A DNA stretch of 64,000 nt, taken from contig OX597814.1 of NCBI GenBank assembly GCA_951406725.2, positions 75,516,001 to 75,580,000 on the forward strand, given 5' to 3'. Positions 1 to 64,000 of this stretch are shown one piece after another. The notes below the pieces were generated by a model. That model made no database searches. It worked only from the letters and a program-made list of their open reading frames with translations, and was not told the DNA's origin. Position 1 is the stretch's first letter. Each line of letters opens with the position of its first letter. Both the position numbers and the translations under genes were made by a program. The DNA comes from Octopus vulgaris (lineage: Eukaryota).

Positions 1-2908
1 CACTATTTTATAACCTGGCTGCATTCTAACTTGGGTACTATGAATGAATTGATAAAAAAATTGCCTAGACATCAATTTGTCAAACTCTATAACTAATTCC
101 ATCAGAGGTAGAAAGCTACAAATATTTGCAGAGGATATAGTCAGTGATAACAATCTTATTTTTTATCAATCCTGATGAGATGAAAGGCAACATCTATTCC
201 AGCAAGATTTCAAGTAGTGACGCAATGGTACATACCTAAATACTACAATCTCTTTTGCTCACTCCTTGATGATAATGCAAAAAATTTTGAACAAAGATTT
301 TTAAACCTAAAATATCTAATTTTTGTTGGTGATTTAGGTATGAATTTATTTATATATATATATATATATATATTGGTCTAATGTGTTGTTTTTTGTTTGA
401 AATGGAAAGAAAGGCAGAAAGACTGAAGCAAGAATGATTAATATTTTGTTTGAAGACACAATAGCTATAATTTATGATTTATCCCTCAAGGAATTGGAGT
501 GGATTAGTGCTTAGCTTTACAAAAGAAAGCATTATTGATACATTGTTACTGCAGTATCAAAAGCAACTTGCTTATGAAGTGAATTACACACTGTATGCTT
601 CTATTAAAAGAGAAAACCGTTAAATTTTCGTGAGGGTATTACAACATCTATATACATAATTAGTTGCAATTAAGGAAGTGTTAATAAACCGGAATTGTTG
701 ACTCCAGTACAGTGACATATGGACACACAGAATTAATTTCTAACAGTTTCTTTCTAACATAACAATTGGCTAAGTATTACTTGAATTATTCAAGAAATAT
801 GTTAAAATGTAAATTTTCTTCAAGAAATATAATGGCTTCTTAGTTTCATAACCATGTTAAATTAATGAGAATAACATTTCCAGTAAATTTTTGAAGATTG
901 CAAGGCAAGATATATTTCTACAAGATATAAGATCAAAGGAATTATTGTTATATTTAAACTTCTGCTTGTAATTAATTTCAGAATAAACTTTTCTCTGTAA
1001 CAGAAATTTACATTTGAGTTAGATTCATGATTAATGCACTGAGGATCATACCTGAAAATTGATTATCTGTTTGGTTTTGTTTTGTTTTTTTATCTATACA
1101 CTTACAACTGATGCATATAAATATATACAGATATGTTCACTAACGTTGTATTCAAATTCTTTGGTGGAGATGTGAATTCACACATGCTCATGCATACAAA
1201 TGTATAAAAGGACATAAAATTATGCAAACACACACTTTCAGGAAACACTCCTTCCTTCTTAAAACATTTGGAATATATATATTTATGTATGCAAGCATAA
1301 CAAAGTGTACATTAAAACAGAGGTAGTGGCAATATTTGGGACATACAACATATATCTATATCTAGACTTTTAACCCATGCTATCCCTGGTGGTCTTCTCC
1401 AGCTGCCCCTTTCATCTATTCAAATCATCCTATCTCTGTTGCATCCATTGCTATTCACTGTACCATGTCACTTGTGTAATAAGGGAAAACTGGATCTAGT
1501 GATACTCACACTACCATCCATATCTCTCAGTACTCTCTTCCACCCATCACATGATTGAGTAAATAAGAAAGTGCATTGTATGTTAGTATCTGATACTGTT
1601 CTCTTGAATTCATTACTCGCTCTCCCTCAATCTACTCTTTTACTGATATCCATTAGTCTCCTAACATTACCATCTTGATTTTGATAATTCCCTCTCTCAT
1701 GCCAGTTACTATTACCTTGCCATCACCTCTACTTCTTTAAGCGATTTACTAGGGACATGTAACAAACACTCTTACCGCCAACACTTTCAAATGACAACCC
1801 ATCACTCATCCTCTCCCTTACTAGGAAGTATGTAGCTGCCATTACACACACACACACACACACTCTCTCTCTCTCTCTCTTGTTTCTCCTAGCAACTTCA
1901 CTCGTGATGATGTAATAAAATGTGCGCAGTACAATCAGTAAAGTGATGAAATGAGCAGAAACAATGAAGGGCTAAGAAGAGCCTTCAGTTTAGTTTTGTC
2001 AAGGATATGAGGACCTATCTTGTGCAAGTAACAAAATAAAATGCACTCATTGCACTCTGTAAAGTGGTTGGTGTTAGGTCAAACCAGAACATACAAGTAT
2101 TGTGTTCCCCCACTCATCTAGAAATATCAAGTAGGAGCTGACCATGACAACTCCAATGCCAACACATATCTGTAGCGAAACCAGGCATAAAATGAGCATA
2201 AGGACGATAACAATGGTGGTGATAAATTGAAGTATAGATTTGGAATACAGTTTTACACATTTATTTATCTAAAGAAAATGTCAAGCCCAGGCTGAAATGT
2301 GAACGAGAAGAAAAAAAATCTACAAAATCAGTAAAGATCTGAAATTGTCCACATAGTAATTCAAATTTTTTCCTAAGCTTATAGGATATTAGCAACTTCA
2401 GTTTCCTAGATATGTTTACTCCTGTTTTACTAAAGAGAAGATACATGCTACCTGCTGCTCTTCCCTTCAGAACTTTTAGCTAAGTCACCTTAAGCATCTT
2501 TTTCTTTAATACTAAATGCCAGATGACATATTATCCATAATTACAAATTCTTGTTTCTAGGAAATTTTGTTTTGGGTTGCATTTGAAAATTTCTAAGTTT
2601 TGTTGTTATAAAACACAAGATGATGTAGTGTTTAAAGGATTTCTAAACTTTAAAAATAATTTGAGACAAAAATCAAAAACAAAAAAGAGGAAAAACAGTT
2701 ATTCAGGAGATTGAGCTGTGCTATTTTTGATGCTTTCATTGCTATATTTGCATCTGTTAGGCTAGTTTTCAACTTTTCCCCTCTAATAACAGCACCTCTA
2801 GGTTCCATTAGCCAGAGGCAGTTGTTACATGTTCACTGAAAAATTTTGTGTTAGACTTTTTTTAACTTGTTTTTAACTCGTACTTTCCATTTCATCCATC
2901 TCAATACT

Positions 2909-4598
2909 TTTAATCATCTGCATCATACTTGCACTAGAAAAAATAAATTTTGACTGATATATCATTAGTTTTTCTTATTGTAGTTATCTCCAAACTAATC
3001 CCTGGCATTCCAATTATAATTGTACTCTTTTTTCTTTAGCTATAATACATCTAGGACTACATTAGTCAATGTGTCCTTTTATTAAAAAAAAAAATGTTTG
3101 AGGCAGATTTCTGGAAAGTTAAGTGATCACATGAGGCTCTTTCATTGGTTCAAGTATACCATAAGTACTTAATTACAACAGAGTCTGAAAGATATATTTG
3201 ACTGAGAAGTGTTATAGAAAGTTGTTGTTCATAAGTGAGAGAGATATGAATTTATTTATGTTGCCAAGCAAAATTACAGTTCTGGCAGATACTGGTGTCA
3301 TGCAAATGGCACCCATTATACTCTCAGAGTGGTTAGCGTTAGGAAGGGCATCCAGCCATAGAAAACCATGCCAAATCAGACTGGATCCTGGTGCAGCCTT
3401 CCAGTGTGCCAGCTCAGTCAAACCATCCAACCCATGCCAGCATGGACAACAGACATTAAATAATGATGATGAAACTTAACACATTGCTTTTGCTTTTATG
3501 AACCACTGCATCTAATATCAAACATCAACTTCAGAAAAGTTGTTATTCATTTAAGCTCTTCTTTTCATCCATTCCTGATTTTTTGCTATCTCATCAATTA
3601 CAGATTGGATTGCAACTCTATTTTTAAGCTATTTTAGTTGAGGCAAACTCAATAGTTTTCTTAAATAAATAAAAGGAACATTAAACCCACTTCATTTCTT
3701 TCCAAATGTTTTTCTTTTTTTCTTTTATTACTTAACTTTAAATCTTACAATATAAATTTCTTTCTTCCAAACAAATGCTGAAATATTGCTAAGTAACTTC
3801 TTCACAAACACCACACATCATAAAACTTTTTTGATTTCATGAAGGGGCAGGAAGCAGTCAATTGCTTCAAAATTGATATATATATTTCATTTAACAAACA
3901 AATCAGTTTGGATTGACTACCATGTGTTCAAAACACAGCAAAATTGTTTATTTCCTACTGAAACCTAATGTCAAAATATATTGCATATTAATCAAGTAAA
4001 TGTTTTCACGTAACTGATACTTATCACTATCATCATCATTTAACGTCTGTTGTCCATGCTGGCATGGGTTGGACAGTTTGACTGAGCTGGCACACTGGAA
4101 GACTGCACCAGCATCCAGTCTGATTTGGCATGGTCTTCTACGACTGGATGCCCTTCCAAACACCAACCACCCTGAGAGTGTAATGGGTACTTTTACATGC
4201 CACTAGCACGGGTGCCATTTGCATGACACTGGTATTTGCCACAAGTGCGATTTTGCTCAGCAATATAAATAAATTCATATCTCTCTTGCTTATGAACAAC
4301 AACTCTCTATTAAACTTCTAAGTCAAATATACCTTTCAGGTTCTGTTGTAATTAAGTACATATAGCATGCTTGAGCCAACTAGACTTTCCACAAATCTGC
4401 CTCAAACATTTTTTTATATAAAAGGACACATTGACTAATATAGTCCTAGATGTATTATAGCTAAAGAAAAAACAGGATGGTTATAATTGAAATGCCAGGG
4501 ATTAGTTTGGAGATAACTAATAACTACAACAACAAAAACTAATGGTGTATCAGTCAAAATTTATATTTTCTAATGCAAGTATGATGCAGATGACTAAA
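2909..4598. repeat. Long diverged inverted repeat (arms ~2909-3472 and ~4028-4598, spacer ~555 bp)
   Basis: Left arm taatcatctgcatcatacttgcactagaaaaaataaattttgactgat...ccatgccagcatggacaacagacattaaa aligns along its length with the reverse complement of 4028-4598 (tttaacgtctgttgtccatgctggcatgg...tcagtcaaaatttatattttctaatgcaagtatgatgcagatgacta), with scattered substitutions and small indels. Confidence 0.9.
3285..3472 (+). mobile_element. RTE-tail SINE or 3'-terminal RTE fragment; related copies at ~2040-2210(+), 4028-4260(-), 27040-27235(+), 45975-46230(-), 53945-54050(+), 54335-54535(-)
   Basis: gagtggttagcgttaggaagggcatccag...ccatgccagcatgga...ttaaataatgatgatg matches the 3' terminus of the RTE LINE at 52180-52338 in this window. 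Confidence 0.8.
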
Positions 4599-7500
4599 TT
4601 TACAGCATCTTGTGGATCAAATACTTTACTGTAAGTTTTTACTTCAGTATCTGACTCCTACAATTCAATGTTGCTCTCAGTGTTCAAGGATTAATAAAAT
4701 ATACCAGTAATATACTGAGATAATTCAATTGACTAATATTTACCTGAAGAAAAAATATTATTGCTAGTTAAATAAATAAATAAATATTTCCTTACAAAAC
4801 ATATCTCTTAAATATATATATATATTCACAGTCAGAATTAGAAGCAAGTAGTAGACAGAAAGAACACTTGAATATCCTAGATACTGGCTATGATTCATGA
4901 CAAAGAATATGATTAGCAATATAGTTACAAAGTATCATTAGTAATATAACTATTGTTATTTTTTCTTTATTGATTTCAACAAATCATATTTATTATTTTT
5001 TAAGAAATTAAAAAAATCTCAGTTTAAAATTGGCAGCATTCTGTAATCTGTTACTATAAATTTTATAGTATTCAAGATTACAAACATAGATTTTAGTTGG
5101 TTTTTAATACCTAAATTTTTCATCAGAACCTAATTATTAATTAAGAAAAAGAATACTAGTTAGTTTTCAAAAAAAGAAAAAGTTTCATATTATAAAAATA
5201 ACCTCTTTTTATTAAGTTTACAGAGTAAAAGGGGCCAAAGAAAAGATAAAAAAGACTATACATATGGCAATGCATGAGTATTTGAGACCAACTAGAATTC
5301 TAAATTCTTGCTTTCAGTCTCCTGTGTGTTAGAATAAAATAAAATTGACAATGTATAGTGATACTATGAAGGATTTATGCGACATTTTAGTATTAAAAAT
5401 GTAACCTAAGTAATGACTTCTGGTTTAGGAAACAATTTTTAATGAGCTAGTAGTCAAATACCATCAACTCCAGGAATTATCTGGAACTATATTTTACTAA
5501 CCTCAGAGAGATGAAAAGCAATGTTAGTTTCAATAAGATTTGAGCTCAGAACGTAAGGAGCTGAATAAGTGCCACATTTTTTTTTTTAACACTCAACCAA
5601 TCCTGCAGGCTTGCCACCTTAAAGGCAACCACATAGAGTTATGAGCTAGCTCTAGCAAGTTGCTATCAAAAGCCTTTTTAAAGATCACTTATGTTATGAA
5701 CTTTAACCACTCCCATCCAAAGGTAACTTTAAAAAATTAATAGAGGGGAGTGTTCAAGGACTCAACATAAGTAATTTGTTAAAAAGTCTTTTAACATCAA
5801 CTGAGCCAGCTCTTGATTCTATAATATAAAACTGTCTTTCTTAAAAGTATTCATATTCAAATTTAAACTTTTAATCACAATTTTAAGAACCTCTTTGTTA
5901 AGCTATATCTCAATGTTAAGCTATATTAATGATGATTAAGTTATTGTACTAAATACAACAAAATTATTGGTCTTTTTTTATGTTATTTTTTTTCTTTTCT
6001 TTTTCCATTAAATAAAACATACAGGCAGTGTATATAATTAGAAATACAGTCACAAAAAGCTAAGAAAAATTTGTGCTAATCTTGAGAAAATTTCTACTAT
6101 TATTATTTGAAAAAATCCACAAATTTTAAATGTTTTCACTTCTAAATATTTTCTTCAGAAACTAAAATAGTGGTAAGTTAGAACATAAAGATTTACATAT
6201 TCATTTCTCAAAATTTAGTGAACAAAACTATGCCAACAAGTTGATATTTAAAGTCAATGGATTGGTCACCATTTAGAAATCTGCTTCATATGACAGAAAT
6301 AATCACTGTAATTTCAAACAATGAAGTTACAAGCAAATCATAACCTGCAAGATCATTACAAGAGCTATGTTTCTCTGTCCTCCCATCATATGCTTTCCTC
6401 TGATTATGATGAATTTTGAGAAACCTAATTCAATTCATACACAATAGATTTTTCAACCATGTAAGACTAGTCATTTTGCAGAAAGCTTCAGCAAGTAAAA
6501 CTGTTAATTCTACCCTACCTGTAAGCTGCATATGTTATTTTTCACTTGACTATCTATTAATAAACAATAACTATGAATTTTTTTTAAAATGTCATGGAAA
6601 CATTCCTTATTGTAAATAAAATTAATTCACCAAAAGTTATTATTGCTCATGTATGAGGAAATTTTGGTAAAGATATTTCACTGAAAGTGCATTAATATTA
6701 TGGACAAATTATTAAAAACAAAATCCCTTTGACATTAATCTGTCACACATACAGGTATTTACAAATGAGTGAGCTTTTATATGGTTATTCAAACGCACAG
6801 AAATAGCAACAATGATACCTTCAAATCAACCATAAAGAAATATAATAATGAAAATAGAACCCGGACTATGAATATTGCTTATGGAGAAGTTGTCAAAGTA
6901 AATATGAATATTGTCCAAATACATACTGAGTTTGCAAAAAAATGAAAAACATTTTTTAAATAAATGACTTAAGTGAAACAATATTAAAAAATTACTTATT
7001 AAACCATCTCTAAAAAAGATAAATTTCAGTAATTTACCAAATTAAAAATACTTAATATCTATTTTTCTGAAAATGAAACTAGAAGTTAATATATTAAAAT
7101 TAATGTTTTAAATGGACAAACAATTTAAATATAAAACTTTACCATCACATCAATGATCACTGAAGTAGTAGAATAAAGAAAAATAAAATGCACCAAAGAG
7201 TGGGGCAGCTAAGGAGCAGTTTAACACTGAATATTTAAACAGATATTAACTGAGTCCTGAATTTCAAATATGACTAATTGACATGTATCTAATTTAAACA
7301 GAGATGGAGAGTCAAATTATATCAATAAGAGTTTCAGATGAGCAACAAAAATATTTATATCTCAAGAAATAAACATAAAACAAATATAACAAATGCTCTT
7401 AAATAAAATATATCTTAAATTAAATATATCAAATATATCAGGTACTCTTAAGTAGATTAAAAATAATGGCTCTTCTACAAATAAATTGATTCAGCCTCAA

Positions 7501-9740
7501 TATTCAGTCTCAGATCAAGTTATTTGCCAAATAATTACAACTCTAAAAATTTGAGAACCAAGCTGCAAAATCTTGTGTGTGTTATTGCATGTGGCTTCAA
7601 AAAGATAACCTTACAACAACTCCACTTTGTAAAATGCTGCATCTCACACAAGTTTTGTGCTGAGAAAATTTCACATAACTGTGAGAGCGCAAACTTGAAG
7701 AAAAGATAGGTTTCTAAAGTATAGCACACCTTGCTGATTAACCCCAAATCCATCATAAACAGAAATATTATAACACTAGTGTAGTCATGATTGTAGCAAG
7801 AACCAATTATTTGAATAGAAACTGGACTAAAACACGTCTAAAATGAATGATGGAAGGCAAAACATGATTAGTATGAAAACAAGTTATATAGACTCTTTAG
7901 CATCTTTATCCAGGTTCAGTTAAGTGTTGTTAACATGCCAAACACATAAGAAAAAGAAGTGCGGGTGGGCAAGATTTAATGAATTTGGTAAAGTTAATGG
8001 GGTAATATTGTTGCAAAGTGTACAGCTGAGAAATAATGAATGGTTATATTACAAAAACAAATGGCAGAAACTCAAGAGTTATGACCAACATTATACCTAA
8101 AGTATAAAACAGAAAAAACTGAATGAAATCTTGTAATCAAATTTTTGGAAGAGAATGAAAATTAGTTACTGATTATATAACATTCCTAAAACAGAGGAAG
8201 CAATGAGATTTTAGGAAAATGTCCATACAATGTCAGAAATGTAATGGATGGGTAAGCAAAATATAAATTCTCAAATACTTTGAGTAGAATATTTTCTGAG
8301 CGTATCAAATGAAAATTAGTTCTTTGGTAATTAGTGGTACAAGTGACACAACTGGAAAGAGCATTGTATTAATAGTTTACTAAGGAATAGTAGAGACCTA
8401 TGACTACTCAGTCATCTTAATGCTAGTAATTCTAAGTGCAGTAATTTAGACATTCAGTTTTTATTTGGTATATTTTTATACAGGAAAAATATGATTTGAT
8501 TTCCATCAGCAAATATGAAACTAGGTGACCACATCACTATGCTAAGCATTAGTAGGATAACCTATCTTCTTAGACTAAGTGGCTGATAAATTATATAGTG
8601 GAGAAACAACAGTTAATATCTAATCTGAGAAGATAGATTGGCATAAACACTATAGTATAATCAGTAATATGATCATCTGAGGACTGGATAATGATTTGAG
8701 TTCTCTTAATGGGCCTGTTGCTGTTTTCTATCTCAAACATTAGCTTTTTTAATCCTTTAGTAACTTTTAGAGCTTCTTAACTATTCAATTATTGCATTCT
8801 AATATGTACAAACATTCACAAGTATAAAGTGCTAAAAGTAAATAAAGTGCAGTCAGCTATTGAGCAAAACCCAGTTATAAATCCTGTTGGCATTCACTTC
8901 AATATATTTACACCAATAATAACCCTGGGAGATTTATGAACATCACAACAACTTATTTCATAACTCACCTAAATCAAAAATGTTTATGCCTACGAAAGAA
9001 ATCAATATTTTCTACCTGGTTCATCTATGACCTGGAAAGTGTAACAACCTAGTGAAATAAATTACAAGCTGAATGTTTAGCATATTAGATAGCAAGTTCA
9101 CATACGTTGTGCACTGCGTTTGTAGAGAGCATTTACAGTTTGCAATTCACTCTACCTATCTGAAAAATACCTTCTGTGATTTTAGATTTAAATACTTATA
9201 TTTCTATTGTTTTTTTCTCTCTCCTTTTTTTTACAGTTAAATGTCCTTTTAACATTCACTTCAAAATTGCATTTCTTGAGCTTACTTGTTGGCCAATCCT
9301 ACTTTGCATAACAAGTAATTTACAAAAAAATTAATAAAGTAAGTTTAATTTTGAACCTTATTTAATCAAAATAATTATGAATATTTGGAACACTGAGATC
9401 AATGATAACAGGTTTCTATCTGGTAGAGAATGTAGGGCATTGATGTAATATAAAATAAAAGTGCTAAGTTTAAGCACTATTTTGATTTGTGAGAGGATCT
9501 GAGAAGTATTTAAATCAAAATCATTCATCATAAAGTGGAAATGAACACAGTATTGAAAATTCTAGGGAGATGAGATATTAAAAAGAAAAAGTATTTTCAT
9601 TTATATGATTTTTTAAAAAATATATCAATGGAATAGTTGTGGAATTTAGTACAATATGAAAATTAACAAGTTCAGCTAAATCAAGACCAAGGGTTTCTCT
9701 TTAAAACTCTAAAAAAGACCACTCCACCCAGTATATTTAA

Positions 9741-9953
9741 CCCTTTAACATTAATTCAGCCATATCCGGCCAAAAGATTCTACTCGTTTTATGCTCAAAC
9801 AGATCTGGCCTCTCACACCAACCACACAATATCATTCAAAAATTAACAGTTACCTCATCAAAATCTCAAAGCTACAAGATAATGTATGCTTAATTTAAAA
9901 CAATGTGAATGCATAAGCAATACCTTTGAGAGGCTAATGTGAATGTTAAAGGG
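9741..9953. mobile_element. piggyBac-type MITE; degraded relatives at 15333-15535, ~22985-23040, ~23690-23785, ~24720-24920
   Basis: TTAA on both sides (9737-9740, 9954-9957); 12-bp TIR ccctttaacatt / aatgttaaaggg; no coding capacity. Confidence 0.8.
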
Positions 9954-10726
9954 TTAAATGATACTTAATAAGAAACCCCTCATACATAGTCCATGTGTGT
10001 TCACACAAAGGTACACCTGCTCAAGCAAGTACATACTCTTGGCATATATAGACAGAAACAGGTGTGTGTACACACACACACCACCACTCACCCTCTACTC
10101 GAAAGGAAAGAGAATGAAAAGGTTAAATATTTTAGTACAATCTGGATAATGACAATCAAGCACTGTTTTCTGTAAACAGATGTAGTTAAATACATTCATC
10201 CAACTAAGTGCACAGCTATTTACATTTATACATCCCTTATCAACATATATTTTAATTAATATGTAACAACTACTATTATTATTTGTATTAATTGTCAACA
10301 AAGGAAAACTCGTGCAGAGATTTTGTTTTACCTTTATTTTAAAATAATAATTATTCTAAATAAATCATAAGGTCAAACACTAAAATCTACAGGAAAATAA
10401 AGATTTCATTATACAAAATAGGGATGGCCAACAAATAAAAGCTCAAATAATGCAATCTTGAAATGAGCAATAAAAGGGCCTTTCAACTGTAAAAAAATTG
10501 CAATATTTAATACTAAAACATGGTAAATGTTTTATTAAATGCTTGATTTGGTATTCAAGGAGTGAACTGACAGGATATTACATCTAATTCTTCTTAATTC
10601 AATTCCATTAAGCATTTAAGTGAAATCATTTTGATAACTTAAGTTGTTCAGATATTCAAAGCCTGTTGCTGAAATTCTGTTGCACCCTAAGGCGAGATTT
10701 CTAGCTCAAGCTACCTTGAGGTAGTA

Positions 10727-11820
10727 CAGGGTGGGGAAGCAAAACTTGCAAAATTGCTGTAACATTTGAAACTCTCTCATTGTGCATCAATAGGTTTAGT
10801 AATTCAAAAAGAGGTTAATAACATTTATATACAATTACAAAACGAATAATTTATTCTATGCAGCTTCCATTGTTTGCAATTACAGTTTCCACACAGCCCC
10901 AGAACCCCGCACAATTCTTCACCACAAAGTCACTGGACATCCTGGCCCACTCCTCATTGATGGCAGCCTTCAGAGAGTTGATGTTGGGGTAGGAGGTTTT
11001 GTTGGTGACATGCTCGAAAATACCCCATGCAGCATAGTCCAGAAGATTGAGATCTGGGCTGGAAGAAGGCCAGAAGTTTGCAGACCAGAAAGCAGCAAAG
11101 CTGGATTTGCAGAAATTCTGTACCTTCTTGGCAGCATGGCTGGGAGCACCATCCTGGGCACACACATAGTTGCCCTCTGGATAGTTGACTTTGAGCCATG
11201 ACAAGAAATGGTACCTTAGCATCTTGTAGCAAGTGTCAGCACCCACCTTTTCTCCAGGCTTAGTAGAAGTAGATGGACAGCTTTCTTCCATCAGAGGCCA
11301 CAACACCGAAGGCCAGGACCTGGGCTGGATGTTTTGTTCTGAAGGTGCCCCTAATGTCAGCTGTTGACTCTAAGTCATCATTCACAGTTGTCCTGATGGC
11401 TTTGGGGTCCACTTCAAGTTCAAAAGCTAACTTCCTTATGGATGTGGTTGCGTCTATTGAAATTTTGAACTTGAGGGTGTTGATGAAGTCTCAGTTCCAT
11501 TTCTTGTTGGCCCCACTGCTGCCAGACTTCCTCTGAAAGCTATTGTTCATGTCCATTCTCTTCTTGGTGTAATAAACTGTGCGTAAGGATACTCTGACTA
11601 TGTTTGAGATCCCCTGCACATCGACTTATGCACAAACCAAATCATATACTCTTTGTCTTCCTGTACAGTCATATTCTCCAATATTTCTGCAAAAAAAATG
11701 AGTTTATTATTTAGCTGACAATGTAGTCTTCATTCTTCATTAGGTTTCATATCATCTGGTGTAGAGGTTGCTGTGAAACATTAGCATAACTTTTAATGCA
11801 AATTTTGCTTTCCCACCCTG
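10727..11820 (-). mobile_element. Tc1/mariner superfamily, maT (DD37D) transposon, defective
   Basis: TA flanks; ~24-bp TIRs cagggtggggaagcaaaacttgca / tgcaaattttgctttcccaccctg. ORF 10851-11306(-) has QDGAPSH...WPSSSPDLNLLDY with 37 residues between the catalytic Ds. Confidence 0.9.
10851..11306 (-). pseudogene. maT transposase, C-terminal DDD-domain remnant (N-terminal part disrupted)
   Basis: Motifs QDGAPSH and WPSSSPDLNLLDY.W; no continuous ORF upstream. Confidence 0.85.
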
Positions 11821-13017
11821 TACAATGGTAGAATGAAATGCATAGGTTATATACACTGACTTCACAGTAGTCATCTGCTAATATTCCTTTATATTCTGAT
11901 TTGAAATGCCAACAAGATTAACTTTACCTTCTATAAATTCTGGGGTACATAGAATAAGCAATAGTAAAGTACTGACATTAATATAATCAACAATAACCAT
12001 CAGTTTATTATCCTGTTTGCTTTCAATATATCACTGAAAGCACAAAGTATTAGAATATGTTGAAGCTTATATCTAAGTTGAGAAACATCATGTCCTAGAA
12101 AGGAAACCAGTATATTCCAGAGTTTGTTTAGAAATTAAATAAGTTCATACCAGTAAGCTAACCAAACAAAATATCAAACAATATGACTCCTTTACCAGTA
12201 CTTATAGTGGGGGATTGTACTTCTTGCTGGGATAAACAGGCATTTCAGTTGAATATTTTAGTCAAGGACGTATGCCATGTTACTAATCATATAAAAATGG
12301 TCACTCTTATTGCCAGAAGACCAACAATATTTTTAGCTAACAAGGGCTTTATTCATGAAAATATCAAAAATTGCAGACCATAACATTTTATCAGATGTAA
12401 AATAATCAGGAAAATTATTTTCCTTGTCTTTTTCAGTAGTGATTTAAATATTTATGTGCAAAGTTGGTTAGTTACATAATTAGTAAACGTGGCTCTGAAA
12501 ATGATGGCATGGCAACAGGCAACAGTCAGCTGAACACTTGATAAAGATCTATTGAAAGAGCTTCATATGGCAAATTTCATAGTAATAGTGGTGCTTTATT
12601 ATCATTTAGATTAGCTTTCAAGCCATTGCTATCTTATATTTGATTTGATTTCTAAGAGACTGAACACAGAAAATGTCATTCTAGCATCTCCTATGTGTAT
12701 AACTCTTGGTTTCTCTACTGATGAAAGTACAGGAAAAAGTATTAATTACTGTGAGTTCTGAGTTCAAACCTTTCAACAAACATTTGGTTCATATTCAAAC
12801 CATGATAAATAATTCAGGTCCCCACAGTAAGATAGGTTGACCATAGATTCCACTCCTATTTCATAGTTAATGGTCGATTAATTAGCAGCTGGAATGGCAC
12901 ACAACTGTAAAAGCTAATGAACTTTATCTATGCAAATGCCTATGTTAAAACCAAAATTCATCCTTCCTGCCTATATCATGGTGGGGAAAAACAAGAAATT
13001 TATGTAAAATGAATATA

Positions 13018-15000
13018 CCGTATTTGACGGCATATAAGACGCACTTTTTTCCAAAAAATTTGGCTCAAAAAATCGCCCTGCGTCTAATATGCGAAGTCAA
13101 GACCCTCCCGTAGGCTAATCTTCTCCCAGACGCTCACTAACCTAGCTTACGATAAGTATTTCTACCTACGCTAACGCCTTAATGATATTTTCCGTACTCA
13201 TGCATCATTATTTTATTGCTAGTATTATTATTATTATTATTACCAGTATTATTACTTTAAAATACGAATTATCATAAAAATTAAAGCAATCTACCGTAAA
13301 TTGTTAGGCTGCGATCCATGACACATGTTTACTAATATCAGCTGATCGGAACCCTAACTCGATGCCATCTGACGGTGAGGAGTAAAACTACGGAATGCAC
13401 ATGATCATTGTGAGTTCGTGTATATACGGAGGTAGGTTGGATATCTTGGTACAACAAAGTTTATGATCATAACAAAACACACTACAACAGTACAAGCACC
13501 CTCACGGCTATGGCAGCAAAAAGATCAAGCTACAAAATCTCCTACAAGCTACGAGTGGTAGATTATGCCAAGGAGCATGGAAATAGAGCAGCAGCAAGGG
13601 TTTTTGGGCCACCACCTACAGAAATATTGATACGTGTCTGGCGACAGCAAGAAGAGCAGCTGATGAGAGCACAGAAAGGTAAACATAACCTTCGTTGCCC
13701 AGCCCCACATTGGCCAGAACTTGAGGATGATATAAAAACGTGGGTGCTTGATGAGAGAAACTCAGGGAGAAGTGTATCTACCAAAATGATAATTCACGAG
13801 GCCATGAGAGTAGCAGAACAACGAGGGATACAGAACTTTGCAGGAACAGAAGGTTGGTGTTACAGGTTTATGAAACGGAAGGGTTTATCAATGCGTACAA
13901 AAACATCCATTGCACAAAAAATGCCTGCTGATTATGAAGAAAAAATATTAGATTTTCATAGATTTGTTATAAATGCAAGAAAGAAAACTTGTTTTGAACT
14001 GGGCCAAATAGGGAATATGGACGAAGTTCCACTCACATTTGATGTACCATCCAACAGGACTGTGAGTGTCAAAGGGTCTAAAACGGTTTCGATAAAAACC
14101 ACTGGCCACGAAAAGACCCACTATACAGTAGCTCTGGCCTGTTGTGCTGATGGCATAAAACTGCCACCTCTTTTGATATTTAAGAGAAAAACTCAGCCTA
14201 AGGATAAAATTCCAAGAGGTGTACTAGTTCATGTTCACGAAAAAGGCTGGATGGACGAAAATGGAATGAAACTGTGGTTACAAAATATATGGTCATGGCG
14301 TCCTGGTGGACTATTAAGAAAACCTTCTCTTCTGGTTTGGGATCAGTTTAGAGCACATAGAACTGAAGCAATTAAAAAAAGGGTGGGAGAATTGAAAACG
14401 CAGTTAGCTGTCATTCCTGGTGGACTGACGATCCAATTGCAGCCTTTAGATGTGTCTGTGAATAAGCCATTTAAGCAGAACATGCGTGAACATTGGAACA
14501 AGTGGATGGCAGAGCCACATCATGCCCTCACACCTCACAGGAAGAATGAAGCGGCCCACCATTGCTGAAGTGTGTGAGTGGCTGAAGAAATCTTGGGATG
14601 ATGTTAGGCCTGAAATCATTGTGAAGGCTTTTAAGAAGTGTGGCATTAGCAATGCCCTTGATGGCACAGAAGATGATGCATTATTTGAAGACCTTGATTT
14701 CAGCAGTAGTGATGAAGATGTTCCTTGTTTTGAAGATGATGAAGACTTTTCTGGTGTAGAAGATGATGAAGAGTTTTCTGGTTAAAAAGATGATTAAAGA
14801 TGATTACTATTGTAATTTGTATGCTTTCCTTTTGTATGCTTGCTTTTATACAGCAATGTTTTCTGCTTTTGTAATGAGCTGCTAGACTACTTTCAACAAT
14901 ATATGCTTAAATACACTTAAAACTTTTTTTCCTGAATTTGACCTGCTGAAATGAGGGTGCGTCTAATATGCCAGTGTGTCTAATATGCCGTCAAATATGG
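13018..15000 (+). mobile_element. Full-length pogo-family (Passer/POGK-like, DD35D) DNA transposon
   Basis: TA TSD at 13016-17 and 15001-02. TIR ccgtatttgacggcatataagacgcac versus right-end reverse complement ccatatttgacggcatattagacacac. Subterminal repeats of gtctaatatgc; internal transposase. Confidence 0.95.
13510..14785 (+). pseudogene. pogo transposase (Brinker-like DBD, CENP-B HTH, DDE_1) with one frameshift near 14537
   Basis: GWCYRFMKR, IGNMDEVP, LVWDQFRAH...LQPLDVSVN (D35D). Reading continues in the next frame as TGRMKRPTIAEVCEWLKKSW...FKKCGIS plus an acidic tail. Confidence 0.92.
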
Positions 15001-16628
15001 TAGGTTTAAAATAGTCACTGACAAAGGCTTCTACATTGATATCAAAATGTGGATAATAGGTATAGGCATAGCCAAGTGGTCAACAAGCTTACTTAAAAAC
15101 CACAGACTGACCAATCCCTTAAGTGTAATTCGGTAAACGGATATTGTATAGAAGCTTTTCTCTCCCTCTCTCTCTCTCATGTGTGTGTGTGTGTGTGTGT
15201 GTGCCTGTATGTCTGTGGTTAAGAAGTTCACCTCACAATCATGCCACCTTGAGTCTGATTCCATTTTTCATAGTGTCTTGGGCAAGAGTGTTTTGTCATA
15301 GTTTTGGATCAAAGCCTTGTGAATAAAGTCAACTCTTTAGCATTTAATCTGGTCATATCCCCCAGCCCAAATATTCTATCGGTTTTATGTTAAACCTGGC
15401 CAGGTTCAACTTCTCACACCTGCACTGCAATATCACTCAAAAAATATACAAACACAGCATTGAAATCTTGATTAATTTAAAACAATGTGAATAAATAAAC
15501 AATACATTTGACAAAGAAATCTAAATGCTCGAGGGTCAAATAGACAGATATTGTACAGAATCCTATTGCATAGACTAAATACAATTCAAAGTTCCGTGCT
15601 GATTGTGCCTGGAGTTTATGTTAAAAAGAACAAATGTTTGTGGAATAATCAGTCATATACACTATAATTCATTAAGTAACTCAATTGACCAAATATTTGA
15701 AATACTCAATCACTAACACCAACAGAGATCCATTTACCTTTCTAGTTAACTGTGTGTACACCAATTTATAATCTAGTATATCAAGACAATTTATAAAATA
15801 AGTATCAGGCTGACATCAGGCTGTACCCTGGCAGATTGTTTCATTTGTTGACAACTCCTCGGATTAGATGTCAAAGATTAGATGTCAAAGGCTTCCTTCA
15901 GACTGATAGAAATACAAGGCTGGATATGTATTGATTAAAAGTAGTGTCCAGCATGGGTGCAGTAAAAAAAAAAAAAAAAAAAAACATCTACAAGTGTCTG
16001 AATGAACCAACAATGGAACCTGTGTGGTAACTTGACTTGATAGAAATAGCAGCTGTGTTACCTCAAATCACATTCTACTGTATTAAAGAAAGATGAATAC
16101 ATTGAACAATACAGTCCCAATATACACAAAATTACAATATGGTCATAGCTTGAATACTTTTGGTCACATGTATTATTCTGGGGCTAAATAACAAGTATTC
16201 GATTTAACATTTTAAGTGTATAACATGCATTTTGTAAACTCCCTGTTATCCATGATTGTACAGACCTATGCTAACAAGCATTCCAGCATGACCAACCAGT
16301 CATCTTCCAGACATAATGTGCCTACATTAATTAATGTGTTCTTTAAAATATCCAGTTGACTAGCCCTGACTGAACAGCCCAAATTCAAAGATGGTCCAAC
16401 AAAGACCACTTTGTTCTTTCAGACATCATGTATCTAAGATTGCATTCATTTAATGTACCTTCAACCATTCAGGGGAATAAAGTTAATTCAAAAGAGATTT
16501 AGCTGCTATTATGGATCTGTTTCATTTTCTTCCACCTACAAATCTTAATCTGAAAATTTTCAGAATCAGTACTGTTGGCATAGTTTTGCATGCTAATAAT
16601 TGAATATAGCAGTTATTATTTTGGAAAA

Positions 16629-17100
16629 TCTCATCTCATCTCATCTCACTCTATATAAACGGCAGTTTGTCTGTCTGTGTGTCTGTCAGGTTGTACCCTC
16701 ACCCTGACCACGGCTTTCAACCGATTCTGATGAAACTTGAGACACACATAGCCCAATGTCATAATTCGAAACTAACGCAGCGAAAATTTTGAAAAGTTCC
16801 CCCAGTTCTGAAAAAATCGATAAATTCGACATGGGGTCGAGAATCTAACCTTTTTATATGCAACACATTTTCTGGGCTGTACGTGGGCTGTTCAAGCGTT
16901 GGGAGGCACAATGATGTTTTCATGTTTTCGCCCAAAGGGACAGCTAGGAACATTCTATACACAGAAGTATTCGAGTGAAGAGAAGACATTGCAACCTACA
17001 CATGTGCCTTCGTTCCCTAGAGGGAAAGGACTAGATTGGGATTAGTCGTTGTCTACTAGGGGCTCTTACATACCCGGGCAACGCCGGGCTATGCTGCTAG
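16629..17100 (+). mobile_element. Non-autonomous Helitron-type element
   Basis: Begins TC after an A, with (tctca)n then tctatataaa and a (gtct)n tract. Ends with the GC hairpin cccgggcaacgccggg followed by CTAG and then T. No TSD. Confidence 0.8.
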
Positions 17101-19058
17101 TTTATAATAAATTAGAAGCATTTACAGTTCTGTATTTTTAGCTGTACCTTCTTAAGATTGTAATACACTCAAAGATTGGATTTGTTAATCAATTGTCAGG
17201 AACAAGTATTTACAATGACCTGTGGTGTGCATACTTGCATGTTCCTGAGGTACTAGGATACCAATTTCATCATAGAACACCTAACCCTTTCAAAAGATAC
17301 TGCACTACATATCTCAATTTAGTTTAATTTCATAACATTTCATTACACTGTTTTTTGTTTTTAACAGCCTATAAGTCCTTGTTTCATTCTGGCTGTTATT
17401 TCTAGCAGCAGGTCAAAAATATTACTTCATCAGCACTTTCTTTCAATTTCACTTTTTGTTTGTTTGCTTTAGTTAAATTCTTTTTTTTAAAAAAAAACTA
17501 TACAATTTTCAAGATTCCCTTTCTTCAACAATAGTCTGTTTCTTGCCATGGCAATTATGGCTCATTTCATTGGCTAAAAATATATAACTAAATATTTCTA
17601 TCTTGTTAATTATTAAGTTTTCAAAAAAAAATTTTCCATATGCATGGAAAATTTGAAGACAGTCTATTGAGAATTGAAAAATCTTCAAGTGGCTGGAAGA
17701 AAAGGAAAAAGATCCACTATTTCTGCATATTTAGAGGTTCACTCATTGTTTTAATTATTTCACTGTTGTAAGTTAAAGGTGAGAGCGAACAACTGATTTT
17801 AAAAAGGTAAGTAAATAAAATAAGCTAATATCATTAATGTATAAATGTTTGCATCATGATCTAAAACTTTCATAACTTTCAAGCATTCAGAGATCAAAAA
17901 CTGCTATGAAAGGAAAATATTTAAAAAATGCTAATTGCTACTGAATAATCAGTACAAGTTGAGATATTTCAGTTCCAGCTCATTAGAAACTTAGCTTTCA
18001 CAAGCTGTTCCAAATCCTGATAGGCAGTCAGAGTTTCCATCAACTAATAGATATTATTACACTTAGATGTACTTTAAGTTCTCTATCTTTCTTATTACTA
18101 CTGCATTGTTTTGCTTCTTTCTGTTTCTTTTTTTTTAATTAACTAGGTGGAGTAAATACCTACACAGACCCATATTGTTTTTCTTTATATTTATCTCGTT
18201 TCTTGCCTCTGTGTACAAGTGAGTGCGTGAGAGAGAAGGGAGAGTAAGAGGGAGGGGACGAGAGAATTTACACCAACATAGAAACTAGATTAAAAAAACA
18301 AAAGGATTTCCTTAGAGTAATATAGTTCAAAGTATATGATGTAGTAGTGAAGAACTGATTGTTGTTGTTATTATTATTATTATTATTATTATTAATAATA
18401 TTATTAAACTGATGGCCTGATAAAAAGGCTTTTTTTCTTTACATATTCTACTCCTCCTTCTCAACTCTCACTTACAACCAGAACAACATAATCAATTTCA
18501 TTAATTTATCTATTATATAGTTTTATAGTTAAACTGTGGCTAGAATTAATTGTTCCACTCACTATATACACACAAATTTCCTTTTGAACTTTTCAGTACT
18601 ATTTCTCATGAAATCTTACACTATTCAAGAAATATTCATTTGCAATAACATATCCTCCCAGCAACAAGTGTTGTAAGAAAACATCACATAAAACTTGAAC
18701 TTATTAATTTCTAATAAAATACTGCATAGCATTCATATATAATATAGTTGTGTGTGTGTATAAATCTGGGTGTGTATCAAAGGCTTTAAATTTAGAGGTA
18801 TGGTGGCTGGTAAAATGAATGCATAGTAATAGGAGACACTATTTTATAATTTATCTGTTGGTGGCAGTAATATTATTGATTCTTTACATTAGATACATAG
18901 AAAGACATTGAAGGGCAAATATTTCGGAACAATTGAATTGATACCAAGATAATATTGGTACTTAATCTATTGACTAATTAGCTGGATTTTAACTTAGTAC
19001 TATGACTTCTTGAGTTTTTTTTTTTCATATATATATATATAATTCACTGACCTTATAA

Positions 19059-19240
19059 GGCACATGGGTCAGTGGTTAGAACATTGGGCTCACAATCATG
19101 AGGTAGTGAGTTCAATTCCTGGACCAGGCTGTGTGTAGTGTTCTTGAGGACAGTGTTGTTTCTGCATGTACAAACAACCACGATTACATCAAAGAGAACA
19201 GTCATTTAGCTGATTGGCAAAGCTTCATTCATGCATACTC
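19059..19240 (+). mobile_element. tRNA-derived SINE; related minus-strand copy ~59310-59650; other tRNA-SINEs ~15200-15330, 47640-47790, 60890-61207
   Basis: Pol III A-box-like tgggtcagtgg and B-box gagttcaattcc, followed by CORE-like gtgtagtgttcttgag. Confidence 0.7.
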
Positions 19241-20358
19241 TACAACTATAATTTCCAGACACACCAACTCTTCTCTCTGCTTCTTTTATTATTACTGCAA
19301 TGACCTCTGTTTATTTTTTTTTCGGGGGGGGGGGGTGATATTTAATAAATTAACTGCATACCACTTTAATGTGACCCACTTAACACAGCCACCTTAATTT
19401 TTGGGAACAACCATAGCAAATGAAATGACCCAAGTACATTACTGTCTTTATTCTCAGAATTTGAACACATAACATAGAAAGATAAAACTAAATACTAAAA
19501 TACATTTATTCTAACACTTGTTTTTGCCATACCAGTGATATTCATAGGCATATAAAATTGATTTCAAATTTTGGCACAAGCCCAGCAATTCCAGGGAAGG
19601 GGTAAATCATTTACATTGACTCTAGTGCTTGACTGGTACTTACTTTAAAAGCCTTAAAAAGATAAAAGGCAAAGTTGACCTTAACAAAATTTGAACGCTG
19701 AACATAAAGAGGAACGAAATGCCACAAAGCATTTTCCCCAGTGTGCTAACAATCCTGCTAGCTCACCACCTTTCATATGCATATAATATTACCACATATT
19801 TACTTGCAGTCATGGCTTGGGTAGTTCTTATGAATTTAAGATTTTAATCCAATATAATTATTTTGTTCAACCCACGGTTCACCTACCTCTGCTACCTGCT
19901 ATAACTCCTCCCCAAAAACAGAGTATCCACTACAACAAAGAAGTTTACTCAGAACACCATTTTTGTCTACAATGTGTGTCATTCACCTCTGAAGCAAAAT
20001 AATATTTAAAATCCTCCCAAGGTCTGCCAAGCAGCAATAAATGTTAACACCTATTTAGATATGGTTCAATAATCATTTTAAAGCTTACTCATCAGAAATT
20101 AGTTGCTTCTTTTTATTATCAGGAAGCATATTTCTTTAATGAATCGGACATCTAAAAGTTGGTTTTATCATAGTTATTTATTGGCAATTAAACCAAACCA
20201 ATTATGTAGCTAAAGGGAGAGAAAATAACACTTTTCTTTATTGTTGTTTTGAATATTCAACATGTTCAGCTAATTTCATAAGTGACAAAATAATTTTTTA
20301 TACTACACCTATTCCAGTAGAGATGACTGATTTTAGTACATCGTCTCTCACACTTCTA

Positions 20359-21365
20359 GGATCTTTGTGGTTTTCATCACTGTTTACAATTTTGTTCCAA
20401 TTGTTTTCAAATTTGGTGTGTGGATTAAGTTTTGTATACTAATTATGATAATGAAATTCATGTTTCATATATATCCATAATTAATAAGTTATTAGCCTTT
20501 AATTTTGCAAAATTTGGGTATTTTAGCCATTCAGAAGCGAGTATTTTACACATCACCATGGTAAAAAAAAAACTGTTTCCATAGTAACCGAAGATACTGC
20601 ACATGCGCACAAGGAAACGGAAGAGATATGAGAAAGATAATCTATTACAATAATACACGTCTTTTTCTTCATCAGAGTATATGAATGAGAAAGGAAGGGT
20701 GATAGGTGAATAAGGAAAGAAGTGATGGCAAAGTGGTGGGATGGTGAACATTCAACACTGAAAAGAAAAATCAAACAGCATTTCAACTCCAAGTGTGTAT
20801 GTGTGTGCATGTGAATGTATGTGAACACTGACAAGTGTATTAATTTGATTTACCATCCATATTTATATATAAAATACTACAATTAGTTGTCATTTTTTAT
20901 GGCACAGGGCCAGTTAGTTTATTTTATAAAATTCTAGAGTATTACAAACTTTCATTCTTGAATTTTTTTAACTAATAAATGTCTGTTTTAAACAATCTTT
21001 TGACTGTTATTTCTAGCAACTCCTGTGGGTTTGTTTGTTCATAGCTTTTAAATATTTAATTTGCTCGTGGATGTTTTAATGTTAACTTCATTTGTGTATA
21101 TTCTAATATTTTGACAGTTATTTCTAGCAATGTTTTGACATGCCAATGCCTCCCCCACCCTCTGATGATGGAAGAGGCAGTGAATGCACTGTTTTCTGAT
21201 TGGCTGAAAATTATCAAACATTGAACACCTGTAACATTTTTGCAAAATTTTTCTGGAATAAAATGAATAACAAATTCGGATTCAGTGTCAAAAATTACAT
21301 TTATATGATACATTAAATTTTTTTTTAAAGATAATTGTAAACAGTGATGAAAACCACAAAGATCC
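20359..21365. mobile_element. Non-autonomous Merlin-like DNA transposon (MITE)
   Basis: Perfect 33-bp TIR ggatctttgtggttttcatcactgtttacaatt (20359-20391 and 21333-21365) and exact 8-bp TSD cacttcta (20351-58, 21366-73). GG termini with an 8-bp TSD are typical of Merlin. Confidence 0.85.
20575..20588. promoter_or_regulatory. RFX X-box-like motif GTTTCCATAGTAAC (second copy 25187-25200), carried in a transposon
   Basis: Close match to the near-palindromic RFX X-box (GTT.CC-AT-RGYAAC); function not shown. Confidence 0.35.
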
Positions 21366-22114
21366 CACTTCTAAATTTCACCTAGCTTGGTGAATATGCC
21401 ACTGGAATACAGGTAAAGATACAGAGGTGATACCCCTTCAACAATGCTTTGCTTAGTTCACTTAACTTTCAATGACTTATAAGTATATTAAGAATAATTA
21501 ATTTTTCAAATGATGTCTATTTTTCTTTACCCCAACTTTTTCTCTCCAACAAAAGTAATGCTCAGACAAATAGCAGTAACAAGCAATATGGGACTACTCA
21601 AAATTTTAATTGCTGTGATCTATACCTAAATAAGCAGTTTTGTAGATAGCTTGTTGTTTGTTAGTTAGGAATATCAAAGGTTTGATTAAATTTTATTCAT
21701 TATATAAAGATAGCATCTTTTAGAAACTATTGGAAGATCAAAAAATCTGGATAATAAGTAAAAAAAATATCTTGCATGTTATCTCTGCATTAGAACTAAT
21801 ATAATTATAATTCCAAATAACTCATTTTCATATCAGCAGAGGGAAGGATAAATTCACTTCAGACTGACATTGCAGGGATAAAAGAGAAACTCATAATATA
21901 GACAAAAAGCTTCCTGCTGTTTTTGATTATATCAGTGAATTCAAATCCTTAATACCTTAGGCTGATATTGAATATTATTTGATTGATCAAGGTGTGTGTG
22001 TGTGTATCTTGGTTTGCTTGTATATCAGAATTTCCTCCTGATATATTTTTAGCCACGTGAACCTTTCTGACATAACATAAATTCCCTGTCGTTTTATTTA
22101 ACTACCTAACACAC

Positions 22115-22228
22115 CTGTATGTCAAACTGACGTGTACAGAATGTATGTAAATGTCTTCTAAGTCTTCTAATGTGGCTTTTATGGACTGATACAAAGTTCC
22201 AGGTTCCTGATGAATCTGATGGAGAATC
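22115..22228 (-). CDS. Candidate internal exon of an unidentified host gene
   Basis: 114 nt between a pyrimidine-rich acceptor (cttttgttctcgtaaatctccAG) and donor cag|GTgtgt. Open in two frames (DSPSDSSGTWNFVSVHKSHIRRLRRHLHTFCTRQFDIQ or ILHQIHQEPGTLYQSIKATLEDLEDIYIHSVHVSLTY). No homolog recognised. Confidence 0.3.
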
Positions 22229-22565
22229 CTGGAGATTTACGAGAACAAAAGCATGTAAAAATAAGAAGCAACTGTAGTGAATCTGAACTCATATCCACTT
22301 AGCCAGTATGTTTCTTACATGTAAGTACTCAGTTTCAAGTGTACATGTTTGTTTATCACTTTGTATTGATTCTTATGGAAAACATTAACAACATAACTTC
22401 AATCCTTGAAGATTACATATTTTTGCTTTTATAAGAGATATTATTATTGTCGACTTTGCCTTTCATCCTTTCAGAGTTGGTAAAATGTTACCAGTTGAGC
22501 ATTGGGGTTGATGTTATCGACTAGCTCGCTTCCCCCAAATTGTTGACTTTGTGCCAAAATTTGAA

Positions 22566-22597
<32 letters not shown>

Positions 22598-25500
22598 GAT
22601 GCCAAGGTGGAAGAACCATTAACACACAAAACAAGATGCTTAACAACATTTCATCTGTCTTTAATTTCTGAGTTCAAATTTCAAATTCTGCTGAGGTCAA
22701 CTTTACCATTCATCCTTTTGTGGATGACCCAGTTTCAATTCAAAGTTGAAGCAATTTCCATTTCCCATGTGCTGCTAATGTGAAAGACAAGAATATCACA
22801 CTTTTTTTTTTTTTAAATTAGAAACATTTTTTTTTCTATAACTATAACTCTGGGCCTCTACATCTAGTAAGAAAGTGTTTTGAGTTGGAATAATAGTGTT
22901 TTCTTTGCCTGTCATCACTCTAGGGGTTGACTAGTTATTTTAGCCCTGTGCGAGCTCTGATCAAACAAGTTTGTGTTCAAAATAGTTTTGAATTAATCAA
23001 GTATCATCTTGTAGCTTTTCGATGATGTAATTGTTCACCTTTTCTTACATAAAGACACAGGTGTCACTGGTTCCCCACTTTATCTTCTGGTTTGGTGTGA
23101 GAGGGAGTGTAAACCCTTAAATGTGTTTCTTGAGTATGATGCATACTCATCTGGAATAATAAACAGTACACTATCTAAATTTAATCTGAATGTATTCACA
23201 TTTATTCCACACATATCTTTTATGTTTTAAAGGGGGATATTGAACAGCTGAGTTCATTGAAGTTCAAGGATTGGAATGTTTTTATTTCAGTTCACAATTG
23301 AAAGGCTGAACCTTAAAGATTAATGATAGATATCTGGGATTTAATCCATTGTTGCTTGTTGAGTAATACGCACATAAAATGCAGAATCATGATTTTAATT
23401 GCTAGGTTTTACGCAGAATGCATCTGAGATTGCAATCTTCCCAGGACTCTGTATCCATTTTGCAACGTGTTAGAAAGTTGCTAACGAAATGCTCGAAACT
23501 TCTTGGTATATAATTGCATGTCATTATTTCAAGAGTCTCCTTGTAAATTGTATGGGTATTAGACAAAGCCCTGGAAAAGGTCATGGGCAGTGCCCTTCCT
23601 CATCTAAGACATTAGAAAGAAATAGGGCATGACTGTTCTTCTATAGATGTTTTAAAATTCATGTATAAAATCAATTGTAATTCTTATTTATTCCCACTGT
23701 TTTGAATTAATCATGCATTACTTGCAGTTTTGAGATCTTGATGATGTGGCTGTTTATCTTTAGAATGACATTGTATGGTAGAGTACTTCACTATTTACTC
23801 TCATCAGTATACCTCCTTCAGAAATTGAGCTGGTAATTGAAGCTATGTTTGTAAAAGCTAGGGATATATATATTTTAATTACTGTTTTCATTTTTTTTTT
23901 CCTTAATCTTACAATTATTTCATTCAATCAAAAACATTTCATTTGGAGTACTGCAAACTGATGTCATTAATGAAAACTAGATAACAATGAATTACAAAGT
24001 TAAAGATTACAAGCATAAAATAACAGAAAGAAGTCACTAGTGATTTCCTTCTTGTATCTATTATTTGAAGAATTATAGATCCTACAAACTGTCTGATGAT
24101 CACTGACATTGAAAAGTTACAAATAAATTATTTAGTTTACAGGAAAACATGACATATCTCCAACATTGTTATTAAATTTATCAGCTAAACTCTATTTTAG
24201 GCTAAAGGCAATTAATAAGTAGGTTTAAATATCAAAACTGAAAATATATCAAATCTGTATTTTTTTTTTCTCTCAATACAGACAAATATATTAGACCAAA
24301 TGTTTTTTCCCAATTATTTTTTATTACCTGACACCTATATATCATTTTGGAAAACTATCATGTTCATTTTGAAAAACTATCATGTTATTGTAAACTTGAA
24401 ATCCTAAAATCAAAACAAACTATAAATATCTGAAAAGATTGCAGTTTCACTTTATAAAAAAATGGAAAGAACAAACCTATGACTATTCAATTACAAAGAT
24501 ATGTGGGCAAGAATGTGCCTGATAGTTATTTTGAAATCAAATTGCATTAGAAAAAACATCAATCAGCTAAATTTTAAATGCTTTACTTTATTTCAAATAA
24601 ACTTTCCTGATGATAAAGACAATCTAGTTGTAAAACTACAGCAGTACCAAAAAGAAAAAAAATCAATTACTTAACTATCATTTCAATATAAATATTAAAC
24701 CTTCAGTATTCAGATTACTCTATCAAATGTGACGGTTATTCATTAGCACTGCTTTGAATTATCATGCACTACCTTAGAGCTGTAAAATTTTGATGATGCG
24801 ATCATCCATTTCTAGAACAATATTGTAGGGTAGGTGTGAGAGGTCTAATGTGGTCAGCTTGAACATAAAACAGGTAGAATATTTGAGCCTGATATAATGA
24901 GTTTTAAATGCTAAAGGGCTAACCATACCAGGAATTTTAAGTGTAAAATGAGTGAAGTCTTCAATTGTTGCAATCTTAAAATACAGATCTTTTCTGATTG
25001 GCTGCCTCTTTTCAATTTCTGTTCCAATTGATTTCATATTTGGTGTAATGATATAGTCTTGTATGTTAATCATTGACATGAAATTCATTTTTGTCATAAA
25101 TCAGTAAATAAAGAGTTAATAGCTTTTAAAGTTTGCAAATTCTGGGTAATTTTAGCCAACCGCAAGCCACAGGCATATAGATGCTTGTTTCCATAGTAAC
25201 AAGCCAAGTTGTTACCAAGCTGCTTACTTATGTGGTCGTTTAGTGCTTATTAAATGGTGGCTGTGAGATATGCTAAAAATAATCGCTAAATAGGCCTTAA
25301 ATCACACACCAACTTTTTTTTTCTTTTTTGCATAATCATATGAATTCCCATGGGTAGAATACAAATTCACAAAATAAATTTCTGAAAATTCCCCCCAAAA
25401 AATGAAGTTACGAGGGGTAATATGGTGTGCGTAAAGCAGAACTCCACCAATATTTCATTTGTTTACAGTTGACAACACTTGCTGCCATGCACAAAATGAC

Positions 25501-28500
25501 AACTTCCAAATCCTGTTTTCTGACTGAGTAAAAATGATGAACTTTAAACTTCTGTAACTATTTCAAAAAAAATTTCTGGAAAAAGTTAAATATCCCCTGA
25601 GATTCTGCATGAAAAATTACATTGATATACCAAATTTTAAAATTTTCACTAAACTTTGAAATTTCCACAGGTGCAGTCACACAGAAAAGATCTTAAAATA
25701 CAAACATGTTCATTACTGTTTGAAAAATTTCAAAATATTCAAAGTGAAAAAAAAATTGTCAGCTCTTTCTGAACCTAAGGAATTCATCAGGCTGGAATTC
25801 AGCCTCAGTTTGCCTAGGAGCAGTAATAAAATAAAAAAGAAAGTTATGCACCTAAAATTTAACATTTATACTAGGACTAGACTGTACAATTTAAAAGCCA
25901 TTATTACAAATAGCTTATTCTACTTCCAATAAAATCATTAACCAGTATATAATTCAACTTGATTAACAAATTTATTTAATATTCTATATTGTAAATTATG
26001 AATTTAAAGGTTAAAGGTTTCCAGTAGGTCACTTACTGGTTCACTACATTTTAAACAAGAACAACAAATCAGTGTCTGCAAATCAGAGGATTTTGTTTGA
26101 AGAGCACTGGTTTTTCACTAATGTTTACATCATTCATAGAGAAAGGTAGACATTCTTAAAAAGTTTATACCTACCAAATTCTATACAAAAAGTATTGGTC
26201 ACATCATCATCTTTAAAACAGGTATGAAAACCCAGCCAAATGATTAATGCTGCTCTTGGTAAAAATAAAATATATCCTAATCTAAGCAAGCATGGAAAAA
26301 CAGAGAAAAAAAAGGGCAATGTTGGTGGTGATGAAGATCAGGATGGATGATATTTATATATGGATTTCTCTTGATCACTTTATTCATATTAAGTCTCCAT
26401 CTGCCAACCTCCTCTAATCCTCATTACTCTTTCATCAATTACTTACTTCCAATTTTACCAATGTATCTTTCTACTGTCACTCTAGCTCTTTCCCATCATG
26501 CCACCAGTGTAACGAGAGATAGCATTGTATTGGCTCTATTTGCATTCAATCCCAATTTACCACCAACTTTTTCTATTGCTACCCATCATTCTCTCTCCCA
26601 TTACTCCTCTTATTCACACTCTCTTACTATCACTGATCTTCATGGTATCCATTAATCTCTCTCTCTCTCTCTCACATACACACATTACTCTCTCCTTTAC
26701 CACTTGTTGATATCCATAAATCTCACTTTCAGCACTCCCTTTTCCCCATCACATTACTCATATCATTTCTGTTACTCATTACATCCCTCCTCCCTCTCCA
26801 TTTACTCACTTCTCTATCACCTCTTGCTCTAGTTCTATCACTCTCTTGTATCACTCTCACTAGTTCTTTTTCATCCCAATCTTTTAATCTCCTTACCAAC
26901 ACCCATCATGTAACAGTCACTACCTCACTCTTGCTCCAGTAACTCTGGCTCTGTTCTCACTCAGTTGTGTGGTAAAGAAAAAATGGTGAACTCCTTTAAT
27001 TTTGTCAGGGACAAGACAACCACTCTAGTATTGAGATAAAAAAATGCATCCAGTACACACTGTAAAACAATTGAAGATAGGAAAGGAATCCAGTAATAAA
27101 CACCACAACAAAATAAAACATGAAAGCAATCTGTCCAAGAGAGAAGTAATTCTAGATAAGAACAGACTGAAACTTAGAAAACCCATCCAGGTCATGCTAC
27201 ATGCAAAAGAAGATTTAAAATGATGATAATGGTGATGCTAAGATCTAAAAGTTGTCAGCTCCCCAAATCCTTTCTATTAATCTTTACAGTATTTATGAAA
27301 AGCAGAGAGAACCCATAATACTGGTGTTGAATACATTATGTAAACATCCTCATCTTCATATAGAAAGACTTTTGAGGCTTAAAAAAAGAAAGGATTCTAA
27401 ACTAAGTTCATGGAAATGCAGCAGAAGATGTGGCTGGAATATGTACCTTATAGTTTGATATCTTAGATTTTAGAATTTGCATTTTGTTGAATAATTATAT
27501 TATTCATGGTGAATAAAATAAACATCTGTTTATTTTAGTCAAATCATAACACATCTACCTTACAAAAAAAGATGTGTACATATGTGCATGTATGAGTTGC
27601 CCTTCATAAAGAAATCACTAAACAGTTTGCATGAACAAGAGTAGGCCACTTGAATATCAGAACAAATCTTCGTATTCATTCTACCATTTGAAAAAAATAT
27701 AAAAATCAATAACAAGGAATCAATATTTGAAACAAAAATAGCACAACCTTCCCACACCTCTAAACTTGCTCAATGAATCTACTGAAATTAACTTTTGTAG
27801 TTAACCAACAATATTAATTTCTTGCTATTGTATTCCTAAAAGAAAACCCTAAAAAAGAAAATCATACAAAGTATGGATTCCCTACACCATCAACTAACCA
27901 TAGTAGTCTAAGCAAGTTATTACTATATGAAAACTACAACTACAACCTATTTTATCATTTTCCTTTGACTGCTTCCATCAGAGTTACTGAAACATAGCTG
28001 ATTCTTGCTTCAGCATAGTAGAAATTTTTTAAGACATGAATGGTGTTTTATTAATTAAATGTTAATACAAGGTCATATCAAAAGTAGCTTTTAATAGAAA
28101 CAGTTCTACATCATTGAACAATTTTGCTTGTGTTCATGTCATTCCTTTTGGAATCATATAGTTGCAGAGAACCAAATGTTACAAAATAGAAACTTATTAT
28201 AGGATAATTTCACTGGTGGTTCTGATACACAGTAATCATTTTTGATGTTATTTGCCTGATATCAGTTTCTTGTCTACATTACCTGCTTGGTTTTTGAGGT
28301 AGATTAATGTCCAGAATATGTTCTAGCATGAGATGTCTGTATCAGTACTGAATAATATACATTTTATCTGAGGTGTATTGGTTCACAAGCAATTTCTTTA
28401 AATGTCTTTTTAGCTTGTGAACATTTTTTTGTTTTTGAGATTAAATATTTTCCTAAAAAGTAAAAAAATCATAAACGGTAAAGCGTTAACCTTTTTTCTT

Positions 28501-30329
28501 CTACTAGCCTCCCAAGAGATGTTATTTTGAAGATGGTTCATCTCCTTAGCTGGCAGCCATTATTTAGATTAAAAAAGCTGCCAACAACTGATTTGTTTGT
28601 TATAATCTGCTTGTTAACATGTGAATATTTACTGATCACCTGACAGGATTTGAACACATTATATAAAGTCCTTTATTAATTTTCAGAGTGGACAAGATGC
28701 TTGTACATATATTTCCCAATGAAGAATAAGACATGATCTTTATAACTTTTCTATGAAAAAGTCATTGACAAAGTAGAAATTCATGACTCTTCAACTCAGA
28801 TTAATATATTGTCTTCTTAACTTTGTGACTCTTCAATGTGTGAACAAACATTAGGGAGTAAATCACAGCAAAAATAAATATACATACTCTGATGCAAAGA
28901 AAATATTGCAGTTGTAAATTCACCCACTTATTTAGTTGATAAAGAATGTGAAATTCATATAACCAATTTTGCAAAAGGAAGTTTTGTTTGTGGTTTATCT
29001 AATGTATCAATAAATGTGTAAATATACTGTAAATATAACCATTTCTTTTTTTTTTTTTTTTTTTTTGCAATGGATTATAAACAAGATAGGATATATTTCA
29101 GTTGAAGATTAGAATTAAAAATGGCAAAAAAGCATCTAATGCTGATTATAACTGGAACAATGTCAAAAGTGGTAAAGAAATAATATCCTCTGGTTTAAGA
29201 AAAGAACTACTTCAAATGAATAAGAATAAAAACAAAACTCAAAATAATGTATAGCTCTAGGCTGAGTTAGTTTCAAAAACCAAGAAACATATCTTATTTG
29301 GATAAAACAAATTTCAGGACTTTTTTTTTTTTATGAAGACTGAAGGCATAATAGTAGGACTGGCTTGCATATAATCTGAAAAACAATATTATTATATATT
29401 GAATTTTACAAAACTACATAATAACAATGTTTGAATGCTGACAGCTAAATATTAAATCATATGAAAGTGAAAGCAATATAGTATGCTTGTTTGAAAATAT
29501 TCAAAAGTATATAAAAAAAGAATTTAATGAAAAAAAAAGTAATAATAGTCTTAAATACTCTTTGTTCTGTTTAAATTAAAAATGGAAATTAAAAATTTTT
29601 TGGAGAAAGCCATGGATAAAATCAAGTTTCAAGATTTACACTGTTTAAATTAGTGACAACTAAGTGATTATCAAAGATATTTACACTAAAAATATTCAAA
29701 ATCAAGCAATCTCTCTTCTCAAACTGAAGTTGTCAGACTAGATGACAATTTTATTTTATTACAACCATTAGTATTACTGAAAAAAAAACTAAGGACAGAT
29801 GGCTAATGGTTTCATTGTCTCCTCCTTAATAGAGAATTTCTGCTAGTTTTCAGTTAAATGGTTGCACTTTATACATTGCAATGGATTTCTCTATCAATTT
29901 TAGGCTAATGTTTGCAATGAAGTATATAACAGTAAATGTCTCCTGATTTTAAGTTAATGGTTGCACTCTCTACAGAATAGTAACTTTCTACTATAAAGAA
30001 TAAATAGATGTTCATGATTTTTAAAGTGTCTTGCAGATACATAAAGTGAAAGTAGAAGACAATAAAATGTGAGTGCCTAGTGAGAATTGAACCAATGTCA
30101 TTGTTGGTGCCTCAATATGATTACCGCTACATCATAAACCATTTGTTAATACTCATTACTACATTTAATTCTTATGCCTCTCAATCAATATTTTTAAATA
30201 AGTAAGTAAAAGAATGTAGAATGTTGACCATTGCAAACACCTTGAAGTCAGTATGGCTGATGTATTAAAATAGCTATAGCATGATGCTTACAAGAAAAAC
30301 ACTGAAGGGGGGGGGGGGGGTCTAAGCAT

Positions 30330-31260
30330 TGCAGTTCTAGGATAGAAGGGCTGGGTGAAATATTTAGTTTAAGATCTGGAGGGTATGACAGAGTAAGGCT
30401 GGAGGTCAAATTAGATGGGTGGAACAGGTAATCCTGAATGAACAGAATTTGCAGTTAACTATTTCATAGAAGCAGTGGCCACTGTAGTAGTTGGAGAGAT
30501 AGGCAGGAGGGTAACAATGGATCTGCGAGCTAGTGATTGAAGTGTATTGGTGGGTAAAGCTTTGTCAATCAGTCAAATAAACTTCTTTTCAATATGGTCT
30601 ATAATGCTTGCATATGTAGCACAAACACTGTCCCACATAGGTAAGCCATACCTCAATGGGGGTTTTACTCAATGTTTGTAGAGAATTGCCAAATGATATC
30701 AATTTGGAAATGCTGTTATATGTTGGTCACCATAAGATATCAGAGGTTGTGAAAGCTAGCAATGGTGATGACTCAGAGGGTTTTATTTATGCATTATTCA
30801 TGACAAGACAAAGAGTAATGCAACAATGTTCACTTGATAAGTCTTGTGTTTGTATTGTTGAAAGACACTGATAAGATTGCCTGGGCCCTGATAAAGAATA
30901 AGTTTAGGTCACTCTGTGTTCATAAAAGCTTCTTTATGTCTGGTATAATGTGTTTAGGCTGTCTGTGTGAACAGAAGATTAAGAGAAGTGGAAATTAGTT
31001 CATCTACACGGAAGTATATACTGTTAGAAATAGGTAAGACATTAATGTACAATAAGACTGTGAGAGATGTTATTACCAAACACTGAAATGCACTCAAGTT
31101 GAGAAAGTATGGGATAGAGAGAGCCCTCTTAGCACATGCTGTCATGATACAATATAACAGATTTTTCAGATCAAGAATTGAGATAAATCGTAAATGGGCA
31201 ACTTAAATAAGAGATTTCACAACTGAAAGCTTTTTTTTATGTCCACTACAACAACTTATC
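30330..31260 (-). mobile_element. Heavily decayed CR1/L2-group LINE RT fragment (similar relic ~43000-43860)
   Basis: Minus-strand translation AILYKH*VKPPLRYGLPMWD resembles the LYK..VRP.LEY....W motif downstream of RT in CR1/L2/Jockey-group LINEs. Confidence 0.5.
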
Positions 31261-33238
31261 TGAGAGTAAGTGACCATAGATGAGTAATATTAAAGGATAT
31301 TTCATTGGTTAATTTGACTTTATGGAAGCCATGCTAATGGCCAATTAAGGAGATAGACAATTGTTATTTGACTCCAAGTTACTTCTAATGAGCAGATCTA
31401 TAACCAAAGGTGTTTTAGACATAACCATCCTATCTTATTTCAAGCATAAAGTATCAGGGGTCAAATTAACCTATGTATTTTTCTGTATCATAAAATGATA
31501 AGGGGTAATTTGGGGGAGATTAAGTTGCTATTTCTAAGCAGATAAGTGGTCACATAAAACATGTCTCATAAGAAAAAATTCTATCATTAGGACTTTAAAA
31601 TAATAAGAATTAAATTTGAGTTCTTTAAAAATTATACGCATGAAATAGTTGAAGGTTAATACTTTCAGTGAAAGATTAATGAGGAAAGGAATTCACAATC
31701 AAGTCCTGATTGCAGCCAATGAACATCAAATGGCAGAATCAAAACAAGGTTACATACATATGAGGATGGTACAGAAGTGGGCTAAAACTTGTACGTGTCA
31801 AACAATGAAATTTATTGGTTTCATGTTTGACTTCAGTTCAGAGTTATCTTCACATATTAACATAGATGGGATAGTTTTTTTCTTTTTTGTTCTTTGCAAA
31901 TTCAGACATTTATAGGATCATATAAATTTCTAATCATTCAACTATAAGATGGTGGGGGGGGGGTACCTGCCATCAGTAATGAGAAAGGAATCCTGAAGTT
32001 ATATCACTTCCTTTAGAAGATTTGTATAAACAACCATTTAATCAGTAGCTTTTTTACAGAATTCAATTTGCCAAATTGAATTGATGACCATATCATCACT
32101 ATGATATTAATAAAGTCAATATGAAAACAGCAGCGCTATGTCTGAAACACACTGTAAGAAACAAACAGTGCTGCATTTGATACATATCTTGCTTCACTTC
32201 TACGCATAGCAGGAGAAATATTCAACAGAAAACATTTAGCTTACATTGATCGGTATTTGATATATTTTCTATCACTAATTATTATAACTACCAATATTTA
32301 AAAGAAAACATGCTGAGATAACAATATGAGTATGAATATACTTTTAATGCTTTTGATTTTGTATATAACCTATATTTCTATTTCCTTTTACTTTATGTTA
32401 GAGTACTTTTTTTTATACAGCCCTTGGCTGCCATGATGTACATCCAAATAATCTGCAAAATATCAAACAATTTGGATTTTTGTAACATCCTAGTGGTTTC
32501 AAGGATATCAAAGTAAATACTTAAGCAATTAATCAAGCAAGAAAAAACATATGCATCTATTTTTTTGTTGGTTGGACTGTTGGATGAGATTAGGAATGAT
32601 AGTGTTGCTACAAAACAGGAGATAATCACTCAGAAATGAATGGAAAGAAAAAAAAGATCTATCAGCTGGTGGCTCAAACCAGATATACATCAGTATCTAG
32701 GGATTGAACCCATAATATACCTAGAACTTGAAAAACAAACCACATTTTCTTTATTTCAGGACACTGACACAAAAACAGTAATAATTATTAATCACATGCA
32801 AAGATATCCAAATCAAAACAAAACTGTAATCTGGATTATTAAATGGAAAAGCCAATAGAAATGTTAAAGAACAATTAAGTGACCAATAATTTACTAATAA
32901 TAATTATTTCCATTTATTAATAATGGTCATTTATAGTTGAGAGAATTTTATGCAGGCACAGCTGACTCGATTACACTCAGAACCTAATGGGGTGAATCTA
33001 ATATATTATAAAGTATTTGGAGGCAATCTGGTACTCCTCCATTGCCATCATTCTAGCCCTACCCTTTCATAATGGATGAAAGTATTTTGAACACCTGTTA
33101 TATATTTGCCACATATTGTTCTACGTGAGTTCATAGAGTGGCAGGGAAAGAACTGATGGAATGTCTCTTTTAAATCCTTTGACAAAGCCGACTGAGACAA
33201 GGTAAAAGAGGAAGAAAAGTTCCAGAACTTGACTAGTA

Positions 33239-33361
33239 TTAGGTTGAAGAAAAAGTTTTGTGTGCCATGTTAAAATAATGCGTTTTTAATATATTTTTGT
33301 GGTGTGTGTGTTCATTCAGTTCATTATTTTAACACGGCGCATGATCTTTTTCCTCAACCTA
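33239..33361. mobile_element. Mariner-type MITE (~120 bp)
   Basis: TA flanks; ~40-bp imperfect TIRs taggttgaagaaaaagttttgtgtgccatgttaaaataatg / cattattttaacacggcgcatgatctttttcctcaaccta. Confidence 0.75.
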
Positions 33362-35767
33362 TATTTTATTAAAACCAAAAGGATAAAAGAGACAGTTGAC
33401 CTCAACAGAATTTGAAACTTAATGGCAGAGAGCTAGAACAAATATCAGAAGGTATTATATTCAACTCTCAAACAACTTTGCTAAGTCACCACCTTGACTC
33501 TTCCTCATCATCATCAACAATTAACAGAGTTCAAATTTTGGCACAAGGCCAGAAATTTCGGCAGAGGGGAAAAGTTGATTACATCAACCCCAGTGAAATT
33601 TGAATTCAGAACATAAAGATGGACAAAATGTAACTAAGCGTTTTGCCCAGCGCATTAACAATTCTGACAACTTGCCACCTTAAATTATAATAAAAATAAT
33701 ACTATACAGTTCTGGTTTCTATTACGTATGAGCAGCTTTTGCTGCTACTGAGTACTGGTTAACCTTGTGTATGTGCATTTGTGAATGTGTATGCATGCAT
33801 ATGCACATCATGTATGAATCTTTTGCTAATAACTAGCTGACCAGCAATTCATCAAGATTCACCCACAAATAGGACCTAGCTAGTTATATTGGAGCGTAAT
33901 TTTTGAGGTTGTGGACAGTGAGGGTTTTAGCATCTTATTGACATAATTATTTAGTGAGAACTTTTTCTCAGTTTTTCTAATAGCTGTGTATGCACTTACT
34001 GCTTCAGTTCCTTCTGCTGCTTCATATTGCTATATGTCATTTCATATAGGCTGTTCTATTCAATCAACATGCCATACTGGCACTTCTGTGCCATCTGCTT
34101 CTTTTGTCAATGACTTGCATCGATGAACACACACACACAGGTGTGTGCACACATACATGCTTGCATTCACACACACACACACATCTCTGGAGTGATATCT
34201 CGGTTCTCACCAACCATTCTTGTTATCAACAGTACATTGGTGAAATATAAAGTAAATCGAGCATAAAGTGAAGCAAGAAAACAAGAGGAGAGGTGGCAAT
34301 GAAGAATGGTAATTAGAAGCTAGATGGTAGGGAAAGTTAGGGAAGAACTGAAACAGAACTGCACAATGAAAAAGAAAGCAAAACAAAAGGAGAAGCTTGC
34401 AGAGTTTAGGATTTAGATGTGACATTTATTTATGAAAGAAAACCATTGAACAACAATGCATAATATGTGGAAATAAATGCTGCCTGTGACCAAAAATTTG
34501 ATGAATAACCAGCAGAATGTAAAGCTCTATTAAAATAAACGATCTTTCTCAATAGGATTATCTATCAAATTGAATGAAGACCTTGGAGGAAAAAAATGTT
34601 AGAAGGGTGCAAAGAGAGATTAGACAAAAGATAGAGATAGGGAAAAAGAAAGATGGTGCAGAGATATCATGCAACAATAGATGTATAAACCAGAAATTAA
34701 TGTTTCTAGTGCTATTCTGGTTTGGAACATTTTATTCAGATTGATTTCAATTCTACATTAAAATAAGTGTTATTTCATTCCAGCTTATTTTAAACTCTTT
34801 TAGAGATTCCATCTTCAATTGCTAGTGTTATTGTCATTGTTTAGTAGGCCAGGGAAGCACATTTATAGCACAGATACAGGTTTTCAGATGTTAGTGCTGC
34901 CCAGATTTTTCAGCAAACTAAATGCTGTCATTTTAATGTGTTATTTGCTTTTGTGATTGTTACAGACCAACATGTCGTCAAGTCATGTTATAGTTGGTTA
35001 CCCAGCTTTTAGTCTATCAAAAGCTCTATGTGCTGATCATAACAGAAGCAAGCATAATGAACTAGACCAGTCAGTATATAGTAAAGAATTAAGAATAAAT
35101 AAATTATGTTGTAATGCCCTTTCCTATCTTCATTACAAAGAATTCTTACAACTCTTTTAACATATTCATTAAGCACGTAACTTGTTCACTTCTGATATAT
35201 TCAACCTAAATCATCCAAAGCAATTATGTCATCTTTATAAACATGTTTTCTTTAGAGCAGCAATTCTCCAATTTGGTCACAACATGAAACATTATTAATG
35301 AAAGGTTTTCAAGATGTTATTGAGATTATTGTCAGTTCTGTGAACTTTCCCCTGTTATTAATATTTGAAGTATTGTGTAACCTATTCTTCAAATGCAATA
35401 GAAGAAAAGACACAAGATGAAATGCAAAAGCTAAGGAACAGTGGACCCAAAATGTTCAAATATCTCAAACTTAGAATATTCAGAGTAAAACAATAGGACC
35501 AAAAATAAATATTGGTGGAACCTACAATGTTTGCATTTCAATATTTTAGTCTTGTTTCTGATCTGACTTAAGATAGATTACCAATTCCCAAGCTGAGTCA
35601 CTAGCAGCTTGTTTTAGCAAATAATTTGTTTTCATAGATGTCATAAAATTGTTATATTTCGGAATGGTCATATTGCCAGTTTAGCCAATAAAAACACACG
35701 CACTATATATTTGGTGTTATTTTGCTTCGGTGATATTTATTTTTTACATTAATCTTAATCTTATTTC

Positions 35768-35811
35768 GGCCAGAGTTCTTTCGTCACACTCCTGTGACCG
35801 CATCAGTGGTC
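35768..35811 (-). ncRNA. Minimal type I hammerhead-like motif, probably from a Penelope-like element terminal repeat (~35640-36036)
   Basis: Minus strand reads gacca-CTGATGcg-gtcaca ggag tgtgac-GAAA-gaac-TC-tggcc: 6-bp stem II, tiny near-palindromic stem III, imperfect stem I. The core deviates from CUGAUGA. Confidence 0.5.
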
Positions 35812-36036
35812 CTTTGTTTTCTTCTTTCGTATTTGTGTCTCTCCTTACTAACCGTCAGCCATTTTGTATTTCTATTGTATGTCTTCATTTGCGCATGCTT
35901 ATATCTCTATGTGCGTCTATGTTTATTTAGTGTGTGTGTGGGGGGATGCCTGTAATATTTGTATCTTCTGTTTATATACATTCATGTAATTTGTATTTTG
36001 TTTTTGTTGTTGTTGCTTTTGTTCTAATTTTGTTCA

Positions 36037-36278
36037 TGGATTTGGTTAAAAAGAGACGATGAGCGATGGCTAGAAGTATATTGAGTTCATCATAACCAGC
36101 TGATCTAGCAAGCGGGGCCTCATATCAGTGAGGGGGGCCGGTGCGCATTGATGCCGTCGAGAGGTAGGCTCCGAAACGGCACGCATTCTCTCCTGATGAC
36201 CCCATACACTTGCTAGCTTCCGATATACGGAGCTTTTAACTGGTAGCACTTGCATGTGCAAGTTGTTTGCAAGATATC
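36037..36278 (+). repeat. 5' copy of the terminal direct repeat (3' end of ORF plus 3' UTR)
   Basis: Matches 39774-40014 except for one extra G and two substitutions (ggctcc/ggcccc, ggcacgc/ggcgcgc). Confidence 0.97.
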
Positions 36279-36307
36279 TAAGACCTTGTGGTAGGTAACC
36301 ACTGACA

Positions 36308-36405
36308 AACCGGAAAGACGGTTAGGCATCTTGGAAAGACAAGAGGACTGCTCGGAAAGACCAGCGGACAATAGGAAAGACTATCGACACCAGGAAAGAC
36401 TGGCG
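36308..36405 (+). other. Array of five GAAAGA-loop hairpins in the retrotransposon 5' leader
   Basis: GGAAAGAC at 36312, 36333, 36354, 36374 and 36393, each closed by a different complementary stem. Confidence 0.8.
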
Positions 36406-36545
36406 GAGGCTACGGACTTACGATCCTCGCCTCTGTATTTTATTGTAACAGACATAACAGGAAAAGACAGCCCCATGATTGACCGAGAGGGGGAGTCGAG
36501 AATCAATCAAACCCAGTCAGCACGGAAACGACCTTTGAAACGAAC

Positions 36546-39500
36546 ATGATTATTCATTCGAACAGCGGACGAAATGCAAACAACTTTGGATGCAAGCTGT
36601 GCTATAGAACCTTTGCAACTGAGAGAGGCTTGAAGATACATCAGGGAAAGACTTGTGAGAAGAGGACAGAGCAGTGTGGATCGTCAGATCGTAAAACACG
36701 TGGCAAATCATCCCCGGACTCAAACCACAGCGGATCGATAAATGCTACAGCACAGAACTCTTCACGTGAAGAAACTACAAGTCATGAAACTGGTGCATCG
36801 GATAATACTCAGAGGAAACCGAGGGTTTTGTGGCCTGCTGCTAATGAGAAAGTGAAATATAAAGAGTTTGAAAACAAGGTTTGTCGGACTCTTTATAAAA
36901 TGACAGGCTCTACAGTGGAAAAACTGGGAAAATTATCAAGCTCAATATACGATGTAGCAAGAGATTTATTTGGAATAAAAGAGAATATCCGACTAGAGAA
37001 AGGAAAGTGTGGACCAAGCAGGAGGATCAGAAAAATGCAGCAGTTGAGGAAGGAAAAGTCCGACTTAAGAAAGAGATGGAGATGTGCTGCACTAGATGAG
37101 AAACCTGGCCTTGCGTTGCTGTATAACGATTTGAAGAGGAAATGTCGTTATGTGCAATGACATATTCGCCGATATGAGCGTCGAAAAGAAAGTAAAAGGA
37201 CTCGAGGGCAGTTTCTGAAGGACCCGTACGGGTTTACTAAGAAGCTGTTCACTGAGCCGAAGAGTGGTACTTTATCGTGCACTAAAGAAGAATTGGATGC
37301 TCATATCAAGGAAACCTACAGCGATCCGCACCGTAATCAGCCGCTGCCATCTCTACATGGGCTAAATCATCTCTCAGGACCTGATATCGAATTCCAGATT
37401 GGGGACATCAGGGAGAGAGAGGTGAATGACTTCGTAAGAAAAGCTAGAGCGAAGAGTGCCCCAGGAGGTGATGGCGTCTCATATAAAGTCTACAAATACT
37501 GCAATCGCCTGCGAAAGAAGCTCTTCGTCCTAATCCGACAACTGTGGCGCGAGGAGACTATAGTAGAGGATTGGTGTAAGGCAGAAGGTATATACCTGCC
37601 GAAAGAGGCCAATGCAAAGACCATAAAACAGTTTAGGCCGATATCCTTATTGAATGTGGAAGGCAAGATCTTTATGGGAATTCTGTCGAGGAGAACAGTG
37701 ACATATTTACAGAGTAACGGATATGTTGATGAATCTGTTCAAAAGGCCGGAATCCCCGGGATCCCTGGATGCGTTGAACACTGTTTTTCGATTTGGAAAG
37801 CGATTCAGGATGCCAAACAGAACAAGAAAAGTCTGAACGTGGTATGGCTCGACCTAGCTAACGCGTATGGTTCAGTGCCACACAAATTACTAATAACAGC
37901 CATGGACCACTTCCACATTCCTGATAAAGTGATCAAAATAATGAGGATGTACTATGAAAGTTTCGAAATGAGGTTTACAACTGGAAGTTTTACAACAAAT
38001 TGGCACCGATTGGAGGTTGGCATTGCTGCTGGCTGTACAATATCTGTCACGTGGTTTATCTTAGTCATGGAGTTGATTTTGAAAGGTGTAGATTTTTCGG
38101 AACAAATCGCCCATGTACAATCGCCTAAGAAAGCCTTCATGGATGACGTGACACTTCTAGCTACAGATAAACAAATCATGCAGAATGCCCTTTTGAGATT
38201 AGACGAACGTGTAAGGTGGTCAAGGATGCGATTTAGAGCAAAAAAGTCGCGTAGTCTGACATTTGTTAAGGGAGTGCAGAAAGAATTTAAATTTCGAATA
38301 TCGGAAGAAAGCATTCCAACAGTCAAGGAAGAGCCTGTCAAGAGCTTGGGACGAGTATACGCTGGAACATTGTCAGATAGAAGTCGTGGGATTGAAATTA
38401 TGAAACAGGCCGAGGCTGGGTTATCAGCGATTGATGTTTCGAAGTTACCAGGTAAATATAAAATTTGGTGCTTGCAGTTCGGCCTGTACCCGCGACTTGC
38501 GTGGCCACTTTTAATATACGAAGTAGCATTGTCACGAGTTGAAAAGATCGAACAAAAATGTAATGTGTTCATTAGAAAGTGGCTAGGTCTACCTCGTATG
38601 TTGAACAGCTCAGCTCTTTATCGTAAAAGAGGTTCGTTGCAGTTACCAATAGCATCAATAGTCGAAATATATAAGTTGGGGAAGATACGGACGGTCATGA
38701 TGCTGAGAGAATCGAAGGATATGGAAATCAGGCGTAACCCACCAGAGGTGAAAACAGCCAGGAAGTGGAAAGCAGAAGCAGAAACTGACAACATCTTGTC
38801 TTCTCTTACACACAGAGATATGGTGGGAGCAACGCAGAACCATCGGAAAGGATTTGGTTTTGGCGCGGATCAGTTCAGACCGTTTGCAAGCATGATGCCG
38901 TGTGAACGCAGATCTGTTGTTAGCAACAGCGTCAAAACAAGAGAAGCAGAGAGAAGAGAGCTTCATTTGATCCGATGTGTTCATCAAGGTCAGATGACGA
39001 GATGGGAAGAACATGTTGTTGAGAGGAAGATAAGTTGGGATGAGATGTGGAAGTGGACAACATCTCGGCTGAGTTTCCTGATTCGTTCATCTTATGATGT
39101 TTTGCCATCACCTACGAATCTAGTAAGATGGAACGTCTTAGAGAATGACGTCTGCAAATGTGGAAAAGTCGGTACACTAAAACATATTCTTTCCAACTGT
39201 TCGTTAGCATTGAACAGGTACACATGGAGGCACAACTTGGTCCTTAAGGTTATCTTCAATGCTATAAAGAATCAAATTCATCTCAACAACACTGAGGAAA
39301 AATCGTTAAAAGTACCATCAAGAGAGTTCATTACCTTCGTGCGACCAGGTCAGCAGATCCGTTTCAAGAAGAAGACCAAGAAACTTCCTGAGAAAAATGA
39401 AAAGTGGAACGACTATTGGGAGGTAACTGCAGATTTACCTGGGTGCCAGGTTTTCTTTCCCATCCCAGTTTCGAAAAAACCAGATATTTTGATGTGGTGT

Positions 39501-39821
39501 GAAAGAAAGAAAGTTTTAAATATAGTCGAGCTAACGGTTCCTCACGAAGATAATATGGACGCCGCTCGAGCTCGAAAATTAAACCGTTATGAAAACCTCC
39601 TCGAGGAATATGAAGACGCAGGCTGGAAAGCGGAACATTTTCCTATCGAAGTCGGATGTAGAGGGTTTGTAGGACACAGCGTGAGACGACTGTTGTTATC
39701 GTTAGGCCTAACTCATCGTAAAGTCAATACCACCATGACTGATATCCAATCTACAGTGGAGAAGGCTAGCCACTGGATTTGGTTAAAAAGAGACGATGAG
39801 CGATGGCTAGAAGTATATTGA
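36546..39821 (+). CDS. Retrotransposon polyprotein (ZnF-RT-CCHC-RLE), ~1090 codons, interrupted by one in-frame TGA at 37158-37160
   Basis: CKLCYRTFATERGLKIHQGKTC zinc finger; RT motifs SAPGGDG, FRPISLLN, WLDLANAYGSV, GIAAGCTIS, FMDD; CKCGKVGTLKHILSNC knuckle; RHN; KPDILMW...VELTVPHE nuclease. ORFs 36546 and 37293 are in the same frame and the interval after the TGA is open (HIRRYERRKES...). Confidence 0.92.
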
Positions 39822-39841
39822 GTTCATCATAACCAGCTGAT

Positions 39842-39952
39842 CTAGCAAGCGGGGCCTCATATCAGTGAGGGGGCCGGTGCGCATTGATGCCGTCGAGAGG
39901 TAGGCCCCGAAACGGCGCGCATTCTCTCCTGATGACCCCATACACTTGCTAG
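39842..39952 (+). ncRNA. Permuted hammerhead-like structured RNA in the 3' UTR (second copy 36105-36216)
   Basis: gccgTC-gagag...ggcccc-GAAA-cggc...ctctc-CTGATGA-cccc, enclosed by ctagcaag/cttgctag. Confidence 0.6.
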
Positions 39953-40101
39953 CTTCCGATATACGGAGCTTTTAACTGGTAGCACTTGCATGTGCAAGTT
40001 GTTTGCAAGATATCACCCATTATTATCATTACATATGCTTGTATGTATGTATAACAACAATATTAGTAATAATAATAATAAATCTAATCGAAAAAAAAAA
40101 A

Positions 40102-40138
<37 letters not shown>

Positions 40139-40143
40139 TATAC

Positions 40144-40198
<55 letters not shown>

Positions 40199-40222
40199 CA
40201 TATACATATATAGATATATATA
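40102..40222. repeat. (TA)n/(CA)n microsatellite
   Basis: Seen directly in the sequence. Confidence 0.95.
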
Positions 40223-40842
40223 CACGGGACAAGAACCGTGTTAACCAGAGGGGGACAAGGGTGAGGCCAAAAAGTCTGCTGCAGGAATATTCTCACAAAA
40301 AAACGATCTACCAAGTAACCAAAACCAGGCTAGCCCTAACCCTAGACTTGCAGTGATACCAACGAAAACACTACCTAAGGCAAAACACATAAAATGGACT
40401 TGAGAGGATTATAGAGATGTGTTGAAAGCTTACTATACAGCCCAACTAAACCCAAACAATAACCTCATTGTACAAACATACACTTCATGAAGAACTTAGT
40501 AGGCAATGAAGTATGCAGATATATAGATGCAAAGAAATTAAGTAATGTACGTAGAGATATCATTATGAAACATCCAGATAATATCCCAGAAGAATCATGT
40601 CTCAGAGAAATCCAAAAGATTGTGCTGACAAGTACTGCCCACATCCTTAGAAAAACCCAATCAATTTAAATGTCTGTGTTGTATTGCATGAAGATATTTT
40701 GCTACTGCCCCTGCCATATCCCCTCCTCAGGCTTTCAGTCATACTGTAACATCTCTTATCCTTCATTCACCCTAGGATGAGTGTGTCTTGGCAAGTGATT
40801 GGAACAAAAATGCGGATTAAAAGTAAATAATAATAATAATAA
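40222..40842 (+). mobile_element. Internally deleted R4/Dong-clade non-LTR element
   Basis: N-terminal-like KWT*EDYRDVLKAYY and LSNVRRDII are fused directly to C-terminal LREIQKIVLTSTAHILRK; the 3' UTR ends in (TAA)n. Confidence 0.65.
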
Positions 40843-41060
40843 TCAGCACTCAACTACCAACATGGCTCAAAAAGATTGGTACAAATGTAAAGATAGAACA
40901 CTTAGAAAAATCAGTATTGCTTGGAACTGCAAGAATTCTTCACAGGGTTCTTGAAGCATGACCAGTAAACAAGTGTTACCTTAGTCTGCTAGTTGTGGGC
41001 AGCTGACACTTTTCACCATATCCAGCAAAATGAGCTGAGAGTTTTCATCAAATAAAAATT
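40843..41060 (+). mobile_element. 5'-truncated R4/Dong 3' end
   Basis: Translates TWLKKIGTNVKIEHLEKSVLLGTARILHRVLEA*, the R4/Dong C-terminal signature; starts in a (TAA)n tract. Confidence 0.7.
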
Positions 41061-41509
41061 ATTTCTGCTCGAAGAACAAGGCCTGGAAATTTTGGAGGAA
41101 AGGCAGTCAATTGCATCAACTCCAGTGCTCAGCTAGTATTTATATCAGTGAGCTTGAATGGATGAAATGCAAAGTTGACCTTGGTAGAATTTGAATTCAG
41201 AATGTCAAGGAAGATTAAATTCTGCTGTGCAATTTTCTGGCATGCCAGCATTTCAGCCAGATTGGCTTGCTGCTGCTGTTGCTACTACTACTACTAGTAG
41301 TAGTACAATGCTGCTGCTACTACTACTACTACTACTAGTAGTAGTAGTAGTAGTAGCTAGTATTTGTATCAGTGAGCTTGAATGGATGAAAGGCAAAGTT
41401 GACCTTGGTAGAATTACTACTACTACTACTACTACTAGTAGTAGTAGTAGTAGTAGCAGCAGCAGCAGCAGCAGTAGCAGTAGTAGTAGTAGTAATAATA
41501 ATAGATTAC

Positions 41510-42175
41510 TCTGATGCAGTACAATGCCCCGATGCAGTACTAGGCAGTGACTCTCATGGCTTCTCATCTTAACTGATTGGAGGTGTTACAGCAAGTATTC
41601 AGCTCGATACCACAGATTTGCTTGTCAGTTGTTTGACCATAACCAGTTGAGCATGTCCCTTAGTGGCTGACAATATGTGCATCTCTGATCACAAGCAAAA
41701 GTAGTGGGGGAACATCATAGTCATATGTTAAGAGGAATTCTTTGGGGTTTGGATAATTCACATTTGGAAACATGAGTGTTTCATTTAACATCCTTAAATA
41801 AACTTTATTCAGGGACTTTTCAAGCGGGATGGGCTACTTGACCTACTAGAGAAAATTCTAACCTTCGCTAAGGTAGAGGTAATAATAATAATTCCTTGAT
41901 GCCATAGCCAGGCAGTTGCTCTCATGGTTTCTGATCTTAACTGATTGAAAGAGTTATCATGTACAAGTTTTGTCTTGGTGTAAAAGATGGGCTACAGCAA
42001 ATATTCTGCTCACTTCCACAGATTTGCTTGTCAGGTACTTGACTGTAGCCTGTTGAGCATGTCCCTTAGTGGCTGACAATATATGCATCTCTAATCCCAA
42101 ACAGGAGTTGAGGGATATTATTTGGGCTTTAAATAATTCACCCCTAGAAATATGGATGTTTCATTCATAATCATA
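41510..42175 (+). repeat. Two copies of an (AAT)n-associated interspersed repeat; two more at ~52365-52712 and ~52753-53266
   Basis: Shared ggcagtggctctcatggcttctgatcttaactgattgg...gcatgtcccttagtggctg; the copies abut (AAT)n. Confidence 0.8.
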
Positions 42176-45100
42176 GCTATTTCATCTAGTGTTCAACTGC
42201 CTTTGTCATTTTACTGGCCATACTATCCTCAAATAATAATAATAATAATAATCCTTTCTACTAAAGGCACACAGCCTGAAATTTTGAGGGAGGGGAGTAG
42301 ATGATTACATTGACCCCAGTGTTTCTAAAGTCGACCTTGGCGGAATTTGAACTCAGAACATAATGATGGATGAAATGCTGCTAAGCATTTTGCCCAGCAT
42401 ACTAACAATTCTGCCAGCTTTTCTCAATATACAACCTGAAAAACCTTAAAAAAAAAACTATAGAGAAACTCATTATATGCACTCACAAAGTACTGTATAT
42501 ATTAACTGCAAGATGTTCAAGCAAACATTAAGATCACATATCTTACTATAATATTATCATAAAATGATAATAGTTAGATCTAACAAAATCATTCATTTCT
42601 ATCTTGAAAGAGAAAGGAGACAAGCATCCAGGATAAGGTAGTGTTGGATGCATTATATCATAAAGACAGGATGGTCATAACTTGAACAGCTTTATTCATC
42701 AAAAGATGATCTGGGACTAAACAACTGCATATATTCCAAGAAGAATTTTCTTAGGATGCTGTAGCAACAGCAATTTTCCAATTTTACTCTTACATGGTTT
42801 TGTCAATAATTATGAGATAAAGGTGCTCTTTATGATAATGGAAACAACATATATGCTCCCATTGAAATATTTAGTTATTTTGATTTTTGCCACTGGTTTG
42901 TGTGTGTGTGAGAGAGTGGGAGAGAGGGGGGGTAGAGATTGGTCTGAAGGAAGAGGTTGTGCTCCTAGCTTTCACAGCCTTCCCAAGACTGGTGAAATGG
43001 CATGGTTAATACTCCACTTGAACAATTACAAGCTGAATGCTGGAGAAAAAATACTTGTGCATGGGAGGAATTCCAGGGGGCAGAAATTCACTACCACTTG
43101 GCATTGTGTGGCAGGGGTGAACATAATTGAAGGAGCAAGAAGATAGGTGAATGAGTTGGGATTGTGAGGAGAGAGTGTCTGTGCTATACACACAGACAAC
43201 CAAGCTGAACTATTTGCTAACTTCGATGGGGAAGACCATGGCCTAGAATTTTCTGTGTTAAGCATGTGCATTTGTCAGAAGAGATTGTCAGAGAAGATTA
43301 GGTCTAGAATTTGAAGTGTCCTTGAGGGACACATCTAGCTGCATGATGTGTTTGTATGTGGGACAATGCATTCTCATTATGTACAGTGATTGCATCATTG
43401 TGTATTTGTGTTGCTGAAAGAGACAATATTGGCCAAATTCCATTGGCCGTTTTCAGGGTCTCTGTTCATAGAATCAGGGCAGATTTTGGAAGGTGTCACA
43501 GTTGCATGTTGATGATATTTGAGTACAAAATATTATGGAGGAAGGCAGGGTAGTATTATCTGCATAGGAGTGGGTGTTGTCACAGGCAAAAGTAAGTAGG
43601 TTTTTGATGTTTAGGTGTAAGATATCAAGGAGAAAATTGAACATGGGAGCTAACCAAAATATTTAGAATGTGTGTCAGAAAGAGCTCCATTAGCACAATC
43701 TAACATGCAGCCATTATTTCAAGAGATGAGAGACAAGAGCTTATCCCATAAGCAGTCAGTTTTTGCCAGAAGATATTTTCAAGAAGAATCACTAACTGAC
43801 TTCAAATGCAACAACATGGCTTTCATCTCAAATTTCCCAAGAAGAGAAACCCACACATGTGTAACAAAAATGAGTAGGTTTTCAGTACATCTAGTTTAAA
43901 AAAAAAGGATCATTAGAGACAAATAAACATTTAATGTGTTGGAGTAAGTTGTAGCTAATGGCTGCCTCCACAACCATCTAAGATACTGGATGAAAGTAAT
44001 AGAACTACTTGGGGAGGTCTGCAAGGTTATATTTCTTAAAAATGTGATACAATGTACAATATCTTCCCAAAGATATATATATATATATATATCACTTAGG
44101 CATTGCAAGACTAATAACCTGGTAAAGAATTTAATATACGTATGTTTCAGAACAAAGTATAAAGTAGTAATAAAAAAAAGAGCACTGAACTGTGAGTCCA
44201 CTGCATCTTATAGCAGAAACAACTGTAAGTTAATGAAAGTCATGGCATAATCAGTTTTTGCTGTGTAATCTCTTTTTCCTATATGTACAGAGAAATATGT
44301 GGGGAGAGAGAGATACTAAAGAGTTTAGTGTGAATAGGGAATAGTTCTGGCATGAATTGTTTGATGGCAATGGAAGAGTGGTGGCTTTGTTGGTTTGAAG
44401 CAATCAGGTGTATTTATGCACTTAGCATAAGTAGTACTGACTTGATTCAAAGAGTAAAATGCATAATCCAAGAAAAGTGCAGATGTCTTGCAGCAACAAC
44501 AATTAGTCTGGGCTAGAGTTTAAGAAAGAGTTCAATTCTTGCCATTAATCATCATCTAAGAGTGAGGAAAAGAGAAAAAGAGATTAATTAGACAAGAAAT
44601 CTTAGCTATAGACAACCAGTGTCAGTACAAATTTCTTTGTCTTCCTCATTCTCAGATGAAGAACCAGAACCCAAAACAATTAAGGTTTCTTTATAGGCAG
44701 AAAAAAAGGAATAATCTGAATATTAGGTGTTGTTAAACTTTCATTAGACAACAATTACTGATTTTCTGCTCAAACAAACAATGATAGCTTATAGCTATCT
44801 ATAGCAAACACAAAGGCACACATAACAAAAGTGTGTTTGATTTGCATTAATAGAGTATGAAATAACAATATGAATAAATTAATTAATTTTATGCCAGACA
44901 ACCTATTTTTAAGGATAATTTCAAGTGTAAATAAACTCATTTTAACTAATACTGTACAAAATTTTTGTACTTTTATTTCTTTAAGGAAAATTTGAAATGT
45001 AAGATAAAATGTAACAGGTTTTGCTCTCTCTGAGCTGAAAAAGGGATAGGTTTGATAAATTTCATTAAATTATCATCAGTGAACAATTACATACAATCAT

Positions 45101-48100
45101 CTAGGCCAACATTTCTCAGATGAAAATTAAATAAAATTTTAAACTAGCTGAATCATTTCCTTTTTCTACCTATGGTAAGAGAAAACTATAATGTGACCAC
45201 TTTACTTAGTTTTCAGTGAAACTAATAAGGTTTCTTTTGCATTTTATATTATCCATGTGTACGTATTGATGATTATCTGCTTGTTTTCAACAAATGTCAG
45301 CATTTATCAGCATTCCCCCACCCCAAATTTCCACACAAATTCAAAATCATTCTGGAATAATGCATGAGAGAGAAAATCCTAGGCTTGAAGTTCCTCTAGA
45401 GCAAAATAGGGAGGATTCAAGAGAAGAAATGGTGGAAGACATAGTTGTAATGGAGTGGTAAATTCTTTACCCCACCATCTCTCTCACTCCCTCACATACA
45501 CACAACATACTTTCTCACACTTGTGTTTCAGACAAAACAGTATTACAGAATATACTGGAAGATTATACTCAAAATACCATATTTAGTAATATCTTCAGAA
45601 AAATAATATAGAAGGAAGGAAATAATTCATTCTTTAATTGTTTCACACCTAAATTTGTTTACATTTATGTTCTATGAAATACATTATTAAATTTTATGTT
45701 TGGAATTTTGGATGGATCACCAGCCTGCCAGGTTGATGGATGAAGCAGGTTAGAAGAATTGTTAGCTTGTCAGGAAAAATGCTTCATTGTATTTATTCCA
45801 GTTCTTCACATTCTGAGTTCATATTCTACTGAGGCTAACTTTATATTTCATCATTTCAGGGTCAATAACATAAAGTACCAACAAAATGCTGAGGTCAATG
45901 GCATTGACTAAACAATAATTCTCTAAATTCTGGCCAAATTAGAAATCATATGGTGTTTGTGTGTAGATAGATAGATCTGTTTTCCATGCTGGCATGGGTT
46001 AGATGGTTTGACAGGAGCTGGTATGTCAGAGAGCTGCACCAGGCTCCATTGTCTGCTTTAGCATAGTTTCTACAGCTGGATGTCCTTCCTAACACCCACC
46101 ACTTTACACTTTCTACATGACACCAACACAGGTACTTCATATGTGGCACTGGCATGAGTGCTTTATACATGCCATGAGTGCTTTTTATGTGACACCAACA
46201 CAGATGCTTTTTCATGTGGCACCAGCACCTGTGAGCTTGCAAAACAAGATATATATATTGTGCATTTAGTTTGGAGTGGGGGATCTTTGTTGGCTTATAT
46301 GAAACAATATTTCTTTTATATTGTTTCATGTAAGTCCAACACTCAGGGAAGAAAAGGGAGCAAACCATATAACATTCCTAGATCTATTTCTAAGCTCAGA
46401 TTTTGTCTGGGTTGGAGTGTATCTTCTCTTAAGCCACTGATGGCTGGGATGCTGTTATTGCAGGGGCTACTGAAATTTGTTATTAATGCTAGCTACAAGG
46501 ATTTTAAAGTTGACAGATATTCTTTAAACTATCCTAAAGCCTATCCTGATTCAACAGCAAACATGCAACAGTTAGGGTGTCACAACAGTAGTAGCTTCAG
46601 GTATGACCTTTGGCATCAGCTAATCATGTACACATCCTCAATCTACACACCTCACACCAATCATGTAACAATGTACAGTCAGTACATACATCAAGGAAAC
46701 GCACCTACAATTTGGAAACCTCTTCAGGTGCTGTTAGGATAACTTCTTCCTTGCTCTTGCCAGTCTCAGTTACCCTAAAAATGGTGACAGACACTGACCT
46801 TCCTCCCTAGCTAAGCAATTTAAAAAATAAAGTATTGTATAAAAAAAAAACATATACACTCATTTACACACTCACACATGTTAAGACAAGGAAGAAATAT
46901 CCATGAAATGTTATTTCTTCCAAAATTAAAACAGCTCTAATTTTAAGTGTTTGTGCTACTTACATATCTCCCTCTATCCTTTTGCTTGCTTTCTCTCCCC
47001 CTCTCTCTCTCTTTCTCACACACACACACACACAAACTAGCTAATAAACATAAAATGTATCCAACATTAAAATTTCCACTCCAGTTATATTTGCCTGTCT
47101 AAACAATGTTACTCATCTTCATTAACTGTCCTTTCTAGTTCACGAAACAATCATGAATTGAACACTTGAGCAAAACCAGGTTAAATCAGATGTTTGAATA
47201 AATGACCAATATAACATCACTGATACCTAGCTATAAAATCTCTGATTTTATATCTGCCATGATGCAGGAGTGTACCACGTTTATTAAAGCAGAATATAGA
47301 TCTTGAAGCTATACACTTTAACAATTAAGTTAAATTGGCCTTAATTGAAAGTATTGATGAAGTAACCTAGCTAGATTTGATCTAATGATTTCCTGAGATC
47401 TGCTTTAAGCATCATCATTATTGTTTCTAATGTCCAGTTTCAGTGCTGGCATGAGTGCGATAAAACTTGATGAGATTTTTTTTTTTTTTTTTTTTTTGGT
47501 TGTCAGACGTTCTTCTTGTCATCAACCCTAATCTATTTTCCAAGTGAAATACTTTCATTCCATTAACTTCACATGTCAGTGATAGCAAGCTACCAAAAGC
47601 TACTGGAATTTTGCACATGGGCACGCATGCACACACACACACATCTGAGTGTCAGTCTACTAATTCCACTCATGAACACTGTTGAACAGGGGCTATAGCA
47701 GAAAACAGTGGCACAAGATGTCATAGAGTAGGGCTGAACTTGGAATCACATGGTTGTGAAGTGAACTTAGTAAGTACACAGCCAAACCTGAGTCCATAAG
47801 AATGTATTTGTACTTAAGTATAAATAATGTATTGGTACCCTCAGCACTAACACATTCTTATAAACATGATTAAATGTCTTGCAACTTTATTATGATAAGC
47901 TGACTTATTCTGATTGAATTATTACTCTTCCTTTAGTTGAGTCACATTCTGAATTCTGTTTCCTTTGTTTTGTTGTTTTTTTTTATTTTCAATGAAGACA
48001 ATTGTTACAATCTAAATTACATGATCAAACTTGTACTGGAATATGTGTTTTAAGATATTAACATATAATAGAGATACTCAGTTGTTTAAAGTGTAAGAAA

Positions 48101-49527
48101 TACTAGCAAAATCATGTAAAGTTCTAATTCTGATTGTACAGAAAGGTGCATTTAGTACAATATACATTACTTGCCTCAAGTAGAAAATAAGTACCACTCC
48201 CACTTCATGGATGAATGCTAAGCTACAAAGGTATTTCTCTTGAAATTGGCTGTAGGCACACCCACCATTTAACCACAAGAAAACAGATGTTAAAACATTT
48301 AGAAATGAATGAATGAAGGAGAACAAACTAAAACAGGAAACGGTGTTTTATTATTACCCAATTTTTATTATTATTATCCAGTTCCACTAATTATATTTAA
48401 AACAAATGTATGTAGGTGTGTATGAAAAGATAGCTTTAAAGCTTGGACTATAATGAAAAGGGAAAGTCAGCATAAAATAAAATAATCAGAGAAGGAAAAA
48501 TTCAATAGATACTGGAGAAACATTGGATAATGTCATGGGTCAGAATGTGAATATCATTTAACATATAAAACAAAATATTCAACATATATCACAATTAGAC
48601 AGTGGTGAAAAATAGACCAAGTCTACCAAAGAGATAAGATTATTATTTGAGCAAATAGAACATCAAAAATCAATTAATAAAGACAAGCATAACAATAAAT
48701 CAGTCACAACTGAAGCATTTATTTTGTCAAGCTGTTACACATAACAGAATTAGATTCTACACATTGACATATAATCTATTAAAGGGTAAAGGAAATGCTG
48801 CTTCAAGTCCAAGCTTATAATATACAGGGATGTGTTTAAAAGGAAAACAACTATTAAAAGCAAATAAAAACTAAAAGCAAGGCAATGAAGGCAAACTAAA
48901 GAAACAAAGTAAAAAAGAAAATGATTTAAGTGATGTCTAAACTGGTATCTTAGAATGCTACTACCTGAGTTAAAGAGAAGATAGTTATATAAAAATAAAC
49001 CATTTGATTTTATATGAAAATAGAAGATAAAAACAATACAATAAAGTTCATTTATATTTTTGTCCTGAACATCTCAGTTATAACAAAACGATAAAGTAGT
49101 TTTTTTTTATATATTTCATGACAAAAGGAGAAAGTATTAAAAAAAAACTAAAAAAAAACTGCACACTAACATATTCTATAATATGAAGTCGCTGTAGAAA
49201 CAGCTATTTCAAAGAAGAATCAATAATTGCGTAAACGAAATAGTTTGATGGTTAAATTAAATGCTTTTTCCATACAAACTGATATTGCTCAGCTACTTTT
49301 CATAGCAATAATAATGATTTCTTATGTAGACACAAGACCAGAAATTTTGGAAGTTGGGAAAATTCAACTATATCAGCCACAGTATTTGATTGCTACTTAT
49401 TTTATTGATCCTGGAAAGATGAAAGGCAAAGTCAACCTTGGTGGGATTTGAATTTGAGTGTAAGGGACTGTAACTAAAGACTGCAAAGTATTTTGTTAGA
49501 CAAAGTAATGATTCTGCCAATCTGTCC

Positions 49528-49565
<38 letters not shown>

Positions 49566-49567
<2 letters not shown>

Positions 49568-51436
49568 TCAGACAGCCAGAAGGGAAGCTTGTATCAGACA
49601 GCCAGAAGGGAAGCTAGGAGACAGGTTTATTTAGCCAGAGGGGAAGCGGATAAGAAAAAATTTGCCAATGTTCTGCGCCGTGAGGATGAAAGACTTGAGG
49701 TATTTCGTGTTGCAAGACAGTGTGTGAGAGAGAATTGTGATGTGGTAGGAGAGAAATGTGTCCGCATGGATGATGGTTCACTTGCGCTAAATGAGGATGC
49801 AAAGAGAGAGGTTTGGAGATGCCACTATGAAAGGTTGCTGAATAAAGAAAATGAATGGGATAAAGAGAGTCTGCCGAATGTCAACCCAACAGAGGGACCA
49901 GCCATCCGAGTTGACTATTCTTTGGTAGTTAAAGCAATTAGAAGCATGAAGACAGGGAAAGCCCCAGGCCCATCAGGAATTACTGCAGAGATGCTCAAAA
50001 TATCTGGCAGTGTCGGGTGACGCCCTAGATACAAATAATTACAGAGGTATCAAGCTGTTGGATCAGGTAATGAAGGTTACAGAGAGGGTCATAGCCCAAC
50101 TGATTAGGGAGAGAGTCAATTTGGACGAGATGCAGTTTGGTTTTATGCCAGGGAAAAGCACCACTGATGCCATATTTCTGGTGAGACAGCTGCAGGAGAA
50201 ATACCTAGCCAAAGATAAGCCATTATACCTGGCTTTTGTTGACATGGAGAAAGCCTTTGACAGGGTCCCCCGATCCCTTATCTGGTGGTCAATGAGGAAA
50301 CTAGGGATAGATGAATGGCTGGTGAGGGCTGTGCAAGCCATGTACAGGGAAGCCGTAAGTAAGGTAAGGGTTGGCAACATGTACACAGAAGAATTCAAAG
50401 TAGAGGTTGGGGTCCACCAGGGTTCAGTACTCAGCCCCCTCCTATTTATCATAGTCCTCCAAGCAATTACGGAGGAATTCAAGACAGGTTGCCCCTGGGA
50501 GCTCCTATATGCTAACGACCTTGCTCTAATTGCTGAGTCGCTGTCAGAACTGGAGAAGTTCCGGGTGTGGAAGGAGGGTCTAGAATCGAAGGGCCTTAGA
50601 GTCAAAACCAAAGTACTAATAAGTAGGAAGGTAGACAAACCACAAATGTCTTCAGGAAGATGGCCCTGCTCGATCTGTAGAAAAGGTATAGGTAGGCACC
50701 CAGTGTAAGCTATGGACACATAAGAGGTGCAGCAATGTCAAAGGAAGGCTAACTGGGAAGATAGTTTTTGTATGTGGCAGATGCTCAGGAGCAATAATCT
50801 CTGAAAATCTGCAGAAAACAACTTCCGTCACTTCCAGGGGGAAAAACTAGAAGTAGTTGATAGCTTCCGTTATCTAGGTGACCAAGTCAGTAGTGGGGGT
50901 GGGTGCATTGAAAGTGTAACTGCTAGAGTAAGAATAGCCTGGGCAAAGTTTAGGGAGCTCTTCCTCTGCTGGTGACTAAAGGCCTCTCGCTCAGAGTAAA
51001 AGGCAGACTGTATGATGCATGTGTACGAACAGCCATGCTACATGGCAGTGAAACATGGGCCATGACTGCTGAGGACATGCGTAAGCTCGCGAGGAATGAA
51101 GCCAATATGCTCCGATGGATGTGTAATGTCAGTGTTCATACTTGACAGAGCGTTAGTACCCTGAGAGAAATGTTAGACCTAAGAAGCATCAGTTGTGGTG
51201 TGCAAGAGAGACGATTGCGCTGGTATGGTCATGTGGCGAGAATGGATGAAGATAGGTGTGTGAAAAAGTGCCAATCCCTAGCAGTTGAGGGAACCCGTGG
51301 AAGAGGTAGACCCAGGAAAACCTGGGACTAGGTGGTGAAGCACGACCTTCGAACCTTGGGTCTCACTGAGGAAATGACCAGCGACCGAAACCTTTGGAAA
51401 TATGCTGTGCGTGAGATGACCAGGCAGGACAAGTGA
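49566..51436 (+). pseudogene. RTE reverse transcriptase remnant with frameshifts/deletions and an internal PHD-like finger
   Basis: ORFs 49493-50020 and 50010-50708 plus downstream fragments in other frames. Confidence 0.88.
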
Positions 51437-52338
51437 GTCCAGCCCACTTATGCATGCCTTTCCCCCCTTGGACACACAAAGACCTGTTGAGGCAAGCGAA
51501 GTCGATATCGAGCCTCATCCGACGACAGGCACCCATGCCAACCCCCTTTGCTTGCGAAGACATGTTGGGGCAAGTGAAATCGAAATCGAAATTGAACCAA
51601 TCCTATGACTAGCACCTGGCAGATGCCAGGGCCCTGGGACTGGAGGTACGTAAAAAGCACTATTCGAATTGTGGCCGATGCCAGTGCCGCCTCGACTGGC
51701 TTCCGTGCCGGTGGCACGTAAAAAGCACCATTGACAGGCACCTTATGGTAACCCCCCTTGCTTGCGAAGACCTGTTGGGGCAAGTGAAATTGAAATCGAA
51801 ATTGAACCAATCCTATGACTAGCACCTGGCAGATGCCAGGGCCCTGGGACTGGAGGTACGTAAAAAGCACTATTCGAATTGTGGCCGATGCCAGTGCCGC
51901 CTCGACTGGCTTCCGTGCCGTTGGCACGTAAAAAGCACCATCCGAATCGTAGCCGAAGCCAGTGCCGCCTCGACTGGCTTCCATAAAATGCACCATCCGA
52001 ATTGTGGCCGATGCCAGCGCGGCCTCGACTGGCTTCCGTGTTGGTGGCACGTAAAAAGCACCATCCGAATCGTAGCCGAAGCCAGTGCCGCCTTGACTGG
52101 CTTCCATAAAATGCACCAATCCAACCATGGCCAATGGCAGCCTCGCCTGGCACCAGTGCAGGTGGCACGTAAAAAGCACCCACTACACTCACAGAGTGGT
52201 TGGCGTTAGGAAGGGCATCCAGCTGTAGAAACTTTGCTAGATAAGACCGCAGCCTGGTGCAGCCTTCTGGCTTCCCAGATCCCCGGTCGAACCGTCCAAC
52301 CCATGCTAGCATGGAGAACGGACGTTAAACGATGATGA
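49566..52338 (+). mobile_element. 5'-truncated RTE-clade LINE with a tandem-repeat 3' UTR, inserted in (TAA)n
   Basis: RT motifs KAPGPSGI, NYRGIKLL, QFGFMPGKSTTDAIF, FVDMEKAFDRV, GVHQGSVLSPLLF, LLYAND; later RLRWYGHVAR and RGRGRPRKTW; ends ...gacgttaaacgatgatga. Confidence 0.92.
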
Positions 52339-54845
52339 ATAATAATAATACTAATAATAATAGACAGTGGCTCTCATGGCTTCTGATCTTAACTGATTGG
52401 AAGTTATCATATAGATTGTTTTTGTCTCGGTATAAAAGATGGGCTACAACAATGTTCTGCTCAACATCACAGTTGACCAGTTGTTTGACCTTACTTAACC
52501 AGTTAAGCATGTCCTTTAGTGGCTGGCGATATGTGCATCTCTGATCATGAGCAGAAGTAGTGAGGGAGCATCATAGCCATGTGTTGAGCACCATGTCGTG
52601 CACATATGGTTGTGCCTGGTGTGCCCTTATCAGACAGGTAGTTATGATGAGTATACTTGGCTTCATAAATTTTACCTGTGTCACTTTGATGGCATGCACT
52701 GCTCTCTCACTCAATAATAATAATAAAAATGATGATGATGATAATAATAATAATGCCTTGATGCAGTACCAGGCCATTGCTCTCATGGTTTCTGATCTTA
52801 ACTGATTGAAAGTGTTATCATGTACATGTTTAGTCTTTGTATAAAAGATGGGCTACAGCAAATACTCTGCTCAATACCACAGATTTACTTGTCAGTTGCT
52901 TGACCATAGTCAGTTGAGCATGTCCCTTAGTGGCTGATAATATATGCATCTCTGATCCCAAGCAGGAGTTGAGGGATATTCTTTGGGGTCTGAATAATTC
53001 ACTCCTGGAAACATGGGTGTTTCATTCATCATCCTTAATCCTTATTCAGAGACCTTTTGAGTGAGATGAGCTACTCGAACTGAAGAACTGGGCCCAGCTA
53101 GCAAGGTCATGTCTTTTTTATTTTGATATGAGGTCATCATGTACATGTAGTTGTGATGCATGTGCTAGGTGTAACCTTATCAGACAGGTAGTCATGATGG
53201 GAATATTGGGCTTCATATATTTGTATCTTAGTGTCACTTTGATGGTGTGTACTGCTCCCTCACTCAATAATAATAATAATAATAATAATATGAATAATGT
53301 GAAGAGCTGGCTTTACAAAAAGTGATGTGGTTAAAATTTTTTTAAATTTAAGTTTTAAAAGTACAATCTAACTTAATATTTGATTTCTTTCCTGTTAGAA
53401 TTCTAAATATGGAAATTTAATCAGTCAAACCAAAGAAGGAAAACAACCTAGCTTTTAACAAAGGAAATCAAATCTCAAAATTACTAGTAGCAAAAATAAA
53501 AGAATCTGTCAGTACACAAAAGAGAGACTGAAAAATGAGTGTTGAAAGTAATAAAATGCACACCCAGGAAAAAAAAAAAAAACAAACAAATGACCTGCAG
53601 CAAATAGAAGAGACAATGACATCCTTTTAATAAGATATTCTGCTACAGACATTGAACACTAATTGTCAAAAACAGAGCTCGTCAATTATTTGTTGATAAA
53701 AATGACAAATGATACCGACTGTCAAAATCACTTAGTAATGAAATACTAGAATTGATGTGTGTGTGCACATGTGCCTGAAGGGTGTCAGGCTGAGCATGAG
53801 CATGCACACAGATAAGCTCTTCAATCACATCAAATTAAGAAGACAAACTGGTCCTCTCCCCTCATCCCCAACTCAATTAGATAACTGATTGTGTCCCAAC
53901 ATCATCAAACAATGCACTTTCTGAGTTTGCTCATATTTTCACCAAACTCTACAAACCAAATCAGACTGGAGTCTGGTGCACCTCTCCAGCTCTGATCAAA
54001 CCATCCAACCAATGGACAAGAGATGTTAATGCTGCTGATGATGATGCTTTTAGAAAATAAAATATTAAAGAAAGACTACCTAAATGAAAGTAACATCACT
54101 GAGGCTACCAACTAATGAACCTATCACTTTCACTTTCAATATAGCAAAAATGTAAAAGTAATAGTTAACAATGATGCTTTTATCACCTTGGGCCTCAGTT
54201 GTTACCAATATGGTGCCTACTGAGCTGGATCAACCAAAAATGTTTTATCTTCAATAATTATATTTCAGTTACCATATTGTCAGCCAAGAGGTTGAAAAGT
54301 AAAGTGAATAACCTGTGAAGTGTTATCATTATCAACATCATCATTTAGCCTCTGTTTTTCATAGTGGCACGAGTTAGACGGTTTGATTGGAGCTCGTAAG
54401 CCAAAGAGCTGTACCAGTTCCAGTCTGATTTGGCTTGGATTCTAGAGCTTGATATCCTTCCTGATGCAACCACTCCAAGAATGAAGTGGGTGCCTTTTAC
54501 ATGTCACAGGCACCATCCACGACTATGATTTCACTTGGCACAGTAAATCACTTGTCATCACGTCCATAAGTGAAATTTCAAATCAGAATTCAAAGGTACA
54601 TGGCAATGAATTTCAAGGCACTCTAATTAAGAAACTAAACTAAGCAGAACAAATGCAGCTCTATGTAGGGTGGGACAAGAAAGTTTCAGCCTGGTCATTT
54701 AACGAGTTCAAAATAGAAGCCAAATCATTCTCAAGTCATGCACAAGTGTCTTCAAAACACACAATGACTAATATAGTCCAGTGCATCTTATGCCTGAAAA
54801 TAAGAACAAGATGGTCAAATGATGGTTGCCCTTCGGGTGAACATA

Positions 54846-56106
54846 CTAGGTCATCCCATAAATGATGCAGTTTTTTGCTATTGCATGAACAGAGAAGGAT
54901 GGGATAAACTACCTGCATCAACTTGCTATAAAAGCAGGTAGTAATTTTACCATGCCCTTATTCTTAGTGCAAGTTTTGAAGAGTGCAGTTTGATTTTAAC
55001 AGTTATTTTTTCAAAGCTATAATGGAAGTGACAAAGGAGCATATTCAGTATATTTTGCTTTATGAGTTCGATAAAGACAACAATGTAACAGAGAGTGCGA
55101 GGAATACTAATGCGGTATATGGAGATTGGACAATACGCATAAGCCAGTGTCAATAGTGATTCCAGAAATTCCAAGATGGAAACTACAGCCTAGAAGACAA
55201 ACCTCATCCTGGAAGATCTGTAGCGCTTGAAGAGAACATCCTGCAAACCCTGGTGGAACAAAATTCCATCCTAACTGTTGAGAAACTAGCAGAAAAGCAT
55301 GGATTTGATCATTCAACCATTCAGTGACACTTGTGTGCCATTGGAAAAGTCAGCAAATTGGGTCAATGGGTCCCTCACAAACTTTCTGAGTCTAATTGTT
55401 TGCAGAGAGTGAATGTGTGCTCTTCTTTGCTGTCACGTCTCAAAAATGAATCTTTTTTGGACCGAATAGTGACTGGTGAGGAGAAATGGGTTTTCTATAA
55501 AAATGTCAAGCACCGAAGACAATGGGTAGGGAAAGGAGAAATACTAGCACCCCAGGCTAAAGAAGATCTTCACTCATGTAAGATGTTGTTATCTATTTGG
55601 TGGGATATGAAGGGTCTAGTCCACTTTGAACTTTTAAACCCAAACCAAACAATAACAAAGGAGATCTACTGTGAGCCACTTGTAAGTAAGTGCTAGAAGA
55701 AAAATGACCATCTTTGGTTTCAAGACGAAAAGTGGTCTTCCATCAGGATAATGCTCGGCCACATACAACGAGGATGACATTCCAAAGGCTGGAACAGTTT
55801 GGATGGGAAACGATGCCCTACTCACCATATTCACCAGACATTGCCCTATCTGATTATCATTTATTCCAGTCTTCACAATCATTTGGACGGAAAAATATGA
55901 ATTCTGTAGGTGAGGTCAGAACAGTACTGGAGAAATATTTTTCATCACGGACAAGTGAATCTTGGGAGAGGGTCCTTGAAAGTCTACCAGATTGATGGAA
56001 GAGCACTGTAGAAAATGAAGGCGAGTCTATTTTACATTAAAAAAAGAACTATATTTTAAAAAATAAAAGAAGTATAAAAAACCACATTATTTATGGGATG
56101 ACATAA
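54846..56106 (+). mobile_element. Mariner (DD34D) transposon, full length, defective
   Basis: TA flanks; TIR ctaggtcatcccataaatgatgcagtttttt versus aaaaaaccacattatttatgggatgacataa. Motifs WVPHKL, IVTGEEKW and HQDNARPH...YSPDIALSDYHLF (D34D), with stops and frameshifts. Confidence 0.92.
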
Positions 56107-56584
56107 TAACTAAAAGTGAACCAGGAACTAATTATACTACAGCTAATAGCCTTTCTTTATGAACAAACTAACAAAGAAGAAATGAAAAAATGACACATTC
56201 AGGTGTGCTGATGCCCAATTTTTTACCAACCCTGTCCACAAATTCAGCAGGGAGAGATCAGTTGATTAAATTAACTCAGCTACTTAATTAGCATTTTATT
56301 TTATCATCAAAAGAAAGATGGAAACCAAAATTGATTATGGTTGACTTGGAATATAATCCACCCCGACTAAATATAAAAAGATTTTGTCTAGCACTCTAAT
56401 GATCGTCAATTCATTACAATAATAATGATAATAAAAAATATCAAAAGAAACCTCACAATATTACACATTGTCTCAAAAGTAGCTCTGCTAGGAACAGCCC
56501 ACATCTTACACAAGATTGTCAATCCAATAGAATAGCTCATATAGATCAATCATCTCACACAAAACACTATACAACAATCATCTA

Positions 56585-58355
56585 TCAGGTTGAGTAAAAA
56601 ATAAGCAATATTTTGAAACATGAAGAATTTGTACTGGCTTTTCGCAAAGTTTTGATATTTTTAAAAGCATTTTTTAAAAAATTGTCTGATAATACAGACA
56701 TAGACTTGCCCAAATGCATCAATAAATTAACTGATATTTTATTCACCATTGTTACAATCATCTGAAATGGAAGTGTCCAAGTGCAATATTCAAGCAATTT
56801 TGCTATTTAACTTTTAGAAATGATGTGAAGCAGCTGAAACTCCTCGCAATATCAATGAAACGGTTGGTGAGGAAATGACCACTGAGTGGTCAGCTCGAAA
56901 ATGGTTTGAATGATTTCGCAGTGGAGACCTGAGCCTTGAAGATTGTGAGCATAATGGACGCCCATCTGTCATTGATGATGGTCAATTAAAGACTGTCATT
57001 GTGGAAGATCCATGTAAAGAGAACAGGCAAAAGAACTTCAAGTTAGTCAGAATACTGCCTGCAGCCATTTGCATGCGATTGGAAAATCAAAAAAGCTTGA
57101 CAAATGAGTACCATACTATTTGAATGAAAATCAGAAAATGCGCAGATATGAAATTTGCTCATTGCTTCTCCATAACCAGACTGATCCATTTCTCAACTGT
57201 ATTGTAATTGTACAATAATAAAAAATGTTCTTTGCAGTGGTTGGACCAAAATGAAGCACTGAAAACCTTCCCTAAACCCAAGTCCTTCAAAAAGAAGTTT
57301 ATGGTGATTGTTTGGTGGTGTACTGCTGGACTCATCCACTATAACTTCTTAAAACCTAGAAAAAATATCAGTGTAGAAACATATTGCCATGAAATTGCCA
57401 AAATGAATGAAAAACTGCAACTCCTCCATCCCAAACAGGTCAACAGAAGAGAGCCAATCATTCTTTGTGACAATGCTCAACCACACATTTCATTAATGAT
57501 GCTCCAGAAGTTGAGAGAACTTGGCTAAGTAGTTCTTCCCCACCCAGCTTATTCCTCAGACCTTTCTCCTACCAACTACCACTTTTCAAGCACTTTGATG
57601 GTTTTCTGTGAGAGAAGAAGTTCAAAAATGAAACCAATGCTGAAAGTGCATTCAAAGAGTTCATCAGAACTTCAGATTTTTATGTTACTGGAATAAACAA
57701 ACTTGTAACTCATTGGCAAAACTGTGTTGACTGTAATGGTACTTACTTTGATGAATAAAATTTTTGCATTGTTGAAATACTGTAAGTCCTCGAGTATAGT
57801 CCGCCCTTGAGTATAATACGCAGGGGATTTTTAGGGGGCTGTACCTCTGAAAAACCTAAACCTTGTGTATAATACGCATCCCTTCTCTAACTTGAGTCGT
57901 GTGTCATTAAGCCAGCAGCAGCTATTCGAACAACACTTCCGCGCATGCGTAATACAATAATGGTGATGTTCTAAACTGTTATATGGGAATGTAAATATGT
58001 TTGCAAATTGTTTTTGTTACATGTTATTCTGTGTTCTGAATACTTTTATTTTAATAAATGTTGTTTACTGCAAGTTATGGATGATTCTTTTATGACTTCA
58101 TTGCTTTCAGGCTTAGCTTAAGGTATTTTTGAATCCGACATCACAAAATGCATCTGAATAAGCATTACTGGACAGCAAATAGAGACTCAGACATTGCTTA
58201 GAAAATATTTTTCATTTTTAACCTCGTATATAGTACGCACTAGGGATTTTGACCTTTAAATTTTGGGGGGAAAATGTGGATTATACTCGAGGATTTACGG
58301 TATATTGTGATGAATTTCATGTTTCAAAATGCTGCTTACTTTTTGCTCCGCCTGA
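56585..58355 (+). mobile_element. Mariner transposon (second family), defective, containing a nested MITE
   Basis: TA flanks; ~40-bp TIR tcaggttgagtaaaaaataagcaatattttgaaacatgaa versus right-end reverse complement tcaggcggagcaaaaagtaagcagcattttgaaacatgaa. Motifs VIVWWCTAG, DNAQPH, YSSDLSPTNYHF. Confidence 0.9.
57780..58300. mobile_element. pogo-type MITE nested in the mariner
   Basis: TA TSD; TIR ctgtaagtcctcgagtatagtccgc versus gtggattatactcgaggatttacgg; internal repeats of gtataatacgca. Confidence 0.85.
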
Positions 58356-60234
58356 TAATAATCTAAAAAACATAATTTATGCAACATATACTATACAGGC
58401 TAATAAACTGACACAAGTCATCTTACATATACTACATACATTAATGAAACAAGAAGCTAAACCCCTAAACAAAACTGGGGCAGTATATCAAAAGGAATCT
58501 ACACTCCTCCAATCCCCACAAAAAGTAAGAACACAATACTGCACATGACTCAGGAAAATCAAAGCTGGTGCAGCAGAAAATCACATGAAACTGGTACTTT
58601 TTTCTTATTTTCCTTTTTAAATTCTTTCATACCCCTTTATTTTTCTATCACATAACTTGATTTTGTAAATGATCTAGTGTGTTTATTTTAATGGCCTACC
58701 AATGCATACAGTGAATTTCTTTGCCCTAGGTGTCAGGAAGACACTTGGCAAGAAATGGAAACAAATTTGAAAGAAGAAAAAAAACAATAAAAATAATAAT
58801 AAAAATATGAAATATTTTGCGATGATCATTATTTCTTTTTTTACTTGTCAAATAAACACATGCACTTTACATTTGTTCTTCACTTATTATTATTATTTTA
58901 TGTCCATTGTCTGGACATTGGAGTGGGAGTGGGCAAGTTGATATCAACTCCAATACTTGATTAGTATTTTCTTTTATTGACCTTTGGGGGAAGAGGAGGA
59001 TGAAAAGCAAAGTTGATCTCAGCATTTGAAAGTAAAAAAAAGTCAATAGAAATGTTACAAGGCATTATAATAATTTTACCAACTATGTATTCTTTCCAAC
59101 AGAAGCACAAGACCAGAAATTTAGCAGGAAGGGAACAGTCAATTATACTGACCCCAGCACTATGGAAGGCACTTTATTCATCCCCAGAGGGATGAATGAC
59201 AAAGATGACTTTAGCAGAATTTTCAATTCAGATCATAAAAAGACAAAACAATACTGTAAGGTAATTTTTCAAAGCTCAAACAATTCTGCCAATCCATCAC
59301 AATAATTAAAGGGTAAAGACTCCTTTCAGTCATGAATGACCATGGGATTGCACCTAGAAAATTCCCTTCCAAAGTACCAAGTCTGGGAGAGGTAGTTCAT
59401 GGAAGATTAGCAGTCACTCATGCATGCCAGCATTCCCTCTCCACACCACTGTTGTTATCCAAGAGAAAGACAAAGGCCAATACAGCTTGGTACAATTTAC
59501 TTCGCAACTCATTTCTACAGCTGAGTGAACTGGAGCAATGTGAAATGAAGTATCTTGCTCAAGAACACAACACACAGCTTGGTCTGAGAATCAAACTCAC
59601 TACCTCATGACTGTGAGCTTGATGCTCTAACCACTGAACCATGAGCCTTCACATCACAATAATTATTATAATGATAGTGGCTCCTAATTGAGGTCAGAAA
59701 TTTTAAGGGGAAGAGTTAACCAATATCACTGACCCCAGTATTTGACTGGTACTATGTTATACCAACACCAAAAGGATGAAAAGCAAAGATGACCTCAGTG
59801 ATATTTGAACCCAGAACATAAAGAGCTCAAGCAAATACCATAAAGCATTTTTGTTGATGCTATAGGAATTCTGTCATCTATCACCCTAATAATGATATCA
59901 AATTTTGGCACAAGGCCAGCAAGTTCAGAGGAGGAGTTAAATCGATTACATCAACCCCAGTGTTCCATTGGTACTTATTTTATTGACACCAAAAGGATGA
60001 AAAGCAAAGAAGGACAAAATGCTGCTAAGCATTTTGCCCGGCATGCTAACAACTCTGTCAACTTGCCACTTTCAACCACTCTAATAATAACAACACAAAG
60101 ACAGAAACAGAAATCAAAACAGATTCTATGTCTCTAAGAGTAAGTCAAAAGGAGTAATTAAAAAGGTAATAATTTATAGATTTATGTTGAAACAAAAATG
60201 CTAAAGCAATACTGTCTACTTTAATTTATTTATT

Positions 60235-60447
60235 TTTCGACTCTAGGCACAAGGCCCGAAATTTTGGAGGAGGAGGGCAGTCGATTCAGTTGACTCCAGT
60301 ACGCAACTGGTACTTAATTTATCAATCCCGAAAGGATGAAAGGCAAAGTCAACCTCAGCAGAATTTGAACTCAGGACGTAAAGACAGACGAAATACCACT
60401 AAGCATTATGCCCAGTGTACTAACGTTTCTGCCAACTCACTGCCTTA
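60235..60447 (-). mobile_element. tRNA-head SINE with a Deu/Nin-like central domain; copies at ~5480-5620, 19560-19772, 22450-22730, 33375-33680, 41070-41270, 42255-42420, 45745-45940, 49320-49530, 59700-60070
   Basis: Minus strand has B-box gagttcaaattc followed by ttgactttgcctttcatcctttcggg...gataaattaagtaccag, which recurs throughout the window. Confidence 0.75.
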
Positions 60448-62654
60448 AACTTTCTCCTTTAATTATGAAAGTTGTCAGATGTTGCCATAATACTTTGTTT
60501 TTTTTTTTCATACTCAAAGGCCTCATCAAAAATGTTTAATGTTTATGAGGATCTAATAATTAACAGTCAAGAGAGAGCCTAATTGACTGGAACTGTGTTA
60601 GGAGAGTGTAGGGAAAGAGTTCATTCAATATAAATTTCGAAGTAAAATTTCATTTTGTCCTTTGGTATTGTTTGAGATATACAAATGAAGTGAAAGTTTT
60701 TTTGTTTTTTTTTTTTTTTGCCCAAGGTTACATTAAAAGTTACTGATTTAGATTTTTGACTGGAGTTGAAATAACTTGAAAAATAACCTTTATATTAAAA
60801 TTTTAAATTACAGGAAAACAACAGCTTACTGAAAGCCATCCAAAAAGGTACAATGGTAGAGATTTTATATATGAATGTGTATATATTCTCATTTTCTTTT
60901 ACTTGTTTCAGTTATTGGTCTTTGGCCATGCTGGAGCACCATCTTGAAGGGAATAGTTGAACAAACTGACATCATTATTGACCAGAAAGTAAGCAAACCG
61001 ACATCATTTGTCAAGCAGTAGAAGAACAAACACAAAGATGTATACTCACAAACATAATGATAGACTTCCACACAACTGCCATCTACAATATTCACTCAAA
61101 GAATTGGTCACACTAGGGACATAATAGAAGACATGTCCAAAGTACCATGCAGTCAGATTGAACCTGAAACCATATGGTTGCAAGGCAAACTTCATAACAC
61201 AACTATGCTTACACATCACATGTATGTATGTGTGTGTATTCTGTGTGGTTGCAGTTTTTGTTGTTTAACTCCACCAGCACTGGACTAACATTTTTACATT
61301 CAGGCATTGTGCACCTCTGACTAAATTGCCCAATGTGTCCTTCCTTTTCTAAACCAGTCAGGTGTGATTTTAGGGCAATTTGCTTGGTAATTCTAACAAG
61401 ATGAGCAGCCATGCAATGGCTCTCTCATTGACTAATATCAAGGCCACTTTGCTGGCTCATTACATTATGCTTGCTGTTGTGTAGACCTTGATTAACACTA
61501 ATTGAGCAAACATAGAATGAAATGCATTCCAGCTATGACCGTCCAATCTTTTTAGGGGTATGTAAGACTACATTATATAAGGTATCCTCATTTAAGATTG
61601 TAGAGGGAGTTTTTGGTGCTACACCAAACAGGTGACACAACCACACAATATCTCCCTCACTGGTTCCCTACTATAATGTGTCCTTAGGCAAGAAAGACAA
61701 CTTGTCCCAGTTTACTTGATTAAAATGGTGTTAGCATATTTAATGCAGCAGACATTAAAAGCTTCAAGAGAAATATAATTATACAGTGTGGGCAGAATAT
61801 TAACCAATGACTAATATTTTAATTATTTCAACATGTATGAGAAGCAGCTCTTGACATGTTTCGTCCTTAATATATCCACATCAGTGAAGTACAGACATCA
61901 CAATACCTGTTGAAGTAAAATTGTTTAGAGAATAAATAACAGAGAGATGCCATCTACATGAAAACCAATAGTTAAGTAATGAGGACAACTATATATTGAT
62001 TGATTATAATACATTTATGTATTTTATGACTAAATCAAACAGCTTGCTGTAGTAAAACTTAGTTGGAAAATAAGCTATTTATCAATACTAATTTTGACAT
62101 TTATGTAACAGAATGGCTTACAGAGAAAAAAGGAGAAGGAGTGCAAGGAAATTATAAAGAAAGTATGAGTAATGTCCAAACATTATTACTTTCCAACAGT
62201 TAAGCTGACTACAATGATCTGCAAAAGATTCTTAACTTCTTCTTACTAACCTTATAACTTTAAATGGTTGAGAGTTATGCTACCAAGAGTAGAAAGTGTC
62301 AAGAGAAACTTTAGACTTGCTACATATGAAACATGCAAGAGACATTAACTATAGCGACAATGTAGATAAATTTTCAACCATAACACTGCACTTTTCAAAT
62401 AAGAACTAAGTGTCACAAAATAGAGCCTGTGTACAATGGAGAGACTTGAATGAAGATGATGATAACCAGGAAGATAGGCATGACAATGGTTCATAACAGT
62501 TGTTAAAAGTTCATTGCTGCTAATTCAATAAAACTATAACAATATATAAAGATATTAGAATATACCGGGTGTTTAACACAACCAAAAGTAAATGAAACAA
62601 AAAAACTTGTAAACAATGTGCTAAAAAAAAACACATATCAAGTCATGAAAAATC

Positions 62655-64000
62655 ATCATCATCATCATCATCATTTAGCGTCCGTTTTCCATGCTAGCAT
62701 GGGTTGGACGGTTCAACTGGGGTCTGGGGAGCCCGAAGGCTGCACCAGGCCAGTCAGATCTGGCAGTGTTTCTACAGCTGGATGCCCTTCCTAACGCCAA
62801 CCACTCCGAGAGTGTAGTGGGTGATTTTATGTGCCACCGACACAGGTGCCAGACGAGGCTGGCAGACGGCCACGCTCGGATGGTGTTTTTATGTGCCACC
62901 GACACAGGTGCCAGATGAGGCTGGCGGACGGCCACGATCGGATGGTGTTTGTTACGTCCCCCAAGCACGGAGGCCAGTCTATGCGGTACTGGCTACGGCC
63001 ACGTTCGGATGATTTTCTTGTGTGCCACCGGCACTGGTACCACAAAGATACAAATTCCATTGATGTTCATCTATTTTGATTTGTTTTGATTTGATTCTCA
63101 CTTGCCTCAACAGGTCTTCACAAGTGTCACAAGAAGGAAGGTATGCACAGGTGGACTGACTACGTCCCAGGTAGGGGCCACGGGTTATGGCCTGACTAGT
63201 CTTGCCGGGTCTTCGGATGGTGTTTTTATGTGCCACCGACACAGGTGCCAGATGAGGCTGGCGAACGGCCACGATTGGATGGTGTTTGTTGCGTGCCCAC
63301 AGCACGGAGGCCAGTTGATGCGGTACTGGCTACGGCCACGTTCGGATGGTTTTCTTGTGTGCCACCGGCACTGGTACCACAAAGATACAAATTCCATTGA
63401 TGTTCATCTATTTTGATTTGATTTGATTTGATTTTCACTTGCCTCAACAGGTCTTCACAAGTGTCACAAGAAGGAAGGAAGGTATGCACAGGTGGACTGA
63501 CTACGTCCCAAATAGGGGCCACGGGTTATGGCCTGACTAGTCTTGCCGGGTCTTCGGTTGGTGTTTTTATGTGCCACCGACACAGGTGCCAGATGAGGCT
63601 GGCGGACGGCCACGATCGGATGGTGTTTGTTATGTGCCCACATCACAGAGGCCAGTCGATGCGGTACTGGCTACGGCCACGTTCGGATGGTTTTCTTGTG
63701 TGCCACCGGTACTGGTACCACAAAGATACAAATTCCATTGATGTTCATCTATTTTGATTTGGTTTGATTTGATTTGATTTGATTTTCACTTGCCTCAACA
63801 GGTCTACACAAGTGTCACACACTTGCCTCAACAGGTCTTCACAAGTGTCATAAGTAGGAAGGTATGCACAGGTGGACTGACTACGTCGCCGGGTCTTCGG
63901 ATGGTGTTTTTATGTGCCACCGACACAGGTGCCAGATGAGGCTGGCGAACGGCCACGATCGGATGGTTTTCTTGTGTGCCACCGGTACCGGAACCACAAA
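62655..64000 (-). mobile_element. 3' UTR and tail of a second RTE-like element with ~340-bp tandem units (runs off the window)
   Basis: (CAT)n then the reverse complement of the RTE tail. Unit marker cacaaagatacaaattccattgatg occurs at 63041, 63378 and 63719. Confidence 0.85.

Follow-up and report, generated by a model that had tools for sequence, protein, structure and literature searches.

The question raised by this locus is what function can be attributed to a row of hairpins that share one loop, differ in their stems and lie in the 5' leader of a non-LTR retrotransposon of Octopus vulgaris (2.8 Gb genome). The element spans positions 36037-40014 of the analysed stretch of 64,000 nucleotides, termed the window, and its features are collected in Table 1. 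The ORF encodes an N-terminal C2H2 finger, a basic helical region, a reverse transcriptase (RT), a CCHC knuckle and a restriction-like endonuclease (RLE), the CCHC and PD..(D/E)xK-type endonuclease motifs being read from the translation. The HERO clade displays the same single ORF with C2H2 finger, RT, CCHC and RLE and has no fixed target site, and the HERO-like nature of the element, anticipated in the preliminary description, is supported by RT motifs that match, by eye, those of HERO-1_BF and HEROTn as printed in the available part of the PMC7650587 supplement. The 3' flanks of element copies are varied and often TA-rich, as expected from the HERO trait of no fixed target or microsatellite preference. 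The closest solved folds of a modelled relative (P0002, pLDDT 87) are R2 proteins, and a search of viral contigs revealed no HERO relatives. The window copy is broken, with an in-frame stop at 37158-37160 and a one-base gap near 36488 relative to contigs. The genome contains 977 exact 3' ends, and the exact-loop pattern of the array gives 99 matches, which comprise 33 element loci and about 10 others. Many copies carry large internal deletions while keeping the leader and the 3' end (L009, L018-L021, L024, L067), several of them breaking near 36950-37130 and resuming near 39600; these are possibly non-autonomous derivatives. A CCGAGAGGGG block near the ORF start (36470-36492) is kept in differing frames in relatives (REGG versus PRGG), which suggests a constraint at the RNA level.

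Table 1. Positions, in window coordinates, of the element features described in the text.
Feature	Position	Strand	Remarks
Upstream partial repeat	36037..36278	+	Element's own 3' end (39774-40014), 98.8% identical
5' split-core hammerhead fold	36105..36216	+	Predicted cut after GUC 36156-36158
Tail-to-head junction and zone of genomic 3' ends	36272..36287	+	Junction at 36278/36279
H0, small conserved hairpin	36288..36302	+	Directly 5' of the array; 92% of cells paired
Unit 1	36303..36323	+	UGAC linker, spare A, 5-bp stem, GAAAGA loop 36313-36318
Unit 2	36324..36344	+	AGGC linker, 5-bp stem, loop 36334-36339
Unit 3	36345..36365	+	GGAC linker, 5-bp stem, derived mismatch 36362, loop 36355-36360
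Unit 4	36366..36384	+	GGAC linker, 4-bp stem, loop 36375-36380
Unit 5	36385..36403	+	CGAC linker, 4-bp stem, loop 36394-36399
Larger hairpin	36404..36436	+	3' of the array
HERO-type ORF	36475..39821	+	
Element 3' end	39774..40014	+	No poly(A) tail
3' split-core hammerhead fold	39842..39952	+	Predicted cut after GUC 39892-39894

All five hairpins first noticed by inspection were recovered, with GAAAGA loops spaced 21, 21, 20 and 19 nt apart; the single stem mismatch reported for hairpin 3 is present, while the other four stems are fully Watson-Crick (5, 5, 4 and 4 bp). Segment 36308-36405 folds into these five hairpins at -25.6 kcal/mol (z -3.65), and 0 of 200 shuffled sequences were equally stable. 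The minus strand of the same segment folds equally well (z -3.66), and thus the strand of the array is not given by folding alone. In the 64 kb window GGAAAGAC occurs six times on the plus strand and 0 times on the minus strand, five of the six lying inside the array; the sixth, at 36645 in the finger-coding region, has a weak 4-bp stem and is probably due to chance. The constant word of the window array comprises G-GAAAGA-C and a 5' linker x-G-R-C. At the place of the larger hairpin that follows the array, relatives display a hairpin with a GGGYUAGCA-type core (by eye). Rfam 15 covariance models returned 0 matches at E <= 10 over 36037-36520, and neither an HDV-like nor a twister ribozyme could be fitted around the array by eye or by Rfam match.

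Two irregularities of the stems were resolved by comparing genomic copies. At position 36362 of hairpin 3, G, which restores the pair, is found in 18 of 31 distinct genomic copies, with C in 11 and A in 2, and G also occupies most of the contig depth of organisms C and D; the mismatch is therefore derived, a change of the youngest subfamily. The A-C positions at the base of hairpins 4 and 5 had been explained as CpG decay of former pairs, a proposal that did not survive: 36370 is A in 30/31 copies and never G, 36389 is A in 28/31, and the position concerned pairs in 21% of relatives' units, less than the 39% in shuffles. These positions are an unpaired spare base opposite the next linker.

Conservation of the unit was evaluated in leaders of metagenome relatives (the best 80 of 299 loci). 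At least 330 nt preceded the finger in 34 regions; these, with the window added and four near-duplicates removed, yielded 31 leaders, 30 from relatives plus the window, in which units were picked by linker and loop only. Same-loop hairpins, which the preliminary description had suggested seeking in other leaders of this kind, are present as at least three units in 21 of the 31 and as any unit in 23. No unit was identified in eight, namely L120, L129, L155 and L157, which look 5'-truncated, the outgroup L145, L111 and L115 from a family that lacks the array, and L162. Each unit comprises an x-G-R-C (U-G-R-C) linker followed by a single spare base, a stem of 4-5 bp and a GA(N)NAG(A/U) loop. Stem positions 1-5 of the 75 distinct units are paired in 87, 91, 92, 84 and 65% of cases, compared with 66, 49, 72, 56 and 41% in shuffled units (0 of 10000 as high), and position 6 in 21%. 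The stems contain 16 G-U against 3 A-C oppositions, which indicates selection on the sense RNA. Loops are GAAAGA (22), GAGAGA (11) or one of 19 other sequences, their GA..AG part being fixed by the search pattern; the loop described as invariant is so within the window's element family, but not across relatives, where 21 loop sequences occur in the 75 units. Linkers are predominantly UGAC (50/80) and UGGC (13/80), and a similar unit pattern gave 84 matches in the leaders against a mean of 14.9 in shuffled leaders. In an alignment of 18 leaders 91% of cells are paired and two-sided changes affect 18 of 22 pairs (0 of 500 shuffles), a comparison in which the leaders were chosen for having the array and sequence kinship inflates the shuffle tests; in the leader alignment, H0 displays two-sided change at all four of its pairs. 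Related leaders thus keep the array with compensatory stem changes, as expected from the original statement that structure is conserved and that this is not a simple tandem repeat. There are four units per leader in most relatives and five in the window's family; on a quick tree built without named HERO references the array is distributed over the main 58-row clade, and outgroup leaders contain 0-1 unit.

These data bear on whether the repeat acts at the DNA level, be it as a cruciform or as phased sites for transcription factors, or arose neutrally through local duplication. A GAC about every 10 bp and the equal folding of both strands would suit such an origin, but the compensatory changes extend across elements about 40% identical in protein, the G-U excess points to the sense RNA and the module also occurs in phages (below), so that a DNA-level or neutral explanation appears very improbable.

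Further hairpin sets were observed in the course of the survey. The outgroup locus L174 carries, at 500-720, a different repeated-loop set with GAGCGACU and CUUGAUG words. Five other GGAAAGAC clusters read in the window genome (L061-L064 and L070) have no DNA similarity to the element, four being simple tandem repeats and one a short unrelated cluster. In L536 (1200-1900, minus strand) an array of this type, in decayed form, lies behind another 3'-end sequence, together with an inverted copy of that end; the locus is probably a second HERO-like family in the window genome.

The array is preceded by a partial copy of the element's own 3' end. In 31 of 31 distinct loci that reach leader base 36279 the 3' end of the element lies directly upstream, over ~25 to 1973 nt, a count biased by the fact that 28 of the 31 were found by a query containing the upstream repeat; L065, L067 and L069 were found by the array pattern alone, and the same tail-to-head order is seen in eleven metagenome contigs. 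Among the 22 loci with both repeats, locus-private variants are common to the 5' and 3' repeat in nine, and no fixed difference between the 5' and 3' repeats was detected in the 22. The shared private variants fit one RNA segment copied twice, and could also arise from local gene conversion or unsampled source copies. The 5' ends of several upstream repeats and solo copies cluster near 39640-39660 (39648 three times) with unrelated flanks, and L075 is an insertion with a ~60 bp target-site duplication, no other convincing duplication being found in 26 loci tested save short matches in simple repeats.

The ribozyme proposed upstream of the array corresponds to a hammerhead-like fold with its core in S-G-C order, for which cleavage is predicted. 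The fold displays the core elements CUGANGA, GAAA and UH with stems I-III in S-G-C order and was identified, always in sense orientation, in 32 of 80 loci (the best 80 of 299 metagenome loci) and in both window copies, with GAAA at 36173 and CUGAUGA at 36193-36199 in the 5' copy. A closing helix follows CUGANGA and stem II is supplied from upstream: the upstream partner pairs 5/5 in 28 of the 32 loci, whereas the contiguous partner never reaches 5/5. The block order is that of the type-SGC hammerhead, which differs in that its stem II 5' strand comes after CUGANGA while the element's fold has that strand upstream. In the available text of Eckert et al. (PMC10085705) the stem II strand is assumed to follow CUGANGA, and the SGC type is described as found only outside the genomes of known organisms. 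Contig depth, a poor measure as it derives from contigs, shows no step at the predicted site, 36158. A tandem family (L114/L115/L111/L168) has a ~6.2 kb unit with the ribozyme 1.2 kb before the finger and internal repeats, and no array.

The genomic 3' ends of the element are ragged and extend up to 9 nt into leader sequence, the longest stopping at the base of H0. A CTAA continuation is present in 104 of the 977 3' ends (background about 0.4%). Of the 100 of these that were listed and counted by hand, 22 are tandem joints and 78 are other ends; the next leader base, G, follows in 33 of the 78 (background 0.14, p 1.5e-9), A follows in 18 of those 33 (p 0.016) and then C in 7 of the 18 (p 0.005), and one non-tandem end reaches nine leader bases, the foot of H0. 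Since 3' ends run on into leader sequence, the template extends into the leader too, and the likely start of copying is internal to the RNA, 0-9 nt before H0 and next to the array. The distance from the junction to H0 is 9 nt in the window and 4, 6 and 6 nt in L108/L124, L118/L119 and L122, respectively (by eye); the spacing from ribozyme to array and from array to ORF varies between families by tens of bases. The ragged tail was not replicated in the second family, L536, which gave 36 matches against 30 control matches and no signal.

Mainly because the array is tied to this junction and has close analogues in the Penelope-like element PAc and in R2, we tentatively prefer to regard it as a multivalent landing pad that may hold the element's RT protein beside an internal start of copying. 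The hammerhead folds would cut a read-through transcript to unit length, and its ends would be joined or, alternatively, the RT would jump back onto the same RNA molecule. The element protein would bind H0 and the array, nick genomic DNA and start cDNA synthesis just 5' of H0; the RT would then go once round the template and over a variable extra length, generating the upstream partial repeat, and early stops of copying would leave the many short 3' pieces. Support comes from the position of the array, which follows H0 directly, and from H0 itself, which is located 4-9 nt behind the point where copies end. Against it, the youngest subfamily spread with one broken stem. The tandem ribozyme family (L114/L115, L111) has no array and the outgroup only 0-1 unit, so that the array is dispensable in some elements; the start of copying could be marked by H0 alone.

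PAc of Anolis, as described in the available portions of PMC11167929, resembles the HERO element in its partial tandem repeats, hammerhead, internal RT start and genomic 'tail', in a protein-binding region at and after the start site and in AT-rich targets. Its authors assign the protein-binding motif to the ORF's first 172 nt, a segment that holds and follows the start sites (PMC11167929). PAc differs in possessing a GIY-YIG domain and a telomerase-like RT and in starting in a stem-loop rich in AC inside the ORF, and repeated same-loop hairpins are not described in those portions of the paper. The window element displays the traits of the Penelope-like copying mode, namely partial tandem repeats and 3' tails running on into the unit downstream; its protein is R2-like, without GIY-YIG or telomerase-like RT, and it was therefore not classified as a Penelope-like element. 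R2 provides the second analogue, in that its protein is gripped by a multi-hairpin 5' RNA (bioRxiv 2023.04.07.536001, available text). This 'three-claw' RNA is, like the array, a multi-hairpin cis RNA near the 5' end and binds an RLE-type RT protein, but it is pseudoknotted and non-repetitive and controls second-strand nicking, and R2 primes at the RNA 3' end.

The module is not confined to HERO elements. The commonest HERO unit has matches in 115 viral contigs, while controls with the linker reversed or the loop complemented gave 4 and 1, respectively. Two bases separate UGAC and CCAG in 88 of 92 distinct phage matches, and the free fifth pair is kept in 85/88. When the linker was left free, GRC was recovered in 60 of 70 distinct phage matches (UGAC 51, UGGC 4, AGAC 4), and when the loop was partly free, 58 matches included GAAAGA (34), GAGAGA (8) and one each of GAAAGU, GAAUAGA and GAACAGA. 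Only 4 of 60 loci have the module inside a same-strand ORF. tRNAs are present in 18 of 92 phage loci, with all 29 tRNA calls on the module's strand and four tRNAs starting 7-17 nt after the module; in an Rfam scan, 20 of the 115 phage loci gave tRNA matches only. Within up to 1 kb on each side, 0 of the 115 loci match a HERO protein. A second unit lies within 120 nt in 5 of 92 loci, phage units being otherwise single, and this single use suggests that the module probably has a compact fold of its own. Enrichment in prokaryote genomes is weak, with 51 matches in 596 Gb, the fifth pair kept in 29 of the 51, and 0 tandem pairs. The presence of the module in phages means that the element's protein is not the only possible reader, and makes it less plausible that the module is read by the element's own basic region and nothing else.

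Lambdoid boxB, which consists of a single GNRNA pentaloop hairpin with boxA, shares with the module a short stem and a purine-rich G...A loop and is read by an Arg-rich peptide. Reading of the module by a basic helix, as boxB is read by N, would fit both the phage and the HERO settings and is a guess. The module differs from boxB in its 6-7 nt loops and its conserved 5' UGRC linker; with 51 six-nt and 24 seven-nt loops, the only lengths that the pattern allowed, the GNRNA pentaloop does not describe it.

A conserved host factor could likewise read the module and keep transcription processive or RNA stable over long untranslated stretches, as nut or put sites do; it might be RNA polymerase, a factor of the NusG/Spt5 or S1 type, or a protein with a cold-shock domain. 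Such a reader would account for a module found under the same constraints in many kinds of phages and in animal elements, for the shared strand of module and tRNAs, and for the purine-rich, boxB-like loop. It is nonetheless distinctly unlikely, as the 99 exact-loop matches include no host-gene array (five of the ~10 non-element loci being read), the prokaryote signal is faint and no candidate reader emerged from the analysis. Comparably unlikely is a role as part of an internal ribosome entry element that translates uncapped or circular RNA. The array ends 72 nt before the first ATG (36475) of an RNA predicted to be uncapped, and self-cleaving ribozymes have been linked to cap-independent translation in the available text of PMC13725137, but the array-to-ORF distance varies, other conserved blocks lie nearer the ORF, the phage module also precedes tRNAs, and Shine-Dalgarno-like words 3' of the module occur in 20 of 60 phage loci, about chance level by our own estimate.

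Alternatively, the module might form a knot without the help of protein, its 5' GRC strand docking on stem or loop so as to halt machines that travel 5' to 3', such as XRN1/XRN2 in animals and scanning RNase J or E, or Rho, in bacteria; an array of such knots would shield the uncapped, ribozyme-cut ORF RNA. This would unite both settings, which have linker, spacing and loop spectrum in common, and the strict phage spacing and the location in non-coding RNA, sometimes just ahead of a tRNA, are in its favour. The available texts of bioRxiv 522318 and PMC10520033 describe short two-hairpin Xrn1 blocks (coremin), and that of PMC6938672 describes XRN2 termination hindered by an xrRNA. Coremin RNAs likewise comprise very small hairpins whose loop is conserved, as is an adjoining single strand, but there the loop is YGAD or YGNNAD and a 9-nt spacer lies 3' (same sources), whereas module loops begin with GA, as GA(N)NAGW, and the conserved flank is 5', so that the coremin consensus does not apply. 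Moreover, a 5'-OH ribozyme product is already XRN-resistant (PMC6938672, available text), a block at the array would sacrifice 120 nt upstream that are present in every copy, and the tie to the 3' junction would be left unexplained. We consider a roadblock unlikely, if somewhat less so than a host reader or a translation element, and retain the landing pad as the preferred reading.

A search of the literature revealed no description of the array or module, with subscription journals, Repbase Reports and the supplements of PMC10085705 (26 motifs) lying outside that search. For HERO elements, the available passages of PMC4640811 and PMC7650587 mention no leader array, tail-to-head repeats, ragged tails or ribozyme, and the HERO passages of PMC13708176 mention no array or module. 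The preliminary description recognised the hairpins themselves and overlooked the 5' UGRC linker, the position beside the 3' junction of new copies and the occurrence in phages. The array may be new as a cis RNA signal of a retrotransposon, and the underlying RNA module, being common to phages and animal elements, may be more than that. A broader proposal, doubtful when all its parts are taken together, is that the 20-nt module UGRC-N-stem-GA(N)NAGW would be a cross-domain building block comparable to the K-turn or T-loop, placed singly by phages ahead of tRNAs and leaders, and stacked in 3-5 copies by HERO elements for internally primed, rolling-circle reverse transcription on a ribozyme-made circle, with the same fold or the same universal reader serving bacteria and animals. 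To our knowledge, this mode of reverse transcription has so far been attributed to Penelope-like elements only.

The cis signals of HERO elements are without description in the searchable literature, and R2, which is now used for gene insertion, is closely related to them. The ragged tail, H0 and the array point to internal priming in an RLE element, and together constitute a minimal, testable RNA for where and how the HERO protein starts copying. The phage matches imply that a single small RNA motif is constrained alike in two domains of life, and since the motif is common to phages and HERO elements, an assay in either system would inform the other.

Follow-up and report, generated by a model that had tools for sequence, protein, structure and literature searches.

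A hammerhead-like RNA motif with a rearranged block order is located in the 3′ UTR of a Hero-like retrotransposon of Octopus vulgaris (39842..39952, + strand), 21 nt downstream of the stop codon, and a second copy lies at the upstream end of the same insertion (36105..36216, + strand). All positions refer to the window, the whole 64,000-nt stretch of contig OX597814.1 that was analysed. We suggest, with a probability of roughly 0.6, that the motif is a cis-acting ribozyme which frees a 3,736-nt RNA, and that ligation closes this RNA into a circle, on which copying is primed internally.

The retrotransposon unit comprises 3,736 nt (36279..40014, + strand) with a fixed 3′ (priming) end at about 40013-40015. 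It is joined seamlessly at its start to a 5′-truncated partial copy of its own 3′ end, the 'terminal repeat' (36037..36278, + strand), which corresponds to 39774-40014 and contains the end of the ORF and the 3′ UTR. The coding region (36483..39821, + strand) encodes an N-terminal Cys/His motif, a reverse transcriptase (Pfam RVT_1; e-value: 4e-19), a CCHC knuckle and a PD..E restriction-like endonuclease. Its ORF is interrupted by an in-frame stop codon (37158-60) and a frame disruption near 36488, and the contigs of all four sequencing runs differ from the window at 36488 and 37158-37160; judging from its sequence, the window copy itself is probably not coding-competent. The protein shares 39% amino acid identity over 879 residues with a Takifugu reverse transcriptase (BAC82598). 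This Takifugu protein is presumably HEROFr, and it is on this assumption that the element is termed Hero-like; the available text of PMC2790886 lists HEROFr by DNA accession only. A single ORF (interrupted here) in which the reverse transcriptase is followed by CCHC and PD..D/E nuclease domains is shared with the HERO clade, named by Kojima and Fujiwara 2004 (via passages in PMC2790886, PMC3636483 and PMC4640811), as is a weak target specificity leaning to microsatellites (same passages). The octopus element differs in the CxxC..H..C motif in frame 36483-37160, as fish HEROs lack a Cys/His motif upstream of the reverse transcriptase, a criterion based on three fish elements (PMC2790886, in part). 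It differs further in that a ribozyme, a terminal repeat and a circular intermediate are undescribed for HERO in the available text of these three papers.

Read 5′ to 3′ on the + strand, the 3′ copy of the motif begins with the 5′ strands of an outer clamp stem (39842..39849; partner 39945-39952) and of the clamp helix Pa (39851..39854; partner 39936-39939, immediately 3′ of A9), which are merged into a single 9-15 bp clamp in most relatives. Hairpin Pb (39855..39870; 39855-59/39866-70) lies between the clamp and stem II as a junction arm replacing the A9-G10.1 link. It is followed by the stem II strand with G10.1, which is displaced upstream (39870..39875; partner 39903-39908), the 5′ strand of a 7-bp interaction helix (39876..39882; partner 39917-39923) and 6 nt which, from their sequence, would serve as a hinge linking the interaction helix to stem III (39883..39888). 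Block S, assigned by pairing (39889..39899), contains a stem III strand, the GUC triplet (39892-94) and a stem I strand (39895-99), and the predicted cut site is the bond 39894/39895, directly after GUC. A linker of 3 nt between stems I and II (39900..39902), assigned by sequence, leads into block G (39903..39916; pairing), with the partner strand of stem II, GAAA (39909-12) and the second stem III strand, after which stem III abuts the interaction helix with a zero-base link. Block C minus its stem II strand (39924..39935; pairing) holds the other stem I strand and CUGAUGA (39929-35), and the 3′ clamp strand (39936-52) forms the last part of the motif. Stem III pairs 39889-93 with 39912-16 and stem I pairs 39895-99 with 39924-28; in the 5′ copy, the predicted cut falls after C36158. 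All pairings and core elements named in the earlier note are present between 39842 and 39952, while two helices were left unnamed there, namely the hairpin 39855-59/39866-70 and the 7-bp helix 39876-82/39917-23. The latter is the counterpart of the stem I-II helix in type-SGC ribozymes (PMC10085705).

The core contains CUGAnGA, GAAA, an NUH triplet and stems I and III in register, as in other hammerheads, and the R10.1-Y11.1 pair which opens stem II beside G12 is present, but is supplied by the upstream strand. As the earlier note had recognised, the order fits none of the hammerhead types I, II and III, which follow the order C-G-S around a three-way junction without a pseudoknot, whereas the window shows S-G-C with crossing stems. 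The motif is thus a predicted hammerhead in S-G-C order with the stem II strand shifted upstream. Eckert et al. 2023 (PMC10085705) distinguished three hammerhead blocks, S, G and C, and reported natural S-G-C forms which cleave. The window motif resembles these type-SGC ribozymes in its block order, its double pseudoknot, its intact core, a 3-nt linker between stems I and II (there 'typically' three nucleotides) and an interaction helix (here 7 bp), one strand of which is placed between stem III and stem I. The difference lies in the stem II strand, which directly follows CUGAnGA in type-SGC, leaving block C unbroken, but is located upstream of block S in the window, where no pairs form at the usual place. 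This contradicts the premise of PMC10085705 that an interruption of block C is impossible, and since the search patterns in the available part of that paper require stem II within one base of CUGAnGA, the window layout would escape them.

Hand reading of the SGC-1 oligonucleotides in the available part of PMC10085705 gives 5 bp for stem I, 3 nt for the linker, 5 bp for stem II and 6-7 bp for an interaction helix without a spacer to stem III, together with one additional U 3′ of CUGAUGA. By this reading the window geometry is near-identical with one change, in that the strand bearing stem II and the interaction helix sits at the 5′ instead of the 3′ end, tied to stem III by the hinge, and the chain is opened precisely where SGC-1 has its extra base. 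It is fairly probable that the motif derives from a type-SGC hammerhead by circular permutation, with a new opening in the catalytic core between A9 and G10.1 and the gap spanned by the clamp helix and hairpin Pb. An unpaired base at the 5′ end of stem II is tolerated in other hammerheads (one passage of PMC4209133), but for a helix junction at A9/G10.1 we found no tested precedent, which speaks against this reading.

The Rfam hammerhead models show no match to the window region at E<=10, nor to the relatives L061, L070 and L094. Type-SGC ribozymes (HRIMA-1 and variants) come from metatranscriptomes only, with none from genomes of known organisms (PMC10085705), and the term 'type-SGC' was used by Eckert et al. 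only in the literature searched. The same literature, which covered sources other than subscription papers, Repbase reports, bioRxiv supplements and most of the Eckert supplement, held no link between HERO and hammerheads and no motif of this layout, and the available part of bioRxiv 10.64898/2026.07.22.740005 makes no mention of Hero. The motif appears to be a new variant hammerhead, in a retrotransposon clade for which we found neither a ribozyme nor a circular template described.

Relatives were taken from the best 80 of 195 metagenome loci of the protein alignment and one contig of a prokaryote collection. Of these 81 loci, 67 have a recognisable C terminus and formed the 3′ UTR set scanned. 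A descriptor of the full layout matches completely in 18/67 3′ UTRs, with one further match cut by a contig end, and in both window copies, as opposed to 0/420 shuffles in which the core bases were held in place. Conservation of the motif extends over fish-type and other Hero-like 3′ UTRs, in agreement with the similar motif order that the earlier note had suggested for fish Hero 3′ ends. Hairpin Pb occurs in every full match, GAAAC and CUGAnGA are invariant across 17 aligned sequences, and all catalytic bases and the NUH triplet are retained across the clade. In the 16 non-redundant members, stem I opens with G-C in five, U-A in six, C-G in four and A-U in one, stem II with G-C in 15 and G-U in one, and stem III with G-C in all 16.

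Covariation, the check proposed in the earlier note, was tallied for stems I, II, III and Pa, and each of them shows compensatory changes and more than one type of base pair; these pair counts overstate the independent events, because descriptor partners are picked to pair and the members are related. Swapping strands between members gives full pairing in 21/240 (stem I), 33/240 (stem II), 48/240 (stem III) and 38/240 (Pa) cases. Covariation was counted through the descriptor parse, and the alignment-based model R1 was kept sequence-only, because a structure-based count would have needed a tighter alignment than the MAFFT alignment A3; the automatic parse went wrong for Pa in L064 and L082, and for stem II in L082. 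The interaction helix measures 4-11 bp in the relatives, and a hinge of several unpaired bases between it and stem III is recurrent. A canonical stem II following CUGAnGA was considered and rejected, with 0-2 pairs in 14/16 members and four in L087 and L097. Taken across the clade, the hammerhead fold is almost certainly conserved.

The sequence-only model R1 recovers 31/80 loci, including 16 on which it had not been trained, and misses L097 and L126. In a quick tree of 63 rows, which has no named references, the motif-bearing rows all fall within the 33-row side of a branch with 97% support, and the other 30 rows are all without the motif. A pair between positions 3 and 8 is a known feature of hammerheads. 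U3/A8 replaces C3/G8 in L078 and L083, and U3/G8 is found in L080, variants which would preserve this pair. No relative was found in viral contigs, and prokaryote genomes yielded one short contig only, without a 3′ end. A 6-base palindrome (UGAUCA or GACGUC) is present in the Pb region of L064, L069, L070, L071, L072, L074, L076, L082, L104 and L122, and of L094 and L098, with UGAUCA in nine and GACGUC in two of the 24 relatives examined and neither in the window family. Such palindromes resemble retroviral dimer-initiation loops.

The earlier note held that a monomer would be too knotted to fold and that the apical loop of one copy would have to dock on the base of another. This obligate dimer would be in keeping with the metazoan Penelope and amphibian retrozyme hammerheads, which act as dimers (passages in PMC4209133 and PMC7229834), and the palindromes noted above are possible self-pairing loops; a monomer would moreover be strained by the lack of any base between stem III and the interaction helix, a feature which according to Eckert et al. 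is not obviously compatible with the crystal structure (PMC10085705). However, single-motif type-SGC constructs of near-identical geometry self-cleave during transcription, with all four helices required (PMC10085705; the available text gives no concentration series), so that docking of two copies is not required and the claim is not supported. The unpaired hinge of the relatives suits a fold-back within one copy, the window's own family is without the palindrome, and its two copies lie 3.7 kb apart. As such, an obligate dimer is improbable, and a monomeric fold is likely. In a limited sense two copies would still make one ribozyme, in that the ends of the unit RNA would carry ribozyme halves from different genomic copies.

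The two pairing-preserving substitutions which the earlier note had listed in the 5′ copy are both present, but the copies show three differences, the third being one extra G in a G run. These differences are weak evidence for pairing, because one of them, G39917A, is located at a CpG and occurs in 14 of the 100 genomic copies that were listed first. The lowest-energy predicted fold of the 3′ copy is a rod (-44.7 kcal/mol) in which all seven CUGAUGA bases are paired, compared to -33.3 kcal/mol for the nested part of the active fold, a sum which leaves out the pseudoknot stems I and II. With the rod as the predicted ground state, cutting may be slow or regulated. In the alternative rod, the Pb strand 39859-39873 pairs with 39924-39935, including CUGAUGA, and likewise in L061; as modelled, this pairing could turn the ribozyme off, for example within a circle.

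The predicted cut, placed by the earlier note after C39894 and C36158, has a footprint in the genome. A 32-mer starting at the cut site has 512 exact copies in the 2.8-Gb genome, of which 470 have the expected C directly before the site. Among the 42 without it, 11 run from host DNA to the site and continue with the element from G39895 (one is ambiguous owing to microhomology), while the other 31 have point changes inside continuous element sequence. Truncations were then sampled with patterns catching any break in three adjacent 14-base windows. Between 39891 and 39904, 24 matches gave 15 truncations (L159 was dropped, its break being further upstream), all within 39892-39896, and 8/15 start at 39895 under strict counting or 10/15 if one internal substitution is allowed (binomial chance at one pre-named position: 3e-6 and 7e-9, respectively). 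The neighbouring stretch 39905-39918 gave 23 matches and seven truncations at seven positions (at most one each), and 39876-39889 gave eight truncations in the 30 of 69 matches read, with at most two per position. The piling of 5′ ends at the predicted bond indicates that RNA with a 5′ end there repeatedly served as template, and cutting in vivo is very likely. A second cluster of 5′ ends near 39640-39656 was dropped, as the initial 6/30 became eight in 18 nt in a larger sample, about twice the background.

The same pile-up would be expected of a non-catalytic, hammerhead-derived protein-binding site at which the reverse transcriptase pauses, and the 3′ UTR structures of R2-group elements do bind the element protein. 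The opening of the core at A9/G10.1 could furthermore abolish catalysis. This explanation is nevertheless very unlikely, given that all catalytic bases and the NUH triplet are kept across the clade and that the ends accumulate at the single bond that had been predicted in advance rather than at the 3′ foot of a helix, with no such peak at 39905-39918. The footprint is the strongest, if indirect, evidence for cutting in vivo. About 97% of the copies span the site intact and only about 11/512 begin there, so most templates were intact at the site, which fits ligation and equally fits no cutting.

The element copies have fixed 3′ ends, with 96/112 distinct copies stopping at 40013-40015, and varied, A/T-rich 3′ flanks. 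All 12 exact matches to the element start are preceded by the element's own 3′ end through one identical junction, and the upstream part of these copies is truncated at scattered points. The upstream cut site is crossed by ten of the 12 and is the starting point of none, and the longest copy read comprises 1,975 nt plus one full unit (1.53 units). The element is without a genomic 5′ end. Since 12/12 starts are preceded by its 3′ end, the template was longer than one unit, and the shared junction identifies the 'terminal repeat' as a by-product of copying more than one unit; the release of unit-length RNA put forward in the earlier note fits this structure of shared junctions and longer-than-unit copies. 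The motif is also found upstream of the ORF in L066, L068, L070, L071, L078, L100 and L122, and twice in L070 and L071; contigs of this kind can be shaped by collapsed assembly, but only if the junction is present in the reads. The joint 40014-to-36280 is found in the contigs of two of the four sequencing runs, which were presumed to be RNA but may hold DNA, and it is given no weight as evidence here. Neither the window copy nor 11 short copies showed a clear target-site duplication. Site-specific insertion beside an older copy was dismissed as an origin of the tandem form, given that the 3′ flanks vary while 12/12 starts share one junction.

Longer-than-unit copies might also arise by uncut read-through of a tandem master locus, with rare cutting serving in trimming, RNA turnover or copy-number control. 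The roughly 97% of copies intact across the site and the inactive rod as predicted ground state agree with this. However, no multi-unit array was observed among the 12 exact element starts, no two of which lie one unit apart, although collapsed arrays may be missing from the assembly. Without regeneration, moreover, the repeat would shrink in each round, yet it is present in 12/12 copies and at seven loci elsewhere. We consider this read-through improbable.

In the mechanism we prefer, the motif would fold within one copy and cut after GUC, so that a transcript through a two-copy insertion would be cut twice to give a 3,736-nt unit RNA from G36159 to C39894 with 5′-OH and 2′,3′-cyclic phosphate ends. 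These ends would be ligated, probably by host RtcB, and the element's reverse transcriptase would prime on the circle at the fixed internal site, 120 nt 3′ of the cut. Copying of the circle for more than one round would regenerate two-ribozyme copies, and unligated RNA would give rise to 120-nt insertions beginning exactly at the cut. Template jumping by R2-type enzymes is established, and the shared junction could be reached without ligation if the reverse transcriptase ran to the 5′ end of the unit RNA at the cut and then jumped to a 3′ end, either of that molecule or of a second unit RNA, the 5′ ends piled at G39895 being the run-off at that point. Such jumps usually add or lose bases, whereas 470/512 copies have the expected C (a count in which copies with added bases ending in C are not separated) and 31 of the remaining 42 are point changes in continuous element sequence. 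Jumping is unlikely, if less so than the other alternatives, and a ligated circle is fairly likely.

A comparable cycle has been proposed for Penelope-like elements, in which a unit RNA freed by two cuts is circularised by ligation and the circle then templates more than one round of copying (Cervera and de la Peña 2014; PMC4209133, in part). As in the octopus element, these autonomous elements carry a ribozyme in both flanking repeats and form head-to-tail, longer-than-unit copies for which a circular template was proposed. They differ in their GIY-YIG nuclease and their minimal type I hammerheads, thought to be dimeric (same passages), whereas the octopus element combines a restriction-like nuclease at the C terminus with a rearranged hammerhead that is complete. 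Animal non-LTR retrozymes would share the double self-cleavage, the monomer RNA and RtcB as the likely circulariser (PMC7229834; bioRxiv 10.64898/2026.07.22.740005; both in part), and RtcB circularises their RNA far better than self-ligation does (PMC7229834, in part), but they are, in the same sources, non-coding repeats of 150-450 nt with type I hammerheads, in contrast to the present 3.7-kb coding element. With no GIY-YIG nuclease, with coding capacity and without a type I or III hammerhead, the element may, by analogy, work like Penelope elements or retrozymes without being a member of either. R2 and other non-LTR elements carry HDV-like 5′ ribozymes (Eickbush and Eickbush 2010; Ruminski 2011; via passages in PMC4209133 and PMC13725137). 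The likeness to R2 lies in membership of the R2 group, an RNA end made (here by prediction) by a self-cleaving ribozyme and the mark this leaves at the 5′ ends of insertions; in R2, however, an HDV fold at the 5′ end is combined with a linear 3′-primed template and copies of at most unit length, as opposed to a 3′ UTR hammerhead, internal priming and longer-than-unit copies here.

If this interpretation holds, a hammerhead topology which the published six-permutation scheme rules out would be added, and the non-circularly permuted hammerhead would gain its first genomic home in animals. It would further imply that a LINE-type element can exist without a true 5′ end, copied from a circle by internal priming, a template argued so far for Penelope elements and retrozymes only. 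The circle model is testable in this compact single-ORF element, with cut-site starts versus read-through as the genomic read-out. R2-group proteins are under development for gene insertion, and a protein of this group with internal priming on circular RNA would be of practical interest in this regard.

The sister clade shows further structured 3′ UTRs. In L116 (4014-4070; similar in L118 and L119), a weak match to the Rfam Twister-P5 model is observed (Bitscore: 28.3 against a gathering threshold of 37.6; e-value: 0.072), indicating a possible twister ribozyme at the equivalent place in this 3′ UTR. A second conserved and apparently covarying structure with twister-like pieces is located about 150-330 nt after the stop codon in L121, L124, L135, L131, L134, L137 and L139; it matched no ribozyme family and is a candidate for a new or permuted self-cleaving RNA. 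We give even odds to the joint proposal that an animal clade of restriction-endonuclease LINE-like elements is copied via circular RNA made by a ribozyme whose permutation lies outside the supposed six, and that its sister clade may be copied via twister-like ribozymes. If the sister clade does behave likewise, the association of 3′ UTR self-cleaving RNA with rolling-circle copying would be ancient in this branch of the R2 group.

Sister-clade member L125 contains GAAA and CUGACGA with possible stems and long insertions 150-238 nt after the stop codon, a motif missed by both the descriptor and the sequence-only model. The remainder of the window contains tandem repeats of about 340 nt (62796-63996), a long inverted repeat (2909-4598) and dispersed short interspersed repeats (41523-42172 and 52343-53033), all unrelated to the ribozyme. 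A conserved G+C-rich island is furthermore embedded in the otherwise A+T-rich 3′ UTRs of the sister-clade loci L101, L103, L105 and L108, and of L109 and L112.
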